A stretch of DNA of 64,000 bases, from NCBI GenBank assembly GCA_964469605.1, contig CAYXZA010000003.1:3721-67720 (forward strand), given 5' to 3'. Positions 1-64,000 of this stretch are shown in pieces. Positions within the stretch are counted from its first letter, which is position 1. The number at the start of each line of letters is the position of its first letter. The position numbers were made by a program, and so were the translations under genes. This DNA comes from an uncultured Candidatus Saccharibacteria bacterium (GTDB lineage: Bacteria; Patescibacteriota; Minisyncoccia; Phycocordibacterales; DATDWN01). The notes below the pieces were generated by a model that searched no databases, had not been told where the DNA came from, and worked only from the letters and a program-made list of their open reading frames with translations.

Positions 1-10180: not shown

Positions 10181-10210
10181 TTGACTTTTAGTATCAAGTG
10201 GTGGTATAAT
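10181..10210 (+). promoter_or_regulatory. Sigma70-like promoter (TTGACT-N18-TATAAT) for the RRM protein gene. A ~130-nt leader follows.
   Basis: ttgact at 10181 and tataat at 10205. Confidence 0.35.
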
Positions 10211-10343
10211 ATAGGTAGTGTAAGTTTCTCCACGTTTTTAGTAATAGTCTTAAAAGAACTTTTAAGTCAAAAGTTATAGAGCGTTTCAAGAGAGTTAGTC
10301 GCCTTACATTTGTTTAATATAAAGACTAAAAGAAAAATTGCAA

Positions 10344-10654
10344 TGGTAAAGAAATTGTATGTAGGGAATCTTCCTTATAGCGTCACAGACGCAAAGCTAA
10401 AAGATATGTTTTCACAAGCTGGAACTGTCTTGTCAGCTACTATTATTATGGAAAGACAACCTGTAGTTCGTTCTAAAGGTTTTGGTTTCGTTGAAATGGA
10501 AGATTCTGAAGCTGATAATGCTATCTCTATGTTTAATGACCAAGAACTAGATGGTAGAAAATTGGTTGTTAATGTTGCTCGTCCAATGGAACCAAGAGCT
10601 CCAAGGACAGGTGGCTATAACAGAGGAGGTGATAGAGGTGGTAGAAATTGGTAA
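10344..10654 (+). CDS. RNA-binding protein with an RRM domain and a C-terminal RG-rich tail.
   Basis: RNP motifs KLYVGNLPY (RNP2) and KGFGFVEM (RNP1) are present. The ORF-track start at 10310 is a TTG codon. The ATG at 10344 (MVKKLYVGNL) is the likely start. Confidence 0.75.
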
Positions 10655-11175
10655 TCTTTTCCAGTTTTCTATACACAAACAAAAATCGCTCAAATGAGCG
10701 ATTTTTGTTATTATATATTTATATGTATAGATATATACCAATAATTTTTATTCTTGTTGTTTTAATATTTCAAATACTTTCTTTTGGTCAAGGGACAAAT
10801 CAGAAAGGTTTATATATGGTTTTGGGTGATCAAAAATTTCAAACAGAAATCGTAGATACTCCTTCTTTAAGAAACAAAGGTCTTTCTGGTAGGGACTCTT
10901 TATGTGCCAACTGTGCAATGCTCTTTGTTTTTGAAAATGAGGGTGATTATAGATTTTGGATGAGAGATATGAAATTTCCAATAGACATAATCTGGTTAAA
11001 TAAAGAAGGACAGATTATTTATAGAAAAGAAAATCTAAATCCAGATACTTTTCCACAAACTTTTGGTATAGGGGAAGGTCAAAATAAAAACAAATCTCTG
11101 TATGTGGTTGAGGTTCCTTCTGGGTCATACAACAAATATAACCTTTACATAGGTCAAAAAATTTTATCTAAATAA
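10648..11175 (+). CDS. DUF192-family protein (COG1430-like). The start is uncertain and is probably internal.
   Basis: C-terminal region FWMRDMKFPIDIIWLNKEGQIIY resembles the DUF192 core. An N-terminal hydrophobic segment is present. Confidence 0.45.
   Translation: MVIFSSFLYTNKNRSNERFLLLYIYMYRYIPIIFILVVLIFQILSFGQGTNQKGLYMVLGDQKFQTEIVDTPSLRNKGLSGRDSLCANCAMLFVFENEGDYRFWMRDMKFPIDIIWLNKEGQIIYRKENLNPDTFPQTFGIGEGQNKNKSLYVVEVPSGSYNKYNLYIGQKILSK
10681..10706 (+). terminator. Rho-independent terminator after the RRM gene.
   Basis: The hairpin aaaaatcgctcaaatgagcgattttt is followed by a T-run. Confidence 0.5.
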
Positions 11176-11504
11176 TTTACCATTTTTCTAAAAGCTTTTT
11201 TAAAAACCTTTATTTTCTGCAATTTTTTCAGATAAAATTTTACAACAAAAAAAATCTATTTTAAAAATGTATTTTTTTGGTAAGTTGTCCACTTTTTTGT
11301 AATTTTTTATTTGTTTTTAATGTAAAATTATCTTCACCTAATAGTTTTTTAAAATTTTTAGTAAAAATAGTCGCAAATTTTGTTAAAAATTAGATTTTTT
11401 TGGGTTTTGGTCTTTAAATTATCATAAAAATATATATTTTTTTGGGAATATATCTTTATGAATCTTAAAATCAAATTTTAATAGTTTTGTTTAAATAGTT
11501 TATT

Positions 11505-14183
11505 ATGAATATCACCATAAAAAGATTTGATGGAACAAGGGTTCCATTTAATGCAGATAAAATAAATAGATCGATAGAAAGGGCTTGTGTTGGTTTATCT
11601 GATCCAATATCAAAAGTTACACAAATTGCTACTGAAACCAGACTTACTCTTTATGATGGTATAACAACAGAGGAGATAGATCAGGCAACCATAAATGCTG
11701 CTGTTCAGAATATAAAAGAAGATATTGGTTTTGATAAAGTTGCTGTTAGACTTCTTTTGAAAACCGTTTATAGAAAGGTTTTAGGTGATTATAGTAAAGA
11801 TAATTTTTCAGAATTAAATTTAAAACATAAAGAAGGTTTTATAAACTATATAAACAAAGGTGTTGAAGACGGAAGACTTGATCCTAAAATGAAAAACTTA
11901 TTTAACTTAAACGAACTATCTTCTACTTTGGATTTAGAAAGAGATGAGCTTTTTACTTATGCTGGACTTGATAGTTTGCTTAACAGATATGCACTAAAAA
12001 ACATTGATCAAAGTCCAAGGGAGACTCCTCAATATTTCTTTATGAGAATTGCTATGGGTCTTTCATACAACGAATCTGATCCAACGGCTATGGCTAAAAA
12101 GTTCTATACAAAAATGTCCAAACTTGAATACATAGCAGGAGGTTCAACAAATCTTGCTGCTGGAACACCAAAACCAGCTCTTTCAAATTGTTTCTTGCTT
12201 GAAATTCATGATGATATGGGACATATTGCAAAATCTGTTTCAGATGTAATGCTTCTCTCTAAGGCATCTGGTGGTATAGGTGCATCTATAACAAAACTTA
12301 GAGCTTCTGGTTCTCCACTTCATTCAAACAATGGAACATCGACAGGTCCAACTCCTTTTGCAAAGATAATAGACACTGCTATTCGTGCAATACAGCGAGG
12401 TGGAAAGAAAAAAGGTGCACTGTGTTTTTATATGGAAAATTGGCATATAGATTTTCCAGAATTTTTAGATTGGAAACACAATGCAGGTGATGACTATATG
12501 AGAATGAGAACAGCAAATACTGCGGTTTTTCTCTCTGATGAATTTATGAAAAGAGTTGATAGTTCTGAGCAGTGGTATATGTTTGATCCAAAAGAAACAT
12601 CAGATCTAAATGAGCTTTATGGTCAAGAATTTTCAAAAAGATATCTTGAATATATACAAATGGCTGAGGAGGGTAAACTTCGTGTCTTTAAAAAAGTTCC
12701 AGCAAAGGAACAGTTTAGAAAAATACTTGTATCACTTCAAACTACTTCTCACCCTTGGCTCACATGGAAAGATCCTATAAATATTCGTGCACTAAACAAC
12801 AATACCGGAACTATACATATGTCAAATCTTTGCACAGAAATATGTTTACCTCAGGACAAGGATCATATTGCTGTATGTAACTTGGCATCTATAAATCTTG
12901 CTGCTCATATTAAAAACAAGGAAGTTAATTGGGGTAAACTTGAAGAATCTGTTCGTTTGGCAATAAGGCAGTTAGACAATCTGATAGATATAAATGTTTT
13001 GCCAATAGTTGAAGCTGAAAGATCTGACAAAGAGAATAGAGCAATAGGACTTGGAGTTATGGGTTTTGCTGATGCTATTGAACAACTTGGGATGTCTTAT
13101 GATAGCAATTATTCTGCCGATTTTGCTGATAGGATTTTTGAATTTATATCATATATGGCAATAGATGAGAGTAGTAACTTGGCGGCAGAGAAAGGAAGTT
13201 ATATAAACTTTGAAGGGTCAATGTGGTCAAAAGGAAAAGTTCCTGTTGATACTTTGGATATATTGGAAAGACAAAGAGGTATGGCACTTACTGTAAATAA
13301 AGAAAGTAAACACAAGGGTCTAAATTGGAATACTCTAAGAGAAAAAGTTAAAAAAGGAATGAGAAATGCTACACTTTTAGCGGTTGCTCCAAATGCAAAC
13401 ATTGGTTTAGTTGCTGGAACAACTCCGGGTATTGATGCTCGTTTTGCTCAAGTTTTTTCTAGAAATAAAATATCTGGAAAATATCTTGATATAAATCATA
13501 ATCTAGTAAAAGATTTGGTTAATATTGGAATATGGGATTCTGTAAAAGACAAGATAATAGAAAGTCAGGGTGATATTGCTGATATTTCAGGGATACCACA
13601 ACATTTAAAAGATTTGTATAAAACTTCTTTTACAACATCACCTCTTTCTTATATAGAAGTTGCTGCTAGGGCTCAAAAGTGGGTTGATCAGGCACTTTCT
13701 AGAAATATGTATCTGGAAACAAGAGATGTGGATGAGACTATGGATATATATAAAACAGCTTGGAAAAAAGGAGTTAAAACTACATATTATCTACATATGA
13801 AACCACGACATACAGCAGAGCAGTCAACTGTTGCAGTTAACAAAGCGGTAAAGATTGGAAAAGTTGGTTTCGGTGCTATAAGTTCACTTTCAAGTTCGCC
13901 TGCTTTTTCAATGCCACTTCAAAAATCTTTTGATTCAACTCCTGAAAATATACAAATAAAAGAAGATGTAAAACCAGAAGTTTTAGAAGTTAAAGTCGAA
14001 GAAAATAAAGCTCCTGAGAATATTTTAATTGCAAATCCTGTTGTAAGTCCGATACAAAATGTCTCAACACAAAATATTGATATAAAAAAAGAAGAAAAAG
14101 TTGCAGTTTTAGTAGAAAAGAGTAATATAAATGCTCCAGAAGATCCGGCAGAAGATGCAAATGTTTGTATTGCTTGTCAATAA
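11505..14183 (+). CDS. nrdA: Ribonucleoside-diphosphate reductase alpha subunit (class I) with an N-terminal ATP-cone.
   Basis: ATP-cone MNITIKRFDGTRVPFNADKINRSIERAC is present. Active-site region NLCTEICLP is present. The C-terminal tail carries a Cys pair (CIACQ). Confidence 0.9.
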   Translation: MNITIKRFDGTRVPFNADKINRSIERACVGLSDPISKVTQIATETRLTLYDGITTEEIDQATINAAVQNIKEDIGFDKVAVRLLLKTVYRKVLGDYSKDNFSELNLKHKEGFINYINKGVEDGRLDPKMKNLFNLNELSSTLDLERDELFTYAGLDSLLNRYALKNIDQSPRETPQYFFMRIAMGLSYNESDPTAMAKKFYTKMSKLEYIAGGSTNLAAGTPKPALSNCFLLEIHDDMGHIAKSVSDVMLLSKASGGIGASITKLRASGSPLHSNNGTSTGPTPFAKIIDTAIRAIQRGGKKKGALCFYMENWHIDFPEFLDWKHNAGDDYMRMRTANTAVFLSDEFMKRVDSSEQWYMFDPKETSDLNELYGQEFSKRYLEYIQMAEEGKLRVFKKVPAKEQFRKILVSLQTTSHPWLTWKDPINIRALNNNTGTIHMSNLCTEICLPQDKDHIAVCNLASINLAAHIKNKEVNWGKLEESVRLAIRQLDNLIDINVLPIVEAERSDKENRAIGLGVMGFADAIEQLGMSYDSNYSADFADRIFEFISYMAIDESSNLAAEKGSYINFEGSMWSKGKVPVDTLDILERQRGMALTVNKESKHKGLNWNTLREKVKKGMRNATLLAVAPNANIGLVAGTTPGIDARFAQVFSRNKISGKYLDINHNLVKDLVNIGIWDSVKDKIIESQGDIADISGIPQHLKDLYKTSFTTSPLSYIEVAARAQKWVDQALSRNMYLETRDVDETMDIYKTAWKKGVKTTYYLHMKPRHTAEQSTVAVNKAVKIGKVGFGAISSLSSSPAFSMPLQKSFDSTPENIQIKEDVKPEVLEVKVEENKAPENILIANPVVSPIQNVSTQNIDIKKEEKVAVLVEKSNINAPEDPAEDANVCIACQ

Positions 14184-14210
14184 ATTTATAAATTTAATTT
14201 TTTAAAAAAT

Positions 14211-15236
14211 ATGTCACTAATAGGAAAAGCTTCACCAGAAGATATGAATTTACATCCACTAAATTATAAGTGGGCTTATGATCTATACAATCAAGCTGTT
14301 AGAAACACTTGGTTTCCTCATGAAATAGCTTTAAAAGAAGATCTAGAAGATTTTCAGAAAATGACAGATGATGAAAGACACGCTGTAAAGTTTTTAATGG
14401 CTTTCTTTAATCCGGCAGAGCTGATTGTAAACAGGTCTATTGCACTTGGTATTTATCCTTATCTAAAATCCCCAGAATGTCATCTCTATCTTGCTAAACA
14501 GATGTGGGAAGAGGCAAACCATTGTGTTGCTTTTGAATATGTTTTGGAGACTTTTCCATTTGATAGAGAAAAAATATTCAATTTACATCTTGAAGTTCCT
14601 TCAATGAAAGCAAAAGAGGATTATATAAACAAATATATGAAGAGGATGACAGAAGATTCTTTGGATATTTCAACTGTCGATGGTAAAAAAGATTTTATCA
14701 GGAATTTGGTTGCTACAAATATTGTTATGGAAGGTGTTTGGTTTTACTCTGGATTTATGGTGGCACTTTCTTTTAGACAAAGAAATCAACTAAGAAATTT
14801 TGGTTCAATGATAAACTGGGTTTTAAGAGATGAGTCTCTTCATTTAAAATTTGGTATGAATCTCATTCATAATATTTTAGAAGAAAATCCAGAACTTTTG
14901 ACAGAAGAGTTTGCTGCTGAAATAAGAAACATTGTTATAGAAGGTGTAGATAGGGAAGTTGACTACAACAGAGATCTTTTTCCAAACGGAATCTTGGGAC
15001 TAAATGCTGATTATGTAAACCAATATGTTCAGTATGTTGCAGACAGAAGACTTGAAGAACTTGGTCTTCCAAAATATTACAATGCTACAAATCCAGCAAA
15101 ATGGATGTCAGCAGCAACAGATGTTTATGAGCTTGTAAATTTTTTTGAGGCACAAAACACTAGCTATGAAGTAGATGTAAAATCTGCAGAGACGAAGAAA
15201 GGTGTAAATGAATCAAAAATTGAATCTAGGGAATAA
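14211..15236 (+). CDS. nrdB: Ribonucleoside-diphosphate reductase beta subunit (class Ia R2).
   Basis: Ferritin-like di-iron motifs are present (EEANHCVAFEY, MEGVWFYSGF, RDESLHLKFG). The gene lies immediately downstream of nrdA. Confidence 0.9.
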   Translation: MSLIGKASPEDMNLHPLNYKWAYDLYNQAVRNTWFPHEIALKEDLEDFQKMTDDERHAVKFLMAFFNPAELIVNRSIALGIYPYLKSPECHLYLAKQMWEEANHCVAFEYVLETFPFDREKIFNLHLEVPSMKAKEDYINKYMKRMTEDSLDISTVDGKKDFIRNLVATNIVMEGVWFYSGFMVALSFRQRNQLRNFGSMINWVLRDESLHLKFGMNLIHNILEENPELLTEEFAAEIRNIVIEGVDREVDYNRDLFPNGILGLNADYVNQYVQYVADRRLEELGLPKYYNATNPAKWMSAATDVYELVNFFEAQNTSYEVDVKSAETKKGVNESKIESRE

Positions 15237-15262
15237 GGTGTTGTTTCTTTAAATTTATAAAA

Positions 15263-15314
15263 ATGAAAAACCGCCAGCCCGCGCCGACGATTTTTCTCGT
15301 CGATCGACTGGCGG
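15263..15314 (-). terminator. Rho-independent terminator (minus strand) after the 131-aa gene.
   Basis: Stem ccgccag...ctggcgg encloses the inner hairpin cgacga/tcgtcg. An A-run on the plus strand gives a T-run on the minus strand. Confidence 0.45.
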
Positions 15315-15319
15315 GTGAG

Positions 15320-15715
15320 TTAGTCCGTCACTTCAGTGACGTACCAACCTTTCCCGTGGGTGACAGGAAGACCACATGCCTGGTATTCTTGGTAGAATAC
15401 CACTCTGACCTTTCTGTAGATTTTTTCGCCGAAGATTTTCACTTTGGCGATAGTGTGGGCGTAAGCCGCACACGTTTCTAGGTGGATGTTTCCTTCGCCC
15501 CTCCAATCCTTGGAGGGGCTACCGGAGGCAGGCTTTGTCCACCTCACCTCCGTTACTAGGGCGAGGTTTTTCTCTCGCGCCCACCAGCAGACGGCAACCG
15601 CGGTCTTGCCGACGGGGCAAGCAACTGCCCAGCAACACTCTAGTTTCCACTGAAGAGGAGTTTCAGGTTCCTCTTTGGAGAGGACGTATTTCATCATCTC
15701 TGTTATCATTGGCAT
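15320..15715 (-). CDS. GC-rich foreign gene for a 131-aa Cys-rich protein of unknown family. It may be a papain-like (CHAP/NlpC-P60-like Cys...His) fold, but this is very uncertain.
   Basis: Strong SD (aagggaggaaa) lies 8 nt upstream of the ATG, and the gene has its own terminator. The region is about 50% GC against a ~30% background. Cys cluster LECCWAVACPVGKT, then His at AYAHTIAKVKIFG about 55 aa later. Confidence 0.5.
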   Translation of the reverse strand: MPMITEMMKYVLSKEEPETPLQWKLECCWAVACPVGKTAVAVCWWAREKNLALVTEVRWTKPASGSPSKDWRGEGNIHLETCAAYAHTIAKVKIFGEKIYRKVRVVFYQEYQACGLPVTHGKGWYVTEVTD

Positions 15716-15817
15716 AGGAGTTTCCTCCCTTTCTTTCGTTTGGTTTGGTTTTGCTCATCCAAACGATTTGCTGCTGTACCCAGCAGATAGGTGCTAGAGC
15801 GAGCACCTCTGTTCTAT

Positions 15818-15908
15818 ATTATATCATTTTTAGATGTAAAAGTCAATAACAACCCTCTTTTGTTTTATTGATATAATATTTTAATCTAAAAATAATTTTA
15901 AAAACAAT
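15818..15908. repeat. Direct repeat copy 1 (~90 bp). It duplicates the gap upstream region.
   Basis: attatatcatttttagatgtaaaagtcaataacaaccctcttttgttttattgatataatatttt... is nearly identical to 17321-17410, with 3 differences. Confidence 0.85.
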
Positions 15909-15913
15909 AAAAG

Positions 15914-15945
15914 CACCTGGGGTTGAGCCAGGTGCGTAGGGTTTA
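15914..15945 (-). terminator. Rho-independent terminator (minus strand) after the 465-aa gene.
   Basis: On the minus strand, gcacctggctcaaccccaggtgc is followed by ttttattgttttt. Confidence 0.5.
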
Positions 15946-15957
15946 AAACATGAGAAA

Positions 15958-17295
15958 CTAGCGGCGAGTCTTAGCTCGGTGAGCAACTTCTTTGAGTTGT
16001 CCCTTGCCACGCTCGTGAGGTCGAACATAGGTCTCATTATCGGCGAGCATGATGCCATGCTCTTCTGCTCGCTTGCGTGATTCTGGCGTGGCCTTCTTGC
16101 CTTGCGGAAGTCGGCGGATATGCCAGATCACTTCGTGGCGAGAGATTTCACGAGAACGCTTGGTTGTGTCGGCATCCGCCTTTTCAATTTCCTCTTCCAA
16201 CTCTTGGAGGAGTAAGTCCACGTTTTCGAGTGAACGGATACGCGGAATGAAGAGGTCGAGGTTAAGAAAATGCTTTTTCTTCAGGATATTCTTGATCCTG
16301 TCGAGCACTCCTACGGCGATCGGTGGCTTTGGCATTTTCTCAACTGTCGTGATCGGAACCACGAGGTCGTAGAGTCGGAGAGCTTGAGTGAAGCGAAGGT
16401 ATTCATATAGAGCCACATTGTTGCGACGCTCGAAGAATTGGCGAACAGGCATGAGCCCGAGACCGTAGGAAGCATCCATTTCTCCTTTGATATCCAACGT
16501 CATGAAAACGTGGGCTGGGAAAGAAATTTCCGCACCTACAAATCTACTAATTCCAACTACTCGTTCGGTAGCTTTCGCTCCGATCTGGATGAGGGACTCC
16601 TTGTCTGACAGTCCGATGAAAGCGAACTGTGGAGATATGAACTCTGTCCAGCCAGGGATGAGTTCTCGAATTTCGCAGAAGTCCATGAAGACCCATGCTT
16701 GCGAGGGATCGTGGAGCATGCCATCTTGGAAGAAAGAGTTTTTGACTCCGTACTTCCGAAGGATGGCGAGCTCGTTGATCATATTGGTCGCGTCTTTGGC
16801 TGCTTGGATCGAGTGCTCCTCAATCATGTCTTTTGCTTCTTGTCCAAGCGTAGGGTGAACGAAGAGTTGAGAGGCGAGCCATTCAACTCTATTGACTTCA
16901 CGAACGAAATTCTCCAGACTACTGAACTTGGAATAGAACCAAGTTTCTGTTCCAGTGCCAGAGGCGGAGAGATCAATGTACGTCTTGAGAGTTGCCATGT
17001 TCTTTTCGCCCTTGTCCATTTCAGTTGCGAAGTATGCGGCTACTGCCTGCATTAGCATGTTGCTGCGATTGGTCGAAGCATTTTTGCCAATGCTGTTGAC
17101 TTTGATGCCATCGATCGTGTAGCAGACATCCATATAGGACTGTAGGGCACGATTGAAGTCTTGGTTTTTGACGTAGCGCGTATAGATATCACGCGCCAGT
17201 CTCTTAAGCGTATCGTAAGAGCAGTTCGCGCTGCGAACCAGCACTTGGACCTGCACCTTGAAGGTGAAGTTGGGAATGTCTCGCCATGTGAACAT
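15958..17295 (-). CDS. GC-rich foreign gene for a ~445-465-aa protein of unknown family. The C-terminus is basic and carries R-x4-H motifs (possible HEPN-like, speculative).
   Basis: Long intact ORF at ~50% GC. GGAGG lies 13 nt upstream of the ATG at 17295. The ORF-track start at 17355 falls inside the duplicated repeat. No RT (YxDD), RuvC/Zn-finger, or integrase motifs were seen. Confidence 0.55.
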   Translation of the reverse strand: MFTWRDIPNFTFKVQVQVLVRSANCSYDTLKRLARDIYTRYVKNQDFNRALQSYMDVCYTIDGIKVNSIGKNASTNRSNMLMQAVAAYFATEMDKGEKNMATLKTYIDLSASGTGTETWFYSKFSSLENFVREVNRVEWLASQLFVHPTLGQEAKDMIEEHSIQAAKDATNMINELAILRKYGVKNSFFQDGMLHDPSQAWVFMDFCEIRELIPGWTEFISPQFAFIGLSDKESLIQIGAKATERVVGISRFVGAEISFPAHVFMTLDIKGEMDASYGLGLMPVRQFFERRNNVALYEYLRFTQALRLYDLVVPITTVEKMPKPPIAVGVLDRIKNILKKKHFLNLDLFIPRIRSLENVDLLLQELEEEIEKADADTTKRSREISRHEVIWHIRRLPQGKKATPESRKRAEEHGIMLADNETYVRPHERGKGQLKEVAHRAKTRR

Positions 17296-17320
17296 TACAT
17301 TAACACTGCCTCCGACTCGA

Positions 17321-17410
17321 ATTATATCATTTTTAGATGTAAAAGTCAATAACAACCCTCTTTTGTTTTATTGATATAATATTTTCATCTAAAATAATTT
17401 TTTAAAAACA
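17321..17410. repeat. Direct repeat copy 2 (~90 bp). This is the native upstream/promoter region of gap.
   Basis: Identical to 15818-15908 apart from 3 positions. It abuts the gap ATG at 17411. Confidence 0.85.
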
Positions 17411-18442
17411 ATGAAAAAAATCAAAGTTGCAATAAATGGTGCTGGTAGGATAGGAAGAGCTTTTCTCAAAATCGCTGAAAAAAGAGATGATTTGGAGGTG
17501 GTGGCATTAAATGATCTTGGAAATATAGATAACATTGCTTATCTTTTAAAATATGACACCGCTTATGGCAGAAGTGGTCTTGATGTAAAAGTGGGAGGAG
17601 ACAAAAAAACTATTTTAATTGATGGGAGAGAAGTTAAATTTGTGTCAGAAAAAGATCCAAAAAATTTACCTTGGAAAGATTTTGATATTGATGTGGTGGT
17701 TGAATCCACAGGGTTTTTCACAAGTTATGATGGAGCAAGAGCTCATATAGAAGCTGGAGCCAAAAAAGTTGTAATCTCTGCACCTGCAAAAGATGATCCT
17801 GTTTTAGATACCGATGGTATGATACTTATGGGGGTAAACTGTGATACTTTGAAAGATAAGATCGTTACTTCAAATGCTTCTTGCACAACAAATGCTGGTT
17901 CACCTGTTATTTCCATACTTCATAAAGAGATTGGTATAGAAAAAGCTATTTTAAATACTACTCATGCATATACAGGTAGTCAGTCGATAGTTGATGGTCC
18001 AAATGCTAAAGATTTTAAAGAGGGTAGAGCTGGGGCATCAAATATGGCACCAACTTCAACTGGTGCTGCAAAAGCTACTGCAAAAGTTATAACAGATTTA
18101 AAAGGTAAGTTTGATGGTATTTCAGTTAGGGTTCCTGTTATTGCAGGTTCTATTGCTGATATAACTTTCATTGCAAAAAGAAATACAACAGTTGAGGAGG
18201 TTAATAGTATTTTAAAGAAAGCATCACAAGATAAACATTGGCAGAAAATCTTTTCAGTTGTAGAAGATCCAATAGTATCTAGTGATATTTTAGGACTACC
18301 ATTTGCTTCTATTGCAGATCTTGGACTTACAAAAGTTGTCGATGGGAATCTGGTTAAAGTTATGGCTTGGTATGATAACGAAATGGGTTATACACACTCA
18401 CTTGTTGAGCATGTGATCAAAACTGGTGGTTTTATAGATTAA
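17411..18442 (+). CDS. gap: Glyceraldehyde-3-phosphate dehydrogenase.
   Basis: NAD-binding motif INGAGRIGRAF is present. Catalytic Cys motif ASCTTNA is present. The C-terminal segment WYDNEMGY is present. Confidence 0.9.
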   Translation: MKKIKVAINGAGRIGRAFLKIAEKRDDLEVVALNDLGNIDNIAYLLKYDTAYGRSGLDVKVGGDKKTILIDGREVKFVSEKDPKNLPWKDFDIDVVVESTGFFTSYDGARAHIEAGAKKVVISAPAKDDPVLDTDGMILMGVNCDTLKDKIVTSNASCTTNAGSPVISILHKEIGIEKAILNTTHAYTGSQSIVDGPNAKDFKEGRAGASNMAPTSTGAAKATAKVITDLKGKFDGISVRVPVIAGSIADITFIAKRNTTVEEVNSILKKASQDKHWQKIFSVVEDPIVSSDILGLPFASIADLGLTKVVDGNLVKVMAWYDNEMGYTHSLVEHVIKTGGFID

Positions 18443-18459
18443 TAAAAAATAAAAATTAT

Positions 18460-18699
18460 ATGACAGAAAATTTTTTAATAAAAGGAGTTGATTTTTGGAC
18501 AGAAGAGATAAAAAAAGCAAATGTTTTTAATGAATTAAAGCATTTTAATGATGTTATCACAGGTAACAATGCTCCTTCTGGATATGGAAAAGCTGTTTTA
18601 ACCGATATTACTCTTGATGGAAAAAAATGTGATATTTATCATACTGATTCAAAACAAGGTGATAGTGGACATAGGATTTATATTCATATCAAATCATAA
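18460..18699 (+). CDS. Hypothetical protein. It looks like a truncated paralog of the next ORF.
   Basis: The 79-aa ORF has a C-terminal segment (GDSGHRIYIHIKS) similar to the internal segment GGYSLSIYIHKS of the 140-aa neighbour. Confidence 0.3.
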   Translation: MTENFLIKGVDFWTEEIKKANVFNELKHFNDVITGNNAPSGYGKAVLTDITLDGKKCDIYHTDSKQGDSGHRIYIHIKS

Positions 18700-18710
18700 T
18701 TTTAAAAATT

Positions 18711-19133
18711 ATGTCTCTTGAAGATATTAAAGATCCATATAAAAAGATAGTCTTTAAAGAAGATGAGGGTTTTTATGGAGGTGACCATAATGTTCCTTAT
18801 AATATTTATTACGATATTGTTTGTAAAGATGAAGATATTACAGGAGGATTTTTCATTTGCGCTGAAAATCCAGCTTATTTTGTTTTGACGAATGATACTG
18901 AAGGTGGTTATTCTTTGTCTATCTATATTCATAAAAGTGTTCCAAGAGAATTTGTGGACATATTATTCTTTCATGAAATTAAAGAGGCAGAGTTTAAGTT
19001 TAGCAAGGAAATTGAACCTTCTGTGTGTCATAAAATGGCAGTTGAAGAAGAAGGAAAGTATTTAGAAAGAAATTTTAATAATGAGCAGATAATTAGATTC
19101 AAGGAATATGAAGCTACTATAAGAAAAATATAA
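18711..19133 (+). CDS. Hypothetical protein.
   Basis: 140-aa ORF with no recognised family. Confidence 0.35.
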   Translation: MSLEDIKDPYKKIVFKEDEGFYGGDHNVPYNIYYDIVCKDEDITGGFFICAENPAYFVLTNDTEGGYSLSIYIHKSVPREFVDILFFHEIKEAEFKFSKEIEPSVCHKMAVEEEGKYLERNFNNEQIIRFKEYEATIRKI

Positions 19134-19181
19134 TACATGTGCCAGTTGTGTGTTTTGTGAATAAATAATAAAATATATTTT

Positions 19182-19631
19182 ATGAACATATATATTGCAT
19201 CGGATCATGCGGGGTTTGAACTAAAAGCTTTTTTAAAGTCTAGGTTTGCTGATGATGGTATGAGAGTTTTAGATCTGGGGCCAGAGGACTTTGTATTAGA
19301 AGACGATTATCCAGAGTTTATTTCTAAAGTTGCAAAAGAGGTTTCAAAAGATTCTTCCTCTAAGGGTATTGTTATAGGTTATTCTGGTCAAGGAGAGGCT
19401 ATTGTTTCAAACAGGTTTCCAAATATAAGATGTGCAGTTTACTATGGAGGTGATAAAAACATACTCAGACTTTCAAGAGAGCATAATGATTCAAATGTTC
19501 TTTCTTTGGGAGCTCATTTTTTAGATAAAGAAGAAGCTTACGAAGCTGTGTCTTATTGGATTAAAACAGAATTTTCTCACGAAGCAAGACATATAAGAAG
19601 AATAAATGAGATAGAAGATTATCCAAATTAA
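19182..19631 (+). CDS. rpiB: Ribose-5-phosphate isomerase B (RpiB/LacAB family).
   Basis: N-terminal motif MNIYIASDHAGFELK is typical of RpiB. Confidence 0.75.
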   Translation: MNIYIASDHAGFELKAFLKSRFADDGMRVLDLGPEDFVLEDDYPEFISKVAKEVSKDSSSKGIVIGYSGQGEAIVSNRFPNIRCAVYYGGDKNILRLSREHNDSNVLSLGAHFLDKEEAYEAVSYWIKTEFSHEARHIRRINEIEDYPN

Positions 19632-19639
19632 AAAACAAA

Positions 19640-20308
19640 ATGGCAAAAGTCATTCCAGCTATAATACCAAAAAAATTTTCTGATATAGAAGAAAAAGTTT
19701 CTTTGGTTAAGGATTTTGTATCAAAGGTTCAGATTGATATTTGTGATGGTATTTTTGCATCTCCAAAAACTTGGCCATATGAAAATATTGATTTTTTCAA
19801 TGACTTGATTTCAGAAAAAGAAAGTTTTCCATTTTGGCAGGATGTAGATTATCAAGTTCATCTTATGGTTTCAAATCCAGAAGATGTTGTCTTAAATTGG
19901 TCTAAAACAACTGTTACTGATGTTATATTTCATATAGAAGCTACTTCAAAACCACTAGAAGTCATAGATATTTTAAGAGATCAGAGTATAAATGTCGGTC
20001 TTTCTGTAAAACCATCAACTCCAAATGAAAGTTTTTTACATCTGTTAGATAAAATAGATTTTTTACAGATTATGGGATCAGATGAGATCGGCAAAAATCA
20101 CATACCACTGCAAGATCCGGCTCTTTTGAAAGTAGATTTTTTTAGAAAAAATTTTCCAAATCTAGATTTATATTTTGACATAGGTGTAAATGAAGATACT
20201 GCAAAAGATTTAATAAAAAGAGGTGTTAAGTTTTTGATCTCTGGTAGTTTTATTTTTGATAATTCAAATCCTGTTTCTGTTATAAATGAAATTGAAAATA
20301 TAAAATAA
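19640..20308 (+). CDS. Ribulose-phosphate 3-epimerase-like TIM-barrel protein.
   Basis: IPAIIPKKFSDIEEKV...VQIDICDGIFASPKTWP resembles the Rpe N-terminal region (IAPSIL..DVMDG.FVPN). It sits in a pentose-phosphate gene cluster. Confidence 0.5.
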   Translation: MAKVIPAIIPKKFSDIEEKVSLVKDFVSKVQIDICDGIFASPKTWPYENIDFFNDLISEKESFPFWQDVDYQVHLMVSNPEDVVLNWSKTTVTDVIFHIEATSKPLEVIDILRDQSINVGLSVKPSTPNESFLHLLDKIDFLQIMGSDEIGKNHIPLQDPALLKVDFFRKNFPNLDLYFDIGVNEDTAKDLIKRGVKFLISGSFIFDNSNPVSVINEIENIK

Positions 20309-20422
20309 TTTTAAAATCAGAGAAATAAAATATGATTTTAAAGACTCTTAAACACATCTTATGGTCAAATTGTCCACATGAATATATCTTTGATTTTTAT
20401 TTTTGTTATATAATATTTACAA

Positions 20423-21316
20423 ATGCTAACTCCTGAAAAAATTGAGTTCTTAAAAGAAAAATCAACTGATATTAGGGTTTCAATAGTTGAAATGCTTTTT
20501 AATGCTGGTTCAGGACACTCAGCTGGGCCACTTGGTATGGCGGATATTTTTACAGCTTTGTTTTTTGAAATTTTAAATATAGATTATAACAATCCATTTT
20601 GGGAAGATAGGGACAGATTTATACTTTCCAATGGTCATATTTGTCCTGTATATTATGCAACTTTGGCTCATATTGGATATATACCAATGATGGAGCTTAA
20701 AGGTCTAAGAAAGTTCGGTTCAAGACTTCAAGGTCATCCTCATAGACATTTTCTTCCGTTTTTAGAAACATCTTCAGGGCCACTTGGGTCTGGACTTTCT
20801 CAGGCTGTTGGTATGGCTATTGCTATGAGAATGGATAAAGGTAAAAGTGATGGCAGGTTTGTTTATTGTGTAATGGGCGATGGTGAATTAAACGAGGGTC
20901 AAAACTGGGAAGCAATGATGCTTGCTTCAAAAGAAAAATTAGGAAATCTTATTTGTATAATAGACAGAAATAATATTCAAATAGATGGATTTACAGAAGA
21001 TATTATGCCACTTGAATCCTTATTTCATAAATTTGAAAGTTTTGGTTTTCATGTAGAAGAGATAGATGGACATAATTTTACTGAAATATGCAGTGCCATA
21101 AACAGAGCCAAATCAGTTTTCAATGGCCCTAGTGTTATTATAGCCAGAACAATTCCAGGAAAAGGAGTTTCTTATATGGAAAGAGATTATAAGTGGCACG
21201 GAACTCCGCCGGGTATTGTTGATATGCAAGGTGAACCTGCAAAAGAAGAGCAGGTCAAGATTGCACTTTGTGAACTTAGAACTCTTTACGGTGAAATAGA
21301 AAGTGAACATAAATAA
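20423..21316 (+). CDS. tkt: Transketolase, N-terminal (TPP-binding) subunit.
   Basis: GHSAGPLGMADIFTALF and GDGELNEGQNWEA (TPP binding) are present. Split TK architecture. Confidence 0.85.
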   Translation: MLTPEKIEFLKEKSTDIRVSIVEMLFNAGSGHSAGPLGMADIFTALFFEILNIDYNNPFWEDRDRFILSNGHICPVYYATLAHIGYIPMMELKGLRKFGSRLQGHPHRHFLPFLETSSGPLGSGLSQAVGMAIAMRMDKGKSDGRFVYCVMGDGELNEGQNWEAMMLASKEKLGNLICIIDRNNIQIDGFTEDIMPLESLFHKFESFGFHVEEIDGHNFTEICSAINRAKSVFNGPSVIIARTIPGKGVSYMERDYKWHGTPPGIVDMQGEPAKEEQVKIALCELRTLYGEIESEHK

Positions 21317-21321
21317 AAGAT

Positions 21322-22311
21322 ATGCAAAAAGTTAAAATCAATCAAAAATTATTTTCAAAAAATATTGAACTTGAACCAATAAGAAAAGGTTTTGGGCAAG
21401 GACTTTTGGAAGCTGGTAAAAAAGATAAAAGTATTGTGGCACTTTGTTGTGACCTTGTTGAGTCAACATATATGCATTTGTTTAAAGAAAAATTTCCAGA
21501 GAGATTTATTGAGATAGGTGTTGCAGAGCAAAATATGGCATCTGTCGCTTCTGGTATGGCTGCTATTGATAAAAAACCAGTTATTTCTTCTTATGCAATG
21601 TTTTCTCCTGGAAGAAATTGGGAGCAGATCAGAACAACTATTTGTTACAATGACAGACCTGTTGTTATAGCTGGTTCTCATGCTGGTATTTCTGTTGGTC
21701 CTGACGGAGGAACTCATCAAGCACTTGAAGATATTGCTATTACCAGAGTTATTCCAAATATGACGGTCATATCTCCTTGTGATATTTTAGAGGCAAAAAA
21801 GGCAACTATGGATGCTTTAAAACTTGGTAAGCCGGTTTATGTCAGACTTTCAAGAGAAAAAACACCTGTTATTACAGTTGATGACACAGAGTTTGAAATA
21901 GGCAAGGCTAATCTGATTTTTGGAAGTTTAAAATCAGAAGCTTGTATTGTTGCAACAGGATCTCTGGTTTACAAAGCTTTGATTGTCGCTGAGAGTTTGA
22001 AAAAAGAAGGTGTCTCTGTTTGTGTTGTAAATTTACACACAATAAAACCACTTGATGAAAAAAGTATATTAGAAATTGCAAAATCTTGTGGGGCTATTGT
22101 AACCGTTGAAGAGCATCAAGTTTTTGGGGGTATGGGTTCTACGGTCTGTGAGTTTTTATCTTCAAATTATCCTATTCCAGTTGAAATTTTGGGTGTAAAA
22201 GATAGTTTTGGACAATCTGGTAAACCAGAAGAGCTTCTAAGTCATTATGGTTTAGATGAAAAGTCTATAAAATCTGCTGTTCTTAAAGTTATAAAAAGAA
22301 AAAATAACTAA
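21322..22311 (+). CDS. tkt: Transketolase, C-terminal (pyrimidine-binding) subunit.
   Basis: IGVAEQNMASVASGMA and a C-terminal transketolase-C domain are present. The gene is adjacent to the N-terminal subunit. Confidence 0.85.
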   Translation: MQKVKINQKLFSKNIELEPIRKGFGQGLLEAGKKDKSIVALCCDLVESTYMHLFKEKFPERFIEIGVAEQNMASVASGMAAIDKKPVISSYAMFSPGRNWEQIRTTICYNDRPVVIAGSHAGISVGPDGGTHQALEDIAITRVIPNMTVISPCDILEAKKATMDALKLGKPVYVRLSREKTPVITVDDTEFEIGKANLIFGSLKSEACIVATGSLVYKALIVAESLKKEGVSVCVVNLHTIKPLDEKSILEIAKSCGAIVTVEEHQVFGGMGSTVCEFLSSNYPIPVEILGVKDSFGQSGKPEELLSHYGLDEKSIKSAVLKVIKRKNN

Positions 22312-23297
22312 TTTATTTTTTTCACTTGATAATCTTCTGGAGAATTTTTTATATATTCTAACAACTGATCTTTTCTTAGTAGACCTTTTTGAGCACCAAC
22401 TTGTTTTACAACAGACATTGAATTTACAGGGCCCCAAAGTAAAGATTCTTTTATATTGTTTCCAAGTATTAAACTTGAAACTACTGTTGATGCAAATGCA
22501 TCACCAGCCCCTGTTCTCTCAAATGGTTTGTGTGGATATACTGGGACAAAAAACATTTCTTGACCGTCAAAACTATAAGCACCATTTATACCATCTGTAA
22601 TAACTGCTATTTTTGGACCCAGTCTTCTTATACCTTCAAGTAATTTTTTAATATCTCTTTCTTTTTCATCAAGTATAGTCATCGCTTCTTCTACATTGCA
22701 GAAAAATACTTCTGTTTTGTTGTAAATTTCGGAAAGATTTTCTTTGCCAAAACGGATTTGAAAAGTTCCTGGTTGAAAAGCAAGTTTTACATCCGGATTT
22801 TCTACTAGATATTTTTCTATTTGTTTGTGATAATCCAGTGTATTTTCACCAAGTGATGATAGATAGATCCATTTTGGTTTTGGAAATTGCACTAAGTTGT
22901 AGGAAAAATGTTCGTGTTTAACAAGTATTGTTCTTTCAACATCATACCAGAGGACATAGTGATAATTTGTTTTTTTGTCTTTCTCTATTTGCATCAAACT
23001 TGTATCAACACCATTTTTTTCAAGCTCTTTTATACAATCTTTTCCATTTTCATCATCTCCTATATATGCCAAAAGTGCAGAAGAAAGACCAAGTCTTGAA
23101 GCTGAAACAGATGCATTTGCACTATTTCCAACTGCTGGCAAGACTTCTACTGACTGATAGGGAATTTTGTCTCCAAATTTAACACAAAGTTTGCAGTTTT
23201 CATTGTCTATATCACAGTTAACTTCTGCTTCTTTTAGTCTGATAAAAGCATCGGTTACAATATCTCCAATGCAAAGTATATCTATTTGTTTATTCAT
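22308..23297 (-). CDS. PfkB-family carbohydrate/nucleoside kinase (ribokinase-like).
   Basis: PfkB signature TGAGDAFASTVV near the C-terminus. An N-terminal GG-like region is present. Confidence 0.7.
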   Translation of the reverse strand: MNKQIDILCIGDIVTDAFIRLKEAEVNCDIDNENCKLCVKFGDKIPYQSVEVLPAVGNSANASVSASRLGLSSALLAYIGDDENGKDCIKELEKNGVDTSLMQIEKDKKTNYHYVLWYDVERTILVKHEHFSYNLVQFPKPKWIYLSSLGENTLDYHKQIEKYLVENPDVKLAFQPGTFQIRFGKENLSEIYNKTEVFFCNVEEAMTILDEKERDIKKLLEGIRRLGPKIAVITDGINGAYSFDGQEMFFVPVYPHKPFERTGAGDAFASTVVSSLILGNNIKESLLWGPVNSMSVVKQVGAQKGLLRKDQLLEYIKNSPEDYQVKKIN

Positions 23298-23412
23298 TGT
23301 AATATTTTAGTTTATTTTAAATTTTTATAAAATATTGACATGTCTTTTTATATGTATTGATGATTTATTATTTAATAATAAAAATATTTTTTATACTGTA
23401 TAATATTTAAAT

Positions 23413-24294
23413 ATGAAAACACTTAGAGAAACAATTTTAGATGCTGATAGCAGAAAAGTGGCTATTGGTCATTTTAATATATCAAACACAGAAGGACTTA
23501 AAGCTATTTTTAATTCCGCTAGAAATCTCAACCTTCCTGTTATTATTGGTGTATCTGAGGGAGAGAGAGATTTTATAGGTCCAAGACAGGTTAGGGATTT
23601 GGTTTTTGGATTAAGAGAAGAATTTGATTTTCCAATATATTTAAATGCAGATCATACATATTCATTTGAAAGGGTAAAAGAAGTTGTCCAGCTTGGTTAT
23701 GATTCTGTTATATTTGATGGTGCTAAACTTTCTTTTGAAGAAAACATTATAGAGACTAAAAAATGTTTTGATTTTATAAAAGATTTCAATAAAAAAAATA
23801 ATAAAGATATTTTGCTTGAAGCAGAATACGGGTATATAGGACAATCATCAAAAATTTTAGATAAAGTTCCTGATGAAGTAAAAATAGACCAAGATTCTTT
23901 AACAGATCCAGAAAAAGCATTTGAGTTTGTTTCTAGAACTGGTATAGATATGTTTGCTCCAGCAGTGGGAAATATTCACGGAATGCTTTCCTCTGGCATT
24001 GATCCAAGTTTAGATATTGATAGGATTTTTAATATAAAAGAAAAAGTCAAAATACCACTTGTCCTGCATGGTGGTTCTGGAAATAGTAAGGAAGATTTTC
24101 AGAAGGCTATAAAGTCTGGTGTTTCTATTGTTCATATAAATACAGAGCTTAGGGTTGCTTATAAAAATGGAATTTTGGAAAGTTTAAAAGAAAATCCAGA
24201 TGAAGTTGCACCATATAAGATGATGAAAAAATCTGTTGAAAATATGCAAAATCTAGTTTCTGAAAAATTAAAACTATTCAATTTTTTAGATTAG
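23413..24294 (+). CDS. fba: Class II fructose/tagatose-bisphosphate aldolase.
   Basis: VAIGHFNISNTEGLKAIFNSARNLNLPVIIGVSEGE is present. PLVLHGGSG is present. These are class II aldolase metal-binding motifs. Confidence 0.8.
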   Translation: MKTLRETILDADSRKVAIGHFNISNTEGLKAIFNSARNLNLPVIIGVSEGERDFIGPRQVRDLVFGLREEFDFPIYLNADHTYSFERVKEVVQLGYDSVIFDGAKLSFEENIIETKKCFDFIKDFNKKNNKDILLEAEYGYIGQSSKILDKVPDEVKIDQDSLTDPEKAFEFVSRTGIDMFAPAVGNIHGMLSSGIDPSLDIDRIFNIKEKVKIPLVLHGGSGNSKEDFQKAIKSGVSIVHINTELRVAYKNGILESLKENPDEVAPYKMMKKSVENMQNLVSEKLKLFNFLD

Positions 24295-24312
24295 TATTAT
24301 AATATTTTTATT

Positions 24313-24876
24313 ATGAAAAGTGGAGAAGCTCAATATATGACCAATGAGTATGAAATACTAGAAAAACTGGATTCTAGTTGGTCAGAATATGAAAAAGATT
24401 CTATTTGTGAAGAAAGTGAAGGAAGAAGAGATATTTTCAGGGTCTTTTTTGAAAATGAAGATAAAAGATTTTATATTCAAGTGTCTGTAAATGAAAGTCA
24501 AATAAGATATTTTTGTTTTTGTTATACAAAAGATAATGATCAACATAAAAGAATAGTATTTAATTTTAATGGCACATATCCAAGTTTAAATAAAGATAGG
24601 ATACCATTTATTTTGCATAAATTCAGAGATTATTCTATTTCAGAAGAATACAAAGGTATTTTAGATATTTTTGATAATGATCTAAATATGTATAAGAAAA
24701 GAATTTATATTAAAATGTATTTAAATTTTTTAATTTATTTAAATAAAAATGATAAAACAAAGTTTAAAGAATATTTAGAATCCTTGAAAATTTTAGGTGT
24801 GGGTAGTGGTTATAAAACTGCAAATGAAATATCAACTCCTATGGGTGGACAACCTGGTCACAGAAGAAGTAGGTAA
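24313..24876 (+). CDS. Hypothetical protein.
   Basis: 187-aa ORF with no recognised motif. Confidence 0.3.
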   Translation: MKSGEAQYMTNEYEILEKLDSSWSEYEKDSICEESEGRRDIFRVFFENEDKRFYIQVSVNESQIRYFCFCYTKDNDQHKRIVFNFNGTYPSLNKDRIPFILHKFRDYSISEEYKGILDIFDNDLNMYKKRIYIKMYLNFLIYLNKNDKTKFKEYLESLKILGVGSGYKTANEISTPMGGQPGHRRSR

Positions 24877-24903
24877 GTGTCTTGTGTTTTTCTAGGTAAA
24901 AGT

Positions 24904-26097
24904 TTAAAAACCCTTATCTATTTTCAGGTTTCCCAAAGCTTTGATTTCCAAACTCTCAGTCTTTCCGGATATAAAACTTATATACCCAGCAACTGCTATC
25001 ATAACAGCATTGTCCGTCGTTAGATTTTTTGATGCTATTTTAAGTGTTATTTCTGGAAATTCATTTTTTATCATTTTTTCTAAATTTTCTCTTATATACA
25101 AGTTTGATATGACACCCCCTCCTACAATCAAAGTTTTAGCATTTGATTGTACCAGTGCTTTTCTTGTTTTGTGTATCAAGACTTCTGTTACTGAGTCTTC
25201 AAATTCTCTGCAAATATCTTTTATAAATTCTTCAGTTAATCTATTTTTCTCAACTGTATATAAAACAGCAGTTTTTAGACCAGAAAAAGAAAAATTTAAA
25301 TCATCGGATTTTATCATTGGCCTTGGTAGTTTTATTTTCTTTTCTATATTTTCCTCTCTGGCTATTTTTGCCATCTTTGAAACTTCTGGTCCTCCTGGAT
25401 AGGGAAGTCCAAGCATTCTTGCTGTTTTATCAAATGCTTCTCCAACAGCATCATCTAGTGTTTGTCCTAGTATTTTATATTTTGTCCAACTTTCCATATA
25501 TACTATTTCCGTATGTCCTCCAGATATGAGCAGGGCTATGGCAGGGAAGTTTATTTTATTGCTTTTATCATCTTTTTCTAAATCATCTTTTGATTTTATT
25601 TCAAGAACTGATGCAATATGGCCTTTCATATGGTTTTCCCCTAAAACTTTTATACTCCAAAAAGAGCCAAGTGCTTTTGCAAAAGAGATACCAACCCAAA
25701 GTGCAGGGGCTAGTCCTGGACCTTCTGTTACAACAATGAGATCTATATCGGGCTTTTTGTTTTGGTGCTTTTGTAAAAATGTTAATAAATCCTCATATAG
25801 TTGTTTTTCTCTTTCTAAAATACTCTCCATATTTCTTAAAACACCATCTTCGGTTTTATATTCTTTAAAACCAACCCCACTTTCATTTAATGTTTTTTCT
25901 AAAAGGGGAGTTAAATTTTTTGAATGTTCTCTTTTTGCAAGGTTTGGAAAAACTCCTCCATACTCTTTGTGTATGTCTATCTGAGACATTAGAGAATTAC
26001 CTAGTATTTTAAATTCTAGATTTTCTAAATCACCAGAGCATTTTAGGATAGATATAGCTGTTTCATCACAACTTGTCTCAATGGATAGTATATTCAT
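24904..26097 (-). CDS. tsaD: tRNA N6-adenosine threonylcarbamoyltransferase TsaD (Kae1/Gcp family), with insertions.
   Basis: N-terminal motif MNILSIETSCDETAISIL is present, along with the ASKH-fold pattern. The protein is longer than typical (397 aa). Confidence 0.8.
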   Translation of the reverse strand: MNILSIETSCDETAISILKCSGDLENLEFKILGNSLMSQIDIHKEYGGVFPNLAKREHSKNLTPLLEKTLNESGVGFKEYKTEDGVLRNMESILEREKQLYEDLLTFLQKHQNKKPDIDLIVVTEGPGLAPALWVGISFAKALGSFWSIKVLGENHMKGHIASVLEIKSKDDLEKDDKSNKINFPAIALLISGGHTEIVYMESWTKYKILGQTLDDAVGEAFDKTARMLGLPYPGGPEVSKMAKIAREENIEKKIKLPRPMIKSDDLNFSFSGLKTAVLYTVEKNRLTEEFIKDICREFEDSVTEVLIHKTRKALVQSNAKTLIVGGGVISNLYIRENLEKMIKNEFPEITLKIASKNLTTDNAVMIAVAGYISFISGKTESLEIKALGNLKIDKGF

Positions 26098-26135
26098 AAC
26101 TATAATCTATCATAAATTTAATATTTTTAAATCAC

Positions 26136-26163
26136 TTGACAAATATTGTGAGTATACTATAAT
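26136..26163 (+). promoter_or_regulatory. Consensus sigma70 promoter (TTGACA-N16-TATAAT) driving a small non-coding transcript.
   Basis: ttgaca at 26136-26141 and tataat at 26158-26163. Confidence 0.5.
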
Positions 26164-26169
26164 TGATAG

Positions 26170-26326
26170 TGTGAAAGGGTTGAGACGGTTGGCAACTGAG
26201 ACCGTTGACTGATGCCAAAAGCAAAAGTCAATCTTGGGGCTTATGCTCCAGTCAGATTCGCCTAATCCCGCCCTTTCACAAACTTTCAGTGCCGCCTCTC
26301 GGAGGAGCGGCACTTTCCTTTTTTGT
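26170..26326 (+). ncRNA. Candidate small RNA (~150 nt) of unknown class. It has a closing helix gtgaaaggg/ccctttcac and an intrinsic terminator.
   Basis: Bounded by a consensus promoter and a strong terminator (gtgccgcctctcggaggagcggcac then tttccttttttg). No ORF. SRP, 6S, RNase P and tmRNA signature motifs were not recognised. Confidence 0.35.
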
Positions 26327-26400
26327 ATAAAAATCTGTGTAATAACAATCAACTTTTAATTTTGAATACAAAATTAAAGTCCAAAATTGTATCCAATTTT

Positions 26401-26518
26401 GTGACCCTACGGGGAATCGTCCGCCAGTAAAATTTTGTCGTCACAAAATTTTCTCGTGTCCGCGACTCGCGACCTAGTCTGTTGACTAGGTGCCCGCTCC
26501 GTCTTTCGATTCCCCACG
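26401..26518 (-). other. tRNA-Glu trailer element. It has an anti-T-arm motif, hairpins, and a duplicate of the tRNA-Glu 3' end.
   Basis: gtgaccctacggggaatcg (26401-26419) is identical to 26608-26626 inside tRNA-Glu. The inverted partner cgattccccac lies at 26508-26518. Internal hairpins gtcgcgagtcgcggac and ctagtctgttgactag are present. Confidence 0.4.
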
Positions 26519-26568
26519 AAATTGCATAATATGCAATTTCTGTATTGTCACAGGATATTCAAAAACAA

Positions 26569-26590
26569 AAAATCCCTACTGGGAATTTTT
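26569..26590 (-). terminator. Terminator hairpin after tRNA-Glu (minus strand).
   Basis: Minus-sense aaaaattcccagtagggatttttt. The stem resembles the aattcccg.aagggaatt hairpin that follows tRNA-Tyr. Confidence 0.45.
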
Positions 26591-26605
26591 GTTAAGAATA
26601 TCAAC

Positions 26606-26680
26606 TGGTGACCCTACGGGGAATCGAACCCCGATTTAAGCCTTGAAAAGGCCGTGTCCTAACCGTTAGACGATAGGGCC
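26606..26680 (-). tRNA. tRNA-Glu (anticodon TTC), CCA encoded.
   Basis: Reverse complement is ggccctatcgtctaacggttaggacacggccttttcaaggcttaaatcggggttcgattccccgtagggtcacca. Anticodon loop ttttcaa. T arm cgggg-ttcgatt-ccccg. Confidence 0.85.
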
Positions 26681-26769
26681 AAAAACTTTACATTTAAAAA
26701 TATAACATCTTTTTATATATATTTCAATTGTTTGTATCATTTCAAAAATTTTGATATATTTTCTATGTT

Positions 26770-26846
26770 GCGCGCTTAGCTCAGTTGGCTAGAGCGTCTC
26801 ATTGACGTTGAGAAGGTCATAGGTTCAAGTCCTATAGCGTGCACCA
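26770..26846 (+). tRNA. tRNA-Val (anticodon GAC), CCA encoded.
   Basis: Acceptor gcgcgct/agcgtgc. Anticodon stem tctca/tgaga with loop ttgacgt. T arm atagg-ttcaagt-cctat. The 3' end is cca. Confidence 0.85.
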
Positions 26847-26861
26847 ATAGCAACTTTCTAG

Positions 26862-27237
26862 TCAACAAGCCATGTAAATGGCTTTGAAAGCGTTGCAAAC
26901 ACTGTGTTTTTCTTGCCCATAAAAAAGTTCAAGAAGATCTTCTCGAGGTAGAAGTTCAATTCTTGCATAGATTTGGTTGTGGCTATGATTTGAGCCACTT
27001 TTTCCATGTTGTTCGAGAAACTCCGACATTAGCAGGATCGTACTCTTTTCAGCCTCAATAAGCTTCCTGTAGTTTCTCAATGTCGCCCTGTACTTGCTTG
27101 TGTTCGGTCTTGGCTTTTAGCGGATCTACCTTGAATCCCTCGATAAAACATGAATCTTTCTCATCGAGAATAAACTCATTGATGCGAATGTGCTTCACCG
27201 CAAGTACTTTCTTTTTGCCATTTAAGGAGTTGAGCAA
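26862..27237 (-). pseudogene. Fragmented tyrosine recombinase (integrase) remnant next to tRNA-Val.
   Basis: Two short frame-shifted ORFs. The C-terminal fragment SGSNHSHNQIYARIE resembles the integrase box II (lGHs...T..Y.h) carrying the catalytic Tyr. The position next to a tRNA 3' end fits an integration site. Homology is weak. Confidence 0.35.
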
Positions 27238-27283
27238 TACTCAGTGTTCTTTAAAGTTCATCGTTAAGTTACCTATTAACTTC

Positions 27284-27312
27284 TTGACAAGATTGTAGTA
27301 TAGATGTATAAT
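27284..27312 (+). promoter_or_regulatory. Perfect consensus sigma70 promoter (TTGACA-N17-TATAAT) driving the 4-gene island operon.
   Basis: ttgaca at 27284-27289 and tataat at 27307-27312. The leader that follows contains the hairpin ttggccttttggccaa. Confidence 0.5.
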
Positions 27313-27375
27313 GGTGATTGAGTTTACGTTCTTTGTTTGGCCTTTTGGCCAACCCCTTAGCCTGAGGAGGGCAAC

Positions 27376-27717
27376 ATGACCAACACGATCGTTATCAACG
27401 GCGTCACCATCAGTGGTGGTGGCCAAAACGTCACCATTCGCAATGGCAAGGTGATCGTCGATGGTAAGAATGTTACGCCGGATGCGAAGGAGATCAACAT
27501 CTTCGTCACTGGCAACGTCCAATGTATCGAGGCTGACGCTTGTCAGAAGATTTCCGTCACCGGAGATGCTGGCAGTGTCATTACCCAGAGTGGCAATGTG
27601 GAAGTTGGCGGCGCCATCGGTGGCAACGTCAACACGATGTCGGGAGACGTCGACTGTGGCGGCGCCATCGGTGGCAACGTCAACACGATGTCGGGGGACA
27701 TCAAGTCGCACCAGTAA
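27376..27717 (+). CDS. Beta-solenoid repeat protein (bactofilin/DUF583-like polymer-forming fold, tentative).
   Basis: 113-aa ORF at ~50% GC. SD gaggaggg lies 6 nt upstream of the ATG. Repeated G-x-V/I-x-x-G-x-V units occur, including a tandem GGAIGGNVNTMSGD(V/I) repeat. Confidence 0.45.
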   Translation: MTNTIVINGVTISGGGQNVTIRNGKVIVDGKNVTPDAKEINIFVTGNVQCIEADACQKISVTGDAGSVITQSGNVEVGGAIGGNVNTMSGDVDCGGAIGGNVNTMSGDIKSHQ

Positions 27718-28051
27718 GGTCAAGTATTTTACAACTCGGTTACGAGCGCTTCAGTGATGGAGCGCTCTTTCTTTTGTGATGGTTGTATTTTGAGAATGAC
27801 CGGATGCACTTTGATGGGTTCTTTTTGCTCGGATGCTTTGATCGCTTTGACTTGCTCCTATGTAAAGAAAAGTGCCATGTTCTATTTCAGTATCGAATTG
27901 GCAGTGAGGAATGCAAGGTTGGTTTCCATTTTTTTTGAGGTGGTTTCATGTTTAAAGTTGACGGAACTATTATAGTATTTTACAATAGAGCCTCCAACAT
28001 GGGATTTGCACATGTTGGTTGAAGATCTTTGAAAGTGAAAGGAGGATTTGC

Positions 28052-28780
28052 ATGAATGAAGACACATGTGAGGTGTTGCGTGGACATTTTGAAGATTGTC
28101 TACAACATCTTGGACAAGTTTTCGCCTCAAAAATAAGAAAAGGTTCGCGAGGGGCGGCACAGGCAAAAAAGCCTATAGCTGAATTTTGCGGAGTCACGAT
28201 TGATTCCGTAACTCGATGGCTTCATGGTACTGGATCGTTACCTGTTGGCAAGTTATACATCAAGTTGATGTGTTTTCTCGACATGACAGGTTATCGAGTG
28301 ATCGAGTTGGAGAATATGTCGAAACCTCGTCGAAACTTTATTGAATTTATCGGCTATGGACTCTTTTCCAGTGATCAGGCTGCAGAGTTTCTCGGCTATC
28401 GCTCCACATCCACTCTTTATCAAGTTCTGCAAGGTAATCACCGCATAAGTGAGGACAAGGATCAGAAGATGTGGGATTTGTTTAAGGAAAGAGTGCGGGA
28501 ATTGCAGCAGGAGAAAGAAAGGTTGCAAAAGTTGTACCGATTGGATATTCCGTTGAAGACGGAGTTGTCCAAAATTTCGGGAAGACAAATGTCAGCTAGT
28601 CGCTCAGAAGCGATAGTCAGTATCATGAAAGGTTTGCTTGCGTTGATTGATGAGAGTTCTATTGAGAAACTTTTTGACGACGGGCAAGCAGATCTGAAAG
28701 AATCATCTGATACTATACTCCACCTATTGGCGCACTTGAGTGCCTTACATTCCCGTTTGGTCATGTCCGAGAAACAGTAG
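28052..28780 (+). CDS. Helix-turn-helix DNA-binding protein with two XRE-like HTH segments and a coiled-coil C-terminus.
   Basis: SD aaggagg lies 6 nt upstream of the ATG at 28052. The ORF-track start at 28019 is a TTG codon. HTH-like segments: IAEFCGVTIDSVTRWLHG and AAEFLGYRSTSTLYQVLQG. Confidence 0.5.
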   Translation: MNEDTCEVLRGHFEDCLQHLGQVFASKIRKGSRGAAQAKKPIAEFCGVTIDSVTRWLHGTGSLPVGKLYIKLMCFLDMTGYRVIELENMSKPRRNFIEFIGYGLFSSDQAAEFLGYRSTSTLYQVLQGNHRISEDKDQKMWDLFKERVRELQQEKERLQKLYRLDIPLKTELSKISGRQMSASRSEAIVSIMKGLLALIDESSIEKLFDDGQADLKESSDTILHLLAHLSALHSRLVMSEKQ

Positions 28781-28794
28781 AAAGGAGGTAGTTA

Positions 28795-29055
28795 ATGTCG
28801 AACGACCAATGTTACCAAGCTGTCGTCGATAAGATCATTCCTGGTGGCAAGCATGGCCCCTATGCAGTTGCGCGTTCTGAGAAACTTGGTTCAATCACCT
28901 TCTCGCTTGAAGGCAAGGTCTGGCAAGAGAGAGATTGGCCAGAACCTGGGACATGCGTGATGTTATCACAAGTCAGGAAGAAGCGCGCCGGGTGGCGCGC
29001 ACAACATGGGCGGTTCATTGAACCATCCGACGTCCAAACAACCCAGCAACAGTAA
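28795..29055 (+). CDS. Hypothetical small protein (86 aa).
   Basis: SD aaaggagg is present upstream. GC-rich. No recognised motif. Confidence 0.4.
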   Translation: MSNDQCYQAVVDKIIPGGKHGPYAVARSEKLGSITFSLEGKVWQERDWPEPGTCVMLSQVRKKRAGWRAQHGRFIEPSDVQTTQQQ

Positions 29056-29067
29056 GGAGAAAAAGCA

Positions 29068-29868
29068 ATGAGCAGTCAGAAAATCGAGAAAGTGGCACTG
29101 AAGGACTTGAAGATTAGTCTGTTTGTTCGCAAACAGCTGAATCAAGAACATGCACTGTATCTTGCAGAGCTCATCGAGAATGGTACCCAACTCCCTCCAA
29201 TCCAAATCACAAGTGATTATGTGGTGATCGATGGACGGCATCGTATCGAGGCTCACGGTCTTAATAATCAAAATGAGATCATGGCTGAGATTGTGGATAA
29301 TATTGTAACTGATAGTGAACTTATTTCTATGGCCTACAGGGCCAATATAGGTGGTCCGCTTCCACCATCGCAGCATGACACGGAGTATACGGTTATGTTA
29401 CTTCTTGATCGTGGAGAGAATATAAAGCGCATCGCCTGTATGCTAGGTCTTCCTATTAATCTGGCACGCAAGTACATCAACTCAGTGCAGTCGAAGGTTT
29501 TGCGTAAAAAGTTGATAAAGGCTATTAGAGGGATCACTGAGGATGGTATTACTATCGATACGGCCGCCGATAAGTACGGGGTGAATGCTGATTCCATCAA
29601 ACAAATGATTTCCGGCCAAAATAGGAAGTGTAATAGTGATTTTTTCTCAGATGTTATGAAAGGTCTCAATGTGACCTATAAATCGGTGAATTTGAAGAAA
29701 GCAGCCCTTTTCAAAGAATTAATGCAAAAATATGATGATAGTGATGTGACAGATGAGCAGGTGGAAGAAGTTTTTGCGCGTATCGAAAAGCTTCATAATC
29801 GGTCCGCTCATCTTGTTAATGAATGGAAGAGGCGGTTCGAGGCGAAAGGTAAGATTGCAAGGTTGTAG
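29068..29868 (+). CDS. ParB/Srx-fold (ParB N-terminal domain) protein.
   Basis: SD aaggag is present upstream. N-terminal region VALKDLKISLFVRKQ...LPPIQITSDYVVIDGRHRIEAHGL matches the ParB N-terminal domain pattern (arginine-containing H/RR box after vIDG). Confidence 0.6.
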   Translation: MSSQKIEKVALKDLKISLFVRKQLNQEHALYLAELIENGTQLPPIQITSDYVVIDGRHRIEAHGLNNQNEIMAEIVDNIVTDSELISMAYRANIGGPLPPSQHDTEYTVMLLLDRGENIKRIACMLGLPINLARKYINSVQSKVLRKKLIKAIRGITEDGITIDTAADKYGVNADSIKQMISGQNRKCNSDFFSDVMKGLNVTYKSVNLKKAALFKELMQKYDDSDVTDEQVEEVFARIEKLHNRSAHLVNEWKRRFEAKGKIARL

Positions 29869-29890
29869 TAGTTCTTTTGTGTAAGTATGG

Positions 29891-29930
29891 GCCCGAGGTA
29901 TCACACTCTATGTGTACCTCGGTTTTTTAT
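29891..29930 (+). terminator. Rho-independent terminator at the end of the island operon.
   Basis: cccgaggtatcacactctatgtgtacctcgg is followed by ttttttatatttttt. Confidence 0.5.
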
Positions 29931-30727
29931 ATTTTTTATAATTGCACCAATTGTTTCAAATAAATAAAGTTTTATTCACCAATATTTCTGGTGTAGTTAT
30001 CTAAAAAATACTCCCATCCTTTCAAAAGAAAAATCCATATTCGCCAAATCAAAATTAGCAAAGAGTTGTTTTTTGTGAAATATTTAATAAAGTAATTGGT
30101 GATAAGGATATTCAATTAATAATTTTGAAAATAGGTGTGTAAGATGGAGAAATGTATTATTAAAATATTATTTTATATATAGCAGAAACCCTCGGCTTGT
30201 TGAGCCGAGGGTTGTTTTAGATCTCTAAACTTGCCCCTTAGTTATTCGACTCGATGTTAGCATCGAGAGCACAGCCACTCTTTTCTGATGATGTGGCGTT
30301 AGAATGTGCTAGGAAGTTCATTTTTCGAATGAGCCTCGGGTATTTTTTGACCCGAACACCTTTTTTAGTGGTGCTCCTTCTTCAATTCAGAGTTACTGTG
30401 GAGTGATTTTTGTCTAACATCTCACACCCCAGGGCTTAGAAATCTTTGGCTTAATTTATGTTTGCGCAGGCCTTTGCGCTTTTAGTTACTTCATTTAATG
30501 TACCCTCCTTTTAAGGTACATCATTAATGATATCATATTATTAATATTATGTCAAGTTTTTAAATAATAATTTTTTAACATAAATTAAACCAATCTTAAA
30601 GTGGTTTTTATAAATATTTAATTTAAGTTATCTGGTTAAAAAAATCAAAATTTTTTAATTACTTTAATCAGTGGGCGAATGTATTATTATAATTCGCCCA
30701 AAATAATCATATTTTTATAGCATTTAT

Positions 30728-30979
30728 CTATTTGATTGAAGTTTCTGTTGGTTTTCTCATAAACCATTCACCGGCAAAACTTTTTTTCTTTTTTCCGGTA
30801 TTGATAGTTACTGTATAATCAGCTGAAGAAATTTTTCCGTTTTTATTATCTCTTTTTCTTAGAGCTACTATCTCAAATGGTCCATTTCCATATTTATTTA
30901 TCATTTCAGGTAGCATAGAAGGATAAGATTTTTTGTCCCAATATACAAATTCTCCAAGTGTTAAGTTCTTGATTATCAA
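30728..30979 (-). CDS. Hypothetical small protein (83 aa).
   Basis: SD aaaaggag lies 5 nt upstream of the ATG. The downstream terminator hairpin gggcgaatgtattattataattcgccc is present. No family recognised. Confidence 0.35.
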   Translation of the reverse strand: MIIKNLTLGEFVYWDKKSYPSMLPEMINKYGNGPFEIVALRKRDNKNGKISSADYTVTINTGKKKKSFAGEWFMRKPTETSIK

Positions 30980-31031
30980 CTTAGACTCCTTTTGTAATTA
31001 TGCATATTATATAAATATATGTCAAATCTTG

Positions 31032-31153
31032 TGGGCAAGGAGGGACTTTACCTCGAAAAAACTAGTCTCAGTCAGACTAGTTTTTTCTGGTCACCAGTTT
31101 GTCGACAAGCACTGCTGTGCTCGTAGACCGACAAACTGTTCTCGTCCCTCTCA
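31032..31153 (-). other. tRNA-Leu trailer element (distal copy). It has a tRNA-Leu 3'-end copy, a terminator hairpin, an anti-T-arm motif and a covarying stem-loop.
   Basis: tgggcaaggagggact (31032-31047) matches the tRNA-Leu(TAG) 3' end. Hairpin aaaaaactagtctcagtcagactagtttttt is present. Minus-sense gagggacgagaac and ggtctacgagcacagcagtgcttgtcgac are present. Confidence 0.4.
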
Positions 31154-31165
31154 TAAAGCTCCGCT

Positions 31166-31318
31166 TTATTCGAGAAATACCCCTCAGCTTTGCTGTGGGG
31201 ATTGGTAAAAGAGTGTCGGCGGTGGCCGACTCCTATACGAATATAAGAGCCATGGTTCGCCTCGCCAATACCTCGTTTGCTCTGCCAGCGAGGATCAGGC
31301 GAGGCGACTGCTTTTATT
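31166..31318. repeat. GC-rich structured repeat family, copy A (~150 bp).
   Basis: ttattcgagaaatacccctcagctttgctgtgggg...cgcctcgccaatacctcgtttgctctgccagcgaggatcaggcgaggcgactgcttttatt is ~96% identical to 51429-51581. Strong internal hairpins are present. Confidence 0.8.
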
Positions 31319-31478
31319 CTTGCTCCAACTAAAAAGCCGCCTAAGCGACTTTTTAGTGTGGACGAACAGTGTGGCTTTCCGAACTAGGGAAGTATAAGGG
31401 TTAAATAAGTTTAAGTATTAAAGAATTAAGTTTCATAAACGAGAAAGCCACGAGTGGTCTGTGACTTCTCGTGGCTTG

Positions 31479-31718
31479 TTAGTCGCCAATTGCGTTTTGA
31501 CGACCTGGCTGGGATTGGTGTTTCCAGTTCTTGGCTCCCTCATCAGCCAGGTACTTCAGGGCTCTGATGGAGTTTTTTCCATTTCGCATTGCTTGTCGCA
31601 ATGTTGCAGTGAAAAGTTCCTCACCTCCAATTTCCTCTTGAAAGGTTTTACCACCAGCAATAATGGTGATGGTTCCTTTCATTTCAAAACCGCCCGGTAG
31701 TTCATCTTTGGGTAACAT
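31479..31718 (-). CDS. Hypothetical small protein (79 aa).
   Basis: SD gaggagg lies 10 nt upstream of the ATG. Terminator gccacgagaagtcacagaccactcgtggc is present downstream. No family recognised. Confidence 0.4.
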   Translation of the reverse strand: MLPKDELPGGFEMKGTITIIAGGKTFQEEIGGEELFTATLRQAMRNGKNSIRALKYLADEGAKNWKHQSQPGRQNAIGD

Positions 31719-31844
31719 TTTCGCTGTGCCTCCTCATTTGAGTATAGCACATAAATTGCACTATGTCAAATAAGTTCGGAAAACCACCCATCTTATTCAA
31801 AATGAGTTAAAAAATATGTTGAGAAATAAAGTTATTTCGTAAGA

Positions 31845-31862
31845 TGGGCAAGGAGGGACTCG
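31845..31862 (-). repeat. Duplicate of the tRNA-Leu(TAG) 3' end (proximal copy).
   Basis: tgggcaaggagggactcg is identical to 31990-32007 in the tRNA gene. Confidence 0.7.
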
Positions 31863-31989
31863 GTTGCAACTTTTGTTTTTCGTGAACTTAAAACAAAGTC
31901 GCGACCCCGCCTCACTTCTTTCTGGCTTTCTCGTCCCTCTCCAAACACACAAAAAATCACCTCAAGAAAGAAGTGATTTTTAGGTGTTG

Positions 31990-32071
31990 TGGGCAAGGAG
32001 GGACTCGAACCCTCAATCCTTACGGAACTAGTTCCTAAGACTAGCGCGTATACCAATTCCGCCACTTGCCC
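31990..32071 (-). tRNA. tRNA-Leu (anticodon TAG) with a long variable arm.
   Basis: Reverse complement is gggcaagtggcggaattggtatacgcgctagtcttaggaactagttccgtaaggattgagggttcgagtccctccttgccca. Anticodon loop cttagga. Confidence 0.85.
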
Positions 32072-32145
32072 AATTTATATACTCTACACTATTTTCATAA
32101 AAAAATAAATAAGTATTTTATTTTTTTATGAAATATATTTTTATG

Positions 32146-32218
32146 TGCGCCCAGAGGGGATCGAACCCCCGACCATCTCCTTAAGAGGGAGCTGCTCTAC
32201 CAACTGAGCTATGGGCGC
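32146..32218 (-). tRNA. tRNA-Lys (anticodon CTT).
   Basis: Reverse complement is gcgcccatagctcagttggtagagcagctccctcttaaggagatggtcgggggttcgatcccctctgggcgca. Anticodon loop ctcttaa. Confidence 0.85.
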
Positions 32219-32224
32219 ATATTT

Positions 32225-32308
32225 TGGTGCCCAGGGAGGGACTCGAACCCTCAAGCCTTGCGGCAGGAGATTTTAAGTCTCCCGTGTATACCGTTCCACC
32301 ACCTGGGC
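32225..32308 (-). tRNA. tRNA-Leu (anticodon TAA), long variable arm, CCA encoded.
   Basis: Reverse complement is gcccaggtggtggaacggtatacacgggagacttaaaatctcctgccgcaaggcttgagggttcgagtccctccctgggcacca. Anticodon loop cttaaaa. Confidence 0.85.
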
Positions 32309-32348
32309 AATAAAATCAATTTAACATATTTTTTGAAATTAAAAAACA

Positions 32349-32422
32349 TTATTTGATTGAGGCCACGGTGGGATTTGCACCCACGCGTCGCGGTTTTGCA
32401 GACCGCTGTGTTAACTAACTTC
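32349..32422 (-). tRNA. tRNA-Cys (anticodon GCA).
   Basis: Reverse complement is ggccacgtggtgaagttagttaacacagcggtctgcaaaaccgcgacgcgtgggtgcaaatcccaccgtggcct. Anticodon loop ctgcaaa. Confidence 0.85.
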
Positions 32423-32435
32423 ACCACGTGGCCAT

Positions 32436-32675
32436 TTATTTGAACTTATTTTTAATGAGCAATCTTTGTTCTTTTGATTTGTAAAACATCTCCATTTCCA
32501 TAGCTTTTTTCCTTGATTCGTGTTCTTCATAATGAATCAGTTCCCATGGTCTGTATGCTTTCGTCGATCTGACATAACCTTTATTATGCCTTGAAAATCT
32601 AATAAATACATCTTGGCATGAACCTATATAAATGTCTTTATTTTTTAAACTTCTTATAAAATATACATAAAACAT
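32436..32675 (-). CDS. GIY-YIG nuclease superfamily protein (UPF0213/YhbQ-like).
   Basis: MFYVYFIRSLKNKDIYIGSCQDVFIRFSRHNKGYVRSTKAYRPWELIHYEEHESRKKAMEMEMFYKSKE matches the GIY...YIG...R...HN...E motif order. Confidence 0.65.
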   Translation of the reverse strand: MFYVYFIRSLKNKDIYIGSCQDVFIRFSRHNKGYVRSTKAYRPWELIHYEEHESRKKAMEMEMFYKSKEQRLLIKNKFK

Positions 32676-32694
32676 TTTAGTAAATATTACGATC

Positions 32695-32775
32695 GCGGTT
32701 TTGTCTAAAGATCTTTAGACAGACCGTTTAACTAACTTCACCACGTGGCCATTTATTTGAACTTATTTTTAATGA
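32695..32775 (-). repeat. Pseudo-tRNA-Cys 5' fragment plus 48-bp direct repeat (copy 2) of the sequence at 32400-32447.
   Basis: ttaactaacttcaccacgtggccatttatttgaacttatttttaatga is identical at 32400-32447 and 32728-32775. The copy has a disrupted anticodon region (palindrome tctaaagatctttaga inserted) and no T arm. Confidence 0.7.
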
Positions 32776-32787
32776 ACAACTTCTCTT

Positions 32788-33108
32788 TTATGTATTTATA
32801 ATACTGTCTATTTTTTGACGATTTTTTTCACCTACATCTATTGCAAAATCTATATGAGGTATTCTGGTTATTTTAGATTTATCTCTTATAAATTGTTTAA
32901 AATCAGACCTTTTTCTTTTTGCAAAGTTTACAGCATTCTTCTCTTCGCTATCTGGAAATACTGTAAAGAAAATCATAGCATTTTTTTTGTCATTTGACAT
33001 TTCCACTTTTGTCACAGTCAAAAATGAAGAACCGTTACTCTCTTGTAGTAAAAATTTTGATGCCAAATGCATTATCTCTTCTTTTATTCTTTCTCTTCTT
33101 ATATTCAT
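32788..33108 (-). CDS. rbfA: Ribosome-binding factor A.
   Basis: MNIRRERIKEEIMHLASKFL... at ~106 aa, KH-like. The gene lies immediately downstream of infB, as in conserved operons. Confidence 0.55.
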   Translation of the reverse strand: MNIRRERIKEEIMHLASKFLLQESNGSSFLTVTKVEMSNDKKNAMIFFTVFPDSEEKNAVNFAKRKRSDFKQFIRDKSKITRIPHIDFAIDVGEKNRQKIDSIINT

Positions 33109-34556
33109 TAGTTTATTATGATTTTATCACCGGATGCTATTTCTAGCTTACATTCTACCATTGCTCCAAATTCTTTTGGATCCTCTATTTTATCAACTTC
33201 AACTTTTTGAACCTGCAAGTTTTTAACTTTTCCTATTGATATCTCCTCGTCCCTTCTAAATATTTTAATAGGGGAGCCAACTTTGATAACTCCTTCTTCT
33301 AGTTTACATCCTATGACTTGTTTGTCTTTAACTTTGCTAAATGTTTTCAATACTTTTACCAAACCTTTTACAGTTTCAACATCATTTTTTGGTTTTCTGT
33401 TTTCCAACTCTTCTTTCAACCACTCGCTCATCTTGTATATAATATCAAAAGTTTTTATTTCAATCCCTTCTTTTTCTGCAAAATGTGAAGCTAGATTGTC
33501 TGCTTTTACAGAAAAACCTACAACAATAGCTTTGTCTTTTCCATTTGCAATTTTAACATCGGCTTCTGTTATAGATCCTATTCCTGATCTTATTATTTTT
33601 GGAGATATTTCTTCATCGCCAATTTTTGATATCTCATATAAGACAGCATCAAGTGTTCCTGCCATATCAGCTTTAACAACTATTGGAAATCTATGTTTTG
33701 AATTTTTATCAATATAGTCTTCTTGGTTTTCAATCTTGTTTTTAGATGAGATTGCAGAGTTTTTATCTTTTGTTATATGAAAAAATTCTCCGGCTTTTGG
33801 TATGCTGTCAAAACCAAATATTTTAACAGGTGATGAAAAAGTCGCTTCTTTTATCTTTTTTCCATCACAATCCTCCATTGTTCTGATAGTTGCTATTGAT
33901 TCACCGCTAACTAGAAAATCACCAACTTCAATCTTTCCATCTTTTATTATACAGACTGCTGTTATTCCATTTTTACTATCTTTGTTACTTTCAAGTATAA
34001 ATCCATTACCGAGTTTATTTTCATCTCCGGATAGTCCTTCTATGTCTGAAACTAAAAGTATCATATCTAAAAGTTCGTTTATACCAACTCCTGTTTTTGC
34101 TGACACTTCAACACAAGGTATACTTCCTCCATATCCTTCTATGTATATTTCATTTTCAACAAGTGAGTTTTTTGTCTTTTCTATACTAGCATCTGGTTTG
34201 TCTATTTTTGTTATAGCCACAATGAAAGGGGTGTTGCTTTCTTTTATAAATTTTAAAGCTTCAACTGTTTGGGGTTTTACACCATCTTCGGCTGATACGA
34301 CAAGGATTGCTATATCTGCAACTTTTGCACCTCTTTTTCTTATTGACCTAAAAGCTTCGTGACCCGGGGTGTCAATAAAAGTTATTTTTTCTATCTGACC
34401 TTTTTCGTTTTTATGTTCTATTTCATAAGATGAAATATGTTGTGTTATACCACCAGCTTCATTTAGAGGTTTATTGCTTTTTCTTATATAAGAAAGCAAG
34501 GTTGATTTACCATGGTCTATATGACCCATTATTGAAACTGCTGGGGCTCTTTTCAT
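33108..34556 (-). CDS. infB: Translation initiation factor IF-2 (short form, G domain plus C-terminal domains).
   Basis: G1 VSIMGHIDHGKSTLL is present. G3 DTPGHEAF is present. G4 NKID-type TKIDK is present. Confidence 0.9.
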   Translation of the reverse strand: MKRAPAVSIMGHIDHGKSTLLSYIRKSNKPLNEAGGITQHISSYEIEHKNEKGQIEKITFIDTPGHEAFRSIRKRGAKVADIAILVVSAEDGVKPQTVEALKFIKESNTPFIVAITKIDKPDASIEKTKNSLVENEIYIEGYGGSIPCVEVSAKTGVGINELLDMILLVSDIEGLSGDENKLGNGFILESNKDSKNGITAVCIIKDGKIEVGDFLVSGESIATIRTMEDCDGKKIKEATFSSPVKIFGFDSIPKAGEFFHITKDKNSAISSKNKIENQEDYIDKNSKHRFPIVVKADMAGTLDAVLYEISKIGDEEISPKIIRSGIGSITEADVKIANGKDKAIVVGFSVKADNLASHFAEKEGIEIKTFDIIYKMSEWLKEELENRKPKNDVETVKGLVKVLKTFSKVKDKQVIGCKLEEGVIKVGSPIKIFRRDEEISIGKVKNLQVQKVEVDKIEDPKEFGAMVECKLEIASGDKIIIN

Positions 34557-34561
34557 AATAT

Positions 34562-35035
34562 TTATTTTTTAAGAGTTTTTTTACTTTTTTCTATTACAGA
34601 TTTCTCTTCTTCTGTGGTTTCAAATAGACTTTTAAATTTATTTACAGGTTTACTGAAAATAGATATTCTGTCTCTTGAATGCATACTTGATATAACAACA
34701 CCATCTCCGTTTTCATTTAGAAATGAAGTTGAAAAACTTTGATTTCCTCCATCTCCTGTTCCTTTAAAGGGATTAAACCTAACTGTTTCAACAGATTGAA
34801 TACTTTTTCTCAATCTTTCTTCAACTTCTTTAAAATACTCAATACTATCTAATTCAAATTCTTTTAGTTTGTCTATTTCGTTTTTAGTGTAGATTATTGT
34901 ATCTTCTAAACTTTTAGCATCTTTACCTAAAAGAATCCTTCTTAGTTTTATCTCTATTTTTGCGATCCAAATAACCATTACTATTAAAAGTAATAATAGA
35001 CAATATATTATTATTTGGTCTATATCAAAAGGCAT
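34562..35035 (-). CDS. Hypothetical membrane-anchored coiled-coil protein.
   Basis: 157-aa ORF with an N-terminal TM helix and no recognised family. Confidence 0.3.
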   Translation of the reverse strand: MPFDIDQIIIYCLLLLLIVMVIWIAKIEIKLRRILLGKDAKSLEDTIIYTKNEIDKLKEFELDSIEYFKEVEERLRKSIQSVETVRFNPFKGTGDGGNQSFSTSFLNENGDGVVISSMHSRDRISIFSKPVNKFKSLFETTEEEKSVIEKSKKTLKK

Positions 35036-35100
35036 TGGGTCAACTCTATCATATTTTTGACCTTTTGCAAAATATGTTTTTTAAGTTAATATGGTAAATA

Positions 35101-36342
35101 ATGAAACTAATATCAAATATAAAAGATCTTTTAAAGAGTAAACCCGAAAGGGTATTTATGGATTTTGCATCTTCTACATTTTTAAGAAAAGAAGTTTCTT
35201 TGTATATGGATCAGTTTAAAGATGTTTTTCATAATCCAAGCTCTATATATCTGGAAGGTAGGATTGCAAAAGAGTTACTTGACAAGGCAAAGAGTTCTTC
35301 TGCTAATTTTCTAAATTGTTCAAAAGATAATATTGTTTTCACGAGTGGTGGAACAGAGTCAAATAACTTATTTATATTGGGAACTATAAAAAAAGCTAAA
35401 GAAAACGGAATAGAAAAACCACACATAATATCTTCAAAAATAGAACATCCATCTGTTATTGAAACTTTAAATCAGTGTGTAAAGATGGGTGCAGAAGTTA
35501 CATTTTTAGATGTAGACAAAGAAGGTTTAGTTTCTGCATCTGTTGTGCATTCTTCCATAAAAGAAAATACAGTTTTAGTTTCTTTGATGTATGTAAACAA
35601 TGAAATAGGAGTTGTAAATGATATAAAAGATATAGGAATGTCTATAAAAAATTGGAAAGAAAAAGACTGTAAAAATGATCTGCAAAAGAAATTCAATTAT
35701 CCTTATTTTTATAGTGATTGTTGTCAGGCACCACTTTATTTCAATATAGATGTCCAGACTTTTGGTTTAGATGGTTTATCTATTGATGGTATAAAGATTT
35801 TTGGGCCAAAAGGTGTAGGACTTTTGTTTGTTAGAAAAAATCTATCAATAGAGTCTATTTTTTTTGGCGGTGGGCAAGAGATGGGACTTAGATCTGGAAC
35901 TGAAAATTATATTTCAGCCATTGGACTTGCAAAAGCTTTGGAGATTGCAAAACAAGAAAGATTTGATGTGTCCGAAAAAGTTTCTGAGTTAAGAGATTAT
36001 TTGAAAGATGAGGTTTTAAAAAATTTTCCAGAAGTCAAAGTTAACGGTTCTTTAAAGAAAAGATCTCCAAATAATATAAATTTTTGTATGAAAGTTTCAG
36101 GTAAATATTTAGATTCAGAGTATTTAACTGTTGTTCTAGATACTTTTGGTCTTTCTGTGTCATACTCCTCCTCTTGCAGAACTCTTAAAGAAGATTCAAG
36201 TTCTTATGTTGTTGAAAACTTAGGTCAAAAAGAGTGTGGCTCTTCTAGTTTGAGATTTTCTCTTTCAAAATACACAACAAAGGAAGATGTGGATTTTGCT
36301 GTAACTGCTTTAAAAAAAGCTGTTAAACAAGTTTGCCTTTAG
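35101..36342 (+). CDS. Cysteine desulfurase-like class V aminotransferase (IscS/NifS family).
   Basis: FTSGGTESNNLFILG is present. The PLP-lysine region is SIDGIKIFGPKGVGLLFVRK. RSGTEN is near the C-terminal third. Confidence 0.7.
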   Translation: MKLISNIKDLLKSKPERVFMDFASSTFLRKEVSLYMDQFKDVFHNPSSIYLEGRIAKELLDKAKSSSANFLNCSKDNIVFTSGGTESNNLFILGTIKKAKENGIEKPHIISSKIEHPSVIETLNQCVKMGAEVTFLDVDKEGLVSASVVHSSIKENTVLVSLMYVNNEIGVVNDIKDIGMSIKNWKEKDCKNDLQKKFNYPYFYSDCCQAPLYFNIDVQTFGLDGLSIDGIKIFGPKGVGLLFVRKNLSIESIFFGGGQEMGLRSGTENYISAIGLAKALEIAKQERFDVSEKVSELRDYLKDEVLKNFPEVKVNGSLKKRSPNNINFCMKVSGKYLDSEYLTVVLDTFGLSVSYSSSCRTLKEDSSSYVVENLGQKECGSSSLRFSLSKYTTKEDVDFAVTALKKAVKQVCL

Positions 36343-36380
36343 TATTTTTTTGGTATAATAAAACTAATAAAAAAAAATAA

Positions 36381-37199
36381 ATGGAAGATCTAAATAAAAA
36401 TCAAATAATATTACTCACAATACTTATATCTTTTGTTACTTCAATAGCAACAGGTATTATGACAGTCTCTCTTTTGATGGAGGCACCTGTCGAAGTTACA
36501 CAAACAATAAATAAAGTTGTAGAAAAAACCATAGAAACAGTAACTACTCCAACTGAAATAGTTAGGGAAACAAATGGAAAGAAAGAAGTTGTAACTGTTG
36601 TTGTAAGTGAAGATGATAGGGTAGTTTCTGCAATAGATAAAAATACAAATTCTATTTTTAGGATTAGAGCTAGAAATAAAGGTCTAGGGGTGGATAATTT
36701 TTATGGGATTGGAATTGTTGTTTCAAAAGACGGCCTTATAGCCACAGATAAAAAACCAATATCAGAAGTTATGGAATATGTTGCTATAAATAGTTCTGGA
36801 AAAGAAATACCACTTGTTTATGTCCAGTCACCAGATAAAAAATCACAAATAGGATTCTTTCTAGCAAAACCAAAAGATAAGTATGTATTTTCACCATCTA
36901 GTTTAGCGGGTTCTGATGCTAAACTAGGGCAATCTGTTATAGCTATCGGTGGAGATGAAGTTAATTCTGTTGCAACTGGAAAAGTTACAACTTTAAATAC
37001 TTTAAGTGTTTCAACTACTACAAAAATTATTACTTCAATAGAAACTGATTTGTCCTCAAAAGATTTAGTTTACGGTGGCCCACTTCTTTCTCTCTCTGGT
37101 GAAGTTTTAGGTATATCATCTTCAGATTTTTCTTCAGCTAGGATTTTTATACCATCTAGTGTTTTAAAAACAGAAGTGTCTCTTATAAAAATCAACTAG
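36381..37199 (+). CDS. Membrane-anchored trypsin-like (DegP/S1-like) homolog, possibly catalytically inactive.
   Basis: N-terminal TM helix. GIGIVVSKDGLIATDKK resembles G.GF.I..dG.IlTN.HV. The GNSGGPL position reads VYGGPLL, with the Ser replaced. The call is weak. Confidence 0.3.
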   Translation: MEDLNKNQIILLTILISFVTSIATGIMTVSLLMEAPVEVTQTINKVVEKTIETVTTPTEIVRETNGKKEVVTVVVSEDDRVVSAIDKNTNSIFRIRARNKGLGVDNFYGIGIVVSKDGLIATDKKPISEVMEYVAINSSGKEIPLVYVQSPDKKSQIGFFLAKPKDKYVFSPSSLAGSDAKLGQSVIAIGGDEVNSVATGKVTTLNTLSVSTTTKIITSIETDLSSKDLVYGGPLLSLSGEVLGISSSDFSSARIFIPSSVLKTEVSLIKIN

Positions 37200-37312
37200 A
37201 AATTTGCAAAAAATTTTTAAGTTTTTGTGTATTTTTCCCTTGACCTAAAAATATTTAGGGAGTATAGTTAACTTGTTAACTATTTTTAAATTTAAGTATA
37301 AAAAATAAAATT

Positions 37313-39982
37313 ATGCCACCATTTAATCATTTCACTACCAAAGCAAAAGATGCAATAAGAAGGGCTCATGAGCTCGCAATAGAAAGAGGTCAGAACCATG
37401 TAAATGTTATGCATCTTTTAACAGCTCTTGTTGTTCAAGAAGAGAGTATGGTTATATCTATTTTAGAAAAAATGGATGTTGATACTATACTTTTAACAGA
37501 CTCACTTTTAGATAGTATGGATGGTGAAGATACTGGTCAAACTCTTTCTGCTTCTTATCAACTTTATTTAACTCCTGAACTTGCCCAGGTCATTGAACAT
37601 TCTGACCGTGTTGCAAAGGGTATGAAAGATGAATTTGTCTCAACTGAACATTTGTTTTTGGCTACACTTGATATTCCAAGTCAAGCAAGAGATATAATAT
37701 CAAAATTTAAAGTAACAAAAGATAAAGTTTTGTTTGCAATAGAAGAAATTAAAAATCAAAAAACTGATGATAAAAGTTCTGTTAAAAAATTTAAATCACT
37801 TTCTAAATACACCAGAAGTTTAACAAAACTAGCTTTGGCAAATAAACTAGATCCTGTCATTGGTCGTGATGATGAGATAGCTAGAATAATCCAAATACTT
37901 TCAAGAAGAACAAAAAATAATCCGATTTTGATAGGTGAGGCTGGTGTTGGAAAAACTGCTATTGCTGAAGGTTTGGCAATAAAAATGGCAACAGGAGATA
38001 TTCCAGAATCTCTAAAAGATAAAGAGCTTGTTTCTTTGGATTTAGGTCTTTTGATAGCTGGAACAAAATACAGAGGTGAGTTTGAAGAAAGACTTAAAAA
38101 CATACTAAAAGAAGTTGAAAAATCTGACGGCAAAATAATTTTGTTTATAGACGAAATACATACTATAGTTGGAGCTGGTGCAGCCGAGGGGTCAATGGAT
38201 GCTTCAAATATGCTTAAACCGGCACTTGCAAGAGGTGAGCTTCGTGCTATCGGAGCAACAACTCTAAGGGAGTATCAAAAACATATTGAAAAAGATCCAG
38301 CACTAACAAGAAGATTTCAACCTGTTTATGTAAACGAGCCTTCTGTTGAAGATGCCATAACTATACTTCGTGGTTTAAAAGAGAGATATGAACTATTTCA
38401 CGGTGTTAGGATCACAGATGAAGCTATTGTTTCTGCGGTTAACCTTTCTTCAAGGTATATAACAGATAGATTTTTGCCAGATAAAGCCGTTGACCTTATA
38501 GATGAAGCATCTTCTTATTTAAAAATTTCTTTGGAAAATATGCCACCTGTGCTACAAGAAACAAATTCCAAAGTTGTTAAACTTGAAATAGAAAAAGAAG
38601 CTCTTAAAAAAGAAACTGATGTAAAATCTAAAAACAGAATAAAAGAAATTGAAAAAGAAATCGCTGATCTGAAAGAAAAGACATCCGAGATTGAACTTAA
38701 ATGGAGAAATGAAAAAGAAACAGTTACTGTTATAAAAGATTTGAAAAAGAAACTTGAAGAGCTTAAAGTTGAAGCTGAAAATGCAGAGCTTAAAGTTGAT
38801 TTAGCTTTGGCTGCTCAAATAAGATACGGGCAGATACCTCTTTGTGAAAGAGATTTGGAAAATGCTATAAAAAGATTGAAAAAGTTACAAAGTGGTAGGA
38901 GGATTTTGAAAGAAGAAATAACAGAGAGTGATATTGCTGTTATAGTTTCAAAATGGACAGGTATCCCAGTTTCTAGAATGCTTGAATCTGAAGCTGATAA
39001 ATTGAGTAGAATGCAAGAAATTTTAGAAAACAGAATCATCGGACAAAAAGAGGCTGTGTTGAAAATATCTGATACTATAAAAAGATCAAGAGCTGGTATA
39101 AGTGATCCAAATAGACCTATTGGCTCTTTTCTATTTTTAGGTCCGACAGGTGTCGGAAAGACAGAATTAACAAAAGCTTTGGCAGAGTTTATGTTTAGCG
39201 ATGAAAAAGCTCTCATAAGGGTTGATATGTCTGAATTTATGGAAAAACATTCAGTTTCAAAGCTTATTGGAGCACCCGCTGGATATGTAGGTTATGATGA
39301 GGGAGGAACATTTACAGAACAAGTAAGACATCGTCCTTATGCCGTAATACTTTTTGATGAAGTTGAAAAAGCTCACCCAGAGGTTTTCAATATCTTGCTT
39401 CAAGTTTTGGATAATGGAAAATTAACAGATGCAAAAGGTAGAGTTGTTAATTTTAGAAATACTGTAATTATTTTGACTTCAAATATAGGTGCAGAACATA
39501 TAGACAAGATGGAAAAGCTCGGATTTAGTGCGGATAAGACAGCCAATGCAAATTATACAGATGCAAAAGAAAAAATAAATTCATCTCTGAAAAATTATTT
39601 TAGACCAGAGTTTATAAACAGATTAGATGAGATAGTTATATTTGATATATTGTCTCCTGATGCTATAAAAGAAATTGTTAAAATACAAATAGATATAATA
39701 ACAAACAGATTAAAGGAAAAAGATATTAAACTAAGTTTCTCAAAAGAAGTTTTAGATGTGTTGGCAAAGGACGGATATAACCCACAATATGGAGCAAGAC
39801 CACTGAAAAGGCTTATACAGACAAAAATATTAAATCCAATAGCAAATCTGATAATAGGAAAAAAAGTTTTCAAAGGTGGTGTTATAAATATAGGATATAA
39901 AAATGAAGAGTTTAACTTTGAAGTTAAAAATTCTAAAAAGATATTGGGTGATAGTTTTATTGTGTCTGGTTTATCTGTTTGA
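37313..39982 (+). CDS. clpB: Chaperone ClpB (two AAA+ modules plus a middle coiled-coil domain).
   Basis: Walker A motifs GEAGVGKTAIAEGLA and GPTGVGKTELTKALA are present. The NBD2 signature and a long coiled-coil insert are present. Confidence 0.9.
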   Translation: MPPFNHFTTKAKDAIRRAHELAIERGQNHVNVMHLLTALVVQEESMVISILEKMDVDTILLTDSLLDSMDGEDTGQTLSASYQLYLTPELAQVIEHSDRVAKGMKDEFVSTEHLFLATLDIPSQARDIISKFKVTKDKVLFAIEEIKNQKTDDKSSVKKFKSLSKYTRSLTKLALANKLDPVIGRDDEIARIIQILSRRTKNNPILIGEAGVGKTAIAEGLAIKMATGDIPESLKDKELVSLDLGLLIAGTKYRGEFEERLKNILKEVEKSDGKIILFIDEIHTIVGAGAAEGSMDASNMLKPALARGELRAIGATTLREYQKHIEKDPALTRRFQPVYVNEPSVEDAITILRGLKERYELFHGVRITDEAIVSAVNLSSRYITDRFLPDKAVDLIDEASSYLKISLENMPPVLQETNSKVVKLEIEKEALKKETDVKSKNRIKEIEKEIADLKEKTSEIELKWRNEKETVTVIKDLKKKLEELKVEAENAELKVDLALAAQIRYGQIPLCERDLENAIKRLKKLQSGRRILKEEITESDIAVIVSKWTGIPVSRMLESEADKLSRMQEILENRIIGQKEAVLKISDTIKRSRAGISDPNRPIGSFLFLGPTGVGKTELTKALAEFMFSDEKALIRVDMSEFMEKHSVSKLIGAPAGYVGYDEGGTFTEQVRHRPYAVILFDEVEKAHPEVFNILLQVLDNGKLTDAKGRVVNFRNTVIILTSNIGAEHIDKMEKLGFSADKTANANYTDAKEKINSSLKNYFRPEFINRLDEIVIFDILSPDAIKEIVKIQIDIITNRLKEKDIKLSFSKEVLDVLAKDGYNPQYGARPLKRLIQTKILNPIANLIIGKKVFKGGVINIGYKNEEFNFEVKNSKKILGDSFIVSGLSV

Positions 39983-40017
39983 TATAATATGAGTATTATT
40001 ATAAGTTTAATATATAT

Positions 40018-40311
40018 ATGAAAAGAGAAGGAGAAGGAGAAAAATTTATTAATGAATTTAATCCTAAAATTATAAAACCAGAGGGTAAAATAGAATTAAA
40101 AAACGATATAATTACTGATAAAGAAAATTATACAAAGGAAAAAGCATGTCTTTCTTGTGGTAGATTAGGTCATTCTGCAACAAATTGTCCAGAGGCAAAT
40201 ATAAAATTAAATAAAAATAAATTTGCAACTGATATAGAGTATAGATGTAGTAAATGTGGTTTACTTGGTCATTTGGATGAAAATTGTCCTACCCACACTG
40301 AAAGTTTATAG
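40018..40311 (+). CDS. Small protein with two CCHC zinc knuckles (retroviral-type CX2CX4HX4C).
   Basis: CLSCGRLGHSATNC and CSKCGLLGHLDENC are both exact CX2CX4HX4C patterns. Confidence 0.5.
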   Translation: MKREGEGEKFINEFNPKIIKPEGKIELKNDIITDKENYTKEKACLSCGRLGHSATNCPEANIKLNKNKFATDIEYRCSKCGLLGHLDENCPTHTESL

Positions 40312-40404
40312 ATTATTCTTAGATAAAAATAATAAAATTTAAAACAAATCTCGGTAAATTCCGAGATTTGTTTTGTTTTTAAAATATGATATTCTATTTG
40401 TATT

Positions 40405-40488
40405 GCGTCGGTGGCGGAGTGGTCAATCGCAGCAGACTGTAAATCTGTCGCCCATTGGGCTACGTAGGTTCAAATCCTACCCGGCGCA
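40405..40488 (+). tRNA. tRNA-Tyr (anticodon GTA) with a long variable arm.
   Basis: Acceptor gcgtcgg/ccggcgc. Anticodon loop ctgtaaa. Variable arm cgcccattgggc. T arm gtagg-ttcaaat-cctac. Confidence 0.8.
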
Positions 40489-40885
40489 CAAAAATAATTC
40501 CCGTAAGGGAATTTTTTGGTGTGCAGGGAATAAACCTCTTGGGAGAGGTTTATGTTAGGATTTGAACGACGGAGCTAAAAATTTTCAGTAGAAAATTTTG
40601 CGAGTCGGTGCCTAGCCTAAAATTTTTTGACGAAAAAATTTTAAGGCGAAGGAAAACTCCTACCCGGCGCACAAAAAGAAAACCCGAAAGGGTTTTTCTT
40701 TTTGTCGACCGGAGCAAAGCATCGCTTTGCGAGTAGGATTTGAACAGAAAAGCGGTCTACAAATTCAGCAGAATTTGTCGCTTTTCTGGCGACTAGGTTT
40801 TTTCTGAGTGGCGACGAAGAAAAAATGTAGTCAAAATTCCTACCCGGCGCACAAAAATAATTCCCGAAAGGGAATTTTTTGATTT
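40489..40885 (+). repeat. Three tandem tRNA-Tyr trailer units. Each ends in a copy of the tRNA 3' end (tcctacccggcgcaca) plus a terminator-like hairpin.
   Basis: tcctacccggcgcaca occurs at 40473-40488 (the tRNA itself), 40659-40674 and 40848-40863. Each is followed by aattcccg.aagggaatt or gaaaacccgaaagggttttc. Anti-T motif aggatttgaac occurs at 40557 and 40736. Covarying stem-loop at 40755-40782. Confidence 0.75.
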
Positions 40886-40901
40886 ACTTCAAAATATAAA
40901 T

Positions 40902-41306
40902 ATGGTAGATTTTTTTGAGATGGAAAAGAAATTAAACATCTTGTTAATTGAAGACGATCTTCATATTCGGCAAGGTCTTGAAATGTTTTTAATAAGATTA
41001 GGATACAATGTTACTTCTTTTGATAATATTAAAGATCCAAAAGATTTAATTTTAAACGATGAAGTACCTGACATCATTGTTTCTGACAATCAAGTTATTG
41101 GTGGTTACGGGTCTGATTTTTTAGCTTGGTTAAGAAGTGACGATTCTGTTCCAAAACAAGCAAAAAATATACCATTTATATTAATGAGCGGATCTGATCT
41201 TAGAGAAAGATGTAAAGGGTTTGATAAATGCTCTTTTTTACAAAAACCTTTTGTTTTTGGTAAATTAAAAGAAGTTATAGAAGAATTTTTCCCAGACTCG
41301 CAGTAG
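40902..41306 (+). CDS. Stand-alone response-regulator receiver (CheY-like) domain protein.
   Basis: NILLIEDDLHIRQGLEMFL is present. The phospho-acceptor region is PDIIVSDNQVIGG. The conserved K region is ILMSG. Confidence 0.65.
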   Translation: MVDFFEMEKKLNILLIEDDLHIRQGLEMFLIRLGYNVTSFDNIKDPKDLILNDEVPDIIVSDNQVIGGYGSDFLAWLRSDDSVPKQAKNIPFILMSGSDLRERCKGFDKCSFLQKPFVFGKLKEVIEEFFPDSQ

Positions 41307-41402
41307 GCGGGTTTTTTGTTTTAAAAATATTTGTGTATTTCTCTGTATTGTTAAAATTTTTTATGATATAATTTTATTATAAAAATTATTATTTAAGTTT
41401 TA

Positions 41403-44400
41403 TTGGTTATGATTAAAAAATTTATCTCGCTTGGTTTACTTTTTGTTTTTGTATTTATACTGTTTTCTTCTTCAAATTCTGGTGGCTTTAAACATAGACT
41501 TCAAACCGGTGCTGTGGCACTTGCAGGTCAAGATGAAAAAGTTTTGACAAAAACTTTTGATCTAAAAGGTTCTTCATCTGAAATTTCTGGTAGAACAGAT
41601 GGTTCAACTGTAACACCTGTTGTTGGTCCAACAGGAACTGTAAAGGTTAGAGGTCAGGGATCTGTAAACTTTATTCCAACAAGTTCAGGAAATGGAATCT
41701 CTTTTGAAAAAGGTAATACTCAAAATGATAACACAGCTTTTTATCTTTTTAGAGGTGCGGATATTGTAAATCTCCTAGATTATACAGAAGGTGAAATAAG
41801 TTTTACTTTAAAATCCAAGTATTCTTATAATGAAAGAATAAATCTCCCAAGTTATTATAAATATAGAACTCCATTTTCAATAGAAGATTCATCTGTTGGT
41901 TCATCTATATCTTTTTACACAGAACCAACTCAGTTTACATTTAACTTTAAAGGAACAAGTGTAAACAGAGTCTTGTCTCAAAAAGAGTTTGAAGATTATT
42001 TTGATAAAGACAAAGAGTTAAAGGTTAGATTAGTTTGGGGTGCTGGAAAATGTAGTATATATCTAAATAATAATCTATATACAAGCAAGTCTTGTGCAAC
42101 AGATAGTCAATTATCATCAAACTCTTTGATGTCAATCGGTGCTGATAAGCCTAGCTCTTATGGTGGTGGTTGGTGGGCAAATGATGACATAATGAGTGAT
42201 TTTTCTATAAGTAAATATGCATATGTGGACAGAAGAGGACCTGAGATAAGAAATGTTTCTATTGTCGAAGATTTAACTTCAGCTTCTATTTCTTGGAATA
42301 CAGATGAGGATTCAACTGGTGATGTTGATTATGGAACTCTTCTTTCTTATGGAAAATCTGTATCGTCATCTAATCCATCTAAAAATCATTCAGTATCTAT
42401 AACAGGACTTATTCCTGGAACATTTTATAATTTTATAATCAGATCAAGAGATATTTCTGGTAATATAGCCAAGACTATAAATAATACTTTTACAACTAAA
42501 AATCCTACAACAGTTGACCCTATACCACCTACTAACCCAAACCCAACAAATCCGCCAACAAATCCGGTAAATCCAACACCACTTCCTCCTATTGTAACAA
42601 ATGCTGTAAACAAAATAACTATAAAAGAAATATCTGGTCAAACTCAAACAAACAGAGTATTTTCTATTTCAAGAATATTTAAACAAGGTGATATTGCCAA
42701 TTTTCCACAAGCTAAAATCGGTGGAAATACCATAAACACTCAAGCTGATGTAAAAAACAGATGGCCAGATGGATCTGTAAAGCATGCTATGATTTCTTTC
42801 ATAACAACAGTATCAGCTAACTCATCTGTTGATGTTGAATTTGTTAACCAATCTTCTTGTAACTGTAATTCAGGTCTTTCTGCAACAGATATGCTTTCTT
42901 CAAAATACGGTTTAGATGCCTCAATGACAGTTTCTCCTGGTGGAACAGTTAGTGCGAGGGATATCATACAATCCGGTAATTTTAGATACTGGCTTTCTGG
43001 TCCAATAGTAACTCAGGTTATTGTTGAAGATAGAACACCTGCTAGATCTTTTGATCTTTCTTTTGGAAGTCAAAAATCATTTCACCCGATGTTTATAGTT
43101 TCTTTTTATCCATCAGATTCAAATGTCAAGGTTGATTTTATAGGTGAAAATGTTTGGGTTGATGGACTTAAAGATATTAAATATTCACTTACACTTAACC
43201 TAGATGGTAAAACAGTTTATTCAAAGAGGGATTTTGTCCAGTCATATGCAACAAGATGGAGACAGACTTTCTATAAAAACAAACCAACTGATATTCAAAT
43301 AGATCATAATTTAGCTTATTTAGTATCAACAAAAGCACTTCCAAACTTTGATACAAGTATAAGGATAAGTGATACTGCAATAAATGATGGGGTTAACAAA
43401 CCTTGGAATAGTCAATGTGATAGTCCTTCTTGGGTAAATGCAGTTTCAAGTGGGAAAACTGATATAGGTGGAACTGCACAGGTTTGTACTTATATACCAG
43501 CTCCTGGTGGGAGACCAGATTTGGGACTTATACCAGGATGGTATGTTAGGTATTTGTATTCTATGTCATCAAATAATCCTTTGGCATATAAATATCTTGA
43601 TATTATGAAAGGAAATGCAGATGTTTCTGGTTCAATAAGAATGAATTATAGAGAAACTAAGACTAATAAAAATTTCAGCAACAATGTTCCAGAATCAGCT
43701 TTTGGTAAAAGTTTATCTTTGGATTCTAGATTGGGATATACACTTATTGGTGGACAAGGGGATGCGGCGGAAGGTGATTCTATATATTTTGTCCCAGGAG
43801 GTGAGTTAAGTGGTAGAAATGGCTTAGAACCTGAACTTGCCCATTTACCATCACTTTCTTATGTTCCATACATAATGACAGGAGATTATTACTATCTTGA
43901 AAATCAATATATGGCAGCATCTTATGCTATAGGAACTGGTGCTGACTTTGATGCTTATAGAAAGAGAAATCCAAATACTGCTGGTATTATAGCTAGAACA
44001 GAATATAGAGGAGTTGGTTGGGGATTGAGAGAAGTAGGATTTGCTGGATTTATTGCCCCTGATAACACACCAGAAAAAGAATATTTTACAAGAATATTAA
44101 ATAGAAATATTGCTTTTTATGAAGGTTTGTATAACTTAAGAGATGGTAATTTCTTTGATTCAAGTTGCAATAATAGACAATTTAACAGACTAACAGAGAC
44201 AAATGTTTGGTGTTATGGAAATAAAATAGATACTATTTGGTTGTGGTATAACAGTGTAGGTGATGTTAGAACAGATAACCCTATGAAAATATTGGAACCT
44301 GGAAATAAAGGTTATGCTGTAACTAATCCTCCTTTTAATACAGATAAAGTTACTGCACTTGAGGCACCTTGGGGTTGGGGTTATAACTTAAATGTTTGGG

Positions 44401-45326
44401 GAATGCTCTCTGAAATGGGCTATCCGTTTAAACCTATATTAAATGACAGATTAAAGATATATTTATATCTAACAATACATCCTGATGCTGTTCCTCAACT
44501 TGTAGCCGGATATGTTATACCTACTAGAAATGGTAGTGGTAGACTTATACAAACTCCAAAAGAATTTGTAGATGCCTTTAATCCTCAAAAGATCCAAAGT
44601 ATAATAGCTGATAATTATTCAAATGCAGCTGATCCTCAATCTGGATACTCACTGATTGCAAAAGCTGCTATGAGTTACCTTCCTGGTGTAAATGAAGGAA
44701 ACCTTAGAGGTCAAGATGCTTGGAACTTTATCAAAAATGCACTTTCTAGATATGAATCAGCACTTACTTATGATCAGAGCTGGGCCATAATCCCTAGATA
44801 TGTTGATAATAATCCAGCACCTGCACCTACTCCTGTAAATAACAATAATCAAAATCCTAATTCTAATAATAATGGTAGTTCAAATCCAATATTAAACATA
44901 GTTGAAACTATAATTGCACCAATAGTAAATATAATATCTCCTATTCCAACTCCAACTTCAACACCTACACCTACACCTACTCCATCTACTGCAACTCCTA
45001 CTCCAACTATAACTGTTCCAGTTTCAAATTCAGGAAATCCTCTTTCTATAAGTTCTGTTAGAGCGGTTAAAAATAGTTCAACTGAGGTCGTCATAACTTG
45101 GAATACAAATCTAGATTCTGATTCAAATGTTGAGTATAGATATTCAGTTGGTCAAGGAAAATGGACATATAACACATCTTTTTCAACAACGAAAACTACA
45201 TCTCATAGAGTTGTATTAAAGAACCTAAGACCAAATTCAATATACTATTACAAAGTTTGGTCAAAAGATAGAAATGCAAATACAGCAAATACAGCAGAGA
45301 GAATATTTAACACAATAGAAGAGTAG
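41403..45326 (+). CDS. Very large (1307 aa) secreted or cell-surface protein with FN3-like domains and Pro/Thr-rich linkers.
   Basis: N-terminal signal/TM helix. Linkers PTTVDPIPPTNPNPTNPPTNPVNPTPLPP and PTPTSTPTPTPTPSTATPTPT are present. FN3-like segments occur near residue 270 and at the C-terminus (SISSVRAVKNSSTEVVITWNTNLDSDSNVEYRYS). No catalytic motif identified. Confidence 0.45.
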   Translation: MVMIKKFISLGLLFVFVFILFSSSNSGGFKHRLQTGAVALAGQDEKVLTKTFDLKGSSSEISGRTDGSTVTPVVGPTGTVKVRGQGSVNFIPTSSGNGISFEKGNTQNDNTAFYLFRGADIVNLLDYTEGEISFTLKSKYSYNERINLPSYYKYRTPFSIEDSSVGSSISFYTEPTQFTFNFKGTSVNRVLSQKEFEDYFDKDKELKVRLVWGAGKCSIYLNNNLYTSKSCATDSQLSSNSLMSIGADKPSSYGGGWWANDDIMSDFSISKYAYVDRRGPEIRNVSIVEDLTSASISWNTDEDSTGDVDYGTLLSYGKSVSSSNPSKNHSVSITGLIPGTFYNFIIRSRDISGNIAKTINNTFTTKNPTTVDPIPPTNPNPTNPPTNPVNPTPLPPIVTNAVNKITIKEISGQTQTNRVFSISRIFKQGDIANFPQAKIGGNTINTQADVKNRWPDGSVKHAMISFITTVSANSSVDVEFVNQSSCNCNSGLSATDMLSSKYGLDASMTVSPGGTVSARDIIQSGNFRYWLSGPIVTQVIVEDRTPARSFDLSFGSQKSFHPMFIVSFYPSDSNVKVDFIGENVWVDGLKDIKYSLTLNLDGKTVYSKRDFVQSYATRWRQTFYKNKPTDIQIDHNLAYLVSTKALPNFDTSIRISDTAINDGVNKPWNSQCDSPSWVNAVSSGKTDIGGTAQVCTYIPAPGGRPDLGLIPGWYVRYLYSMSSNNPLAYKYLDIMKGNADVSGSIRMNYRETKTNKNFSNNVPESAFGKSLSLDSRLGYTLIGGQGDAAEGDSIYFVPGGELSGRNGLEPELAHLPSLSYVPYIMTGDYYYLENQYMAASYAIGTGADFDAYRKRNPNTAGIIARTEYRGVGWGLREVGFAGFIAPDNTPEKEYFTRILNRNIAFYEGLYNLRDGNFFDSSCNNRQFNRLTETNVWCYGNKIDTIWLWYNSVGDVRTDNPMKILEPGNKGYAVTNPPFNTDKVTALEAPWGWGYNLNVWGMLSEMGYPFKPILNDRLKIYLYLTIHPDAVPQLVAGYVIPTRNGSGRLIQTPKEFVDAFNPQKIQSIIADNYSNAADPQSGYSLIAKAAMSYLPGVNEGNLRGQDAWNFIKNALSRYESALTYDQSWAIIPRYVDNNPAPAPTPVNNNNQNPNSNNNGSSNPILNIVETIIAPIVNIISPIPTPTSTPTPTPTPSTATPTPTITVPVSNSGNPLSISSVRAVKNSSTEVVITWNTNLDSDSNVEYRYSVGQGKWTYNTSFSTTKTTSHRVVLKNLRPNSIYYYKVWSKDRNANTANTAERIFNTIEE

Positions 45327-45345
45327 TAACTAAAAGTTGAGAACA

Positions 45346-45376
45346 AAAACAGACTGGCTAAAACCAGTCTGTTTTT
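45346..45376 (+). terminator. Rho-independent terminator after the 1307-aa gene.
   Basis: aaaaacagactggctaaaaccagtctgttttt. Confidence 0.55.
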
Positions 45377-45387
45377 CTTTTATATTT

Positions 45388-45447
45388 TTATTCGAGAAAT
45401 ACCTCGCAGCTTTGCTGCGAGGATCAGGCGAGGTGACTGCTTTTATT
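45388..45447. repeat. GC-rich structured repeat family, copy B (internally deleted, ~60 bp).
   Basis: ttattcgagaaatacctcgcagctttgctgcgaggatcaggcgaggtgactgcttttatt keeps both ends of the ~150-bp family. The 3' end, ttttatt, supplies the TAA stop of dnaE on the minus strand. Confidence 0.7.
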
Positions 45448-48400
45448 CTAATATTTTTATTTTATCAACAAGTATATTTTTATTTCCATTTTTTTCAGAG
45501 ATCTTACCTTTAACCACTACACAAGTATCTTTGTTTATAAAATCTTTAAACTCCAAACATACTTTTGGAAAAAGTATTAGTTCAATGGAATCACTTATAT
45601 CTGAAAGTTTAACAAAATACATTTTGTCTCCTTTTTTTGTCTCTATTTCTTTTATTTCTTCTATTATTCCACCAACTATAACTTCTTTGTTATTTTTGGA
45701 AACTTCTTTTACTTTTTTAATATCAAGATCTCTTTTACCTAATCTTTCCTTAAATTGATCTAGTGGGTGGCCTGAAAGATAGAGTCCTAGAAGTTCTTTC
45801 TCCCAAAGCAGTTCATTTGCGGTATTGTATTTTTCACTTTTTTTGATATCAAGTTTTAAATTATTTCCAAAGTCACTAAAAAGAGAGTTTTGGTTTTCTT
45901 CTGGTTTTGATTGTCTTGAAAATTCAAGCATTTTTTCCAAATTATCAAGCAAGTCGTGTCTTTTAAAATCTATTGATATTGAATCTAGTGCACCAGATTT
46001 TATGAGTGCTTCAAGAGATTTTTTATTTAGATTTCTATCATTTATTCTTGAAAGAAAATCTTCTAATGATTTAAAATTTCCAGATTTTTTTCTTTCTTCT
46101 ATTATCATATGAGATATATTCTCTCCAAAATTTTTTATAGTAGTTAACCCAAATCTTATTGTTTCTTTTTCAGCATCTTTGACTACTGTAAAATCTGAAT
46201 ATGATTGGTTTATGTCTGGTGGTAGTATAAGTATTCCCATTCTCTTACATTCAGCAACTGATATTGCTACTTTATCTACATCTCCATCGTGGTGTGTTAA
46301 AACAGATGCCATATATTCGGCAGGGAAGTTGGCTTTAAGATATGCTGTCTGATAGGCAACTCTTCCATAAGAAACTGAGTGAGCTTTGTTAAAACCGTAT
46401 GCGGCAAAAGGTTCTATCCAAGTCCAAAGCTGTGCAGCTTTTTTCTCTGGCCAATTTGAATACTGCACACAACCTTTTATAAACTTTTCTTTTTGCATAG
46501 CCATTTCTTCAGGAATCTTTTTTCCAACAGCTTTTCTAAATTTATCTACTTCACCCCAAGAGTATCCGGCTAGTTTGTGAGCCATCATAAGTAGATCATC
46601 TTGATAAACCAAAATACCATAAGTTTTTTTAAGTATTGGTTCTAATGCTTGATCTAAATAGGAGATCTTTTGAGGGTTATGTTTTCTCTCAATGTAGTCT
46701 GGTATAAACTGAATAGGGCCTGGTCTGTATAAAGCCACCATAGCATTTATATCGTGTATTGTTGTTGGTTTTAGTTCAACTAAAAACCTTGTCATACCAT
46801 CTCCATTTAACTGAAATAAATCTTCGGTTTCTCCTTTTGCGAGTATTTTAAAAGTTTTTTTATCATCGATTGGTATATCATCTTGTTTTAGATTAACTCC
46901 TTTTGTCTTTGAAATTAAAGTTATTGTATCTGCAATAATAGAGAGGTTTGAAAGTCCAAGAAAGTCAAACTTTAACAAACCAGCTTCTTCTATACTATAC
47001 ATATCATATTGAGTTATTATTTTTCCTTCACCTTTTGGATCGTATTGTAAGGCAGTATAATCAGTTATTTCAGTGGGAGATATAACAACTCCGGCAGCAT
47101 GAATACCCATATGTCTTGCACACCCTTCTATTTTCATTGCCATATCTATTATTATCTTTACATCTTTTTCTTTTTTATATAAATCTTTCAATTCTTCTGT
47201 TTCTTCAAGAGCTCTTTCTATTGTCATTGGAAATCCTTGAGAACCCATTGGTATAAGTTTTGCTATCATATCACCGAGGGAGTATGGAAAACCAAGTGCT
47301 CTTGCTGTATCACGAACAGATCCTCTTGCTGCCATTGTTCCAAATGTTCCTATTTGGGCAACTTTATCAGATCCATATTTTCTTTTTGCATATTCAACCA
47401 TTTCGTCTCTTCTATCGTCAGCATAATCCATATCAATATCTGGTGCTGATGGTCTGTCAGGGTTTAAGAATCTTTCAAACGGTATTTCATATTCAATAGG
47501 GTTGATTTTTGTAATACCAGATAAATATGTTGTTAGTGATCCAGAAACTGATCCTCTGATATTTGTTAGTATCCCATTTTCATCAGCATATTTTAGTAGA
47601 TCAGCAACAACTAGAAAGTATGGTGAATAACCTTTGTTTTTTATAACTTCAAGTTCGTAGTCCAGTCTTTTTAAAATTTCTTCTGTCTTTTCTATGTTTC
47701 TTTTATCAAGCCCTTCGTATGCTATTTTTTTCAACTCTTCATCTGCACTAAGGCCACTTTCTATTTTAAATGCTGGAAAAACCCATTTTCCAAGTTCTAT
47801 TTCAATGTTACATTTATCTGATATTTCTTTGTTATTTAGTATTAAATTTTCTTGATCTTTAAAACTATTTAAAATCTCACTTTTTTTCCTGAAAGACAAA
47901 TCATATTCCTCGTCATCTTCTCTTATTTCTCCATTTGATTGTATTGAAAGTAGTGTTTTCCAAGCCTTCCTGTCATCTTTTTCAAGATAATAAACTTCTT
48001 GACTCGCAAATGCTTTAATATTGTTCTTATTTGCAAAATCAATCACAGCATCTGCTTTTTCAATTAGATTTTTTATTTCACTGTGTTTACTTATTTCTAT
48101 ATAAAAATCATCTCCAAATAATCTTTTATAGAAATCAGCTTTTATTCCAGCTTTTTCGTAATCTTTTATTTCAATAGCTTTTGATATGTCACTGTTTAGA
48201 AAAGGGGCTATACAAATAAGACCTTCTTTGTATTTTTCCAAAGTACCACTGTCTATTCTCGGTTTATAATAAAAACCCTCAAGGTGTGATACGGTAACGA
48301 GTTTAATAAGATTTTTATAACCAGTATAATCTTTTGCAATTAAAAGTAGTCTCTCTCTTGGTTTGTCTATACTACCATCTTTATCTTTCATTTCTCTAGG

Positions 48401-48613
48401 TGCTAAGAAGAAATCAACCCCTATTATTGGTTTAATTTCTTTTTTTTTACACTCTTTGTAAAATTCAATAGCTCCGTATAGATTTCCACTATCTGTTAGT
48501 GCCAAAGCCGTCATATTTTCTGATTTTGCTTTTTTTACCAAATCTTCTATTTTAGGCAATGCAGAGAGAAGGGAATAGTGACTATGGGTATGTAGGTGTG
48601 TAAAATCATCCAT
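45443..48613 (-). CDS. dnaE: DNA polymerase III alpha subunit.
   Basis: N-terminal PHP motif FTHLHTHSHYSLL is present. The palm/fingers architecture runs over 1056 aa. A C-terminal OB-fold region is present. Confidence 0.9.
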   Translation of the reverse strand: MDDFTHLHTHSHYSLLSALPKIEDLVKKAKSENMTALALTDSGNLYGAIEFYKECKKKEIKPIIGVDFFLAPREMKDKDGSIDKPRERLLLIAKDYTGYKNLIKLVTVSHLEGFYYKPRIDSGTLEKYKEGLICIAPFLNSDISKAIEIKDYEKAGIKADFYKRLFGDDFYIEISKHSEIKNLIEKADAVIDFANKNNIKAFASQEVYYLEKDDRKAWKTLLSIQSNGEIREDDEEYDLSFRKKSEILNSFKDQENLILNNKEISDKCNIEIELGKWVFPAFKIESGLSADEELKKIAYEGLDKRNIEKTEEILKRLDYELEVIKNKGYSPYFLVVADLLKYADENGILTNIRGSVSGSLTTYLSGITKINPIEYEIPFERFLNPDRPSAPDIDMDYADDRRDEMVEYAKRKYGSDKVAQIGTFGTMAARGSVRDTARALGFPYSLGDMIAKLIPMGSQGFPMTIERALEETEELKDLYKKEKDVKIIIDMAMKIEGCARHMGIHAAGVVISPTEITDYTALQYDPKGEGKIITQYDMYSIEEAGLLKFDFLGLSNLSIIADTITLISKTKGVNLKQDDIPIDDKKTFKILAKGETEDLFQLNGDGMTRFLVELKPTTIHDINAMVALYRPGPIQFIPDYIERKHNPQKISYLDQALEPILKKTYGILVYQDDLLMMAHKLAGYSWGEVDKFRKAVGKKIPEEMAMQKEKFIKGCVQYSNWPEKKAAQLWTWIEPFAAYGFNKAHSVSYGRVAYQTAYLKANFPAEYMASVLTHHDGDVDKVAISVAECKRMGILILPPDINQSYSDFTVVKDAEKETIRFGLTTIKNFGENISHMIIEERKKSGNFKSLEDFLSRINDRNLNKKSLEALIKSGALDSISIDFKRHDLLDNLEKMLEFSRQSKPEENQNSLFSDFGNNLKLDIKKSEKYNTANELLWEKELLGLYLSGHPLDQFKERLGKRDLDIKKVKEVSKNNKEVIVGGIIEEIKEIETKKGDKMYFVKLSDISDSIELILFPKVCLEFKDFINKDTCVVVKGKISEKNGNKNILVDKIKILE

Positions 48614-48675
48614 ATCTAAATTATACTAGAAAAAAAATTAAAGTAATATTTACAAAATATGATATTATTTTCTAA

Positions 48676-49287
48676 ATGGCTTCAAGTTACATTATAGGTG
48701 TTGATGAGGTTGGTAGAGGGCCTTTGGCAGGGCCGATTTGTTTTGGGTTTGTAAAGGTTTCTTTTGAAAATTATATAAGACTGAAAAAAAATAAAAATTT
48801 ACCAAAAAAAGGTCTTGATTCTAAAAAAATAAATAAAAATGAAAGAGAGGGGTTTGAAAAATATTTAAAAAAGTTAAAAAAAGATGGGGTATTAGATTTT
48901 TGTATTGTTACTTTTTCAAACAAAGATATAGATAAATTTGGACTATCTGTTGTAATAAAAAAGAGTATAGAAGAAGGTCTGAAAAAAATGAAAGCAGACA
49001 AAAAAGACACTCTATTTTTTGATGGTGGACTTAGGACAGATATTTCAAATTTTCCAAATCAAAAAACCATAATAAAAGGTGATGAGAAAGAAAAAATTAT
49101 CTCTTGGGCTAGTATAGTTGCAAAGGTTTATAGAGATAGGTTTATGAAAAAGCAGTCTCTAAAATATCCAAAATATGGATTTGATAAAAATGTTGGATAT
49201 GGGACAAAGGAACATCTACAAAAAATCAAAGATTTTGGAGTGTGCTCTTTACACAGAAAATCTTTTTTGACAAAAGTTATTTTATGA
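48676..49287 (+). CDS. rnhB: Ribonuclease HII, with a lysine-rich insertion.
   Basis: N-terminal catalytic motif IIGVDEVGRGPLAGPI is present. C-terminal YGFDKNVGYGTKEHL is present. Confidence 0.7.
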   Translation: MASSYIIGVDEVGRGPLAGPICFGFVKVSFENYIRLKKNKNLPKKGLDSKKINKNEREGFEKYLKKLKKDGVLDFCIVTFSNKDIDKFGLSVVIKKSIEEGLKKMKADKKDTLFFDGGLRTDISNFPNQKTIIKGDEKEKIISWASIVAKVYRDRFMKKQSLKYPKYGFDKNVGYGTKEHLQKIKDFGVCSLHRKSFLTKVIL

Positions 49288-49306
49288 TTATTATCTATAT
49301 GTAGAT

Positions 49307-49552
49307 ATGGAATATACTAAATATGAAGAATGTGCATATAATAAATTAAGACTACAAGCATATTTTTTATATAAAGGAAAAATTTATCAGAAAATTACAA
49401 ATATGTATGCAAAATTAGTTGATGATCCGAATGGTAAAGAAATTTGTTTTTCATGTTTTTCTGGTGTGACAAGAATAGTTCTGAATAATAAGGTTTTTAC
49501 TGATTCGGTTTTACCAAGTAGAGTAAGAATGAAATTCTATAATGCAACTTAG
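49307..49552 (+). CDS. Hypothetical small protein.
   Basis: 81-aa ORF with no recognised family. Confidence 0.25.
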   Translation: MEYTKYEECAYNKLRLQAYFLYKGKIYQKITNMYAKLVDDPNGKEICFSCFSGVTRIVLNNKVFTDSVLPSRVRMKFYNAT

Positions 49553-49591
49553 AGTTGCTTTTTTGTTTGATTATGTTAATATGTATATATT

Positions 49592-49807
49592 ATGGTAGTA
49601 AGAATGAGACATACTAGGGCACAGAGGGGAAATACAAGATCCCATCATGCTCTTTCAAAACCGCCTGTAACAGTTGACAAAAGTGGTAATCCACACCTTC
49701 GTCATAGGGCTTCACTTGTAACCGGAGAATATAGAGGTAGAAAGGTTATAGATACAGAAGCAAAGCTTTTGAAAAAAGCTAAAAAAATGCAAAAAGAAGG
49801 TAGATAA
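49592..49807 (+). CDS. rpmF: 50S ribosomal protein L32 (non-Cys type), with a C-terminal extension.
   Basis: RSHHALSKPPVTVDKSGNPHLRHRASLVTGEYRGRKVI closely parallels the bL32 consensus (RRSHDALT...LSVDK.SGE.HLRHH...GYYRGRKVI). Confidence 0.7.
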   Translation: MVVRMRHTRAQRGNTRSHHALSKPPVTVDKSGNPHLRHRASLVTGEYRGRKVIDTEAKLLKKAKKMQKEGR

Positions 49808-49817
49808 AAATAAAAAA

Positions 49818-50729
49818 ATGGCAAATAGGCACATTTCCAGATCAATAGTATTACAAACACTTTTTGAATGGGATTTTCGTTCTGTTTCCAAAGACGACTG
49901 TTTAGAGGTTTTAAATAGGAATATCAAAGAATTTGCTGATGAGAGCAGAGATTTTCCTTTTATGGAAAAATTGCTTTTTGGTGTTTTGGATAAACAAAAA
50001 GATCTTGATCTGATTATAGAGAAAGCTGCACCAGAATGGCCAATAGATAAAATAAGTTTAATTGATAGAAATATACTAAGACTAGGGCTTTATGAGCTTT
50101 TGTTCTCTGATAGAGATGAAGTTCCTGCAAAAGTTGCAATAAATGAAGCAATAGAGTTATCTAAAGTTTTTGGTAGTGACACATCAAGTAAATTTATAAA
50201 TGGTGTGCTGGGAGCTGTATATAAAGAAATAGGTGAACCAGGCAAAGATCAAGTAACAAAAGATCGTAAAAAAATTGATATAAATGAACCTATTAAAACA
50301 GAATATTTGGCAGGTGCTGTTGTTTATGCAAAAAACAATGATGATATTTATGTTGCTTTAGTTCATGATGTTTTTGGTAGATGGACATTGTCAAAGGGTC
50401 ATATAGAGGTTGATGTTGCAAATGTCACAGATGATATTATTTCTAATGAGTGTAAGAGAGTTATAAAAGAAGAATTGTCTTTAAATGTGTCTGTAAAAGA
50501 AAAATTAGGTAGCAATGAATATTCAACCTATCATCCAGAAAAAGGTAAGATAAAAAAGAATGTCACATATTTTTTGGTTGAATCTGATTTTGAAGAGATA
50601 AAACTTATAAACAGTGGTGGACTGGATGATGCGAGATGGTTCAGGTTAGGCGAGATACTTGACTTGAATTTTTATAATGATATATTGCCACTTATTACAA
50701 AAGCAGTAAATATACTTTTAGGTAAATAA
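49818..50729 (+). CDS. nusB: Fusion of NusB-like transcription antitermination domain with a C-terminal Nudix-like hydrolase domain.
   Basis: N-terminal NusB-like sequence (RHISRSIVLQTLFEWDF...AINEAIELSKVFG) is present. The C-terminal ~150 aa carry a Nudix-box-like segment (GHIEVDVANVTDDIISNECKRVIKEELSL). Confidence 0.55.
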   Translation: MANRHISRSIVLQTLFEWDFRSVSKDDCLEVLNRNIKEFADESRDFPFMEKLLFGVLDKQKDLDLIIEKAAPEWPIDKISLIDRNILRLGLYELLFSDRDEVPAKVAINEAIELSKVFGSDTSSKFINGVLGAVYKEIGEPGKDQVTKDRKKIDINEPIKTEYLAGAVVYAKNNDDIYVALVHDVFGRWTLSKGHIEVDVANVTDDIISNECKRVIKEELSLNVSVKEKLGSNEYSTYHPEKGKIKKNVTYFLVESDFEEIKLINSGGLDDARWFRLGEILDLNFYNDILPLITKAVNILLGK

Positions 50730-50731
50730 AA

Positions 50732-51421
50732 ATGAATTTTAATGATTTTGAACAAAAAATAAATATTATTTTTAAAGATAAAGATCTTTTAAGACAAGCA
50801 TTTATACATAGGTCTTATCTAAATGAAAATAAAAATTTAAAAACTGATCATAATGAAAGATTGGAGTTTTTAGGTGATGCTATATTGGAACTTGTTATTA
50901 CAGATTATTTATTTCATAACTATCCGGATAAAAATGAGGGTATTTTGACATCTTATAGGTCAGCCCTTGTAAATGCAGATACTTGTGCATCTATTGCATC
51001 TGATTTGGGTGTAAATGAACTTCTGCTCTTGTCAAAAGGTGAGAGTAAAGATACAGGAAGAGCTAGACAATATATACTTGCAAATACACTAGAAGCTATA
51101 ATCGGGGCAATATATCTAGATCAAGGTTATGAAAAATCTAAATCTTTTATTGATGAAAATTTTATTCCACTTATAGATACAATAACAAAAGAGGGTTTAC
51201 ATATAGATGCTAAAAGTTTATTTCAAGAAAAAGCACAGGAGTTTTTAGGAATAACCCCTTTATATAAAACTATAAAAGAATCTGGCCCAGATCATGACAA
51301 AGTATTTACAGTGGCACTTTTTGTTGGTGATCAGGAAGTTTCAAATGGTTCTGGTAAATCAAAACAAGATGCTGAACAAGATGCTGCCAAAAATGCTCTT
51401 GTAAAAAACAATTGGAAATAA
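50732..51421 (+). CDS. rnc: Ribonuclease III.
   Basis: RNase III signature ERLEFLGDAILELVITDYLF is present. A C-terminal dsRBD is present. Confidence 0.85.
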   Translation: MNFNDFEQKINIIFKDKDLLRQAFIHRSYLNENKNLKTDHNERLEFLGDAILELVITDYLFHNYPDKNEGILTSYRSALVNADTCASIASDLGVNELLLLSKGESKDTGRARQYILANTLEAIIGAIYLDQGYEKSKSFIDENFIPLIDTITKEGLHIDAKSLFQEKAQEFLGITPLYKTIKESGPDHDKVFTVALFVGDQEVSNGSGKSKQDAEQDAAKNALVKNNWK

Positions 51422-51428
51422 TTTAAAT

Positions 51429-51581
51429 TTATTCGATAAATACCCCTCAGTTTTGCTGTGGGGATTGGTAAAATAGTGTTGGCGGTGGCCGACTCCTATA
51501 CGAATATAAGAGCCCTGGTTCGCCTCGCCAATACCTCGTCTGCTCTGCCAGCGAGGATCAGGCGAGGTGACTGCTTTTATT
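51429..51581. repeat. GC-rich structured repeat family, copy C (~150 bp).
   Basis: ~96% identical to 31166-31318. It lies between convergent genes. Its 3' end supplies the TAA stop of the minus-strand dehydrogenase-like gene. Confidence 0.8.
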
Positions 51582-52413
51582 TAGATTTTTTGTCTCTAAT
51601 ATTTGTATTTACTTTGAGCACAGATTCTAATAGCTCCGGTGTATAACCGTTTTCTTTTGAAGCTTTGACTATTGCATTTACATCTTTTGGAAGACATTTT
51701 CCTCCGAAACCTCTATTGTTTTCAAATACTGTGCTATGTGATCTACCCATTCTTCCATCTAAAAGCCAAAGTTCTCTAAGTTCATTGTAGTCAACTCCAA
51801 GATTTTCAGCTATATCAAAGAATTCATTACAAAAAGTAACTTTTGTTGCTAAAAATGCATTTTCCATATATTTGCATAATTCTGCTGTTGTGCTGTCTGT
51901 TTGGTAAAACCTGGGTTCAGGGCCATAAACTTTTTTAAAGAAAGTTAGTATTTCTTTTCTGGTTTCTTTTTCTCCACCTATTATTACAAAATCGTGTTTT
52001 TTCATATCTGTTGGGTCTGGGTATCCTTTCCAGAATGGTATTTCATATTTTCCTTCACCTATATACTCCGGACTAAAACATATATTTTTGCCAGTTTTTT
52101 TAATAAGCCTTTCTGTTGTTTTTGGTGGTATTGTGCTTTTTATAAGTATATTTTTAGCATCGATCCAAGAAACAACTTCTTCTACAAGTGAGGTGTCACA
52201 AGATCCATCGTCTTTCATTTGTGTTGGCACACAAACAACTGCCAAATCAGCTTTGCTTACTTTTTTCTTATCTTTGAATTCTTTATAGTATGGGTCATAA
52301 ACACAAACATCAAAATGGTCTTTAAAAAAGTTATAAACTGCTTTACCAACATAACCATAACCAATAATAGCTACTCTTTCTTTTATTTTTTCTTCTTTTT
52401 TGATCTTTTTCAT
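51577..52413 (-). CDS. Short nucleotide-sugar dehydrogenase family protein (UDP-glucose/GDP-mannose dehydrogenase-like; lacks the C-terminal domain).
   Basis: N-terminal Rossmann motif VAIIGYGYVGKAV is present. VCVPTQ is present. Central-domain segment ELCKYMENAFLATKVTFCNEF is present. Confidence 0.55.
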   Translation of the reverse strand: MKKIKKEEKIKERVAIIGYGYVGKAVYNFFKDHFDVCVYDPYYKEFKDKKKVSKADLAVVCVPTQMKDDGSCDTSLVEEVVSWIDAKNILIKSTIPPKTTERLIKKTGKNICFSPEYIGEGKYEIPFWKGYPDPTDMKKHDFVIIGGEKETRKEILTFFKKVYGPEPRFYQTDSTTAELCKYMENAFLATKVTFCNEFFDIAENLGVDYNELRELWLLDGRMGRSHSTVFENNRGFGGKCLPKDVNAIVKASKENGYTPELLESVLKVNTNIRDKKSK

Positions 52414-52540
52414 TGTAATTAAATGCTAACTTTTAAACCCTCTTATTGTCAACATCCTTGCTCTAAATATTTTATGTTTTTAAGTGATAAGTATGGGGAT
52501 AGATAAAGAATAGATTTGTTTTTTTTGCTATAATTTTATT

Positions 52541-54775
52541 ATGTATTTGAAATCGCTGGAAATAAATGGCTTTAAATCATTTGCAAAAAAAAGTGAACTT
52601 TTTTTTAATTCTTCTATTTCTGCAATAGTTGGCCCAAATGGTTCAGGAAAAAGCAATGTAGCAGAATCTTTTAGATTTGTATTAGGAGAACAATCTTTAA
52701 AATCTCTTAGGGGTAAGAGGGGTGAGGATTTGATTTGGAATGGATCATCTGAAGTTCCCAGGTCAGGTAGAGCATCTGTAAAAATTATTTTAGATAATAA
52801 AAATAAATTTTTACCAATAGATTTTGAAGAGGTGTCGATTGAAAGGGTTGTTTATCGTGATGGTTTAAATGAATATATTTTAAATGGCTCAAAAGTTAGA
52901 CTAAAAGATGTTACTGAACTTTTGGCTTCTGCTGCAATCGGCTCTTCCTCCCATCACATAATCTCACAAGGAGAAGCTGACAGGATACTTTCTGCAAGTA
53001 GTAGAGAGAGAAGAGAAATGATAGAAGAAGCTCTTGGTTTGAGAGTTTATCAATACAAAAAAATAGAAAGTCAAAAGAAACTTTTAAAAACAGAGGAAAA
53101 TATAAAAGAAATATCATCTCTTAGGAGAGAATTATCTCCTCATTTAAAATTTTTGAAAAAACAAGTTGAGAAAATAGAAAAAGCAGAGGTTTTAAGAAAT
53201 GAATTAAAAGAAAAAGCCAAAGTTTATTTGAATCTGGAGTATAAATACATAGAAGATTTAAAAACACATATTTCAAATGATAAAATTGAAAATGATAAAA
53301 AACTAAAAGAAATAGATGGAAATATAGAAGAATGTAGGTTTAAATTGGAAAATAAAAAAGATCAGGGTGGACTGAATTCTATGGTTTTAAAAATAGAAGA
53401 AAAGCTGAAAGATATTAGAGGTAGAAAAGAAGATCTGACAAGGAGAATTGGACTTTTAGAGGGTAGTATAGAAGCTACTTTGAAAATGGTTAGAAGAGAA
53501 GAGGAATTGCTGAGTCAAAAGGATTTGAAAACAGTTGAACTGCAATCCGTCAAAAGTTTATACAGAGAGATAGATAAACAAATAAAAAATATTGAGTCTA
53601 TTTCAGATATTGTTAAAATAAAAGAAATTATTTCATCTATAAGATCTCTTATTTCTGCATTTATAGAAATGCACGAAGATAGGGTTGATACTAAAAATTT
53701 GATAGATGCAAAAATGGAGATTGAAAAATTTTCTTCCGAAAAAGAAAATCTTTTAAAAGATAAAAAAAGTATTGATATTGAAGAAGAAAATTTTACAGTT
53801 GAATACAATAATCTATATAGGCAAATAGAATCAGAAAAAGATACAAATAGAGATGCTGAAAAAGAATTGTTTAGATATATGGCTATAAAACAAAATCTGT
53901 TAAGTGTAGATTCTGAAATATCAAACAAAGAAAATTTGTTGAAAAACAGAGAGGAATTGTTTAAAAATGATAGCAGAGAACTTGTTTTGATATTGGGACA
54001 GGATCTTTTGGGTTTTGAAAAAGATGTTTACAACATAGATCCTTATGATTTTGAAAAAGAAAAAAGAGAAATTGAAAAGGTAAAAATCCGTTTGGAAGAA
54101 GCTGGTGTCTTAGGTGGTGCCGATATATTAAAAGAATACAATGATACTGAAAATAGGGATAAGTTTTTGGAAAAAGAAATTACTGATCTTGAGGTTTCGG
54201 CAAAATCTCTGAAAGATTTAATAGTTGATCTGGACAGTAAGCTTGATGAAGAATTTGCATCTGGGGTTTCTAAAATCAATCATCAATTTAAAGAATTTTT
54301 CTCCCTTATGTTTGGTGGTGGGGAAGCTTCACTTGATGTTATTTCAAAAAATATCCAAGAAGAAGAGGTTTTAGATGGCGAAGATGGTGATATTTCTCCT
54401 GTTTTGGATAAAGAAAAAAATATCGGCATAGATATAAATGTCTCACTTCCAAGAAAAAAGATCAAAGGACTCTTAGCTTTATCTGGTGGTGAAAGAGCTT
54501 TAACTTCTATAGCATTACTTTTTGCTATCTCTCAGGTCAATCCTCCACCATTTATTATTTTAGATGAAACAGATGCTGCACTAGATGAGGCTAATTCTAA
54601 AAAATATGGAGATATGATAGAGAAACTTTCAAAATATTCTCAACTTATTGTTATAACCCACAACAGAGAGACAATGTCCAGAGCAGGTGTTTTGTATGGT
54701 ATCACTATGGGTCAAGGCGGAGTCTCTAAGTTACTATCCGTTGCTTTTGAAGAAGCTGTTGTTGTAGCAAAATAA
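52541..54775 (+). CDS. smc: Short SMC-like chromosome segregation ATPase (744 aa).
   Basis: Walker A GPNGSGKSN is present. A long coiled-coil follows. C-terminal signature LSGGERALTSIALLFAI is present. Walker B ILDETDAALD is present. Confidence 0.75.
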   Translation: MYLKSLEINGFKSFAKKSELFFNSSISAIVGPNGSGKSNVAESFRFVLGEQSLKSLRGKRGEDLIWNGSSEVPRSGRASVKIILDNKNKFLPIDFEEVSIERVVYRDGLNEYILNGSKVRLKDVTELLASAAIGSSSHHIISQGEADRILSASSRERREMIEEALGLRVYQYKKIESQKKLLKTEENIKEISSLRRELSPHLKFLKKQVEKIEKAEVLRNELKEKAKVYLNLEYKYIEDLKTHISNDKIENDKKLKEIDGNIEECRFKLENKKDQGGLNSMVLKIEEKLKDIRGRKEDLTRRIGLLEGSIEATLKMVRREEELLSQKDLKTVELQSVKSLYREIDKQIKNIESISDIVKIKEIISSIRSLISAFIEMHEDRVDTKNLIDAKMEIEKFSSEKENLLKDKKSIDIEEENFTVEYNNLYRQIESEKDTNRDAEKELFRYMAIKQNLLSVDSEISNKENLLKNREELFKNDSRELVLILGQDLLGFEKDVYNIDPYDFEKEKREIEKVKIRLEEAGVLGGADILKEYNDTENRDKFLEKEITDLEVSAKSLKDLIVDLDSKLDEEFASGVSKINHQFKEFFSLMFGGGEASLDVISKNIQEEEVLDGEDGDISPVLDKEKNIGIDINVSLPRKKIKGLLALSGGERALTSIALLFAISQVNPPPFIILDETDAALDEANSKKYGDMIEKLSKYSQLIVITHNRETMSRAGVLYGITMGQGGVSKLLSVAFEEAVVVAK

Positions 54776-54779
54776 CATA

Positions 54780-55340
54780 TTGACTTTTACCATTTTATGT
54801 TATAGTCTATTGTTTAGAATGAGAAAAGATATGTTAGCATTACATTGCTCGTTTTTTATTCGTGATTTCAAAGAATATCTAAGATTAAAATATCCAGTCA
54901 CAATGTTTTTTGTTGATAATTTTTTGTGTTTGTTGATAATTTCTTTGTTAGCTTTATTTATACCCGCATTATCAAAAATTGCAATTATCTTTGCTTTGTT
55001 TTTGGTTTCATTTTTTTCTTGTAATTGGTATTTTTTCCCTGTTTTTATTCAAACTTCTATTATTCCTCATTATCTAAAAGTTGATAATAATGAAGAAAGA
55101 TCCGAAATAATTGAAATTCTAGATGCAGAATCTTTGACTGTACTAGATGTTAATAGAGATGAGTTAATGGACAGAAAAATAGAAATTTATGTAGTTTACT
55201 TTGTTTTTGATAAAAAACATTATAAACATTATCCTGATTTACAAACTTTTCCCAAGAATCATTTTCATTCAAAATATGTAAATTTGATTGCTGTGGGAAA
55301 TTTAGAAAAAAAAAGCAAACCTGTTTATATTCAAATATAA
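54780..55340 (+). CDS. Hypothetical membrane protein, tandem paralog 1.
   Basis: The N-terminus, TM helices and C-terminal soluble region parallel those of the next ORF (MTFTILCYSLLFRMRKDM versus MTFVGLFYILMFRMNKEI). Confidence 0.35.
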   Translation: MTFTILCYSLLFRMRKDMLALHCSFFIRDFKEYLRLKYPVTMFFVDNFLCLLIISLLALFIPALSKIAIIFALFLVSFFSCNWYFFPVFIQTSIIPHYLKVDNNEERSEIIEILDAESLTVLDVNRDELMDRKIEIYVVYFVFDKKHYKHYPDLQTFPKNHFHSKYVNLIAVGNLEKKSKPVYIQI

Positions 55341-55368
55341 TTGCCCCAAGGGCATTTTTTTTACAAAT

Positions 55369-55938
55369 TTGACTTTTGTTGGTTTATTTTATATCCTCAT
55401 GTTTAGAATGAATAAAGAAATCTTTGACTTACATAAGTCATATTTCTTAGGTGATATTATTAATTATTTGAGAGTCAAGCATCCTATTACAATGTCTTTG
55501 ATTGATAATATTTTTTCTTTAGTAATATCATTTGGTATTTTTAGTGTATATCTTTTTTATGTACTAAGAGGTGGTTCATCTCCAGTGGTTGTTATTTTTT
55601 CGGTTCTATTGTGGGTTTTATATTTATTTTCAATTATGATTTTAGTTTTACATGATTTTGAGATTATAAATATATTAAATAGTATAGTATATAAACTCAC
55701 TTTTATTAATGATGATATTCAAATTCAAACAATAATTGAATTGTTAGATCATCAAGACTTGATTTTTTTGAAGGTTGATCAAAAAGCTAATCAAATAAAA
55801 TTTCTTGATTTTTATAGAGTTGATTTTTATACAAAGCTAGGATATTTTCCTTCTCATCATTGTAAATGCAGAAATTTGTCTTTGGTATGTATTTCAAGTA
55901 AAGAAAAGTTTTTGTACAAACAAGTCAAGTTGCCTTAA
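55369..55938 (+). CDS. Hypothetical membrane protein, tandem paralog 2.
   Basis: Paralogous to 54780-55340, with 2-3 predicted TM helices. Confidence 0.35.
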   Translation: MTFVGLFYILMFRMNKEIFDLHKSYFLGDIINYLRVKHPITMSLIDNIFSLVISFGIFSVYLFYVLRGGSSPVVVIFSVLLWVLYLFSIMILVLHDFEIINILNSIVYKLTFINDDIQIQTIIELLDHQDLIFLKVDQKANQIKFLDFYRVDFYTKLGYFPSHHCKCRNLSLVCISSKEKFLYKQVKLP

Positions 55939-55963
55939 TAGGCGACTTTTTTGTTTTACAAAC

Positions 55964-57943
55964 TTATATTATCTGATAATCCAAAGTTTTCTTTTCCAGA
56001 TCTGCTGAAATGATTTTAAATTTGACCATATCTCCCAGTGTAAATTTTTTGCCAGTTTTTTGACCTATAACCGAATATGTTTTTGGGTTGAATTCAAAGA
56101 AATCATTGAACACATTTCCAACATCTCTCATCTTCATCATACCTTCACATTTTGTTTCTTTTTCTTCTATATATATGCCCCAATCTATAACACCGGTTAT
56201 TTTTCCTTCAAATATTTTTCCTATCTTGTCTTGCATATATTCAACTTGTTTGTATTTTATACTACCTCTTTCTGCATCGGCAGCTTTTTTTTCTTGTTCA
56301 GAACAAGTTATACATAATTTTTCAAATATACTAAATTCATCTTCTGCAATTTTTCCAGATTTTATTTCTCTTTCTAAAAGTCTATGAACTAACAGATCAG
56401 GATACCTTCTGATAGGGGAGGTAAAATGTGTGTAAAAATCAAATCCTAATCCAAAGTGTCCAATATTTTTTGTTGAATAAATGGCTTTTGCCATTGACCT
56501 TATTGTTGCTGTTTTTATAAGCTCTTCGTTTGGTGAACCTTCTATTTTTGAAAGAAGACTACTTATGTCTTTTGCTTTAACTTCTCCGTTGCTATGTTTT
56601 AGGTCATAACCTAGTGCTTTTAGAAAAGTTCCGAGTTCAAGTATTCTGTCCTTATCTGGTGTTTCGTGTATTCTGTAAACTGATTGAGGTTTAAAACTTC
56701 CTAGATTTTTTGCTTGTTTGTCATAAATAAATTTTGCAACTTCTTTGTTTGCAAGAAGCATAAACTCCTCGATCATTTTATGAGTGTCACCACGGATTTT
56801 TCTGTATATTCGTATTGGTTTACCGTTTTTATCCAATTCAAACTTTACCTCTTCTGTTTCAAAATTTATTGCTCCATTTTCAAACTTTTCTTTCTCTAAA
56901 ACTTTTCCAATTTTTCTTAAAGTGTCTAGTTCTTTTATGTAAAGTCCATCTCCTTTGTCTAGTATTTCTTGTGCCTCCTCATAAGTAAATCTTTTATTTG
57001 AATGTATAATAGTTTTTCCAAACCATCTGTCTTTTATGTTTGCATTTTCATCTATTTTGAAAACTGCTGAAAAAGTATATTTGTCCTCGTTTGGATTTAG
57101 AGAACAAAGATCATTTGATAATACTTCTGGTAACATCGGTATTGTTCTGTCTACAAGATAAACAGACAAAGCTCTTTTAACAGCTTCTTTGTCTAGTGCT
57201 GTTTTTTCTCTAACAAAATGACTAACATCGGCTATGTGTATTCCAATCTCGTATAGTCCATCACCCAACTCTTTCAAAGACAGAGCATCATCAAAATCTT
57301 TTGCATCTTTTGGGTCAATAGTAAAAGTTATAACATCCCTCATATCCCTCCTTTGATTAAATTCCTTTTCTTTTTCTTCTGCTGTCTCTGATATTTTTTT
57401 TATTTCCTCTGCTTCTCTTAAAACTTCTTTTGGAAATTCATCTTCAAAACCATTTTCAAATAAAATAGCTTTCATCTCTGTTTCGTGAATTCCTTTTTTA
57501 CCTATAACTTTTACAATCCTTGCTTCTGGGTTTTTAAAACCATCTCTCCAATTTACAAATTCAACTAAAACTTTAGTATTGTTTTCAATGTTTTTTAAAC
57601 TTTCATCTGGTTTGATAAAAAAATCAAGATAAACTCTGCTATCATCTGCTTTAACAAATGTAAAATTATTTGTTTTTATAACTGTGCCAACATAAGAAGT
57701 TTTATTTCTCTCTAAAACCTTTAAAACTTCTCCTTGAACTCTACCGTAAAAAAGCTCTGGTCTTTTTGAGACCTCAACAAAATCTCCGGGAAGTGCCTTG
57801 TTTAGATATTCTGTTTGGATTTCTATCGTATCCTCTGGATTTTCTTCTGACCTAAAATATCCAATGCCTTTGCTTGAAATAGATATATTTCCTAGGAGTT
57901 TACCTTTTTCTGTGTTTGTATTTTCATTTTTCATATAAACCAC
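55964..57943 (-). CDS. rnr: Ribonuclease R / exoribonuclease II family (RNB domain plus C-terminal S1).
   Basis: RNB catalytic motif DPKDAKDFDDALS is present. Cold-shock/OB folds are at the N-terminus. An S1-like domain is at the C-terminus. Confidence 0.85.
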   Translation of the reverse strand: MVYMKNENTNTEKGKLLGNISISSKGIGYFRSEENPEDTIEIQTEYLNKALPGDFVEVSKRPELFYGRVQGEVLKVLERNKTSYVGTVIKTNNFTFVKADDSRVYLDFFIKPDESLKNIENNTKVLVEFVNWRDGFKNPEARIVKVIGKKGIHETEMKAILFENGFEDEFPKEVLREAEEIKKISETAEEKEKEFNQRRDMRDVITFTIDPKDAKDFDDALSLKELGDGLYEIGIHIADVSHFVREKTALDKEAVKRALSVYLVDRTIPMLPEVLSNDLCSLNPNEDKYTFSAVFKIDENANIKDRWFGKTIIHSNKRFTYEEAQEILDKGDGLYIKELDTLRKIGKVLEKEKFENGAINFETEEVKFELDKNGKPIRIYRKIRGDTHKMIEEFMLLANKEVAKFIYDKQAKNLGSFKPQSVYRIHETPDKDRILELGTFLKALGYDLKHSNGEVKAKDISSLLSKIEGSPNEELIKTATIRSMAKAIYSTKNIGHFGLGFDFYTHFTSPIRRYPDLLVHRLLEREIKSGKIAEDEFSIFEKLCITCSEQEKKAADAERGSIKYKQVEYMQDKIGKIFEGKITGVIDWGIYIEEKETKCEGMMKMRDVGNVFNDFFEFNPKTYSVIGQKTGKKFTLGDMVKFKIISADLEKKTLDYQII

Positions 57944-57978
57944 TATATCAAATATTTAACTTTTGGTATAATCTGTAA

Positions 57979-64000: not shown

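Follow-up and report, generated by a model that had tools for sequence, protein, structure and literature searches.

Foreign DNA blocks and copies of a putative gap promoter region at the nrdB-gap junction of an uncultured Saccharibacteria bacterium

The GC-rich segment between nrdB and gap

From our analysis of a 64,000-nt stretch of an uncultured Candidatus Saccharibacteria genome (the window; GCA_964469605.1, CAYXZA010000003.1:3721-67720), the DNA at 15314-17320, between nrdB and gap, was found to be foreign [Table 1]. The GC content is 0.47-0.54 over 15250-17300 in contrast to 0.28-0.36 in the flanks (300-nt windows), and GC3 reaches 0.57 in gene A and 0.61 in gene B in contrast to 0.11-0.26 in host genes (0.11-0.22 in nrdA, nrdB, gap, rpiB, and rpe). 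A GGAGG motif lies upstream of both genes (for gene B at 15724-15728, with 8 nt to the ATG, and for gene A with 13 nt to the ATG) in a host where Shine-Dalgarno (SD) sites are rare: among the 31 host ORFs that reach 200 aa, just 2 have so much as a 4-mer core upstream. Since the GC profile, GC3, and GGAGG in a host in which 29 of 31 genes are devoid of such a site agree, both genes are considered foreign. The first-pass annotation had described a horizontally acquired, GC-rich insertion in an AT-rich genome, with an SD motif for each gene and mostly SD-less host genes, and each of these points stood in our analysis.

Table 1. Features of the nrdB-gap locus, with positions counted from the first letter of the window.
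Feature	Position	Strand	Remarks
nrdB, ribonucleotide reductase small subunit	14211..15236	+	ORF; Pfam Ribonuc_red_sm; GC3 0.22; host gene, left border of the hotspot
GC-rich nested hairpin, predicted two-way terminator	15265..15313	.	Between the nrdB and gene B stops; terminator scan 15296->15265
Gene B	15320..15715	-	131-codon ORF; 7 Trp, 6 Cys, pI 8.5
Gene B leader, 102 nt	15716..15817	-	Four hairpins; fold z = -5.3
P90 copy 1	15818..15908		GC 0.15; repeat search, promoter scan
Predicted P90 copy 1 promoter facing gene B	-35 15846-15841, -10 15823-15818	-	Consensus match
P90 copy 1 promoter-like site	15868-15896	+	Faces the gene A 3' end in antisense
Gene A terminator hairpin	15913..15935	-	Predicted by terminator scan; U-tract at 15912-15905, fused with the P90 copy 1 end
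Gene A	15958..17295	-	ORF; 445 aa, ATG start
Gene A leader, 25 nt	17296..17320	-	GGAGG 17313-17309, 8 nt, AUG-UAA
P90 copy 2	17321..17412		GC 0.17; repeat search, promoter scan; ends with 'AT' of the gap ATG
Predicted P90 copy 2 promoter for gene A	-35 17349-17344, -10 17326-17321	-	Consensus match
Predicted P90 copy 2 promoter for gap	17371-17376 + 17393-17398	+	Consensus match
gap, glyceraldehyde-3-phosphate dehydrogenase	17411..18442	+	ORF; Pfam Gp_dh_N/C; host gene, right border of the hotspot

We then compared the junction with those of relatives. The nrdA/nrdB-gap order is kept in seven related contigs (nrdB 83-90% identical at the amino acid level), and most of the 80 related loci have gap, rpiB, and rpe in this order. 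The nrdB-gap spacers of the seven contigs measure 31, 55, 370, 422, 577, 837, and 859 bp; the 31- and 55-bp spacers are empty sites, the larger ones carry differing small ORFs or an IS200-like Y1_Tnp gene, and neither gene A nor gene B is present in any of the seven. The foreign composition and the empty junctions together support horizontal acquisition of the segment, and the variable length and content among relatives indicate that the spacer is an insertion hotspot. Hotspots for the integration of accessory genes between conserved core genes are a general concept in bacterial pangenomics. The locus resembles them in its short spacer, in accessory content that differs among relatives and is lacking in some, and in the foreign composition of the insert; it differs in that very small, single-gene, self-contained cassettes are inserted, with no integrase, tRNA, or att site, in a reduced, SD-less host genome.

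The P90 repeat and the two foreign blocks

The segment contains two copies of an AT-rich sequence of 91/92 nt, hereafter P90, arranged as direct repeats 1503 bp apart. Over 87 nt, the stretches 15818-15904 and 17321-17407 share 94% identity; allowing a net length difference of 1 nt carries the match on to 15908 and 17412, where it takes in 'AT' of the gap ATG. The copies are identical over the first 65 nt, all five differences falling within the ~27 nt closest to gap, and a 57-nt core has exactly two matches within the window (0.00 expected by chance). The low GC content (15-17%), the placement of the plus-strand -10 box 12 nt before the gap ATG, as with other host genes, and the extension into that ATG support P90 being host-type sequence from upstream of gap. 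The first-pass annotation, which had noted two near-identical copies of ~90 bp and taken them for native gap upstream sequence reaching the first gap codon, agrees with this on both counts. The ancestral gap promoter was not recognisable in relatives, the intergenic DNA being too diverged.

By consensus matching, P90 is predicted to be a divergent promoter pair, directed toward gap on the plus strand and toward the foreign blocks on the minus strand. The predicted minus-strand promoter (TTGACT-17-TGaTATAAT), which adjoins the leaders of gene A and gene B, scored 11/12 with an extended TG in both copies and lies within the identical first 65 nt. Its -10 box ends exactly at the P90 edge, so that each foreign block would have its own promoter copy; judging from these motifs, P90 may well be active as a promoter. 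On its left, the duplication ends exactly where the -10 box does and where the gene B leader joins host DNA. Such a coincidence is not predicted by random duplication and is a hint of either selection for expression or an unexplained site preference. This near-consensus promoter and the extreme RNA folding of the gene B block had both been missed at first pass.

Gene A had been read as a 465-aa ORF; that reading, which begins at a TTG, extends into the AT-rich repeat and mismatches the N-termini of homologues, and 445 aa from the ATG is the better assignment, while the 131 aa of gene B and the minus-strand orientation of both ORFs were right. Between the GGAGG and the ATG of gene A lies an AUG-UAA mini-ORF that overlaps the real AUG as UAAUG. 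Other gene A copies have in common TTGACA-17-TGTATAAT, an AAGGAG leader, and a terminator hairpin, and the hairpin of the window is kept in four of five related cassettes (L101, L009, L010, and L005). DNA homology to L009, L010, L005, and L007 is confined to window ~15891-17291, which is gene A with its terminator. Homology to other gene A cassettes begins only at the start codon in the window, and the upstream-region alignment showed that the leader present here is not homologous to their ~50-nt leader. These alignments indicate that gene A moves as a promoter-gene-terminator cassette.

The hairpin at 15265-15313 is homologous to a terminator in the nrdB-gap spacer of L025 (nhmmer E = 0.019) and, from this resemblance, probably serves as the native terminator of nrdB and not as that of gene B. 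The earlier claim of an own terminator for each gene is therefore retained for gene A only, as gene B ends at the probable host terminator. The gene B block covers ~500 bp, and its predicted transcript, from the P90 copy 1 promoter to the terminator, ~550 nt.

The gene A family

Gene A has 24 close homologues (81-27% identity to 23 proteins) and belongs to an unnamed family whose clusters at 50% identity number at least 1042, the representatives being counted at E <= 1e-3; it is similar to the family over its full length and carries RxYGxK, DLxxP, PR, and the C-terminal RxLPxG...TxVxxHxRG. Across 153 diverse members the conserved core consists of RxYGxK, W201, G271, DLxxP, PR352, and the C-terminal domain. 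A distant member is found on the Paenibacillus plasmid pSC2 (hhalign probability 96.7%), and none was found in phage collections. Pfam, NCBIfam, and PHROGs returned nothing significant for the genes of the segment, PADLOC gave 0 matches, and gene A had no Pfam, PADLOC, PDB-sequence, or PDB-fold relative. The earlier statement that neither protein belongs to a family is thus true for curated libraries but not for gene A, in view of its large unnamed family. A match of gene A to the peripheral-subunit-binding domain (Pfam E3_binding, PF02817) stayed below threshold (3 of 24 members, best E = 0.015); the C-terminal helix resembles E3_binding via SPEARxxAxExGIxL, which is not membership.

The dN/dS of gene A is 0.10-0.16, which is indicative of purifying selection. 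In gene A (AlphaFold2 model, pLDDT 81), a helical domain at the N-terminus is followed by a beta domain in the centre and a basic domain at the C-terminus, the last 66 residues having a pI of 11.1. The dN/dS, the model confidence, the conserved core, and the basic C-terminal domain argue that gene A is a functional gene. As for its function, the conserved basic domain weakly suggests an accessory protein that acts alone and binds nucleic acid, with a possible role in genetic conflict or defence; the domain searches found no known defence or DNA-binding domain in it. The GC content of gene A is above that of its surroundings in most loci; in several lineages its composition equals that of the host, which suggests long residence. 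Two copies have decayed: L012 has an in-frame stop, and P0016, which looks frameshifted, has a C-terminal part that cannot be aligned to the family.

In all 11 other genomic contexts examined, gene A occurs without gene B and with no conserved neighbour; the neighbours vary, and the only common ones are nrdA/nrdB, in L001. Of 12 contexts, two place the family beside nrd genes and a third beside pentose-phosphate genes, which is more than chance suggests and could mean a functional or homing link instead of a neutral hotspot. The varying contexts, the restriction of homology to the gene A cassette, and a gene B without homologue indicate that the two genes are unrelated and independently acquired, and that they form no two-gene system.

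Origin of the segment and competing explanations

We favour, with moderate confidence, an origin by illegitimate recombination in which two independently acquired foreign blocks came to lie in the nrdB-gap hotspot, each joined to the duplicated gap promoter region. The spacer of this AT-rich, SD-poor host would act as a hotspot for accessory DNA. Judging from the relatives of gene A, the host probably belongs to the candidate phyla radiation and is Saccharibacteria-like. Block A would be a 5'-truncated copy of a cassette circulating among Saccharibacteria, which retained the ORF and terminator and lost its own promoter and leader, and block B a relative-less sequence of ~500 bp with a 131-codon ORF in an exceptionally structured transcript. 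Both blocks would have been joined to P90 at the same nucleotide and, P90 being the gap promoter region with an opposite-strand promoter, its duplication would give each block a host-type promoter while gap retains its own. On this reading, the locus is a tidy case of gene acquisition, with two unrelated foreign pieces in a variable spot, each with a predicted copy of a host promoter. Promoter capture by tandem duplication is reportedly exemplified by rnk-citT in the long-term evolution experiment with E. coli. The likeness is that a duplicated segment puts a copy of an active promoter, a predicted one here, before a promoterless gene, gene A having lost the promoter and leader of its relatives; the difference is that only 92 nt are duplicated here, comprising a predicted bidirectional promoter region, and that the foreign gene is inserted at the duplication junction.

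As for the route that we infer, the duplication most likely arose through illegitimate, microhomology-assisted recombination during DNA uptake, either by homology-facilitated illegitimate recombination or unequal exchange between B-carrying and A-carrying alleles, or by a local tandem duplication that captured an A fragment. The junction would lie in the A-run that the gene A terminator, through its U-tract, has in common with the gap start (ATGAAAAAA). Natural competence is known in Saccharibacteria (PMC10633639), and homology-facilitated illegitimate recombination is described in PMC3240628 as integrating linear DNA of which one end is homologous and the other illegitimate. The segment would be like such events in the integration of foreign linear DNA without dedicated recombinase, in microhomology (here presumably the A-run) at one junction, and in a naturally competent host group, whereas here the event is deduced from its end product alone. 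Classical transposition of the segment is unlikely, as the first-pass annotation had held: no terminal inverted repeats, no transposase domain or model match, and no inverted or direct repeats around other gene A copies were found, and the sole repeat in the segment, of 92 nt, is particular to the present locus. Nor does the segment look like integron cassettes, since the hairpins are ordinary terminators with U-tracts, the ORFs checked gave no tyrosine-recombinase match, and each block has its own promoter copy, unlike the one common Pc of integron cassettes.

Among the competing explanations, the most serious one, which we consider possible but clearly less probable than our preferred origin, concerns gene B, which may be a structured RNA besides, or in place of, a protein gene: a novel ncRNA of ~550 nt, or a multi-hairpin DNA such as a single-strand origin or recombination site. 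Folding of the whole transcript gives z = -9.4, and the ORF and the leader taken by themselves give -7.1 and -5.3; 15300-15599 reaches -9.0 on both strands, compared with -1 to -3 in gene A, ~-1 in host genes, and +0.9 to -2.9 in six other small hotspot ORFs. The gene B stretch holds perfect hairpins of 9-10 bp, and the last leader hairpin (GGGAG-GAAA-CUCCU) sequesters the SD site. The protein has an odd composition (5% Trp, 5% Cys) and gave only self-matches among ~15 billion sequences. GC-rich structured islands in AT-rich genomes are a classic signature of large ncRNAs, and OLE, ROOL, and GOLLD are large, GC-rich, structured ncRNAs of AT-rich bacteria; the gene B block is like them in its high GC content within a genome of 31% GC, in running from promoter to terminator over ~550 nt, and in its extreme predicted structure. 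It differs from them in having no Rfam match or homologues and in containing a full-length ORF with start and SD. A stop-free frame of 131 codons is estimated to arise by chance in only ~2% of such sequences (the other five frames have 3-11 stops), the ATG follows the GGAGG by 8 nt, the stop lies just ahead of the terminator, and GC1/2/3 of 0.52/0.45/0.61, in the order GC3 > GC1 > GC2, suit a coding frame. Against Rfam, nothing reached the gathering score (only Clostridiales-2, E = 0.52, 18.7 bits against a threshold of 58.6), covariation needs homologues, of which none were found, and there was no similar DNA in the plasmids, phages, or related loci examined. It is rather unlikely that gene A is a selfish homing-type gene, spreading by cutting a conserved nrd-region neighbour and being copied in by repair. 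Phage T4 mobE is located between nrdA and nrdB, and gene A is like such free-standing phage nrd homing endonucleases in standing alone among highly conserved genes, with a promoter and a terminator of its own, between or beside nrdA and nrdB in two related hosts: in L001, a 50%-identical member separates nrdA from nrdB on the opposite strand (the nrdB of L001 and that of the window are 83% identical), and the window copy lies just past nrdB. The patchy distribution with empty sites in relatives, the decayed copies, and the GC content above the surroundings would also fit. However, no domain or fold of any homing-endonuclease class (LAGLIDADG, GIY-YIG, HNH, His-Cys, or PD-(D/E)xK) was detected in gene A, most family members are away from nrd (9 other contexts), none came from the phage collections searched, and strong purifying selection clade-wide and host-like composition in several lineages argue for something other than a selfish gene.

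That gene A and gene B form one system, which the first-pass annotation had proposed as a two-gene module (e.g., a toxin/immunity pair, abortive infection, or other defence function), is improbable and largely refuted by the lack of co-occurrence. The genes are adjacent on the same strand with similar foreign GC3, identical promoters would co-regulate them, and some family neighbours elsewhere (NYN, NTP_transf_2, SNase, ResIII, and YgjP) belong to the usual inventory of defence islands; yet no other locus of gene A contains gene B, gene B occurs nowhere else, the two are separate transcription units with a terminator and host-type DNA between them, and PADLOC and Pfam gave no match, which also leaves the suggested defence function without backing from these libraries. 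We would be equally surprised if P90-A-P90 were not chromosomal as drawn, being a 1.5-kb circle of gene A and one P90 threaded in by the assembler, or if P90 represented attL/attR of a small element mobilised in trans by an integrase encoded elsewhere. The direct repeats do bound the gene A unit exactly, no recombinase is encoded in or beside the unit (ORFs, Pfam), and 65 identical nt create a branch in k=31 assembly graphs. The locus has independent support in two Logan unitigs, which come from other runs and match window 15847->12153 at 100% identity; both end exactly k-1 = 30 nt inside P90 copy 1, which is what a true repeat predicts. Against this rival, P90 is just 92 nt with five differing positions, so that ordinary reads of 100-150 nt span it, three NCBI contigs of ~70 kb each have the same neighbourhood, and other gene A copies have no flanking repeats. 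As the repeat reaches the gap start codon, a local duplication fits better than a dedicated attachment site. An event similar to our preferred origin is seen in a relative, as L012 carries, in comparison with the syntenic L011, an extra 445-bp GC-rich small-ORF cassette directly past the gene A terminator.

Composition of the insert and variability of the nrdB-gap spacer

From our analysis in 300-nt windows, the GC content between ∼15250 and 17300 was 0.47-0.54 vs. 0.28-0.36 on both flanks, and the GC3 of the two ORFs located there, gene A and gene B [Table], was 0.57 and 0.61, respectively, vs. 0.11-0.22 in nrdA, nrdB, gap, rpiB, and rpe. No rRNA that could be the source of the GC peaks was found in the window. 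GGAGG lies upstream of both genes. The GC-rich insert with two ORFs and a repeat, reported in the first-pass annotation, was thus recovered by GC profile, GC3, ORFs, GGAGG, and repeat alignment. The deposited gene A call of 465 aa begins at a TTG at 17355, inside the AT-rich repeat, and was set aside as over-extended because it conflicts with the N-termini of homologues (MFTW / VSLSW). A Shine-Dalgarno core, even as a 4-mer, was found for only 2 of the 31 host ORFs of ≥200 aa in the window, and a TGnTATAAT box lies just 7-12 nt before the ATG in many host ORFs (e.g., those starting at 20423, 23413, 48613, 52541, and 57979), which together suggest that host mRNAs are largely leaderless or short-leadered. 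The gene A leader (17296-17313, minus strand) reads GGAGG, 8 nt, AUG-UAA, the UAA overlapping the true AUG (UAAUG); this one-codon start-stop mini-ORF could couple gene A translation by reinitiation.

Coordinates of the ORFs, a transposase gene of a related locus, and the predicted domains of the gene A protein
Feature	Position	Strand	Description	Basis
Gene B	15320-15715	-	ORF, 131 aa	
Gene A	15958-17295	-	ORF, 445 aa	
IS200-like Y1_Tnp gene, nrdB-gap spacer	L056:5258-5929			Pfam, E = 5.8e-8
Gene A N-terminal domain	residues 13-179		seven helices	AlphaFold2
Gene A central domain	residues 187-268		beta-rich	AlphaFold2
Gene A helices with disordered linker				AlphaFold2
Gene A C-terminal domain	residues 387-429		small, basic, beta-beta-alpha-beta-beta	AlphaFold2

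Beside nrdB, a hairpin at 15265-15313 is homologous to the spacer terminator of a related locus, L025 (nhmmer E = 0.019); it most likely belongs to the host as the terminator of nrdB, which would set the left limit of the foreign DNA at ∼15314. The window sequence from 15847 to 12153 is matched without differences by two Logan unitigs of other sequencing runs, both of which stop exactly 30 nt (k-1) inside the left copy of the repeat, as is typical where the samples contain a true repeat. The same neighbourhood is present in three NCBI contigs. A literature search on the source assembly found no publication.

We then gathered 80 related metagenome loci using the window Gap protein as query. In most of these, rpiB and usually also rpe are downstream of gap, and nrdB (83-90% aa identity) is directly upstream of gap in 7, six of which also have nrdA. 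The nrdB-gap spacers of these seven loci are 31 bp (L034), 55 bp (L040), 370, 422, 577, 837, and 859 bp, the two shortest providing the insertion-free junction that was sought in relatives; the longer ones hold differing content, in one case a 59-aa membrane ORF. Spacer ORFs of 75, 92, 65, and 79 aa had no Pfam matches. GGAGG-type ribosome-binding sites precede three spacer ORFs (in L031, L025, and the 65-aa ORF of L039), and each of these three spacers has a terminator hairpin. The spacer gene of L056 [Table] is of the IS200 / REP-associated type of tyrosine transposase, with the palindrome CTGTTCAACACCGAGTGTTGAACA on its flanks. No relatives of A or B were found in the spacers of the seven loci. 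Because these spacers vary in content and carry neither gene, the 2174-bp spacer of the window is derived and the nrdB-gap spacer a site of recurrent insertion. The earlier proposal of horizontal transfer is supported by this derived spacer and the foreign GC3. In L001 (L001:2589-10475), whose nrdB is 83% identical, nrdA and nrdB are separated by a 50%-identical relative of gene A that runs on the opposite strand. Beyond nrdB, this locus has genes for a large serine recombinase, an HTH protein, and a ResIII helicase, which suggests an integrated element at the equivalent hotspot.

Duplication of a predicted divergent promoter

The repeat, here called P90, has a GC content of just 15-17%; one copy lies between genes A and B (copy 1) and the other abuts gap (copy 2). 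Positions 15818-15904 and 17321-17407 are 94% identical over 87 nt, and, allowing for a net length difference of 1 nt, the match reaches 15908 in copy 1 and 17412 in copy 2, where it takes in the 'AT' of the gap ATG. A 57-nt core has exactly two matches in the window (0.00 expected by chance). A promoter scan of P90 predicted two divergent promoter-like sites. The plus-strand site, TTGATA-16/17-AATAAT, ends 12 nt before the gap ATG, the usual host arrangement. The minus-strand site, TTGACT-17-TGaTATAAT, scored 11/12, and in both copies its -10 hexamer coincides precisely with the left edge, so that copy 2 is directed at gene A and copy 1 at gene B; each foreign block is thus joined, at an identical nucleotide, to a predicted promoter of host type. 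Minus-strand transcripts would be expected to begin near 15811 and 17314 and to end at 15262 and 15905. The first 65 nt of P90, minus-strand promoter included, do not differ between the copies, and all five differences are within the ∼27 nt nearest gap. By our estimate, this clustering is non-random ((27/92)^5 ∼ 0.002), which suggests that the promoter part is under selection or has been homogenised.

The promoter arms of P90 form an imperfect inverted repeat (29-nt arms, 72% complementarity) with the perfect core TTTTTAGAT / ATCTAAAAA. The two palindromes cover 15812-15907 and 17321-17398, and ATCTAAAAA is in the spacer of both divergent promoters; the minus-strand promoter may derive from the gap promoter by inverted duplication, or ATCTAAAAA may serve as an operator. 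The right end of copy 1 has the sequence ...AAAAACAAT and then, across the junction, AAAAGCACC, the AAAA doubling as the U-tract of the gene A terminator, and copy 2 ends in ...AAAAACAATGAAAAAAATC. An A-run common to the gap start and the terminator tail of gene A thus holds the junction, which points to a microhomology-assisted illegitimate join. Copy 1 still has the gap-type promoter site (15868-15896, plus strand), aimed at the 3' end of gene A, from which an antisense transcript into gene A could arise. P90 was not alignable to the region upstream of gap in relatives. Downstream of a further gene A cassette, in its 3' flank (L101:1526-1640), we noticed 20-22-nt stretches that resemble the P90 segment AATTATTTTTAGATTAAAAT and window positions 15250-15271 beside nrdB (15237-15275 compared). 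These short similarities are ∼6 SD above mononucleotide shuffles and are located in AT-rich palindromic terminator flanks; they may be generic to such flanks or a trace of shared history.

Gene A as a single cassette of a large family

The context of gene A homologues was examined in 11 further distinct loci and showed different neighbours each time, and all-against-all BLAST of the neighbouring ORFs gave no conserved partner, nrdA/nrdB in L001 excepted. Similarity at the DNA level to the closest copies (L009, L010, and L005/L007; 73-80% nucleotide identity) begins at the start codon, runs slightly beyond the terminator hairpin (∼17291 to ∼15891), and stops short of the B block. The two-gene module suggested in the first-pass annotation is therefore not supported, and neither is the toxin/immunity, abortive-infection, or defence function it offered, PADLOC giving nothing significant. 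The other copies have in common a promoter, TTGACA-17-TGTATAAT, and a ∼50-nt AAGGAG leader, and the hairpin GCACCYGGCTCAACCCCGGGTGC is found in four of five; the mobile unit, because of these shared elements, is a complete promoter-gene-terminator cassette of ∼1.47 kb. No direct or inverted repeats flank the other copies, in agreement with the earlier suggestion that the insertion is not a classical transposition. Gene A of the window is without the cassette promoter and leader and has P90 and an unrelated 25-nt leader instead. The gene is next to nrd genes in 2 of 12 contexts and next to pgl-gnd-zwf in one more, which we estimate to be above chance; function, homing, or hotspot sharing are candidate reasons. 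When two syntenic Saccharibacteria loci were compared, L012 had an extra 445-bp GC-rich cassette (L012:9399-9842 vs. L011:3089-3095) placed exactly between the gene A terminator and the promoter of the next gene, with a 101-aa membrane ORF and its own promoter and terminator; this is a small event comparable to that of the window.

In the 5.8-billion-protein set, gene A has 23 homologues (81-27% identity), none with a Pfam domain or an informative name, and a second profile search of this set added one fragment and nothing more. A profile search of 1.84 billion representatives gave at least 1042 members at E ≤ 1e-3 and 178 at E ≤ 1e-30. Neither A nor B had a significant match in Pfam, PHROGs, PADLOC, or NCBIfam, an ArdA match (E = 0.41) was discarded as noise, and a sequence profile search of the PDB gave no matches; the earlier statement that the proteins match no family therefore holds for these databases, but not for gene A, which has a large family of its own. 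Genome matches were from Saccharibacteria MAGs and one Bdellovibrionales MAG. The gene was absent from IMG/VR and INPHARED phages, and its single, distant relative on plasmids is a 464-aa hypothetical protein of Paenibacillus polymyxa plasmid pSC2 (L100:3810-5204; hhalign probability 96.7%). On this 510-kb plasmid, it adjoins an IS200/IS605 tnpB amid small same-strand hypothetical genes. The GC content of the gene is like its surroundings in L001, L002, and L015 and above them in the window clade, so that the family comprises both long-term residents and recently transferred copies. The clade of the window copy is under purifying selection (dN/dS 0.10-0.16, dS 0.5-1.9). Of the decayed copies, L012 has an in-frame stop (7992-8648 / 8658-9350), and the homologue P0016, whose C-terminal part does not align to the family, looks frameshifted.

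The AlphaFold2 model of gene A is confident (pLDDT 81) [Table], and its last 66 residues have a pI of 11.1. Across 153 diverse members, R180-x-Y182-G183-x-K185, W201, G271, D310-L311-x-x-P314, P351-R352 (R352 invariant), and a C-terminal RxLPxG...A...TxVxxHxRG are conserved; an E3_binding helix motif had sub-threshold matches in three members. Our working guess is that the product of gene A is a stand-alone, nucleic-acid-binding accessory protein, for which the only grounds are its conserved, basic C-terminal domain, the strength of the expression signals, and the accessory and transferable character of its distribution. Being large, under purifying selection, and confidently modelled, with no relatives in sequence or fold, the family is worth characterising.

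Nature of the B block and possible routes of acquisition

The B block has the signs of a protein gene. Its frame is stop-free over 131 codons vs. 3-11 stops in each of the other five, the ATG is 8 nt after GGAGG, the stop codon is next to the terminator, and GC3 > GC1 > GC2. It could, however, encode a structured RNA instead of, or in addition to, the protein, since the predicted transcript folds with z = -9.4 over 563 nt (ORF alone -7.1, leader -5.3) and the last hairpin of the leader is predicted to pair the Shine-Dalgarno site. In sliding windows, 15300-15599 had z = -9.0 on both strands, while gene A had -1 to -3, host genes ∼-1, and six small ORFs of other hotspot cassettes +0.9 to -2.9. 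Trp and Cys would be abundant in the protein product. Protein searches (the 5.8-billion-protein set, etc.) found only gene B itself, the DNA compared with plasmids, phages, and related loci matched only the terminator in L025, and Rfam gave no match; the block is a candidate large structured RNA. We consider it rather unlikely that gene A is a new family of nucleic-acid factors and the B block, at the same time, a new large structured RNA. On such a joint reading, gene A might be the first member to be noticed of a family that is widespread (≥1000 clusters) and whose fold resembles no solved structure. It could act on nucleic acids via the invariant Arg/Tyr/Lys core and the basic C-terminal domain, either as a stand-alone conflict/defence factor or as a homing-type factor that favours nrd and pentose-phosphate loci. 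The B block would then be a horizontally acquired structured RNA transcribed from the duplicated host promoter.

Tested against known systems, the locus lacked defining features of a toxin-antitoxin/defence pair, an insertion sequence, an integron cassette, or a homing endonuclease gene. An integrase-mobilised element has the P90 repeats as its sole support. The locus behaves like both an accessory-gene hotspot and a promoter capture by duplication, which are already known phenomena. What is new is the duplication of a predicted 92-nt bidirectional promoter that would serve a pair of unrelated foreign cassettes, a large protein family of no recognisable fold, and an unusually structured element without homologues; none of this alters a major concept until a function for A or an RNA identity for B has been demonstrated.

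Saccharibacteria are naturally competent (PMC10633639), and linear foreign DNA can integrate in competent bacteria with one homologous and one illegitimate end, as described in PMC3240628. The arrangement nrdB-B-P90-A-P90-gap could have arisen economically by a one-ended or unequal exchange between B-carrying and A-carrying alleles at the hotspot, or by a local tandem duplication of P90 capturing a 5'-truncated fragment of A; either would place a promoterless A behind a working (predicted) promoter copy. Both routes are probably alike consistent with the data, the whole history being inference. The duplication has its edge where the -10 box ends; neither route alone accounts for this, and selection for expression would explain it. 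In essence, a reduced, naturally competent genome of the candidate phyla radiation would have gained foreign genes, each as a single promoter-to-terminator cassette, in a spacer between core genes, and a foreign gene without its own promoter would have been rewired by duplication of 92 nt of host promoter.

Further features were noted elsewhere in the window. A second GC-elevated island (26900-29900; 0.40-0.53) directly follows the tRNA genes at 26609-26843; with a GC3 of 0.45 and AGGAGG / AAGGAG ribosome-binding sites, the island ORFs at 28052-28780 and 29068-29868 are unlike host genes, and Pfam gave only a weak HTH_23 match in the island. Between gap and rpiB (18460-19133), there are two AT-rich ORFs of 79 and 140 aa with no family matches. 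In some relatives (L021), gap and rpiB are only ∼8 nt apart, indicating that this spacer is variable too.

Follow-up and report, generated by a model that had tools for sequence, protein, structure and literature searches.

The window, by which we mean the whole stretch of DNA analysed here (64,000 nucleotides, ~30% GC), belongs by its genes and their closest relatives to the Paceibacteria/Parcubacteria of the Candidate Phyla Radiation (CPR). On its minus strand lie tsaD (PF00814; 24904–26097) and tRNA-Glu(UUC) (26606–26680), the latter accompanied by a tRNA-Val gene on the plus strand (both within 26606–26846). Between tsaD and tRNA-Glu, on the plus strand, is a gene for a small RNA (sRNA) of ~150 nt, and its placement beside tsaD and the tRNAs is as the sequence-only reading had described it. 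For comparison we used a near-identical public contig, L001 (GCA_013558375.1 JACCDG010608616.1), and two homologous loci, L082 from ENA and L178 from Logan.

A small RNA gene divergent from tsaD

The promoter of the sRNA (26136–26163, plus strand) consists of a −35 box, TTGACA (26136–26141), a 16-nt spacer and a −10 box, TATAAT (26158–26163), and agrees with the consensus at all 12 positions. Chance alone would give 0.10 perfect TTGACA/TATAAT sites per window, and two were found, the second at 27284 (27284–27312). The promoter stretch cacttgacaaatattgt...ctataat is kept in L082 and L178. Judging from promoter geometry, which is identical in both homologues, transcription would start on the plus strand at 26169–26171, 6–8 nt past the −10 box, where the first pairs of the closing helix P1 lie.

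The gene ends in an intrinsic terminator (26288–26324, plus strand) made up of a stem (26288–26314), an apex, UCUCGGAGGAGC (26296–26308), and the U-rich tail TTTCCTTTTTT. Positions 26288–26294 pair with 26308–26314, and 26296–26299 with 26304–26307 around a CGGA loop. This terminator is present in both the minimum-free-energy and the centroid folds, and a bulged C within the stem is the likely reason why a simple terminator scan left it out. The apex, which bears GGAGGAG and contains two overlapping GGA motifs, is identical in four of four sequences and is enclosed by an invariant block (~26295–26309), while the base of the stem covaries, with four pairs changed on both sides. Both the promoter and the terminator are retained in L082 and L178. 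The perfect promoter and the strong terminator with its T-run, both proposed from the sequence alone, are borne out. The same reading had stated that there was no open reading frame (ORF), which needs qualification: an ATG ORF of 17 codons, a GTG ORF of 13 codons at the 5′ end and two TTG ORFs of 41 codons overlap the sRNA, and it is their peptides that lack conservation in the L082 and L178 homologues.

On the other side of this promoter region, tsaD has an extended −10 element, TGATAGATT (26104–26112, minus strand), 6 nt before its ATG and back-to-back with the sRNA promoter. The element (TGnTAGATT) is conserved as TGTTAGATT in L082 and L178. It probably serves as a working promoter, which would fit the mostly leaderless gene starts of the host. 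Most host genes have TATAAT 7–9 nt before the ATG without a Shine-Dalgarno site and look leaderless, for example those starting at 23413, 24313, 20423, 45443 (minus strand), 52541 and 57979.

A Shine-Dalgarno-like motif was found in only 5 of 45 window ORFs (28052, 29068, and, on the minus strand, 15958, 6972 and 7675), and three of these (28052, 29068 and 15958) lie within GC-rich, apparently foreign segments. One such segment is a GC-rich island (41–43%; ~26850–31950) immediately beyond the tRNA-Val 3′ end. Shine-Dalgarno sites precede its genes, and its proteins include a 113-aa repeat protein (phrog_3163), a ParB-like/HTH protein (29068–29868) and a weak HTH match (28019–28780); neither an integrase nor a duplication of tRNA-Val was found in it. 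Elsewhere, two direct copies of a 95-nt repeat (15818–15912 and 17321–17416, 95% identical) enclose a segment of 44% GC, which carries the Shine-Dalgarno-bearing gene 15958–17295 (minus strand) and may be a small inserted element.

Across the Paceibacteria, tsaD is syntenic with tRNA-Glu(UUC) and tRNA-Val(GAC). In two relatives, L010 and L014, the order is tRNA-Val on the minus strand followed by tRNA-Glu and tsaD on the plus strand, with 2–3 nt between the end of tRNA-Glu and the tsaD ATG. The window keeps this tRNA-Val/tRNA-Glu/tsaD order, but with 508 bp (26098–26605) between tRNA-Glu and tsaD. Therefore, the sRNA lies in a lineage-specific insertion of 508 bp, which holds, besides the opposite-strand sRNA, a 19-nt copy of the tRNA-Glu 3′ end, a palindrome and the tRNA's own terminator. 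On the far side of the insertion, sequence comparison delimits a tRNA-linked module (26401–26520, minus strand) that begins with the reverse complement of the tRNA-Glu T-loop and T-stem and ends with the 19-nt copy (26401–26419). Of the earlier suggestion that the RNA is island-associated, the part that stands is the lineage-specific insertion beside a tRNA-3′-end duplication. The GC-rich, phage-like island itself starts past tRNA-Val, and in L082 and L178 the RNA remains linked to tsaD with neither a tRNA nor the island next to it.

Structured modules of ~100–130 nt were also seen downstream of other tRNAs. Two features mark them, each present at ~22 of 122 surveyed tRNAs: the reverse complement of the tRNA's own T-loop and T-stem 20–90 nt downstream, and a copy of the tRNA's own 3′ end 110–190 nt downstream, often then followed by a terminator. 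In the window they are at 26401–26520 (−), 40540–40672 (+), 40720–40855 (+), 60340–60460 (+), ~31845–31985 (−) and ~6790–6885 (+), and they recur in L003, L010, L012, L014, L021, L034, L042, L043, L048, L062, L072 and others. They fall into at least two sequence classes, one with GACGGAGC, GCGAGYCG and a GACG-loop hairpin and the other of the form AAGGTGTACTGA-hairpin(CTGTAAG)-TCGA. The modules stand in tandem after tRNA-Tyr, and none matches Rfam at gathering thresholds. They could be T-loop-class integration scars or functional RNA; the tyrT/rtT repeats of E. coli resemble them. At the undivided junction of L010 and L014 (~3926–4003), 3′ processing of the tRNA would release a leaderless tsaD mRNA in a manner resembling tRNA punctuation.

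Fold, conserved core and distribution of the RNA

The core of the sRNA spans ~110 nt (26170–26280, plus strand, as are all elements below) and consists, in order, of helix P1, an internal loop, P2, P2b (CUGA/UCAG) and a three-way junction, after which come the linker and the terminator. From the junction extend P4 and P3, the latter interrupted by an A-rich internal loop and topped by a small cap hairpin, so that the molecule as a whole is Y-shaped. The 5′ strand of P1, GUGAAAGGGU (26171–26180), pairs with 26270–26279 over 10 bp, and the 9-bp closing helix noticed earlier (gtgaaaggg/ccctttcac) sits within it. P2 and P2b share a 5′ strand, GGUUGGCAACUGA (26187–26199), that pairs with 26252–26267. 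The junction strand GACC and P3 (GUUGAC..GUCAAU), with its internal loop and apical hairpin, occupy 26200–26233, and the P4 hairpin (UUGGGGC UUAU GCUCCAG) occupies 26234–26251. The 3′ strands of P2b, P2 and P1 (UCAG..GCCUAAUC..GCCCUUUCAC; 26252–26279) follow from the fold and from covariation. Sequence comparison places a variable single-stranded linker at 26280–26287, between the core and the terminator; it reads AAACUUUC(A), also given as AAACUUUCA, in the window, CCUA in L001 and UAUAC in both L082 and L178. In the window strain the region 26275–26289 repeats the P1 3′ strand (CUUUCA-CAAA-CUUUCA), giving the P1 5′ strand a second potential partner over 6 bp; L001 is without the repeat.

The whole transcript, which is GC-richer than the genome, folds with −60.5 kcal/mol (z = −4.06), and none of 200 shuffles was as stable. 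The L082 and L178 homologues each fold alone into the same architecture (z = −6.40 and −6.20, respectively). In an alignment of the window, L001, L082 and L178, which comprise only three species- or strain-level lineages with few independent events, the alignment being fitted to the model, 97.5% of the cells form standard pairs, compared with 34–46% when the partners are slid by 1–3 columns; 13 pairs show double compensatory changes, and none of 500 shuffles reached the observed pairing or covariation score. P1 is paired in 100% of cells, with three pairs changed on both sides. Helix 2 is paired in 96%, with two such pairs, and in the CUGA/UCAG segment of L178 an A-U pair has become G-U. P4 contributes three doubly changed pairs, and its loop differs among the homologues (UUAU, CUUAUA and UAGUUACU).

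The most conserved block is the junction together with P3 (GAC(C/G)GUUGAC, AUGCC and GCAAA(A/G)GUCAAU), and the remaining invariant sequence is concentrated in UCAG, UA(A/G)UCCCG and the terminator apex. The P3 stem does not vary among the homologues, while its cap loop does (AAAA, CUAUAAA and, in L178, GAAA). No conserved single-stranded seed of at least 7 nt was found among the homologues. Upon inspection, tRNA-like, K-turn or box C/D-like and hammerhead-like readings were set aside, the motifs seen in the window being unconserved in L082 and L178. Loop-loop kissing between P3 and P4 is possible in L082 and not in the window or L178.

Scanning the whole window with Rfam 15 at gathering thresholds returned nine tRNAs only, and ARAGORN likewise reported tRNAs and no tmRNA. 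When the cutoff was relaxed to E ≤ 10 for the window locus, a tighter slice of it and the L082 homologue, only sub-threshold chance matches to unrelated sRNAs appeared. For two homologues, models of SRP in its small and large forms, 6S, RNase P, tmRNA, riboswitches and ribozymes gave no match at E ≤ 10, in agreement with the sequence-only reading, which had recognised none of the first four. The RNA has its own promoter and its own intrinsic terminator and is without a conserved ORF, the generic marks of a stand-alone sRNA. As far as sequence analysis can tell, this locus is a real, separately transcribed gene for a structured RNA that fits no known family.

Searching GTDB species representatives with tsaD yielded 80 Paceibacteria loci, in which nhmmer and blastn with the sRNA recovered the source strain L001 only. 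The closest relatives of the window's tsaD in a large protein collection led to two contigs, L082 and L178, whose tsaD proteins are 77% identical to that of the window; the tsaD of L178 is 99% identical to that of L082. Both carry a homologous RNA with the same promoter and the same fold, divergently upstream of tsaD, which confirms conservation and synteny; the divergent sRNA/tsaD arrangement is common to the window, L001, L082 and L178. In L082 and L178 a gene for a tRNA-dependent cyclodipeptide synthase (CDPS; PF16715) is convergent with the sRNA, leaving tsaD as the sole constant neighbour. The CDPS gene lies at 1059–1694 (+) in L178 and 3–377 (+) in L082, and no homologue of it was found within the 64-kb window. 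A link between the sRNA and CDPS was rejected, as four other CDPS loci are without the RNA.

We built two covariance models, R1 and, from the four sequences, R2. Across ~0.8 Mb of Paceibacteria DNA around tsaD and CDPS, both recovered only the window, L001, L082 and L178, and R2 found zero new members in 795 kb. The sRNA is absent from ~85 other Paceibacteria tsaD loci and is missing at the corresponding site in L002 (tsaD 70% identical), L083–L085 (65%), L086 (63%) and L179 (62%). In a metagenome scan with one exact pattern, CTGAGACNRTTGAC..GTCAAY..TCAG, which is too strict in that L178 reads CTGGGAC where the pattern has CTGAGAC, 10 matches were found, all high-GC and coding-like and none fitting the covariance model. 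Two pattern scans of IMG/VR and blastn against phage records produced nothing real, and the covariance models found nothing on the pattern-matched viral and metagenomic contigs. Within a search space of tsaD and CDPS neighbourhoods plus the one metagenome pattern scan, the family looks narrow.

Two of the loci without the sRNA have other small units upstream of tsaD. In L179, an unrelated candidate sRNA (4150–4298, minus strand) has an extended −10 promoter, a strong terminator and a multi-hairpin fold (z = −5.5), and belongs to no Rfam family. In L002, a small hairpin and terminator (~3860–3935, minus strand) occupy the place of the sRNA, divergent from tsaD and on its upstream side, and show no detectable homology to the sRNA.

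Divergence of the RNA among close relatives

L082 and L178 are close relatives, with tsaD genes 98.7% identical in nucleotides (94.5% at four-fold degenerate sites), identical promoters (100%) and a downstream flank that is 99% identical. Their sRNAs are 78% identical. Of 157 sRNA columns, 27 differ (17%), compared with 20 of 1628 in the flank (1.2%), an odds ratio of 17 (Fisher p = 8e-18). The divergent patch coincides with the gene, from P2 to just beyond the terminator, and the helices are kept by compensatory changes. The window and L001, which are 99.9% identical over 13.2 kb, differ in 13 columns; 8 of these fall at 26281–26295, in the linker and the terminator stem, and none falls in 7 kb of core genes. 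Overall, the sRNA changes ~15 times faster than its flanks. By these comparisons of sequence, it is evolving faster than the local neutral proxy with its scaffold preserved.

Diversifying selection or repeated replacement of alleles, the latter in short patches, is one reading of this hypervariability; conversion from unseen paralogues would serve as well, and so would transcription-associated or hairpin-templated mutation in place of selection. Elsewhere in the window, a 154-nt GC-rich, hairpin-rich repeat occurs at 31165–31318 and 51428–51581 (95% identical), with a partial copy at 45387–45449. Read on the minus strand, it finishes with a hairpin resembling a terminator, and one copy lies directly 3′ of the gene 51577–52413 (minus strand). 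Two of the few differences between the window and L001 are within or beside this repeat.

Rapid divergence is familiar from RNAs that control plasmids and mobile elements. CopA, RNA I, RNA-OUT and the type I antitoxin RNAs have a strong constitutive promoter, compact stem-loops and an intrinsic terminator, and their loops and stems diversify rapidly among close relatives. By analogy, the sRNA would resemble them in promoter, stem-loops, terminator and fast divergence. It differs in that no complementary target transcript, replicon, transposase or toxin ORF came to light for it, and its GAAA cap in L178 is not suggestive of loop-loop kissing.

Candidate functions

The explanation that we place first, and to which we give about an even chance, is that the locus represents a new, narrow sRNA family, a stand-alone gene of ~150 nt whose product acts in trans through its conserved core. 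A consensus sigma-70 promoter would drive transcription from the first pairs of P1, and the intrinsic terminator would end it. The product would be a long stem (P1/P2/P2b) capped by a three-way junction with hairpins P3 and P4. It may work through this folded core and the terminator apex, binding or scaffolding a protein or some other macromolecule, with linear base pairing to mRNAs not its main action. Peripheral helices, loops and linker would be free to change, and compensation would preserve the helices. The gene would have arisen or arrived in the 508-bp insertion that splits the ancestral tRNA-Glu/tsaD junction, and the promoter region, arranged back-to-back, would be common to it and tsaD.

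That the gene is expressed, that its product acts in trans and that it binds a protein are proposals to which the sequence comparisons lead us. We infer action through the core and apex because the junction and internal loop are invariant, the caps are variable, a seed of at least 7 nt is lacking and there is no cis gene: in none of the three genomes does a same-strand gene lie downstream of the sRNA. The invariant junction, variable caps and lack of a seed or cis gene likewise argue against a seed-pairing sRNA or a riboswitch. RNAduplex runs of the sRNA against the 5′ regions of window genes were dominated by genes of the GC-rich island and were uninformative. In outline the RNA recalls the bacterial Y RNAs (YrlA), which have ~110 nt, a long stem of 5′ and 3′ ends carrying a multi-helix module, and a scaffold mode of the kind proposed here. 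It differs from them in having no tRNA-like T-arm motif on inspection and no Rfam match to a Y RNA; no rsr/Ro gene was seen among the handful of window proteins scanned against protein families.

A cis role is unlikely in our estimation. Here the sRNA would be an antisense or insulator unit for tsaD, set between tsaD and an upstream unit on the same strand as tsaD, namely tRNA-Glu with its module in the window or CDPS in L082 and L178. Convergent transcription and the hairpin would block or pair with read-through, and the back-to-back promoters may compete for RNA polymerase. The constant divergent link to tsaD with its highly conserved shared promoter region favours such a role, as does the ancestral tRNA-Glu → tsaD order, which suggests co-transcription; moreover, an antisense partner changes automatically with the sRNA, and fast sequence change would be tolerated. 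Hints of an overlapping transcript from the opposite strand exist at the sequence level, namely the upstream same-strand units and weak terminators on the minus strand. However, tsaD is equipped with a conserved extended −10 of its own and tRNA-Glu with its own terminator (~26568–26591), and in L082 there is no clear sign that the sRNA terminator works in both directions. A covarying three-way junction with an invariant core exceeds what interference or antisense pairing needs.

We regard as equally unlikely an origin from a small integrative element inserted at the 3′ end of tRNA-Glu. The sRNA would then be what such an element left behind or brought with it, or would serve as an attachment target, and rounds of integration and excision would swap the 3′ part of the gene and so generate variable alleles. 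The 508-bp insertion, specific to the lineage, contains a 19-nt duplicate of the tRNA-Glu 3′ end, and the variation begins past the P1 5′ strand and extends to the 3′ end of the gene. The nearby GC-rich island, with Shine-Dalgarno-bearing genes and matches to phrog_3163 and ParB-like proteins, also contains the window's only other perfect promoter. Against this, the RNA of L082 and L178 is linked to tsaD without tRNA, module or island nearby and has a downstream flank that is 99% identical between the two, no integrase is nearby, and nothing similar turned up in phage records or IMG/VR.

That the RNA is an orphan ligand-sensing or self-cleaving element, whether an aptamer of the riboswitch kind joined to a terminator or a ribozyme of a new type, is decidedly doubtful. 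In its favour are the three-way junction, whose own nucleotides are invariant while the loops at the periphery vary, and the terminator 8–10 nt past P1; purine-type riboswitch aptamers similarly have a P1 that closes a three-way junction with two hairpins, a conserved junction and a terminator downstream. The sRNA is unlike them in being larger, with an extra P2/P2b stem, and in having no cis gene and no apparent antiterminator. Inspection of the sequences by eye revealed no conserved alternative antiterminator pairing, and no known riboswitch or ribozyme model fits. A riboswitch calls for a regulated gene on the same strand, and all three genomes lack one downstream: in the window there are the tRNA-linked module and convergent tRNA-Glu, and in L082 and L178 the convergent CDPS.

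Another suggestion of the sequence-only reading was a housekeeping RNA, 6S or SRP/4.5S, that has diverged in a reduced genome. Extended here to RNase P and tmRNA, that idea is by now largely refuted, and we consider it highly improbable despite the perfect promoter, a GC content above that of the genome, paired 5′ and 3′ ends and a core about the size of 4.5S RNA. The sRNA does resemble SRP RNA (4.5S, ffs, RF00169) in its ~110-nt core, paired ends, stand-alone gene, strong promoter and GC-richness within an AT-rich genome, but it is not a single rod, it lacks the helix-8 GNRA tetraloop with symmetric and asymmetric loops, and it is a fast-evolving RNA of a tiny clade with no covariance-model match at E ≤ 10. 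An SRP domain IV was sought in the fold and rejected, the P3 loop (AAAA, CUAUAAA or GAAA) being without the flanking motifs. With 6S RNA (ssrS, RF00013 and related families) it shares a closing stem, independent transcription and candidacy as an abundant sRNA, but in place of a central bubble or extended rod it has a ~110-nt core with a three-way junction. Neither a 6S-like central bubble nor the loops of domain IV are present in the Y-shaped fold, two homologues match no housekeeping model at E ≤ 10, ARAGORN reports no tmRNA, ~85 related Paceibacteria tsaD loci are without the RNA, and it evolves faster than its flanks, which is the opposite of a housekeeping RNA.

Least credible is a tiny protein gene, either an ATG ORF (17 codons in the window, 18 in L082, both beginning at an aligned ATGCC) or a leaderless 5′ GTG ORF of the sort that a host using leaderless mRNAs might translate: we reject it because frames shift between the homologues, indels placing GTCAAT and other motifs in different frames with unrelated peptides, and in addition the 5′ GTG ORFs have 13 versus 8 codons and unrelated sequences, a Shine-Dalgarno site is lacking, and the substitutions are compensatory in helices, not codon-like. 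The housekeeping and micro-ORF readings are both effectively excluded.

As a stand-alone gene, the sRNA is ordinary in kind; what is notable is its clean covariation, its datable origin and its structure-preserving divergence. For the last of these we offer a speculation that we think rather improbable, though less so than an aptamer or ribozyme, namely that the sRNA confers specificity in a system of genetic conflict or recognition, serving for example as a target, a decoy or an identity tag. Phages, mobile elements or the symbiont's host would contest the RNA, the junction scaffold and the GGAGGAG apex would stay fixed, and the peripheral helices would be driven past the neutral rate. If this were true, the locus would be a hypervariable structured RNA in CPR bacteria without a reverse transcriptase or a CRISPR array.

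To our knowledge, very few non-housekeeping RNAs have been characterised in bacteria of the Candidate Phyla Radiation. The sRNA divergent from tsaD offers a clean case, with a consensus promoter and terminator, a junction backed by covariation, a datable insertion and ~15-fold faster change. If the pattern of change reflects mutation, it would be a natural instance of transcription- or hairpin-linked hypermutation with compensatory repair; if it reflects selection, the sRNA would be part of a conflict or specificity system in organisms that are not yet culturable.

Follow-up and report, generated by a model that had tools for sequence, protein, structure and literature searches.

A short mobile repeat with IS200-like ends in a Patescibacteria genome, probably a transposase-less member of the IS200/IS605 family

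The repeat, its copies and its host

The window, by which we mean the whole 64-kb stretch of DNA that was analysed, contains three copies of a GC-rich repeat, all on the + strand. Full-length copy 1 (31171-31318) and full-length copy 2 (51434-51581) are each 148 nt long, and each is directly preceded by the hexamer TTTATT (31165-31170 and 51428-51433, respectively). With the hexamer included, a repeat finder paired 31165-31318 with 51428-51581 (154 nt, 95% identity), and the aligned long copies differ at 7 of 154 columns, i.e., are 95.5% identical, close to the figure of about 96% given in a preliminary description of this DNA. The third copy is short (45393-45447, 55 nt) and also follows a TTTATT (45387-45392); the 61-nt stretch 45387-45447 has its first ~38 nt and its last ~41 nt in common with the long copies. 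When the window was searched with a 20-nt core pattern allowing up to 3 mismatches, only three places were found, with no matches in 100 shuffles.

Copy 2 lies between two convergent genes, with rnc (50732-51421, + strand) on its left and a UDP-glucose-dehydrogenase-like gene (51577-52413, - strand) on its right, and the stop codon of the latter (51577-51579) falls inside the terminal TTTATT of the copy. At the short copy, the left-flanking TTTATT lies 10 nt past the terminator (45345-45376) of the upstream + strand gene, and the stop codon of dnaE (45443-45445, - strand) is inside the TTTATT tip, in the same register as the dehydrogenase-like stop. The gene map therefore agrees with the earlier statement that two copies sit exactly between convergent genes. 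It had also been stated that the end of the repeat supplies the stops of dnaE and of the dehydrogenase-like gene; both stops do lie inside TTTATT, but the repeat supplies them only trivially, as the target already reads TTTATT. Truncation of the dehydrogenase-like gene by the element was considered and rejected, the protein being 278 aa long here and 279 aa long in relatives that lack the element; the protein is without the usual C-terminal domain, and 278 aa is its native state.

The G+C fraction is 0.57 over 31179-31310, compared to ~0.30 for the window, and the element folds much more strongly than shuffled sequences both as RNA and as single-stranded DNA, with z about -6 to -7 (for copy 1, RNA fold -69.7 kcal/mol, z -6.7; ssDNA fold z -6.4), which bears out the original impression of a GC-rich element with strong hairpins. 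Two ORFs overlapping the long copies, 31099-31332 and 51458-51646, had been taken for artefacts of the repeat. This holds: a six-frame translation of the element searched against a protein database retrieved one protein only, a 310-aa UppP/BacA (P0001), and there the element is an in-frame insert.

Two further copies, in a sister metagenome, bring the number known to five. One, at L010:4453-4605, was retrieved by a metagenome scan; it shares 96% identity with copy 1 and occupies an AT-rich spacer immediately upstream of a duplicated 5' half of tRNA-Glu. The other, at L011:6220-6372, is ~90% identical and sits in frame inside the uppP gene (L011:6001-6933) that encodes P0001. It adds 147 nt, or 49 codons, in what an alignment shows to be a loop between conserved blocks; among the matches listed, 120 of 120 UppP homologues are 252-290 aa long, compared to 310 aa for the protein with the insert. 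Selection of the 147-nt length for keeping the frame was considered, and this idea is weakened by the intergenic L010 copy, which is 1 nt shorter as well and equal in length to the uppP copy. The in-frame length is thus a property of a subfamily and not evidence of selection.

The host has a genome of about 30% GC and is a Paceibacteria-like member of the Patescibacteria, within the candidate phyla radiation; named homologues of its RNase III and of the UppP are labelled Patescibacteria, Minisyncoccia, Paceibacterota or Zambryskibacteria. A pattern scan of reference genomes returned six matches, which we attribute to chance because all are in genomes of 55-69% GC and share just 20-30 nt with the element. 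An origin from a plasmid or phage was rejected after blastn searches of both collections gave no match. The right-end pattern had no match among viral contigs, and the 17 viral matches to a 16-nt left-end pattern, with 17-26 nt in common with the element, were likewise put down to chance.

The window also holds several other small inserts that are richer in GC. Next to tRNA genes lie modules of roughly 135-170 nt in which tRNA ends are duplicated, one of them abutting copy 1; an island of 43% GC adjoins tRNA-Val; and a 1.4-kb insert encodes a 465-aa protein of an uncharacterised family, whose fold is predicted confidently and has no structural match.

Boundaries and internal structure

The element is sharply bounded. 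Each of the five copies has TTTATT on its left, beyond which the copies are unrelated, and in alignments the similarity stops right outside TTTATT...TTTATT. On the left, the boundary falls between TTTATT and CGAGAAATA, and on the right it follows GACTGCTTTTATT, with unrelated flanks on both sides. A larger segmental duplication, which the preliminary description had thought unlikely given the unrelated flanks, is excluded by this immediate divergence.

Using the coordinates of copy 1, all on the + strand, the element begins with a 9-nt leader, CGAGAAATA, which follows TTTATT in all copies. The left-end module (31176-31200) consists of AATA (31176-31179), a presumed guide, and hairpin 1 (31180-31200; CCCCTCAGC-TTT-GCTGTGGGG), giving the layout GAGAAATA-CCCCTCAGC-TTT-GCTGTGGGG-AT. 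In the spacer that follows, the predicted RNA and ssDNA folds both contain a central hairpin, GTCGGC-GGTG-GCCGAC (31215-31230). The right-end module (31257-31307) is a 10-bp clamp stem, TCGCCTCGCC/GGCGAGGCGA, enclosing a second AATA (31267-31270), the presumed right guide, and hairpin 2 (31271-31293; CCTCG...CGAGG). The clamp stem is followed by the tail of the long form, CTGCTTTTATT, which ends in TTTATT (31313-31318), so that the right layout reads AATA-CCTCG...CGAGG-AT...TTTATT. This tip belongs to the element and is the presumed right cleavage site, the flanks diverging at once beyond it in every copy; the left cleavage site is presumed to be the TTTATT at 31165-31170, which is outside the element. 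In all long copies the hairpins are on the same strand; 9 nt separate hairpin 1 from the left tip, and 25 nt separate hairpin 2 from the right tip.

The motif AATACC...GGAT frames both hairpins (at hairpin 2, the motif AAWACC-N13-19-GGAT starts at 31267). All five + strand occurrences of this frame in the window lie in the element, compared to ~1.5 occurrences expected by chance on both strands together. The two AATA tetranucleotides, 31176-31179 and 31267-31270, are complementary to the TATT of the flanking hexamer (31167-31170) and of the tip (31315-31318), and this complementarity holds in every copy.

Neither terminus is an inverted copy of the other. The left end, CGAGAAATACCCC, has no similarity to the reverse complement of the right end, AATAAAAGCAGTCGCC, and among the best 25 of 59 inverted pairs by length, none joins the two ends. 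Without inverted termini the element is not a classical MITE. The classical bacterial MITEs (Correia, RUP, ERIC) are also small, gene-less, repeated and structured and often lie at gene ends, but they end in inverted repeats and are flanked by short target duplications, which DDE transposases generate.

The short copy is made up of the leader CGAGAAATA, a perfect hairpin at 45402-45422 (CCTCGCAGC-TTT-GCTGCGAGG) and the tail ATCAGGCGAGGTGACTGCTTTTATT. It had been described as a copy that keeps both termini and forms a perfect hairpin, its middle having been deleted. The first two points are correct, but a simple internal deletion does not account for the hairpin, which has the loop of hairpin 1, the stem ends of hairpin 2 and paired changes on both arms. 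We therefore regard the short form as a recombinant of the two hairpins.

The central hairpin hardly varies among four copies, a single C-to-T change producing a T.G pair on the + strand, and hairpin 1 shows C-G, T.G and T-A at one pair and a change from T.T to G-C at a second pair. Both as RNA and as ssDNA, the + strand gives a better fold than the - strand, and 5 of 7 one-sided stem transitions give a G.T pair on the + strand; this strand asymmetry is modest and partly built in, as the structure was predicted on the + strand. With five copies only, the covariation and orientation statistics are weak.

Mobility and insertion sites

Comparison with relatives shows that the element has moved. 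In three relatives, with RNase III proteins 92%, 82% and 80% identical to the one in the window, the gene order is the same and the element is absent from the junction of rnc with the convergent 279-aa dehydrogenase-like gene, the two genes being 10 nt apart, 6 nt apart or overlapping by 4 nt. The spacer of the 92% relative reads ...TAA CTTATTATC TTTATT GCTC..., with the dehydrogenase stop inside the single TTTATT. As relatives carry one TTTATT and no element at this junction, the element was inserted there. In the window, by comparison, TTTATT precedes copy 2 and the stop lies in the TTTATT at the end of the element, leaving the end of the protein unchanged. For uppP, the closest relative reads AAA AAA TTT ATC AAG (AAAAAATTTATCAAG) at the insertion site, so that the empty sites have one TTTATT at the rnc junction and one TTTATC in uppP. 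In two short-read contigs from other samples the assembly breaks off within the element, in keeping with a dispersed repeat. With empty sites in relatives, unrelated contexts that include the inside of a gene, and contigs that break in the repeat, the element is mobile, as the preliminary description had proposed in calling it a small mobile structured element like a MITE or REP.

Because the tip repeats the target, an insertion looks like a 6-bp duplication and leaves intact a stop codon or a reading frame that runs across the target. This is what allows copies to sit on the stops of closely packed convergent genes, and the 147-nt variant to sit in frame in uppP. Targets are plentiful: each strand of the window has about 110 occurrences of TTTATT. 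In 4 of 4 informative copies (the three in the window and the uppP copy) the top strand is on the G-rich strand, as would be expected if insertion took place in the lagging-strand template; four cases prove little.

A target-site duplication had been named as something to look for, and here the outcome is two-sided. TTTATT stands on both sides of the copies, which fits insertion 3' of a TTTATT by an element whose own tip is TTTATT; the same pattern is equally expected from a site-specific 6-bp target duplication. The element could on that account be another kind of mobile or amplified repeat, moved by a different, TTTATT-specific recombinase that makes a 6-bp duplication or spread by recombination, with the likeness to IS200 set out below due to convergence. 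We regard this as unlikely. The termini offer no inverted repeats to a DDE transposase, and we know of no role for a complementarity of the AATA/TATT type in other known mechanisms, whereas it is exact here.

The gene contexts raise a second alternative, namely that the repeat is a copied functional RNA or terminator module (a bidirectional terminator, a 3'-UTR stabiliser or a small RNA) that is kept by selection, with mobility secondary. The position of two window copies exactly between convergent genes would suit such a module, as would the very stable + strand RNA fold, the A-rich and U-rich arms that close the 3' stem of the long form on both strands, and the hairpin of the short copy, which on the - strand scores as terminator-like immediately behind dnaE. 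The left-end hairpin of IS200 has itself been described as a bidirectional terminator (PMC4513863). Against this, the rnc/dehydrogenase junction of relatives does without the element, the short copy lies behind a + strand gene that already has its own terminator, and a terminator inside uppP or upstream of a tRNA would be harmful or pointless. A scan for consensus terminators called the short copy only, on the - strand; the long copies were not called, having a 4-nt spacer before TTTT and a T run that is paired in the predicted fold. No Rfam family matches at threshold. We therefore consider a functional module quite improbable as the primary nature of the repeat, and termination may be a side effect of the element. 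The transcribed 3'-UTR RNA that had been suggested as an alternative is not supported, though it may be a side effect; two copies, in uppP and next to the tRNA, are not behind gene 3' ends.

Likeness to IS200 and a possible mode of transposition

Rfam searches at gathering thresholds found tRNAs only, and a search of the element at E values up to 10 returned sub-threshold matches only. The best of these is STnc490, which the element matches over the full model length, below threshold (E 0.018; 21.5 bits, compared to a gathering score of 56); the left-end module forms part of this match. The STnc490 consensus matches thousands of E. coli loci directly upstream of IS200C tnpA, which identifies STnc490 as the IS200 left end. 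IS200 is a 707-bp element in which the left-end hairpin (nt 12-34) acts as a two-way terminator and a second structure lies in the tnpA leader (PMC4513863).

We defined the ends of IS200C from five insertion sites with different flanks. The left end starts with GTGCACAGAAAA-CCCCCAGC-TAG-GCTGGGGG-TT, with AGAAAA before CCCCCAGC, and the right end is GAAAAA-CCTCCGGC-TAT-GCCGGAGG-ATATTTATT, IS200C terminating in ...GGAGGATATTTATT. An IS200-like element of C. perfringens has the right end GGAAATA-CCACCAGC-TAA-GCTGGTGG-ATTTTTATT and terminates in ...GGTGGATTTTTATT. In local alignments, the left-end module matched the IS200C left end (AGAAA-ACCCC-CAGCTAGGCTGGGGG) at a level reached by 1 of 300 shuffles, and the right-end module of the short copy matched the IS200C right end at a level reached by none of 300.

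The layout is common to both, and much of the sequence appears to be as well. Like the IS200 elements of E. coli (IS200C), Salmonella and C. perfringens, the repeat has no inverted terminal repeats and has subterminal GC hairpins at both ends on one strand, of the CCCC/GGGG type on the left and the CCTC/GAGG type on the right in both IS200C and the element. AAAA or AATA precedes both hairpins, (G)GAT follows them, and TTTATT forms the last six bases of the right tip. The left hairpin occupies nt 10-30 here and nt 12-34 in IS200, some 10 nt in from the left end. Both also insert next to T-rich sites and after terminators: IS200C lies just after a terminator in the 3 of 3 sites whose left flank was read, as does the short copy. 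There are differences too. IS200 measures 707-711 bp and carries tnpA, whereas the element has 148 nt and no tnpA. The distance from hairpin foot to right tip is 25 nt here and 9 nt in IS200C, and the element adds the 10-bp clamp stem. Left target and right tip are identical (TTTATT) in the element, while IS200C follows TTTTT or TTGTT, and the host, a candidate-phyla-radiation bacterium, is unlike the IS200 hosts compared.

Studies of the related IS608 provide a rule that can be applied to these ends. Its cleavage sites are recognised by pairing with four bases 5' of each hairpin foot, and its left cleavage site is outside the element and its right one inside (PMC3201880). The element conforms to the guide rule exactly at both ends, with AATA 5' of each hairpin foot and TATT at each presumed cleavage point.

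Hairpin resemblance by itself is not decisive. When 82 kb were searched with a covariance model derived solely from 11 hairpins of tnpA-bearing IS200 elements, the element's left hairpins ranked second, third and fifth (E 0.09-0.5; second is the left-end module 31176-31200, E 0.087), and the model is low in information, a terminator-like hairpin unrelated to the element (30179-30218) outscoring the element's hairpins. GC hairpins flanked by A+T are common in such genomes, and part of the IS200 resemblance could be convergence with bidirectional terminators. These E values and the sub-threshold STnc490 match are points in favour of the alternative raised above, of a different recombinase or spread by recombination, and so is the outcome of tblastn searches with IS200C TnpA, which found no Y1 transposase in the window or in any fetched locus; no full-length, tnpA-bearing parent with these ends was found in the DNA examined. 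Convergence would, however, have to bring together left- and right-type hairpins in their proper places, AAWA before them, GGAT after them and the TTTATT tip, all coinciding with IS200.

Gene-less derivatives of IS200/IS605 are known as PATEs (bioRxiv 10.1101/2023.03.14.532601), and the resemblance of its ends to those of IS200 places the element with them. We therefore think it probable that the repeat is a non-autonomous, PATE-like element of the IS200/IS605 family, mobilised as single-stranded DNA by a Y1 transposase acting in trans. Like the PATEs of haloarchaea and Geobacillus, it has only a left and a right IS200/IS605 hairpin end and would be mobilised in trans by TnpA. The PATEs described so far differ in being related to the tnpB type (IS605/IS1341), often with an omega RNA, whereas the present ends resemble the tnpA-only IS200 group; the identity of target and tip motifs is another difference.

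In the mechanism that we propose, the element would keep just the two ends of a transposon, leader and hairpin on the left and clamped hairpin and TTTATT-ending tail on the right, with no transposase gene. A Y1 (HUH) TnpA encoded elsewhere would bind both subterminal hairpins on the top (+) strand, and the AATA 5' of each hairpin foot would pair with TATT and so mark both cleavage points. On the left, the cut would fall behind the flanking TTTATT, and on the right behind the TTTATT that ends the element. The top strand would then leave as a single-stranded circle and, where DNA is single-stranded at a replication fork, would re-insert on the 3' side of another TTTATT ('peel and paste'). The 55-nt form may have arisen by recombination between the left-end and right-end hairpins. 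We infer the transposase and the single-strand pathway from the ends and their likeness to IS200.

The link to PATEs suggests a further alternative, in which the repeat is a gene-less IS605-type element whose right end holds an omega RNA scaffold for a TnpB or IscB encoded elsewhere. PATEs are reported often to encode omega RNAs (bioRxiv 10.1101/2023.03.14.532601), and the right part of the element, about 100 nt, is highly structured on the + strand and ends exactly at the tip. In the TnpB systems studied, target and tip motifs differ, so that the nuclease spares the RNA's own locus, whereas here both are TTTATT; and no Rfam family of transposon-associated RNAs was matched at E values up to 10. 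For these two reasons a guide-RNA-bearing PATE is disfavoured. Moreover, the ends resemble those of the IS200 group, which carries tnpA only, and the window contains no tnpB or iscB, a match to an HNH domain at 61488-62186 being far below threshold. We give this alternative very little credence.

With the IS200/IS605 assignment as the preferred reading, two other classes of bacterial repeat deserve comparison. The REP/BIME sequences, associated with RAYT (TnpA-REP), share with the element an evolutionary link to IS200/IS605 hairpins and an intergenic position between convergent genes; the 55-nt form is, like a REP, a single GC hairpin with a conserved 5' tetranucleotide, and the long form has two related hairpins. 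Membership of REP/BIME was nonetheless rejected: REPs are palindromes of 20-40 nt with a GTAG or CGTC head and form inverted pairs, whereas the hairpins here are headed AATACC, with no GTAG/CGTC head, and the two are direct and not inverted. The copy number in the DNA seen is also low. The Rickettsia palindromic elements (RPEs) are similar in being structured, about 100-150 nt long and able to sit in frame in an ORF, as the uppP copy does. They differ in having no known link to a transposase, no sequence relation was found or expected, and 1 of 5 copies of the element is intragenic.

The finding explains a GC-rich structured repeat without recourse to a new RNA class and removes two spurious ORFs from the annotation. 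On the preferred reading, it would place remnants of single-strand ('peel and paste') transposons in a Paceibacteria-like genome, where repeats break short-read assemblies. The identity of target and tip motifs lets insertions land harmlessly on the stop codons of convergent genes, and the one-hairpin recombinant form links IS200 ends to the single hairpins of REP type. A bolder idea, which we put forward as rather unlikely, is that in these very compact genomes such IS200-end modules are a lineage-specific counterpart of REPs and RPEs that persists through restored stops, two-way termination between abutting convergent genes and a tolerated 49-residue loop insert in the membrane enzyme UppP; if true, IS200 ends would have given rise to domesticated, genome-structuring repeats a second time and by an independent route. 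On the preferred reading the element is an ordinary kind of selfish DNA in an unusual host, and current understanding of the family is unchanged.

The surroundings of element copy 2

The dehydrogenase-like gene that converges with rnc on copy 2 of the GC-rich hairpin element (51577-52413, minus strand; UDP-glucose/GDP-mannose dehydrogenase-like) has a product of just 278 aa, in which the usual C-terminal domain is missing. The contigs of relatives, which have the same gene junction without the element, keep a 279-aa short form of this gene. This conservation rules out truncation and makes the gene a native short variant. Two Logan contigs assembled from short reads of other samples, L002 and L003 (SRR10036056 and SRR10036063), carry an identical rnc and break off within copy 2, where the alignment extends 83 nt into the element, as far as the contig end. 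These ends are an assembly break induced by the repeat, and the contigs show that other samples contain the same strain with the same copy 2 insertion.

A 1.4-kb insert encoding a 465-aa protein

A separate insert of 1.4 kb and 44% GC lies at 15905-17320, with direct repeats of 87 nt each around it that are 94% identical (15818-15904 and 17321-17407). Its ORF (15958-17355, minus strand) encodes a 465-aa protein for which comparisons with Pfam, NCBIfam, PADLOC, PHROG, and PDB sequences returned no match. The protein belongs to a genuine protein family, with 309 representatives at E ≤ 1e-3, and a Pfam domain was found in none of the 10 homologues tested. The AlphaFold prediction, made with 50 homologues as input, has a pLDDT of 87.5 and a pTM of 0.83. 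The predicted fold begins with a long helical bundle at the N-terminus, followed by a beta-rich middle and then a C-terminal part, in which invariant Arg, His, and Thr residues are located. When the predicted structure was searched against the PDB with Foldseek, the best match reached only E 0.19.

Islands and modules beside tRNA genes

Directly after tRNA-Val (26770-26846) lies an island of about 43% GC (26850-30500) with short ORFs, among them those for a ParB-like/HTH protein (29068-29868) and for a 113-aa protein matching phrog_3163; the island probably represents an integrated mobile element or a prophage remnant. At its end is a hairpin (30179-30218; AGAAA-CCCTCGGC...GCCGAGGG-TTGTTTT), which was the top match of a covariance model built from 11 IS200 end hairpins (E 0.012). 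This hairpin is probably no more than a terminator, but may instead be a solitary IS200-type end. A small island (60476-62186) lies after tRNA-Gln, bounded by 61-nt direct repeats that are 79% identical (60288-60348 and 62280-62340). It carries genes for a DpnI-like methyl-directed restriction enzyme (61003-61491) and for a putative HNH-domain protein (61488-62186). Near copy 1, positions 31040-31056 exactly match the tRNA-Leu 3' end (GTGGGCAAGGAGGGACT), whose counterpart in the intact gene is about 950 nt away (31989-32005). This fragment suggests an attachment-site remnant, with copy 1 inside the bracketed stretch.

The tRNA genes for Tyr (twice, in tandem) and Gln, and for Glu in L010, a sister-metagenome locus with a further element copy, are also followed by small GC-richer modules, each about 135-170 nt long. 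The modules lie at 40472-40881 and 60288-60460 and at 4607-4800 of L010 (tRNA-Glu), with an inverted copy at 31040-31165 (minus strand), of which 31085-31149, directly upstream of element copy 1, is 83% complementary to 60349-60413. At the start of each module is the T-arm/3' end of the adjoining tRNA in inverted orientation, and at its end the tRNA 3' (or 5') end recurs in direct orientation; three modules share the core GGTCTAC-N5-CAGCAG-N5-GTCG within a long stem. On both strands the modules fold with z-scores of -4 to -7.6, and no Rfam family matched them. They resemble miniature tRNA-targeting integrative remnants, or may be an undescribed class of repeat.

Follow-up and report, generated by a model that had tools for sequence, protein, structure and literature searches.

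Why does a small GIY-YIG gene lie between rbfA and tRNA-Cys, bracketed by an exact repeat and preceded by a broken copy of the same tRNA? This question is raised by one locus in the window, by which we mean the whole stretch of 64,000 nucleotides that was analyzed (Table 1). A preliminary description of the locus saw in it a mobile, homing-endonuclease-like module that had duplicated part of a tRNA gene on insertion.

Table 1. Features of the locus and its surroundings, in positions of the window
Feature	Position	Strand	Evidence
Terminator-like hairpin, the sole one in the region	31952-31981	minus	
Downstream tRNA cluster	31989-32308	minus	
tRNA-Leu(tag)	31989-32071	minus	
tRNA-Lys(ctt)	32145-32218	minus	
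tRNA-Leu(taa)	32225-32308	minus	
Intact tRNA-Cys(GCA), working copy, directly 3' of the GIY-YIG ORF	32359-32433	minus	ARAGORN; Rfam RF00005, 60.8 bits
Exact 48-bp repeat, copy 1: tRNA-Cys positions 1-23, 2-nt spacer, last 23 nt of the ORF	32411-32458		
GIY-YIG ORF, 79 aa	32436-32675	minus	PF01541, E = 2e-15
Pseudo-tRNA-Cys: positions 1-34, palindrome, positions 35-45	32693-32750	minus	Direct reading and alignment
Perfect 16-nt palindrome TCTAAAGATCTTTAGA in the pseudo-tRNA, between G34 and C35	32704-32719		
Exact 48-bp repeat, copy 2: pseudo-tRNA positions 1-23, copy of the ORF tail	32728-32775		
rbfA, upstream neighbour	32788-33108	minus	PF02033
infB, synteny anchor	33108-34556	minus	Pfam

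The features are closely packed. Only 2 nt separate the stop codon of the ORF from position 1 of tRNA-Cys, and the second repeat copy lies 12 nt past the rbfA stop codon. A scan of the region for promoters gave 11 sites against 10 expected by chance, and an infB-rbfA-GIY-tRNA transcription unit probably ends at the hairpin at 31952-31981. In most relatives rbfA directly precedes tRNA-Cys, and the downstream Leu/Lys/Leu tRNA cluster is also found in relatives whose site is empty. There is no second GIY-YIG copy in the 64-kb window. Repeats resembling att sites, formed by the 3' ends of tRNA-Leu(tag) and tRNA-Gln, are present elsewhere in it.

A repeat search finds the 48-nt string exactly twice in the window, and an exact repeat of this length cannot arise by chance in 64 kb. 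The preliminary description rightly had the repeat bracket the ORF and gave the second copy correctly; its first copy, at 32400-32447, was 11 nt too low. It also recognized the 5' part of tRNA-Cys in the repeat (positions 1-23, 32433 to 32411 on the minus strand), but took the rest for rbfA-proximal flank. In copy 1 these 25 nt of 5' flank are the final codons of the GIY-YIG ORF, its stop codon and the 2-nt spacer. As had been described, copy 2 runs on into a tRNA-Cys-like fragment with a disrupted anticodon. Past the exact repeat it reads ...GTTAAA-CGGTCTG, then TCTAAAGATCTTTAGA, then CAAAACCGCGA (32750 to 32693), and alignment to the intact tRNA-Cys places the palindrome unambiguously. The fragment is tRNA-Cys sequence with a 4-nt deletion in the D stem, just beyond the repeat, and with neither T arm nor 3' acceptor strand; its predicted RNA fold is unremarkable (z = -1.9). 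An extension of the repeat to 77 nt, at 62% similarity past the 48 bp (tblastn E = 0.24), was discarded as AT-rich, low-complexity noise.

Since the 25-nt flank encodes a C-terminus that is conserved in the family, copying must have gone from the working copy to the pseudo-copy. Most likely, the 48 bp stay identical through gene conversion, with the working copy (ORF tail and 5' part of the tRNA) as donor and the pseudo-copy as recipient. Hence the repeat is not the insertion duplication for which it had been taken: one half of it is the coding end of the ORF, copied upstream. The pseudo-tRNA fragment is also present at three loci of relatives. At one of these (L002) the two repeat copies have diverged, and another (L003) has no duplicate of the flank. 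At both, the palindrome and the sequence on either side of it have hardly changed, despite a dS of about 0.8-1.

What kind of protein does the ORF encode? It matches PF01541 over residues 1-71 of 79 with 57.1 bits (cut-off 22.6), and Y5, Y16, G18, R26, H30, N31 and E62, which belong to the GIY, YIG, Arg, His/Asn and Glu motifs, are invariant in the family alignment. The AF2 model (pLDDT 96) has its elements in the order E-E-H-E-H-H, that is, the beta-beta-alpha-beta-alpha fold. Foldseek matches of the model are UPF0213 proteins, SLX1, I-TevI and N-terminal domains of UvrC, and the SLX1 nuclease domain superimposes with a TM score of 0.65-0.72 and an rmsd of 1.7-3 A. A single-sequence search of the PDB with the protein gave no matches; a profile search alone succeeded, and its closest matches, 1zg2 (E = 8e-13) and 1ywl (E = 6e-10), are both UPF0213, which assigns the protein by sequence to the UPF0213/YhbQ type. 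The match to TIGR01453 (20.8 bits) is below the cut-off of 56. A DNA-binding extension, which the preliminary description had considered for a homing enzyme, is absent: Pfam and the model agree on a single compact domain (residues 1-71 of 79). With 79 amino acids, no additional domain and UPF0213 and SLX1 as nearest solved relatives, the protein is a bare catalytic domain of SLX1/UPF0213 type and hence not a classical homing endonuclease of the I-TevI or Seg type.

The layout is old. It recurs in relatives whose protein is 84%, 70% and 49% identical, and the order rbfA, pseudo-5'-half with palindrome, GIY-YIG, tRNA-Cys is found at eight related loci, L002 and L003 among them. The split from these two, at dS 0.8-1.1, is younger than the layout. 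Omega of the ORF is 0.12-0.23, and its dN (0.106/0.187/0.208, against 0.060/0.188/0.207 for rbfA), dS and omega resemble those of its neighbours rbfA and infB, indicating purifying selection. No empty allele was found within the species, and look-ups of the exact GIY-YIG and RbfA proteins returned the same arrangement. Judged from these sequences, the insertion in the window is not recent.

Is the gene then simply a resident of this site? We surveyed 57 InfB-related infB-rbfA loci that reach a same-strand tRNA-Cys. The GIY-YIG ORF is missing from 56 of them and present at one; at 26 of the empty loci the spacer between rbfA and tRNA is just 8-42 nt. The empty rbfA-tRNA-Cys junctions that the preliminary description would have looked for in relatives thus exist. 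Presence and absence at one conserved site among relatives is the behaviour of a homing endonuclease gene, and the stable presence across related genomes that a housekeeping gene should have is not found. A comparison of a filled locus (L058) with an empty one (L169) locates the junction: homology ends exactly between tRNA positions 34 and 35, the 5' half of the tRNA is duplicated at the junctions, and the intact tRNA copy of the filled locus is identical to the tRNA of its empty relative. Four further loci are relics without an ORF.

The family extends far beyond this site. Homologues have a same-strand tRNA within 200 nt at 76 of 80 genome loci (tRNA-Cys in 55; Ser, Ile, Leu, Pro or Glu in 12), and the module, which it had been suggested to seek at other tRNAs, occurs at no fewer than 10 tRNA species. 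Usually, a partial copy of the adjoining tRNA, of the same type and split in the anticodon or D loop, lies upstream of the ORF, and the ATG of the ORF is often where tRNA positions 45-47 would be. All insertion points code for loops, namely the anticodon loop (34/35 or 35/36), the T loop (55/56) or the D loop. At about 12 loci, direct repeats of 42-59 nt with 90-100% identity (56/56 at L049, 47/48 at L041) flank the ORF together with the intact tRNA. Unlike the 48-bp repeat of the window, these are the hairpin-bearing anticodon arm. A second, 5'-truncated tRNA copy with the same double hairpin is frequent, and nested copies occur.

Several observations suggest that the family moves between lineages. 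Similarity of the GIY-YIG proteins is uncoupled from that of their hosts (Spearman 0.11 with InfB identity over 496 pairs, a comparison of pairwise identities and not a tree reconciliation), and pairs with InfB just 37-48% identical have GIY-YIG proteins that are 72-78% identical. An ORF linked to tRNA-Ser(GCU) is 71% identical to Cys-linked ones. Trailing tRNA fragments are closer to the tRNA-Cys of other lineages; at L016 one has 24 matches of 42 to the local tRNA and 36 to a foreign one. Acceptor complementarity between upstream 5' and downstream 3' fragments, as halves of a single resident tRNA, gave an ambiguous result at the 5 evaluable loci. As for a phage vector, viral contigs contained two weak homologues, neither of which adjoins a tRNA.

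How do these results bear on the proposed mobile module? The patchy, tRNA-adjacent family, the similarities incongruent with the hosts and the foreign tRNA fragments support it in part. The event in the window is not recent, its 48-bp repeat is no target-site duplication, and the protein has no DNA-binding extension. The preliminary description held that a layout conserved across distant relatives, with the gene under purifying selection as a YhbQ-type housekeeping gene, would argue against it. Half of this is what we see: relatives down to 49% identity share the layout, and purifying selection acts on the ORF. The other half is not: by these comparisons the gene is not a fixed housekeeping gene, because 56 of the 57 related loci lack it and GIY-YIG and InfB identities are uncorrelated.

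In the partial tRNA copies of the family, a loop is interrupted by hairpin units of 15 nt, which form double hairpins of 30 nt. There are 188 such units in 387 kb of filled loci, compared with 7 in shuffled sequences and 19 in 388 kb of empty-site loci, and they occur in anticodon, D and T loops. Relatives have 58 adjacent pairs, of which 35 have the loop order TNC then GNA and one the reverse; CTG...CAAA flanks 41 of the 58. In a sequence set that was selected for palindromy, 8 of 12 stem pairs covary and G-U pairs number 0 in 468 cells. The loop classes show dyad symmetry, as expected of DNA palindromes; a test of G-U against A-C mismatches, bearing on hairpins at the RNA or DNA level, had just 12 informative units. 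Double hairpins are seen in relatives, and the window has a single 16-nt palindrome that looks like a collapsed form of the 30-nt double hairpin (TCT...AGA followed by TCT...AGA).

The explanation we prefer, with a probability of roughly 0.6, is that the locus belongs to a family of selfish cassettes with tRNA genes as their targets, and that this member is old, has been inherited vertically and has partly decayed. The full layout would begin with a partial tRNA (about positions 1-44) whose loop is split by at least one 30-nt double hairpin, in the case of tRNA-Cys between G34 and C35. A bare SLX1/UPF0213-type GIY-YIG gene and an intact tRNA of the same kind would follow, often succeeded by a 5'-truncated tRNA with a double hairpin, and the 42-59-nt repeats would bracket the ORF and the intact tRNA. 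In the window, the downstream repeat would have been lost and the double hairpin reduced to a single palindrome. We infer nuclease activity, cut site and mobility events as follows. The nuclease would be structure-specific instead of reading a sequence, and would cut the DNA of a tRNA gene at the tip of a stem-loop-coding palindrome. The conserved tRNA halves would serve as homology arms, and recombination would install the cassette. The host would remain unharmed because an intact copy of the tRNA is always left. Expression might come from read-through out of infB-rbfA, with RNase P cutting at the 5' end of the tRNA to free the mRNA. Some points count against such a cassette. A purely selfish endonuclease gene would not usually be under purifying selection for so long, no empty allele turned up within the species, a protein without a DNA-binding domain leaves the choice of a specific tRNA to be accounted for, and the presumed target sequence persists in the intact tRNA next to the ORF, which raises the problem of self-immunity.

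The first of these points leads to an alternative in which the gene encodes a nuclease of YhbQ/UPF0213 type, either domesticated or housekeeping, is co-transcribed with tRNA-Cys and serves the host, e. g. by repairing DNA or by processing tRNAs or transcripts; pseudo-tRNA and palindrome would together form a conserved 5' leader. Its substitution rates, which match those of rbfA and infB, would be explained, as would an arrangement common to relatives down to 49% identity and to about 45 infB-linked loci, a palindrome that with its flanks stays nearly constant across dS of about 0.8-1, UPF0213 proteins as nearest solved relatives, and the lack of promoters above chance, which is consistent with expression from the operon. 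We nevertheless consider it unlikely. A host gene should not be missing at 56 of 57 related infB-rbfA-tRNA-Cys loci, many with a spacer of 8-42 nt; nor should it turn up at many different tRNAs with a partial copy of each, accompanied by foreign-allele fragments, nested copies and ORF-less relics, with a similarity uncoupled from that of the host. Service to the host may be a secondary state in the window's own clade. If the insertion were instead fresh, the exact 48-bp direct repeat around the ORF could be its target-site duplication, and the duplicated tRNA 5' half at the junctions of the filled and empty loci fits this. Such an origin is very improbable, given a layout that predates the split from L002 and L003, repeat copies diverged in the one and a flank unduplicated in the other, and a pseudo-copy with a 4-nt deletion just past the repeat. 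Moreover, the flank half of the repeat codes for the conserved C-terminus and, being ORF sequence, cannot be pre-existing target DNA.

Insertions that always fall in loop-coding positions (anticodon, T and D loops) might equally suggest an event at the RNA level, namely a split or intron-containing tRNA-Cys, or a group I intron with its homing endonuclease, spliced to a functional tRNA. Cyanobacterial tRNA-Leu has its classical group I intron at position 34/35. We give this little credence. An intact tRNA-Cys adjoins nearly every locus, the pseudo-copy of the window has a deleted D stem and neither T arm nor 3' acceptor, the approximately 75 nt outside the ORF are too short for a ribozyme core, and the stems without G-U pairs and the dyad-symmetric loop classes, in a set selected for palindromy, resemble DNA palindromes. 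A search of 32300-32850 for a group I intron or other ribozyme gave no Rfam match except tRNA (gathering mode; E <= 1), and a group I intron in the anticodon loop was rejected: the position fits, but the interrupted tRNA is incomplete and a separate intact gene is next to it. Partial tRNA duplications are also typical of integrative elements, and the att-like tRNA repeats elsewhere in the window invite the idea that an integrase-type island or prophage entered tRNA-Cys and left an att-site duplication. We can scarcely believe it of this locus, where the duplicated part is the 5' half and not the 3' end, the inserted segment has about 300 bp and no integrase, and a palindrome occupies the break, which is inside the anticodon. 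Among about 140 loci, we saw no element with an integrase that had these repeats as its boundaries.

If we return to the selfish cassette, a bolder version can be entertained, which we regard as possible but doubtful. Double hairpins and a bare SLX1-like gene might together constitute a new class of structure-guided mobile elements, which insert into tRNA genes at the tip of a palindrome that codes for a stem-loop. Such an element would disable the resident tRNA and supply an intact one of its own, placed between repeats of the hairpin-bearing anticodon arm, so that precise loss of the cassette would leave a dead tRNA: addiction by tRNA replacement.

Which known systems come closest? SLX1 and the UPF0213 proteins (YhbQ/YazA, BH0048, EF2693) are the best matches of the window protein in sequence and fold. 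SLX1 cuts branched DNA, which would suit a target of stem-loop palindromes. It also requires SLX4 and has an extra zinc-finger domain, whereas the window protein is a bare domain, likened to it by sequence and fold. Our literature search found no published tRNA linkage of UPF0213 proteins. In Allomyces mitochondrial DNA, mobile endonuclease ORFs reportedly bring along a substitute for part of the gene that they target, and double-hairpin elements are said to occur there (Paquin, Laforest and Lang 1994, 2000; the latter cited in PMC3787672). As in our loci, an endonuclease ORF is accompanied by a partial copy of its target gene, so that the gene still works although its resident part is reduced to a fragment, and short mobile elements of two adjacent hairpins lie at such junctions and in structural-RNA genes. 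The Allomyces elements are mitochondrial, target a protein gene (atp6) and are unrelated in sequence; the parallel is a lead and not a test. If our explanation holds, the cassettes would be a bacterial counterpart to the mitochondrial double-hairpin and GC-cluster elements, whose mobilizing enzymes have, to our knowledge, never been identified. Some integrative elements have tRNA genes as their targets and repair them with a tRNA segment that they bring along; their integrases are of the tyrosine or serine type, it is the 3' end that they duplicate, and their length runs to kilobases. They share with the cassettes the tRNA gene as landing site and a partial duplication at the junction that keeps one copy intact; they differ from the unit in the window, which has about 0.3 kb, no integrase and a duplicated 5' part, or elsewhere anticodon arm.

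Phage T4 SegB is a free-standing GIY-YIG homing endonuclease gene in a tRNA cluster, co-inherited with flanking tRNA DNA and patchy among relatives (PMC2330249), which is much like the present case. SegB, encoded by a phage, is full-length and includes a DNA-binding region; here we have a bare 79-aa domain, encoded in a bacterial chromosome and accompanied by halves of pseudo-tRNAs and by hairpin elements, neither of which is known from SegB loci. In rRNA genes of CPR bacteria, GIY-YIG ORFs occur in inserts, mostly at the top or base of a stem-loop, that belong neither to the group I nor to the group II introns; the authors judge these inserts to be sparse, with homing an improbable way of spread, and describe no tRNA cases (PMC11270868). 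The likeness is in the host group and in GIY-YIG ORFs inside structural-RNA genes.

The family is widespread in ultra-small (CPR) bacteria and apparently undescribed; the full-text literature that we searched, thin on subscription journals, contained no description of tRNA-linked bare GIY-YIG cassettes. If our explanation is correct, tRNA genes of CPR/Patescibacteria and of some Bacteroidota, Ignavibacteria and Omnitrophota would be routinely colonized by a minimal selfish cassette of a nuclease gene of about 240 nt and a few hairpins. This would account for stray partial tRNA genes and for small ORFs annotated as 'GIY-YIG family protein' in thousands of annotations, and would provide a natural domain-only GIY-YIG nuclease that finds its target via DNA structure. 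Interrupted copies and foreign-allele fragments are a trap for tRNA annotation and for phylogenies based on tRNA-flanking synteny. Other homing-type ORFs, LAGLIDADG-like and HNH, occupy the same spot as the GIY-YIG ORF in relatives.

The GIY-YIG ORF of the window lies between a broken copy of tRNA-Cys and the intact gene, in a series of minus-strand genes. The preliminary description had noticed a 48-nt repeat around it. This repeat is exact and occurs exactly twice in the window, at 32411-32458 and 32728-32775; only its first coordinate had been placed 11 nt too low. The tRNA-Cys-like fragment with a palindrome in its anticodon region, noticed there too, consists of tRNA positions 1-34, minus 4 nt of the D stem, then TCTAAAGATCTTTAGA and then positions 35-45 (CAAAACCGCGA), and diverges thereafter; the place of the palindrome between G34 and C35 is unambiguous. 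There is no second GIY-YIG homologue elsewhere in the window, and tRNA was the only RNA family matched in the region of the locus, even at E <= 1. The region's only terminator-like hairpin follows tRNA-Leu(tag).

Features of the GIY-YIG locus in the window
Feature	Coordinates	Strand	Remarks
infB	34556-33108	minus	first of the series
rbfA	33108-32788	minus	after infB
25 nt that exactly repeat the GIY-YIG ORF end		minus	after rbfA and a 12-nt spacer
tRNA-Cys-like 5' fragment	32750-32693	minus	after the 25-nt copy of the ORF tail
GIY-YIG ORF	32675-32436	minus	79 aa, PF01541
intact tRNA-Cys(GCA)	32433-32359	minus	two nt past the ORF
tRNA-Leu(taa), tRNA-Lys(ctt), tRNA-Leu(tag)		minus	downstream of tRNA-Cys

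The same module is found at other tRNAs, where the preliminary description had proposed to look for it. A scan with the protein alignment, over one genome per species, gave 217 confirmed homologues, and 80 loci (L numbers below denote individual loci) were kept. A same-strand tRNA lies within 200 nt of the ORF in 76 of them. For 55 loci, from many CPR classes, this is tRNA-Cys, which begins 0-100 nt past the ORF or is overlapped by it in the first bases; another 12 have the ORF in front of Ser(GCU, CGA, UGA), Ile(GAU), Leu(GAG, UAG) or Pro(UGG, CGG). It precedes Glu(UUC) in L010 and comes after a tRNA-Ser in Bacteroidota and Ignavibacteria. Usually a partial copy of the matching tRNA stands 5' of the ORF, broken in a loop. 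Copies of Cys and Ser(GCU) are broken at 34/35 and those of Glu and Ser(UGA, CGA) at 35/36, while the Ile, Leu and Pro copies have the break in the D loop. Past the insert the tRNA sequence picks up again. The commonest place of the ATG is 10 nt past C35 (11 of 36 loci; 9-12 nt in 20 of 36), corresponding to would-be tRNA positions 45-47. In the window the triplet at this place is ATC and the ATG comes six codons later; L002 has an in-frame ATG at the triplet that is ATC in the window. Four 5-kb loci (L024, L048, L074, L080) hold two cassettes each at different tRNAs, e.g. Cys and Ser(GCU), and the family can therefore be multi-copy in one genome.

Junctions of rbfA and tRNA-Cys free of the insert, another check proposed earlier, are numerous. 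A metagenome scan with the window's InfB yielded 80 loci with 43-57% InfB identity, 57 of which have rbfA followed by a same-strand tRNA-Cys, mostly with the same Leu-Lys-Leu tRNA cluster after it. Only L095 among these 57 carries the GIY-YIG ORF, and in 26 the gap between rbfA and the tRNA is just 8-42 nt. Some spacers (L115, L129, L131, L162) hold relics, namely a tRNA-Cys 5' fragment and hairpins with no ORF. The filled locus L058 and the empty locus L169 have identical tRNA-Cys genes and flanks that are 78% identical; their homology stops exactly at tRNA 34/35 and restarts at the 5' end of the intact tRNA.

How old is the cassette in the window? One assembly has the exact protein on three of its contigs, and homologues in the same place have 84% (L002), 70% (L003) and 49% identity (L004-L009, a Parcubacteria genome). 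All of these show the order rbfA, tRNA-Cys 5' fragment, ORF and, directly after it, intact tRNA-Cys, with a palindromic insert breaking the fragment as CTG/.../CAAAA. Nei-Gojobori estimates for the three closest genomes give the ORF dN of 0.106, 0.187 and 0.208, dS of 0.80-1.08 and omega of 0.12-0.23. The values for rbfA are 0.060, 0.188 and 0.207, 0.55-1.10 and 0.11-0.20, and those for infB 0.114, 0.206 and 0.206, 1.15-1.88 and 0.10-0.14. The ORF of this clade is inherited along with its neighbours and is under purifying selection. Among the same genomes the 16-18-nt palindrome and its flanks are nearly unchanged while the spacer 5' of the ATG is not conserved; therefore the palindrome region is also constrained. 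A recent insertion in the window is rejected by the shared layout and shared descent. The preliminary description had set against mobility a conserved arrangement under purifying selection, as of a housekeeping gene. Both are found in the window's clade, but the empty sites contradict a fixed host gene, the ORF being present in one of 57 related loci. In this clade the ORF may well serve the host secondarily.

About half of the Cys loci have, 2-27 nt after the intact tRNA, at least one 5'-truncated tRNA-Cys copy that starts at about position 22-27, carries a double hairpin at 34/35 and reaches the 3' end. Direct repeats of 42-59 nt, spanning anticodon stem, hairpins and CAAAAC, lie just 5' of the ATG and just 3' of the intact tRNA (identities 56/56 in L049, 57/59 in L036, 54/57 in L069, 47/48 in L041 and 46/48 in L003). 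Hence the ORF and the intact tRNA form a unit of ~330 nt between hairpin-bearing anticodon-arm repeats in a disrupted tRNA copy. The downstream fragment is retained in L003 and missing from the window and L002. Several trailing fragments fit the tRNA-Cys of other loci far better than the local intact gene: those of L016 have 24 or 28 local vs 36 or 38 foreign matches of 42, and that of L020 has 26 vs 36. In five loci (L039, L043, L069, L036, L019) the GIY-YIG ORF is present twice or fragments are stacked, the outcome expected of nested invasions.

In the window's repeat, tRNA positions 1-23 are common to the broken and the working copy. The remaining 25 nt encode the family-conserved C-terminus of the ORF (...IKNKFK*) and the 2-nt spacer, so the upstream copy must come from the working copy, and a target-site duplication is excluded. 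The counterpart copies have diverged in L002. In L003 the flank is unduplicated, and positions 1-35 of the broken and working copies are identical, including a change of G29 to A for which the working gene alone has a compensating change. The pattern agrees with gene conversion acting repeatedly on the 5' region; alternatively, the flank part could be left over from an older cassette copy.

The 15-nt unit of the inserts has the form T-5 nt-NNN-5 nt-A, in most cases TCTSSC-NNN-GSSAGA. In 387 kb of GIY-YIG loci perfect units number 188, vs 7 in shuffled sequence; the 19 in 388 kb of mostly empty-site loci belong for the most part to other types. Units occur chiefly as adjacent pairs, with the TNC loop ahead of the GNA loop in 35 of 58 and the reverse in one, an order that reads identically on either strand. 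CTG...CAAA flanks 41 of the 58. In 39 aligned pairs both sides change at 8 of 12 stem positions, and G-U pairs fill none of 468 cells; since this set was chosen for palindromy, only the kind of variation is informative. The cGNAg triloop is very stable in DNA. These features suggest constraint at the DNA level. Hairpin pairs of this kind are found in T loops as well, again at TG^CAA if the loop reads TGCAA, and in D loops of broken copies. The window's TCT-AA-AGA/TCT-TT-AGA looks like a collapsed pair that would have kept the outer TCT/AGA and a central AGATCT. Many of the CPR tRNA-Cys genes compared here (window, L002, L003, L013 and others) have TGCAA(A/T)T instead of TTCGAAT as T loop, which thus repeats the anticodon-loop TGCAA; TG^CAA is a place of hairpin-pair insertion in either loop. 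Double palindromes of 30 nt of a second type (TCCGCC-NNN-GGCGGA, twice) lie in the coding region of infB or at its border (L044 349-378 and 1130-1159, L025 2046-2075, L069 237-266, L043 572-601). They may be in-frame palindromic inserts as known from Rickettsia, or merely coding for Gly-rich linkers.

PF01541 matches residues 1-71 of the 79 (E = 2e-15), leaving no space for the DNA-binding extension that was to be looked for. Y5, Y16, G18, R26, H30, N31 and E62, the GIY-YIG catalytic set, are invariant across 13 aligned homologues. The AlphaFold model is one compact domain (pLDDT 96, confident). Among solved structures a profile search places UPF0213 proteins closest (1zg2, E = 8e-13; 1ywl), then the SLX1 nuclease domain, and the I-TevI catalytic domain far behind; Foldseek gives the same ranking (SLX1 TM 0.65-0.72, rmsd 1.7-3 A). 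Because of domain extent, model and both rankings, the protein is a domain-only nuclease of the SLX1/UPF0213 lineage; a Seg/I-TevI-type enzyme is rejected.

The idea of a mobile module is supported by recurrence at many tRNAs, by empty junctions, by relics and by foreign tRNA fragments, though in the window the module is not recent and has descended vertically. GIY-YIG and InfB identities are hardly correlated over 496 locus pairs (Spearman 0.11, a comparison of identities, not of reconciled trees), and in many pairs the small nucleases are 72-78% identical with InfB at only 37-48%. The window's clade is the opposite, with 41-45% for GIY-YIG vs 50-52% for InfB. A Ser(GCU)-linked ORF has 71% identity to Cys-linked ORFs, a likeness that suggests a target switch between two anticodon loops with G34-C35; Ile-, Leu-, Pro- and Ser(UGA)-linked ORFs form separate groups of their own. 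The family is hardly present in viral contigs. If the cassette is a selfish element targeting tRNA genes, the nuclease would be structure-specific and cut tRNA-gene DNA at the tips of stem-loops, and recombination via the conserved tRNA halves would install the cassette. Read-through would express it, and RNase P would set the 3' end of the mRNA. The literature accessible to the analysis holds no description of such tRNA-linked cassettes. The closest things described are rRNA genes of CPR bacteria with GIY-YIG ORFs in inserts that are not introns (PMC11270868), T4 SegB (PMC2330249) and double-hairpin elements of Allomyces (cited in PMC3787672).

Other observations concern the surroundings of tRNA genes. 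In L092, L113 and L117 the ORF of the rbfA/tRNA-Cys spacer is LAGLIDADG-like, not GIY-YIG, and L002 has an HNH-motif ORF (3769-4158) immediately 3' of tRNA-Cys, the motifs being judged by eye in both cases; several endonuclease families thus have a hot spot in the surroundings of tRNA-Cys. In the window, the 3' end of tRNA-Gln(ttg) is repeated as the 18-nt GAGTCCCTGTCTCCCAGC (60275-60292 and 60447-60464) around a GC-rich, hairpin-rich insert of 154 nt that contains TCTCGCGACGGCGAGA (60418-60433) and matches no Rfam family. It could be a small element targeting tRNA 3' ends or an att scar. Two islands, 15263-17400 and 26860-31860, have 41-50% G+C vs a background of ~30% and few or doubtful ORFs; no rRNA or other Rfam family was found in them, and the sole Pfam match is a weak HTH in ORF 29068-29868. 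The 3'-terminal 18 nt of tRNA-Leu(tag) occur three times, at 31032-31049, 31845-31862 and 31990-32007 (2, 0 and 0 mismatches), and resemble att repeats at the borders of two segments, one of ~0.8 kb and one of 127 nt, the shorter containing the terminator-like hairpin of the tRNA cluster. Island 26860-31860, between tRNA-Val and these repeated ends, is probably foreign DNA.

Follow-up and report, generated by a model that had tools for sequence, protein, structure and literature searches.

The window, by which we mean the whole analysed stretch of 64,000 nt (contig CAYXZA010000003.1, positions 3,721 to 67,720, of the uncultured Candidatus Saccharibacteria assembly GCA_964469605.1), contains a tRNA-Tyr gene surrounded by ORFs for ClpB, a zinc-knuckle protein and a response regulator. 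A block of 47 nt, which runs from the 3' half of the tRNA-Tyr T loop to the 3' end of the gene and on through the trailer and the terminator, was found by repeat search in three copies, spaced by 183 and 180 nt. The window holds exactly three copies of the 14-mer CCTACCCGGCGCAC (0 expected from 100 shuffles). The elements of this array are listed below.

40405..40488, + strand: tRNA-Tyr(GUA), CCA not encoded (ARAGORN; Rfam RF00005, 60.4 bits)
40472..40518, + strand: block copy 1, with the T-loop 3' half, T-stem 3' strand, acceptor 3' strand, A73, trailer CAAAAA, terminator T1 and T run (repeat family D1; terminator scan)
40496-40513, + strand: terminator T1 hairpin, AATTCCCgtaaGGGAATT (terminator scan, both strands)
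40655..40701, + strand: block copy 2, 81% identical, with X (a copy of the tRNA-Tyr 3' end) closing unit 2, and terminator T2 (repeat search; terminator scan)
40678-40697, + strand: terminator T2 hairpin, GAAAACCCgaaaGGGTTTT(T)C (terminator scan, both strands)
40835..40881, + strand: block copy 3, 96% identical, with X closing unit 3, and terminator T1' (repeat search; terminator scan)
40859-40876, + strand: terminator T1' hairpin, AATTCCCgaaaGGGAATT (terminator scan, both strands)

All three hairpins have the G+C-rich stem-loop and the T run of intrinsic (rho-independent) terminators, and they are terminator-like on both strands in a scan that returned 10 sites against 0.7 expected. The threefold occurrence of the tRNA-Tyr 3' end with a hairpin, which the preliminary description had placed at a spacing of ~185 bp, is thus real, and the three hairpin sequences read as given there. 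The middle stem is indeed unlike the other two and fully complementary; its description as compensatory fits less well than common ancestry, because the tRNA-Tyr of the relative L004 (83% in ClpB) carries the same terminator stem as T2. The claim that the stem seen in the other two hairpins also follows tRNA-Glu (26569-26590) holds for the 5' arm. The 3' arm of that hairpin (AATTCCCagtaGGGATT, ~26587-26571, - strand, from the sequence) is one A short, so the two stems are similar, not identical.

The preliminary description had missed two strongly folded units, homologous to each other, in the intervals between the repeated blocks. Each is a conserved folded unit of ~150 nt closed by one of the two downstream block copies, and the folds of units 2 and 3 have RNAfold z values of -6.1 and -6.35, respectively, in respect to shuffled sequence. 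Their parts are given below, where R1 is a covariance model of the conserved core.

40519..40528, + strand: unit 2, 5' arm X', GTGTGCAGGG (sequence; MFE folds)
40530..40553, + strand: unit 2, variable hairpin P2, ATAAACCTCT tggg AGAGGTTTAT (inverted repeat I18, 100% complementary)
40554..40567, + strand: unit 2, box, GTTAGGATTTGAAC (inverted repeat I10)
40552..40665, + strand: unit 2, conserved core with the P4 hairpin (CAGUAG loop), GGUGCC, the P5/P6 hairpin (GACG loop) and GAAGGAAAA (R1 104.3 bits, E 3e-21)
40703..40712, + strand: unit 3, 5' arm X', TGTCGACCGG (inverted repeats I2 and I9; MFE folds)
40714..40730, + strand: unit 3, variable hairpin P2, GCAAAGC atc GCTTTGC (sequence and fold; orthologous hairpin in L004)
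40731..40745, + strand: unit 3, box, GAGTAGGATTTGAAC (inverted repeat I4, 16 nt, 94% complementary to tRNA positions 40468-40483)
40730..40844, + strand: unit 3, conserved core with a long P4 (CAGCAG loop) and P6 with the loop region UGAGUGGCGACGAA (R1 71.5 bits, E 8e-14)

For the arm X' of unit 2, CCCGGCGCAC is the pairing partner at 9/10 positions (one G.U); this partner can be the stretch in the tRNA, reached across T1, or the one in the 3' copy that belongs to the unit. The P2 hairpin is inserted at the point where the acceptor and the T stem meet on the 5' strand, and the relative L084 has the same hairpin at the same place. Within the box, TAGGATTTGAAC corresponds exactly to the reverse complement of tRNA positions 40468-40479, which hold the T loop and the T-stem 3' strand.

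Each unit ends in 18 nt that are the same as the tRNA 3' end and has a 5' arm that looks like an acceptor 5' strand, as would be the case for decayed tandem duplicates of tRNA-Tyr. Against this origin, neither ARAGORN nor the Rfam tRNA model (RF00005) detects a tRNA within units 2 and 3, the only call in the region being 40405-40488; the unit bodies align to each other and to units beside other tRNAs, not to tRNA-Tyr; and the arms obey a logic of complementarity instead of copying. An array produced by misassembly is very unlikely, since the shared block is only 47 nt long, the unit interiors are unique, and equivalent units, single and tandem, are present in dozens of independent assemblies (L001 and L003, which are the window's own contig, were not counted as independent evidence). 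We attach next to no probability to pseudogenes or an artefact as the explanation of the array.

Units of the same kind are found at other tRNA genes of the window, as listed here.

60345..60458, + strand: unit after tRNA-Gln(UUG) 60221-60291, with box CAGGGACGAGAAC and X copy GAGTCCCTGTCTCCCAGC at 60447-60464 (R1 63.7 bits, E 5e-12)
26407..26519, - strand: unit after tRNA-Glu(UUC) 26609-26680, with X copy ATTCCCCGTAGGGTCAC at 26401-26417 (R1 59.9 bits, E 4e-11)
31037..31153, - strand: unit ~840 nt downstream of tRNA-Leu(UAG) 31990-32071, with X copy AGTCCCTCCTTGCCCAC at 31031-31047 (R1 54.2 bits, E 7e-10)
31845..31952, - strand: unit directly after tRNA-Leu(UAG) and its terminator, of the same architecture with a different core subtype, with box GAGGGACGAGAAAG and X copy at 31845-31862 (sequence, repeat search, closed fold; no R1 match)
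6831..6955, + strand: small candidate unit after tRNA-Thr 6756-6828, the weakest assignment, with GGACTTGAAC, which in part complements the T arm, and at 6941 an incomplete X copy, AAGCCTGACAAGT (sequence and fold; no R1 match)

Most tRNA-locus ends in the window therefore bear a unit, clearly at Tyr (two), Gln, Glu and Leu (two) and weakly at Thr, and none is present at the tRNA-Val locus. The distal tRNA-Leu unit closes an islet of ~700 nt with an ORF of 79 aa (31479-31718). The units of the window are diverged paralogues with compensatory differences and not recent copies of one another, which is the pattern of a selected RNA family.

A unit consists of five parts and is 115-190 nt long. 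It lies on the tRNA-sense strand just 3' of the tRNA, usually past the terminator hairpin. The 5' arm X' is complementary to the acceptor 3' strand including the discriminator, and is followed by the variable hairpin P2, usually at the point that matches the acceptor/T-stem junction of the tRNA. The box comes next; it shows complementarity to the T loop and to the 3' strand of the T stem, and has a GAAC end in all units. The core of ~95 nt comprises two covarying hairpins with the conserved loops YAGCAR and GACG. The unit ends with X, the direct copy of the T-loop 3' half, the T-stem 3' strand and the acceptor 3' strand of the tRNA.

In Patescibacteria contigs, 52 members were matched by R1. 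A genome scan with the box and the exact tRNA-Tyr 3' end, an over-specific pattern, gave no match, and the core-based pattern did recover members; ~17 of the 56 metagenome loci were false positives in G+C-rich coding sequence and were discarded. Thirty-three of the 52 members lie 17-87 nt downstream of a tRNA on the same strand, and four lie 200-840 nt downstream (second units of arrays or ends of islets). The tRNAs concerned are Tyr, Ser, Pro, Val, Ile, Gln, Asn, Arg, Trp, Leu and Glu, and at least 11-13 identities are represented in the family overall. Only tRNAs were returned when Rfam was run on the window region 39500-41800 (E<=10), on 16 member loci (E<=1) and on the entire window; no RtT, ribozyme, Y RNA, tmRNA or SRP RNA was among the matches, and the family is absent from Rfam. 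A hammerhead-like CUGANGA...GAAA motif in the P6 loop was judged by eye and rejected, as its spacing and bases misfit. Our literature search found no description of the family in Patescibacteria.

The core alignment has 27 predicted pairs, 24 of them with compensatory changes. Over the 52 R1 members, 95.1% of the cells are paired and changes on both sides are observed in 26/27 pairs; the covariation score is 0.749, compared with 0.20 in shuffles and no more than 0.17 with the partners slid. The counts of G.U (28) and A.C (23) among the core pairs are nearly equal, so the pairs alone do not prove an RNA on the tRNA-sense strand, and they may belong to a folded single-stranded DNA. The strand asymmetry was for this purpose judged by the MFE difference in place of these counts: the fold on the tRNA-sense strand is more stable than that of the reverse complement in 39/40 units (mean -5.8 kcal/mol).

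In every case the arms match the tRNA next to them. For X, the mean length of the longest exact match is 11.7 nt to its own tRNA and 5.5 nt to mismatched tRNAs, and the corresponding values for X' are 6.7 and 4.3 nt. The variable T-stem positions of the box pair with the own tRNA at 2.48 of 3 positions, versus 0.92 in shuffled pairings. Where the T stem of the tRNA is imperfect, with non-Watson-Crick pairs (L009, L013, L026/L045 and L052), the box is the complement of the 3' strand and no copy of the 5' strand. The arm X' often pairs through the discriminator, and through the CCA where this is encoded (L042), hence a mimic that accepts an amino acid does not fit.

These properties bear on the reading of the repeats as att scars, that is, as attL/attR remnants of integrase-encoding elements at tRNA-Tyr with a decayed element in between. 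Partial copies of a tRNA 3' end beside tRNA genes are a known footprint of integrative elements (PMC9897764; tycheposons, bioRxiv 10.1101/2020.12.28.424599), the direct repeats do lie downstream of an intact tRNA gene, and at L008 a 3.3-kb island of two genes separates tRNA-Tyr from a degenerate repeat of the gene's 3' end. There is, on the other side, no integrase in or near any locus, the interior of the repeats is structured, and the inverted complement of the tRNA 3' strand is constant in every unit. Decaying remnants are incompatible with inter-repeat DNA that is conserved, with compensatory base changes, in many contigs and beside tRNAs of at least 11 identities. The att-scar reading is largely refuted by the covariation and the distribution of the family, and we consider it highly improbable. 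The preliminary description had explained the array by repeated integration and excision at one tRNA or by a replicative element family; an element family tied to tRNA 3' ends is what is found, and simple att scars are not, given the missing recombinase, the conserved covarying core and the inverted complement.

With moderate confidence, and as the likeliest of the explanations considered, we interpret each unit as a member of a family of conserved, tRNA-linked structured RNA modules, similar in design to the RtT repeats of E. coli. The anatomy, the covariation, the agreement of the arms with the neighbouring tRNA, the distribution and the variable copy number are observations; transcription, processing and any role in the cell are inferred. 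In a read-through transcript, X' could pair with the 3' strand of the upstream tRNA itself, so that the terminator hairpin would be extended to a duplex of ~30 bp; alternatively, X' could pair with the X of its own unit, forming a helix like that of the acceptor and T arm, capped by the core. Either fold would offer defined duplex or tRNA-like ends, at which tRNA or double-strand processing enzymes could cut the module from the tRNA and set free a separate RNA whose 3' end is of the tRNA type, as reported for E. coli rtT RNA. Arrays would grow, shrink and swap cores via recombination between the X-plus-terminator blocks and within the box and core.

Of the 33 units directly after a tRNA, at least 20 are preceded by a terminator-like hairpin and its T run, and a hairpin of this type follows the unit in only 4/33. 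Since most units lie past a terminator, their transcription would need read-through; a promoter scan for unit-specific promoters gave 9 matches against 6.5 in shuffled sequence, which is no excess. The idea that the unit marks the last tRNA of an operon and supplies an RNase P site fits most loci. It was not adopted as the main mechanism because in L029 a tRNA lies 28 nt past its unit, and because of the position of most units past the terminator.

The number of units varies between relatives. At the orthologous ClpB-tRNA-Tyr locus there are no units, a remnant, one unit, one unit and a fragment, or two units; L005 and L082/L083 lack them and L078 has no more than a remnant, so the units are dispensable at a given locus. 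Cores do not group by tRNA identity, and cores with 91-92% identity adjoin different tRNAs in different genomes (92% for L004, Tyr, and L012, Ile; likewise L015, Ser, and L007, Trp). Small islets of genes lie between copies of the tRNA 3' end at three loci, namely at tRNA-Leu in the window, at L008 and at L037, where two 100% identical cores 1.6 kb apart enclose an islet of two genes. Core identity across tRNAs and the islets flanked by X hint at dynamics at the DNA level.

The same observations suit non-autonomous mobile DNA elements that insert at tRNA 3' ends or past terminators. The 5' arm and the box would then serve as a nucleic-acid guide or imitate the target as a folded single strand; X, in some cases together with the terminator, would be a target or att duplication, the core would be bound by an enzyme acting in trans, and small gene islets could travel along in the space from the left repeat to the terminal unit. 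Such elements would account for the variable presence and copy number at one orthologous locus, for direct repeats that can span the whole terminator (47 nt in the window; 39 nt in L053), for the lack of clustering of cores by tRNA and for the bracketed islets. The typical position just past a terminator would be a harmless landing place, and a DNA hairpin would be in keeping with the almost complete lack of wobble pairs. Several results speak against it. The 256 ORFs within 3.5 kb of units were clustered and only housekeeping families recur, with no recurrent recombinase, transposase, reverse transcriptase or integrase; the scan of viral contigs gave coding false positives and no members. The copies in the genome of the window are old and diverged, without a near-identical burst, and the folding energy favours the tRNA-sense strand. 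The behaviour of the cores is equally explained by gene conversion between resident cores, as in L084 and unit 2 of the window, which have common 5' parts and different cores. We also know of no mechanism by which every hop would rewrite a 20-nt target both as an inverted and as a direct copy. On balance, we regard mobile elements of this type as a somewhat unlikely explanation, though still a serious competitor of the RNA module. Distinctly less probable, in our view, is a more speculative proposal, according to which the units would be the visible part of an undescribed, nucleic-acid-guided system of Patescibacteria that targets tRNA genes. The bipartite complement of the tRNA 3' end, on a small structured RNA or single-stranded DNA, would direct insertion, or the capture of small gene islets, immediately beyond the tRNA concerned and copy the target into its own termini; the enzyme would be encoded elsewhere in the genome and E. 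coli RtT would be a relic of this process.

To our knowledge, the tyrT repeats and the rtT RNA of E. coli have been known for decades without a mechanism, and they seemed peculiar to one operon. The recurrence of the RtT design principle in an unrelated, genome-reduced phylum, in a large family with many tRNA identities and strong structural selection, opens this single-operon oddity to comparison across dozens of natural variants that have retuned arms and swapped cores. It becomes testable whether the structured module serves in the processing or quality control of read-through tRNA transcripts, is a decoy of the tRNA 3' end, or is a mobile element that targets tRNA genes. In a practical respect, the tRNA 3'-end copies can mislead predictors of att sites and islands, as well as the annotation of tRNA fragments, in genomes of the candidate phyla radiation.

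Among known systems, the att sites of genomic islands and tycheposons resemble the units in the tRNA 3' direct repeats downstream of an intact gene, in the arrays and copy-number differences between relatives, and in the islets flanked by X (L008, L037 and tRNA-Leu of the window). The units differ from them by the absence of an integrase, the covarying interior of ~95 nt, the inverted target complement and the length of only 115-190 nt. Helices similar to the acceptor and T arm arise from a non-tRNA context in the MALAT1 mascRNA (PMC8457004), and similar helices in the units could, as in mascRNA and viral tRNA-like structures, recruit tRNA end-processing enzymes. Unlike these modules, the units have no T loop (the core takes its place) and no D or anticodon arm, and their 5' arm often pairs through the discriminator.

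The IS110 bridge RNA, the class C group II introns, which insert after terminators, and the folded single-strand attP of CTX phage are examples of guide-carrying or fold-back elements. The likeness consists in a carried target complement, a site past terminator hairpins and a folded mimic of the target duplex, whereas the units have no recombinase or reverse transcriptase gene in them or close by, and both guide halves of the units bind one strand contiguously. For an IS110 bridge RNA or a TnpB/IscB omega RNA, neither a cognate recombinase or nuclease near any unit nor a matching Rfam family was found.

The closest known system is RtT of E. coli (RF00391), the 178-bp repeats of the tyrT/tyrV operon (rttR). 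The rtT RNA is reported as a product of the tyrT operon, according to PMC3318445, which cites Bosl and Kersten 1991 for it, and its function is still described as unexplained (bioRxiv 10.1101/2024.07.17.603846). E. coli rttR is annotated as an RNA that ends at a tRNA-type 3' end, and the release of the units from the tRNA transcript as discrete RNAs is proposed by analogy with it. With RF00391 no match to the units was obtained in the window region 39500-41800 (E<=10), in the 16 member loci (E<=1) or in the whole window at the gathering threshold (45 bits), and the same tool recovered four RtT copies in E. coli (133-138 bits). In the other direction, R1 with filters off did not match E. coli RtT; the best score, 9 bits, came from the T arms of the tRNA genes themselves. 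RtT and the units thus have a common architecture and no homology detectable by either covariance model.

In E. coli as in the window, units follow tRNA-Tyr directly and in tandem, on its strand, and each closes with the 3' end of the tRNA. The 5' arm of RtT (GGGGAAGGA) pairs with the 3' strand of the T stem and on into the beginning of the acceptor 3' strand, and it is followed by UGAGAAC, where the Gln and Leu units of the window have GAGAAC and the other units UYGAAC. A purine-rich segment and AAUCC, the latter after the core, stand ahead of the tRNA 3' end in RtT. The closing helix between the 5' arm and the copy of the T-stem/acceptor 3' strand is present both in the MFE folds of the units and in the structure line of RtT in Rfam. 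RtT lacks the separate X' arm, the P2 hairpin and the terminator between tRNA and unit, and the core folds of the two differ. In the E. coli locus examined RtT follows only tRNA-Tyr, whereas in Patescibacteria the arms are retuned to at least 11-13 tRNA identities.

The tRNA-Tyr(GUA) gene lies on a contig of 30% G+C from the Patescibacteria (Parcubacteria/Paceibacteria group). The best relatives of the ClpB encoded upstream show 74-83% identity, and the named ones are Parcubacteria, Minisyncoccia or Paceibacteria. A 47-nt block that starts within the tRNA is present in three copies, spaced by 183 and 180 nt, which bears out the triplication of the tRNA-Tyr 3' end and hairpin reported in the preliminary description. 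The locus comprises:

40405-40488, tRNA-Tyr(GUA)
40472-40518, 47-nt block, copy 1
about 40519-40672, unit 2
40655-40701, 47-nt block, copy 2 (81% identical)
about 40703-40852, unit 3
40835-40881, 47-nt block, copy 3 (96% identical)

From 5' to 3', the block takes in the T loop (3' half only), the 3' strands of the T stem and the acceptor stem, A73, the trailer CAAAAA, and then a hairpin with a T run behind it. Three copies of the 14-mer CCTACCCGGCGCAC are present, where chance would give none. The three hairpins (T1, T2 and T1' in copies 1 to 3) have the sequences previously given, and each is terminator-like on both strands. The hairpin stem after tRNA-Glu, described as the same as those at tRNA-Tyr, is similar but not identical, as its 3' arm is short by one A.

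Units 2 and 3, folded elements of ~150 nt, are similar to one another and dissimilar to the tRNA body. Each contains a 5' arm (X'), a variable hairpin (P2), a box complementary to the T arm, a core (hairpins P4 and P5/P6) and a copy of the tRNA 3' end (X). The 12-mer TAGGATTTGAAC, found in both, is the exact reverse complement of the tRNA T loop and T-stem 3' strand. The two units also share a CAGYAG-loop hairpin, and each has a second hairpin made of A and T runs; the 5' hairpins are unrelated in sequence. Folding compared with shuffled controls gave z = -6.1 for unit 2 and -6.35 for unit 3. In the predicted folds, pairing joins the 5' terminus to the tRNA-like 3' terminus, and also GUAGG to CCUAC, so that the modeled unit is a helix resembling a tRNA acceptor and T arm in which the conserved part takes the place of the T loop.

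A search with a core-derived pattern matched 8 species-representative genomes and 56 metagenome loci, ~17 of the latter being coding false positives. A covariance model of the core (R1), built from 41 cores and run on the fetched DNA, detected 52 significant members there. Thirty-three are located 17-87 nt 3' of a same-strand tRNA, 4 further ones 200-840 nt downstream of a tRNA (second array units or islet ends), and the remainder mostly at contig edges. The neighboring tRNAs are Tyr, Ser (two anticodons), Pro, Val (two), Ile, Gln (two), Asn, Arg, Trp, Leu (two) and Glu. Across the true members the core stays the same behind tRNAs of differing identity, and the flanks vary with the tRNA. In the window, R1 members are also present at:

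60345-60458, after tRNA-Gln
26407-26519, minus strand, after tRNA-Glu
31037-31153, minus strand, ~840 nt 3' of tRNA-Leu(UAG)

A window search for second tRNA 3'-end copies gave an extra unit of a different core subtype immediately 3' of tRNA-Leu and a small, weaker candidate unit 3' of tRNA-Thr; in this search, tRNA-Val was the sole window tRNA without a unit. With units after Tyr, Gln, Glu, Leu and, weakly, Thr, most tRNA-locus ends in the 64-kb window thus carry one. No family in Rfam 15 matches the units. The family exceeds the 52 counted members, since other core subtypes, weakly or not detected by R1, are found at L010 ~6800-6960, L013 ~7351-7436 and L084 5875-5969 (L-numbers denote fetched loci on other contigs) and in the 3' flanks of L018, L035, L039, L059 and L060; one such subtype includes ...AGAAACTGTAAGTTTCGAA... 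Several units have an extra 3' hairpin (GGTCGAAAAGCGTACTCGCGGTC) ahead of X.

The arms match the neighboring tRNA. Across 31 tRNA-unit pairs, controlled by mismatched pairings, the longest exact match of X to the tRNA 3' end averages 11.7 nt for the own tRNA and 5.5 nt for mismatched ones, and that of X' to the complement of this end 6.7 and 4.3 nt, respectively. Of the 3 variable T-stem positions in the box, 2.48 pair with the 3' strand of the T stem in the own tRNA and 0.92 in mismatched ones (maximum 1.42 in 200 shuffles). The box position facing T-loop residue 57 also tracks the tRNA, with TTCAAAT matched by ATTTGAA (tRNA-Tyr, Trp, Ser, Pro) and TTCGAAT by ATTCGAA elsewhere. Where the T stem is imperfectly Watson-Crick (L009, L013, L026/L045, L052), the box complements the 3' strand and does not copy the 5' strand; likewise, GCGCCGG in X' stands against GCGUCGG in the tRNA 5' strand. 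The arms are therefore shaped by pairing and do not represent duplicated halves of the tRNA. A reading of these tRNA-matched elements as pseudogenes or an artefact is poorly supported, and we regard it as barely credible. In L006, L009, L014, L018, L031, L038 and L042, X' is perfectly complementary (9-12 nt) to the 3' end of the upstream tRNA despite a decayed X of its own. X' and the terminator (A tract, hairpin, T tract) form an imperfect palindrome of ~25-30 bp per arm, starting within the tRNA, as in L006 and the window inverted repeat I2. Because X' complements both the tRNA 3' strand and its own X, two alternative pairings are open to it.

The core structure is under selection. RNAalifold on a MAFFT-based alignment of the core gave 27 pairs, 24 of which show compensatory double changes. 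In the 52-member alignment, which was fitted to R1 and hence gives somewhat inflated values, although the MAFFT-based result agrees, 95.1% of the cells are in a standard pair (65.6% after shuffling, 39-55% with partners slid), 26 of the 27 pairs are altered on both sides (21.5 and 13-19), and the covariation score is 0.749 (0.20 and at most 0.17). Conserved in the single-stranded parts are GAAC behind the box, the YAGCAR loop of P4, GGUG(C/A)C, the GACG loop of P6 and GAGGGAGAA ahead of X.

The most likely reading, which we hold with about even confidence, is that the units are structured RNA modules of one family, each linked to a tRNA transcription unit. Unit anatomy, covariation, the fit of the arms to the tRNA, distribution and variation in copy number are observed, and transcription, processing and function are inferred. 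The arms would either extend the terminator hairpin across the tRNA 3' strand or pair with the unit's own copy of this strand and so close the module, and both folds would yield duplex or tRNA-like ends for processing. The nearly equal numbers of G.U (28) and A.C (23) core pairs point to neither strand. For whole units, the tRNA-sense strand gives the more stable RNA fold in 39 of 40 cases. Of the 33 units directly 3' of a tRNA, at least 20 are positioned past a terminator-like hairpin and only 4 have such a hairpin behind them, so that expression would require read-through; a promoter scan revealed no unit-specific signal standing out. This is the chief weakness of an explanation at the RNA level.

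The order ClpB, tRNA-Tyr is kept in relatives, and the number of units behind the tRNA varies:

Units after tRNA-Tyr (ClpB identity to the window in brackets)
Window: 2
L004 (83%): 1
L006 (78%): 1 and a fragment
L080/L081: 1
L084: 1, of another core subtype
L078: remnant only (X' and the start of P2)
L005 (80%): none
L082/L083: none

The swapped stem of the middle window copy had been taken as compensatory. The T2 stem is identical to the stem 3' of tRNA-Tyr in L004, and L084 shares T1, X' and P2 of unit 2; two terminator lineages are thus joined at one locus, and the difference is not covariation in place. The stems at L004 2831-2862 and window 40673-40702 are the same (GAAAACCC/GGGTTTTTC), with loops TTTC and GAAA, respectively; only the loop is inverted, and the arm asymmetry is retained. 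Cores are not grouped by the identity of the tRNA: pairs 91-92% identical adjoin Tyr/Ile, Ser/Trp and Val/Tyr. The copy-number changes are explained by recombination between the X-plus-terminator blocks, from which arrays of RNA modules would arise, and the mixing of cores by gene conversion inside the conserved box and core. Units may also have been inserted by mobilization in trans, and a non-autonomous mobile element targeting tRNA genes is a serious, if rather unlikely, rival. Near the units there is no recurring gene for a recombinase, transposase or reverse transcriptase, and the matches in viral contigs include no genuine unit. Classical att scars, a further reading of the repeated tRNA ends, are poorly supported and very improbable.

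Some units or tRNA 3'-end copies bound islets. Between the two units of the window tRNA-Leu(UAG) lies a ~700-nt segment (31154-31844, minus strand) with a 79-aa ORF (31479-31718, minus strand) without a Pfam match; flanked by tRNA-Leu 3'-end copies at 31845 and 31031, it looks like a miniature islet. In L008 (1550-4990, minus strand), a 3.3-kb islet between tRNA-Tyr with its terminator and a unit codes for a ResIII/DEAD helicase of 640 aa that contains four 'integrase repeat unit' (PF14882) repeats, and for a protein of 326 aa without a Pfam match, and ends in a degenerate tRNA 3'-end copy (TACTCCGCAC). The L037 units (1574-1686 and 3206-3318, minus strand), 1.6 kb apart, have 100% identical cores and different 5' arms; the box of the second is mismatched to its own X, so this unit looks chimeric. 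Two proteins are encoded in the islet between these units, one of ~300-370 aa without a significant Pfam match and one of 106 aa that has a topoisomerase-type C4 zinc ribbon.

In the window, the gap between ClpB and tRNA-Tyr holds a 97-aa ORF (40018-40311, plus strand) with two retroviral-type CCHC zinc knuckles (CX2CX4HX4C; Pfam zf-CCHC 27.7 bits, cut-off 20.8; zf-CCHC_4 also passed). Of the relatives, L004, L005 and L006 were examined, and all three lack the ORF here. Nucleic-acid-chaperone CCHC knuckles are unusual in bacteria; the location of this ORF beside a tRNA and complementary modules may be a coincidence. Its exact sequence was found only in the window contig, near-identical contigs and a 523-bp contig of an independent assembly (L002, GCA_013566075.1), which carries the identical gene and stops ~26 nt into tRNA-Tyr, consistent with short-read assemblers halting at a repeat-containing locus. 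In two relatives with ~77-78% ClpB identity the gap is filled by a LAGLIDADG-family ORF (L083 5695-6594, L085 5765-6553). No family unit was detected 3' of tRNA-Tyr in L082/L083, and the L085 contig stops at the tRNA.

The closest known counterpart in layout is RtT (RF00391) of E. coli, with four units at tyrT-tyrV, one in the inter-tRNA spacer and three after tyrV. The RtT 5' arm GGGGAAGGA pairs with UCCUUCCCC, which comprises the 3' strand of the T stem and the first part of that of the acceptor. Next comes UGAGAAC, to which GAGAAC in the units after the window tRNA-Gln and tRNA-Leu corresponds, then the core, ...GAGUAAUCC and the tRNA 3' end including CCA; the annotated rttR RNA terminates exactly at this end, CCA included. 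The layout is the same in both families, whereas the core folds differ and neither covariance model detects the other family. The Patescibacteria family is thus RtT-like in build and not a member of RF00391.
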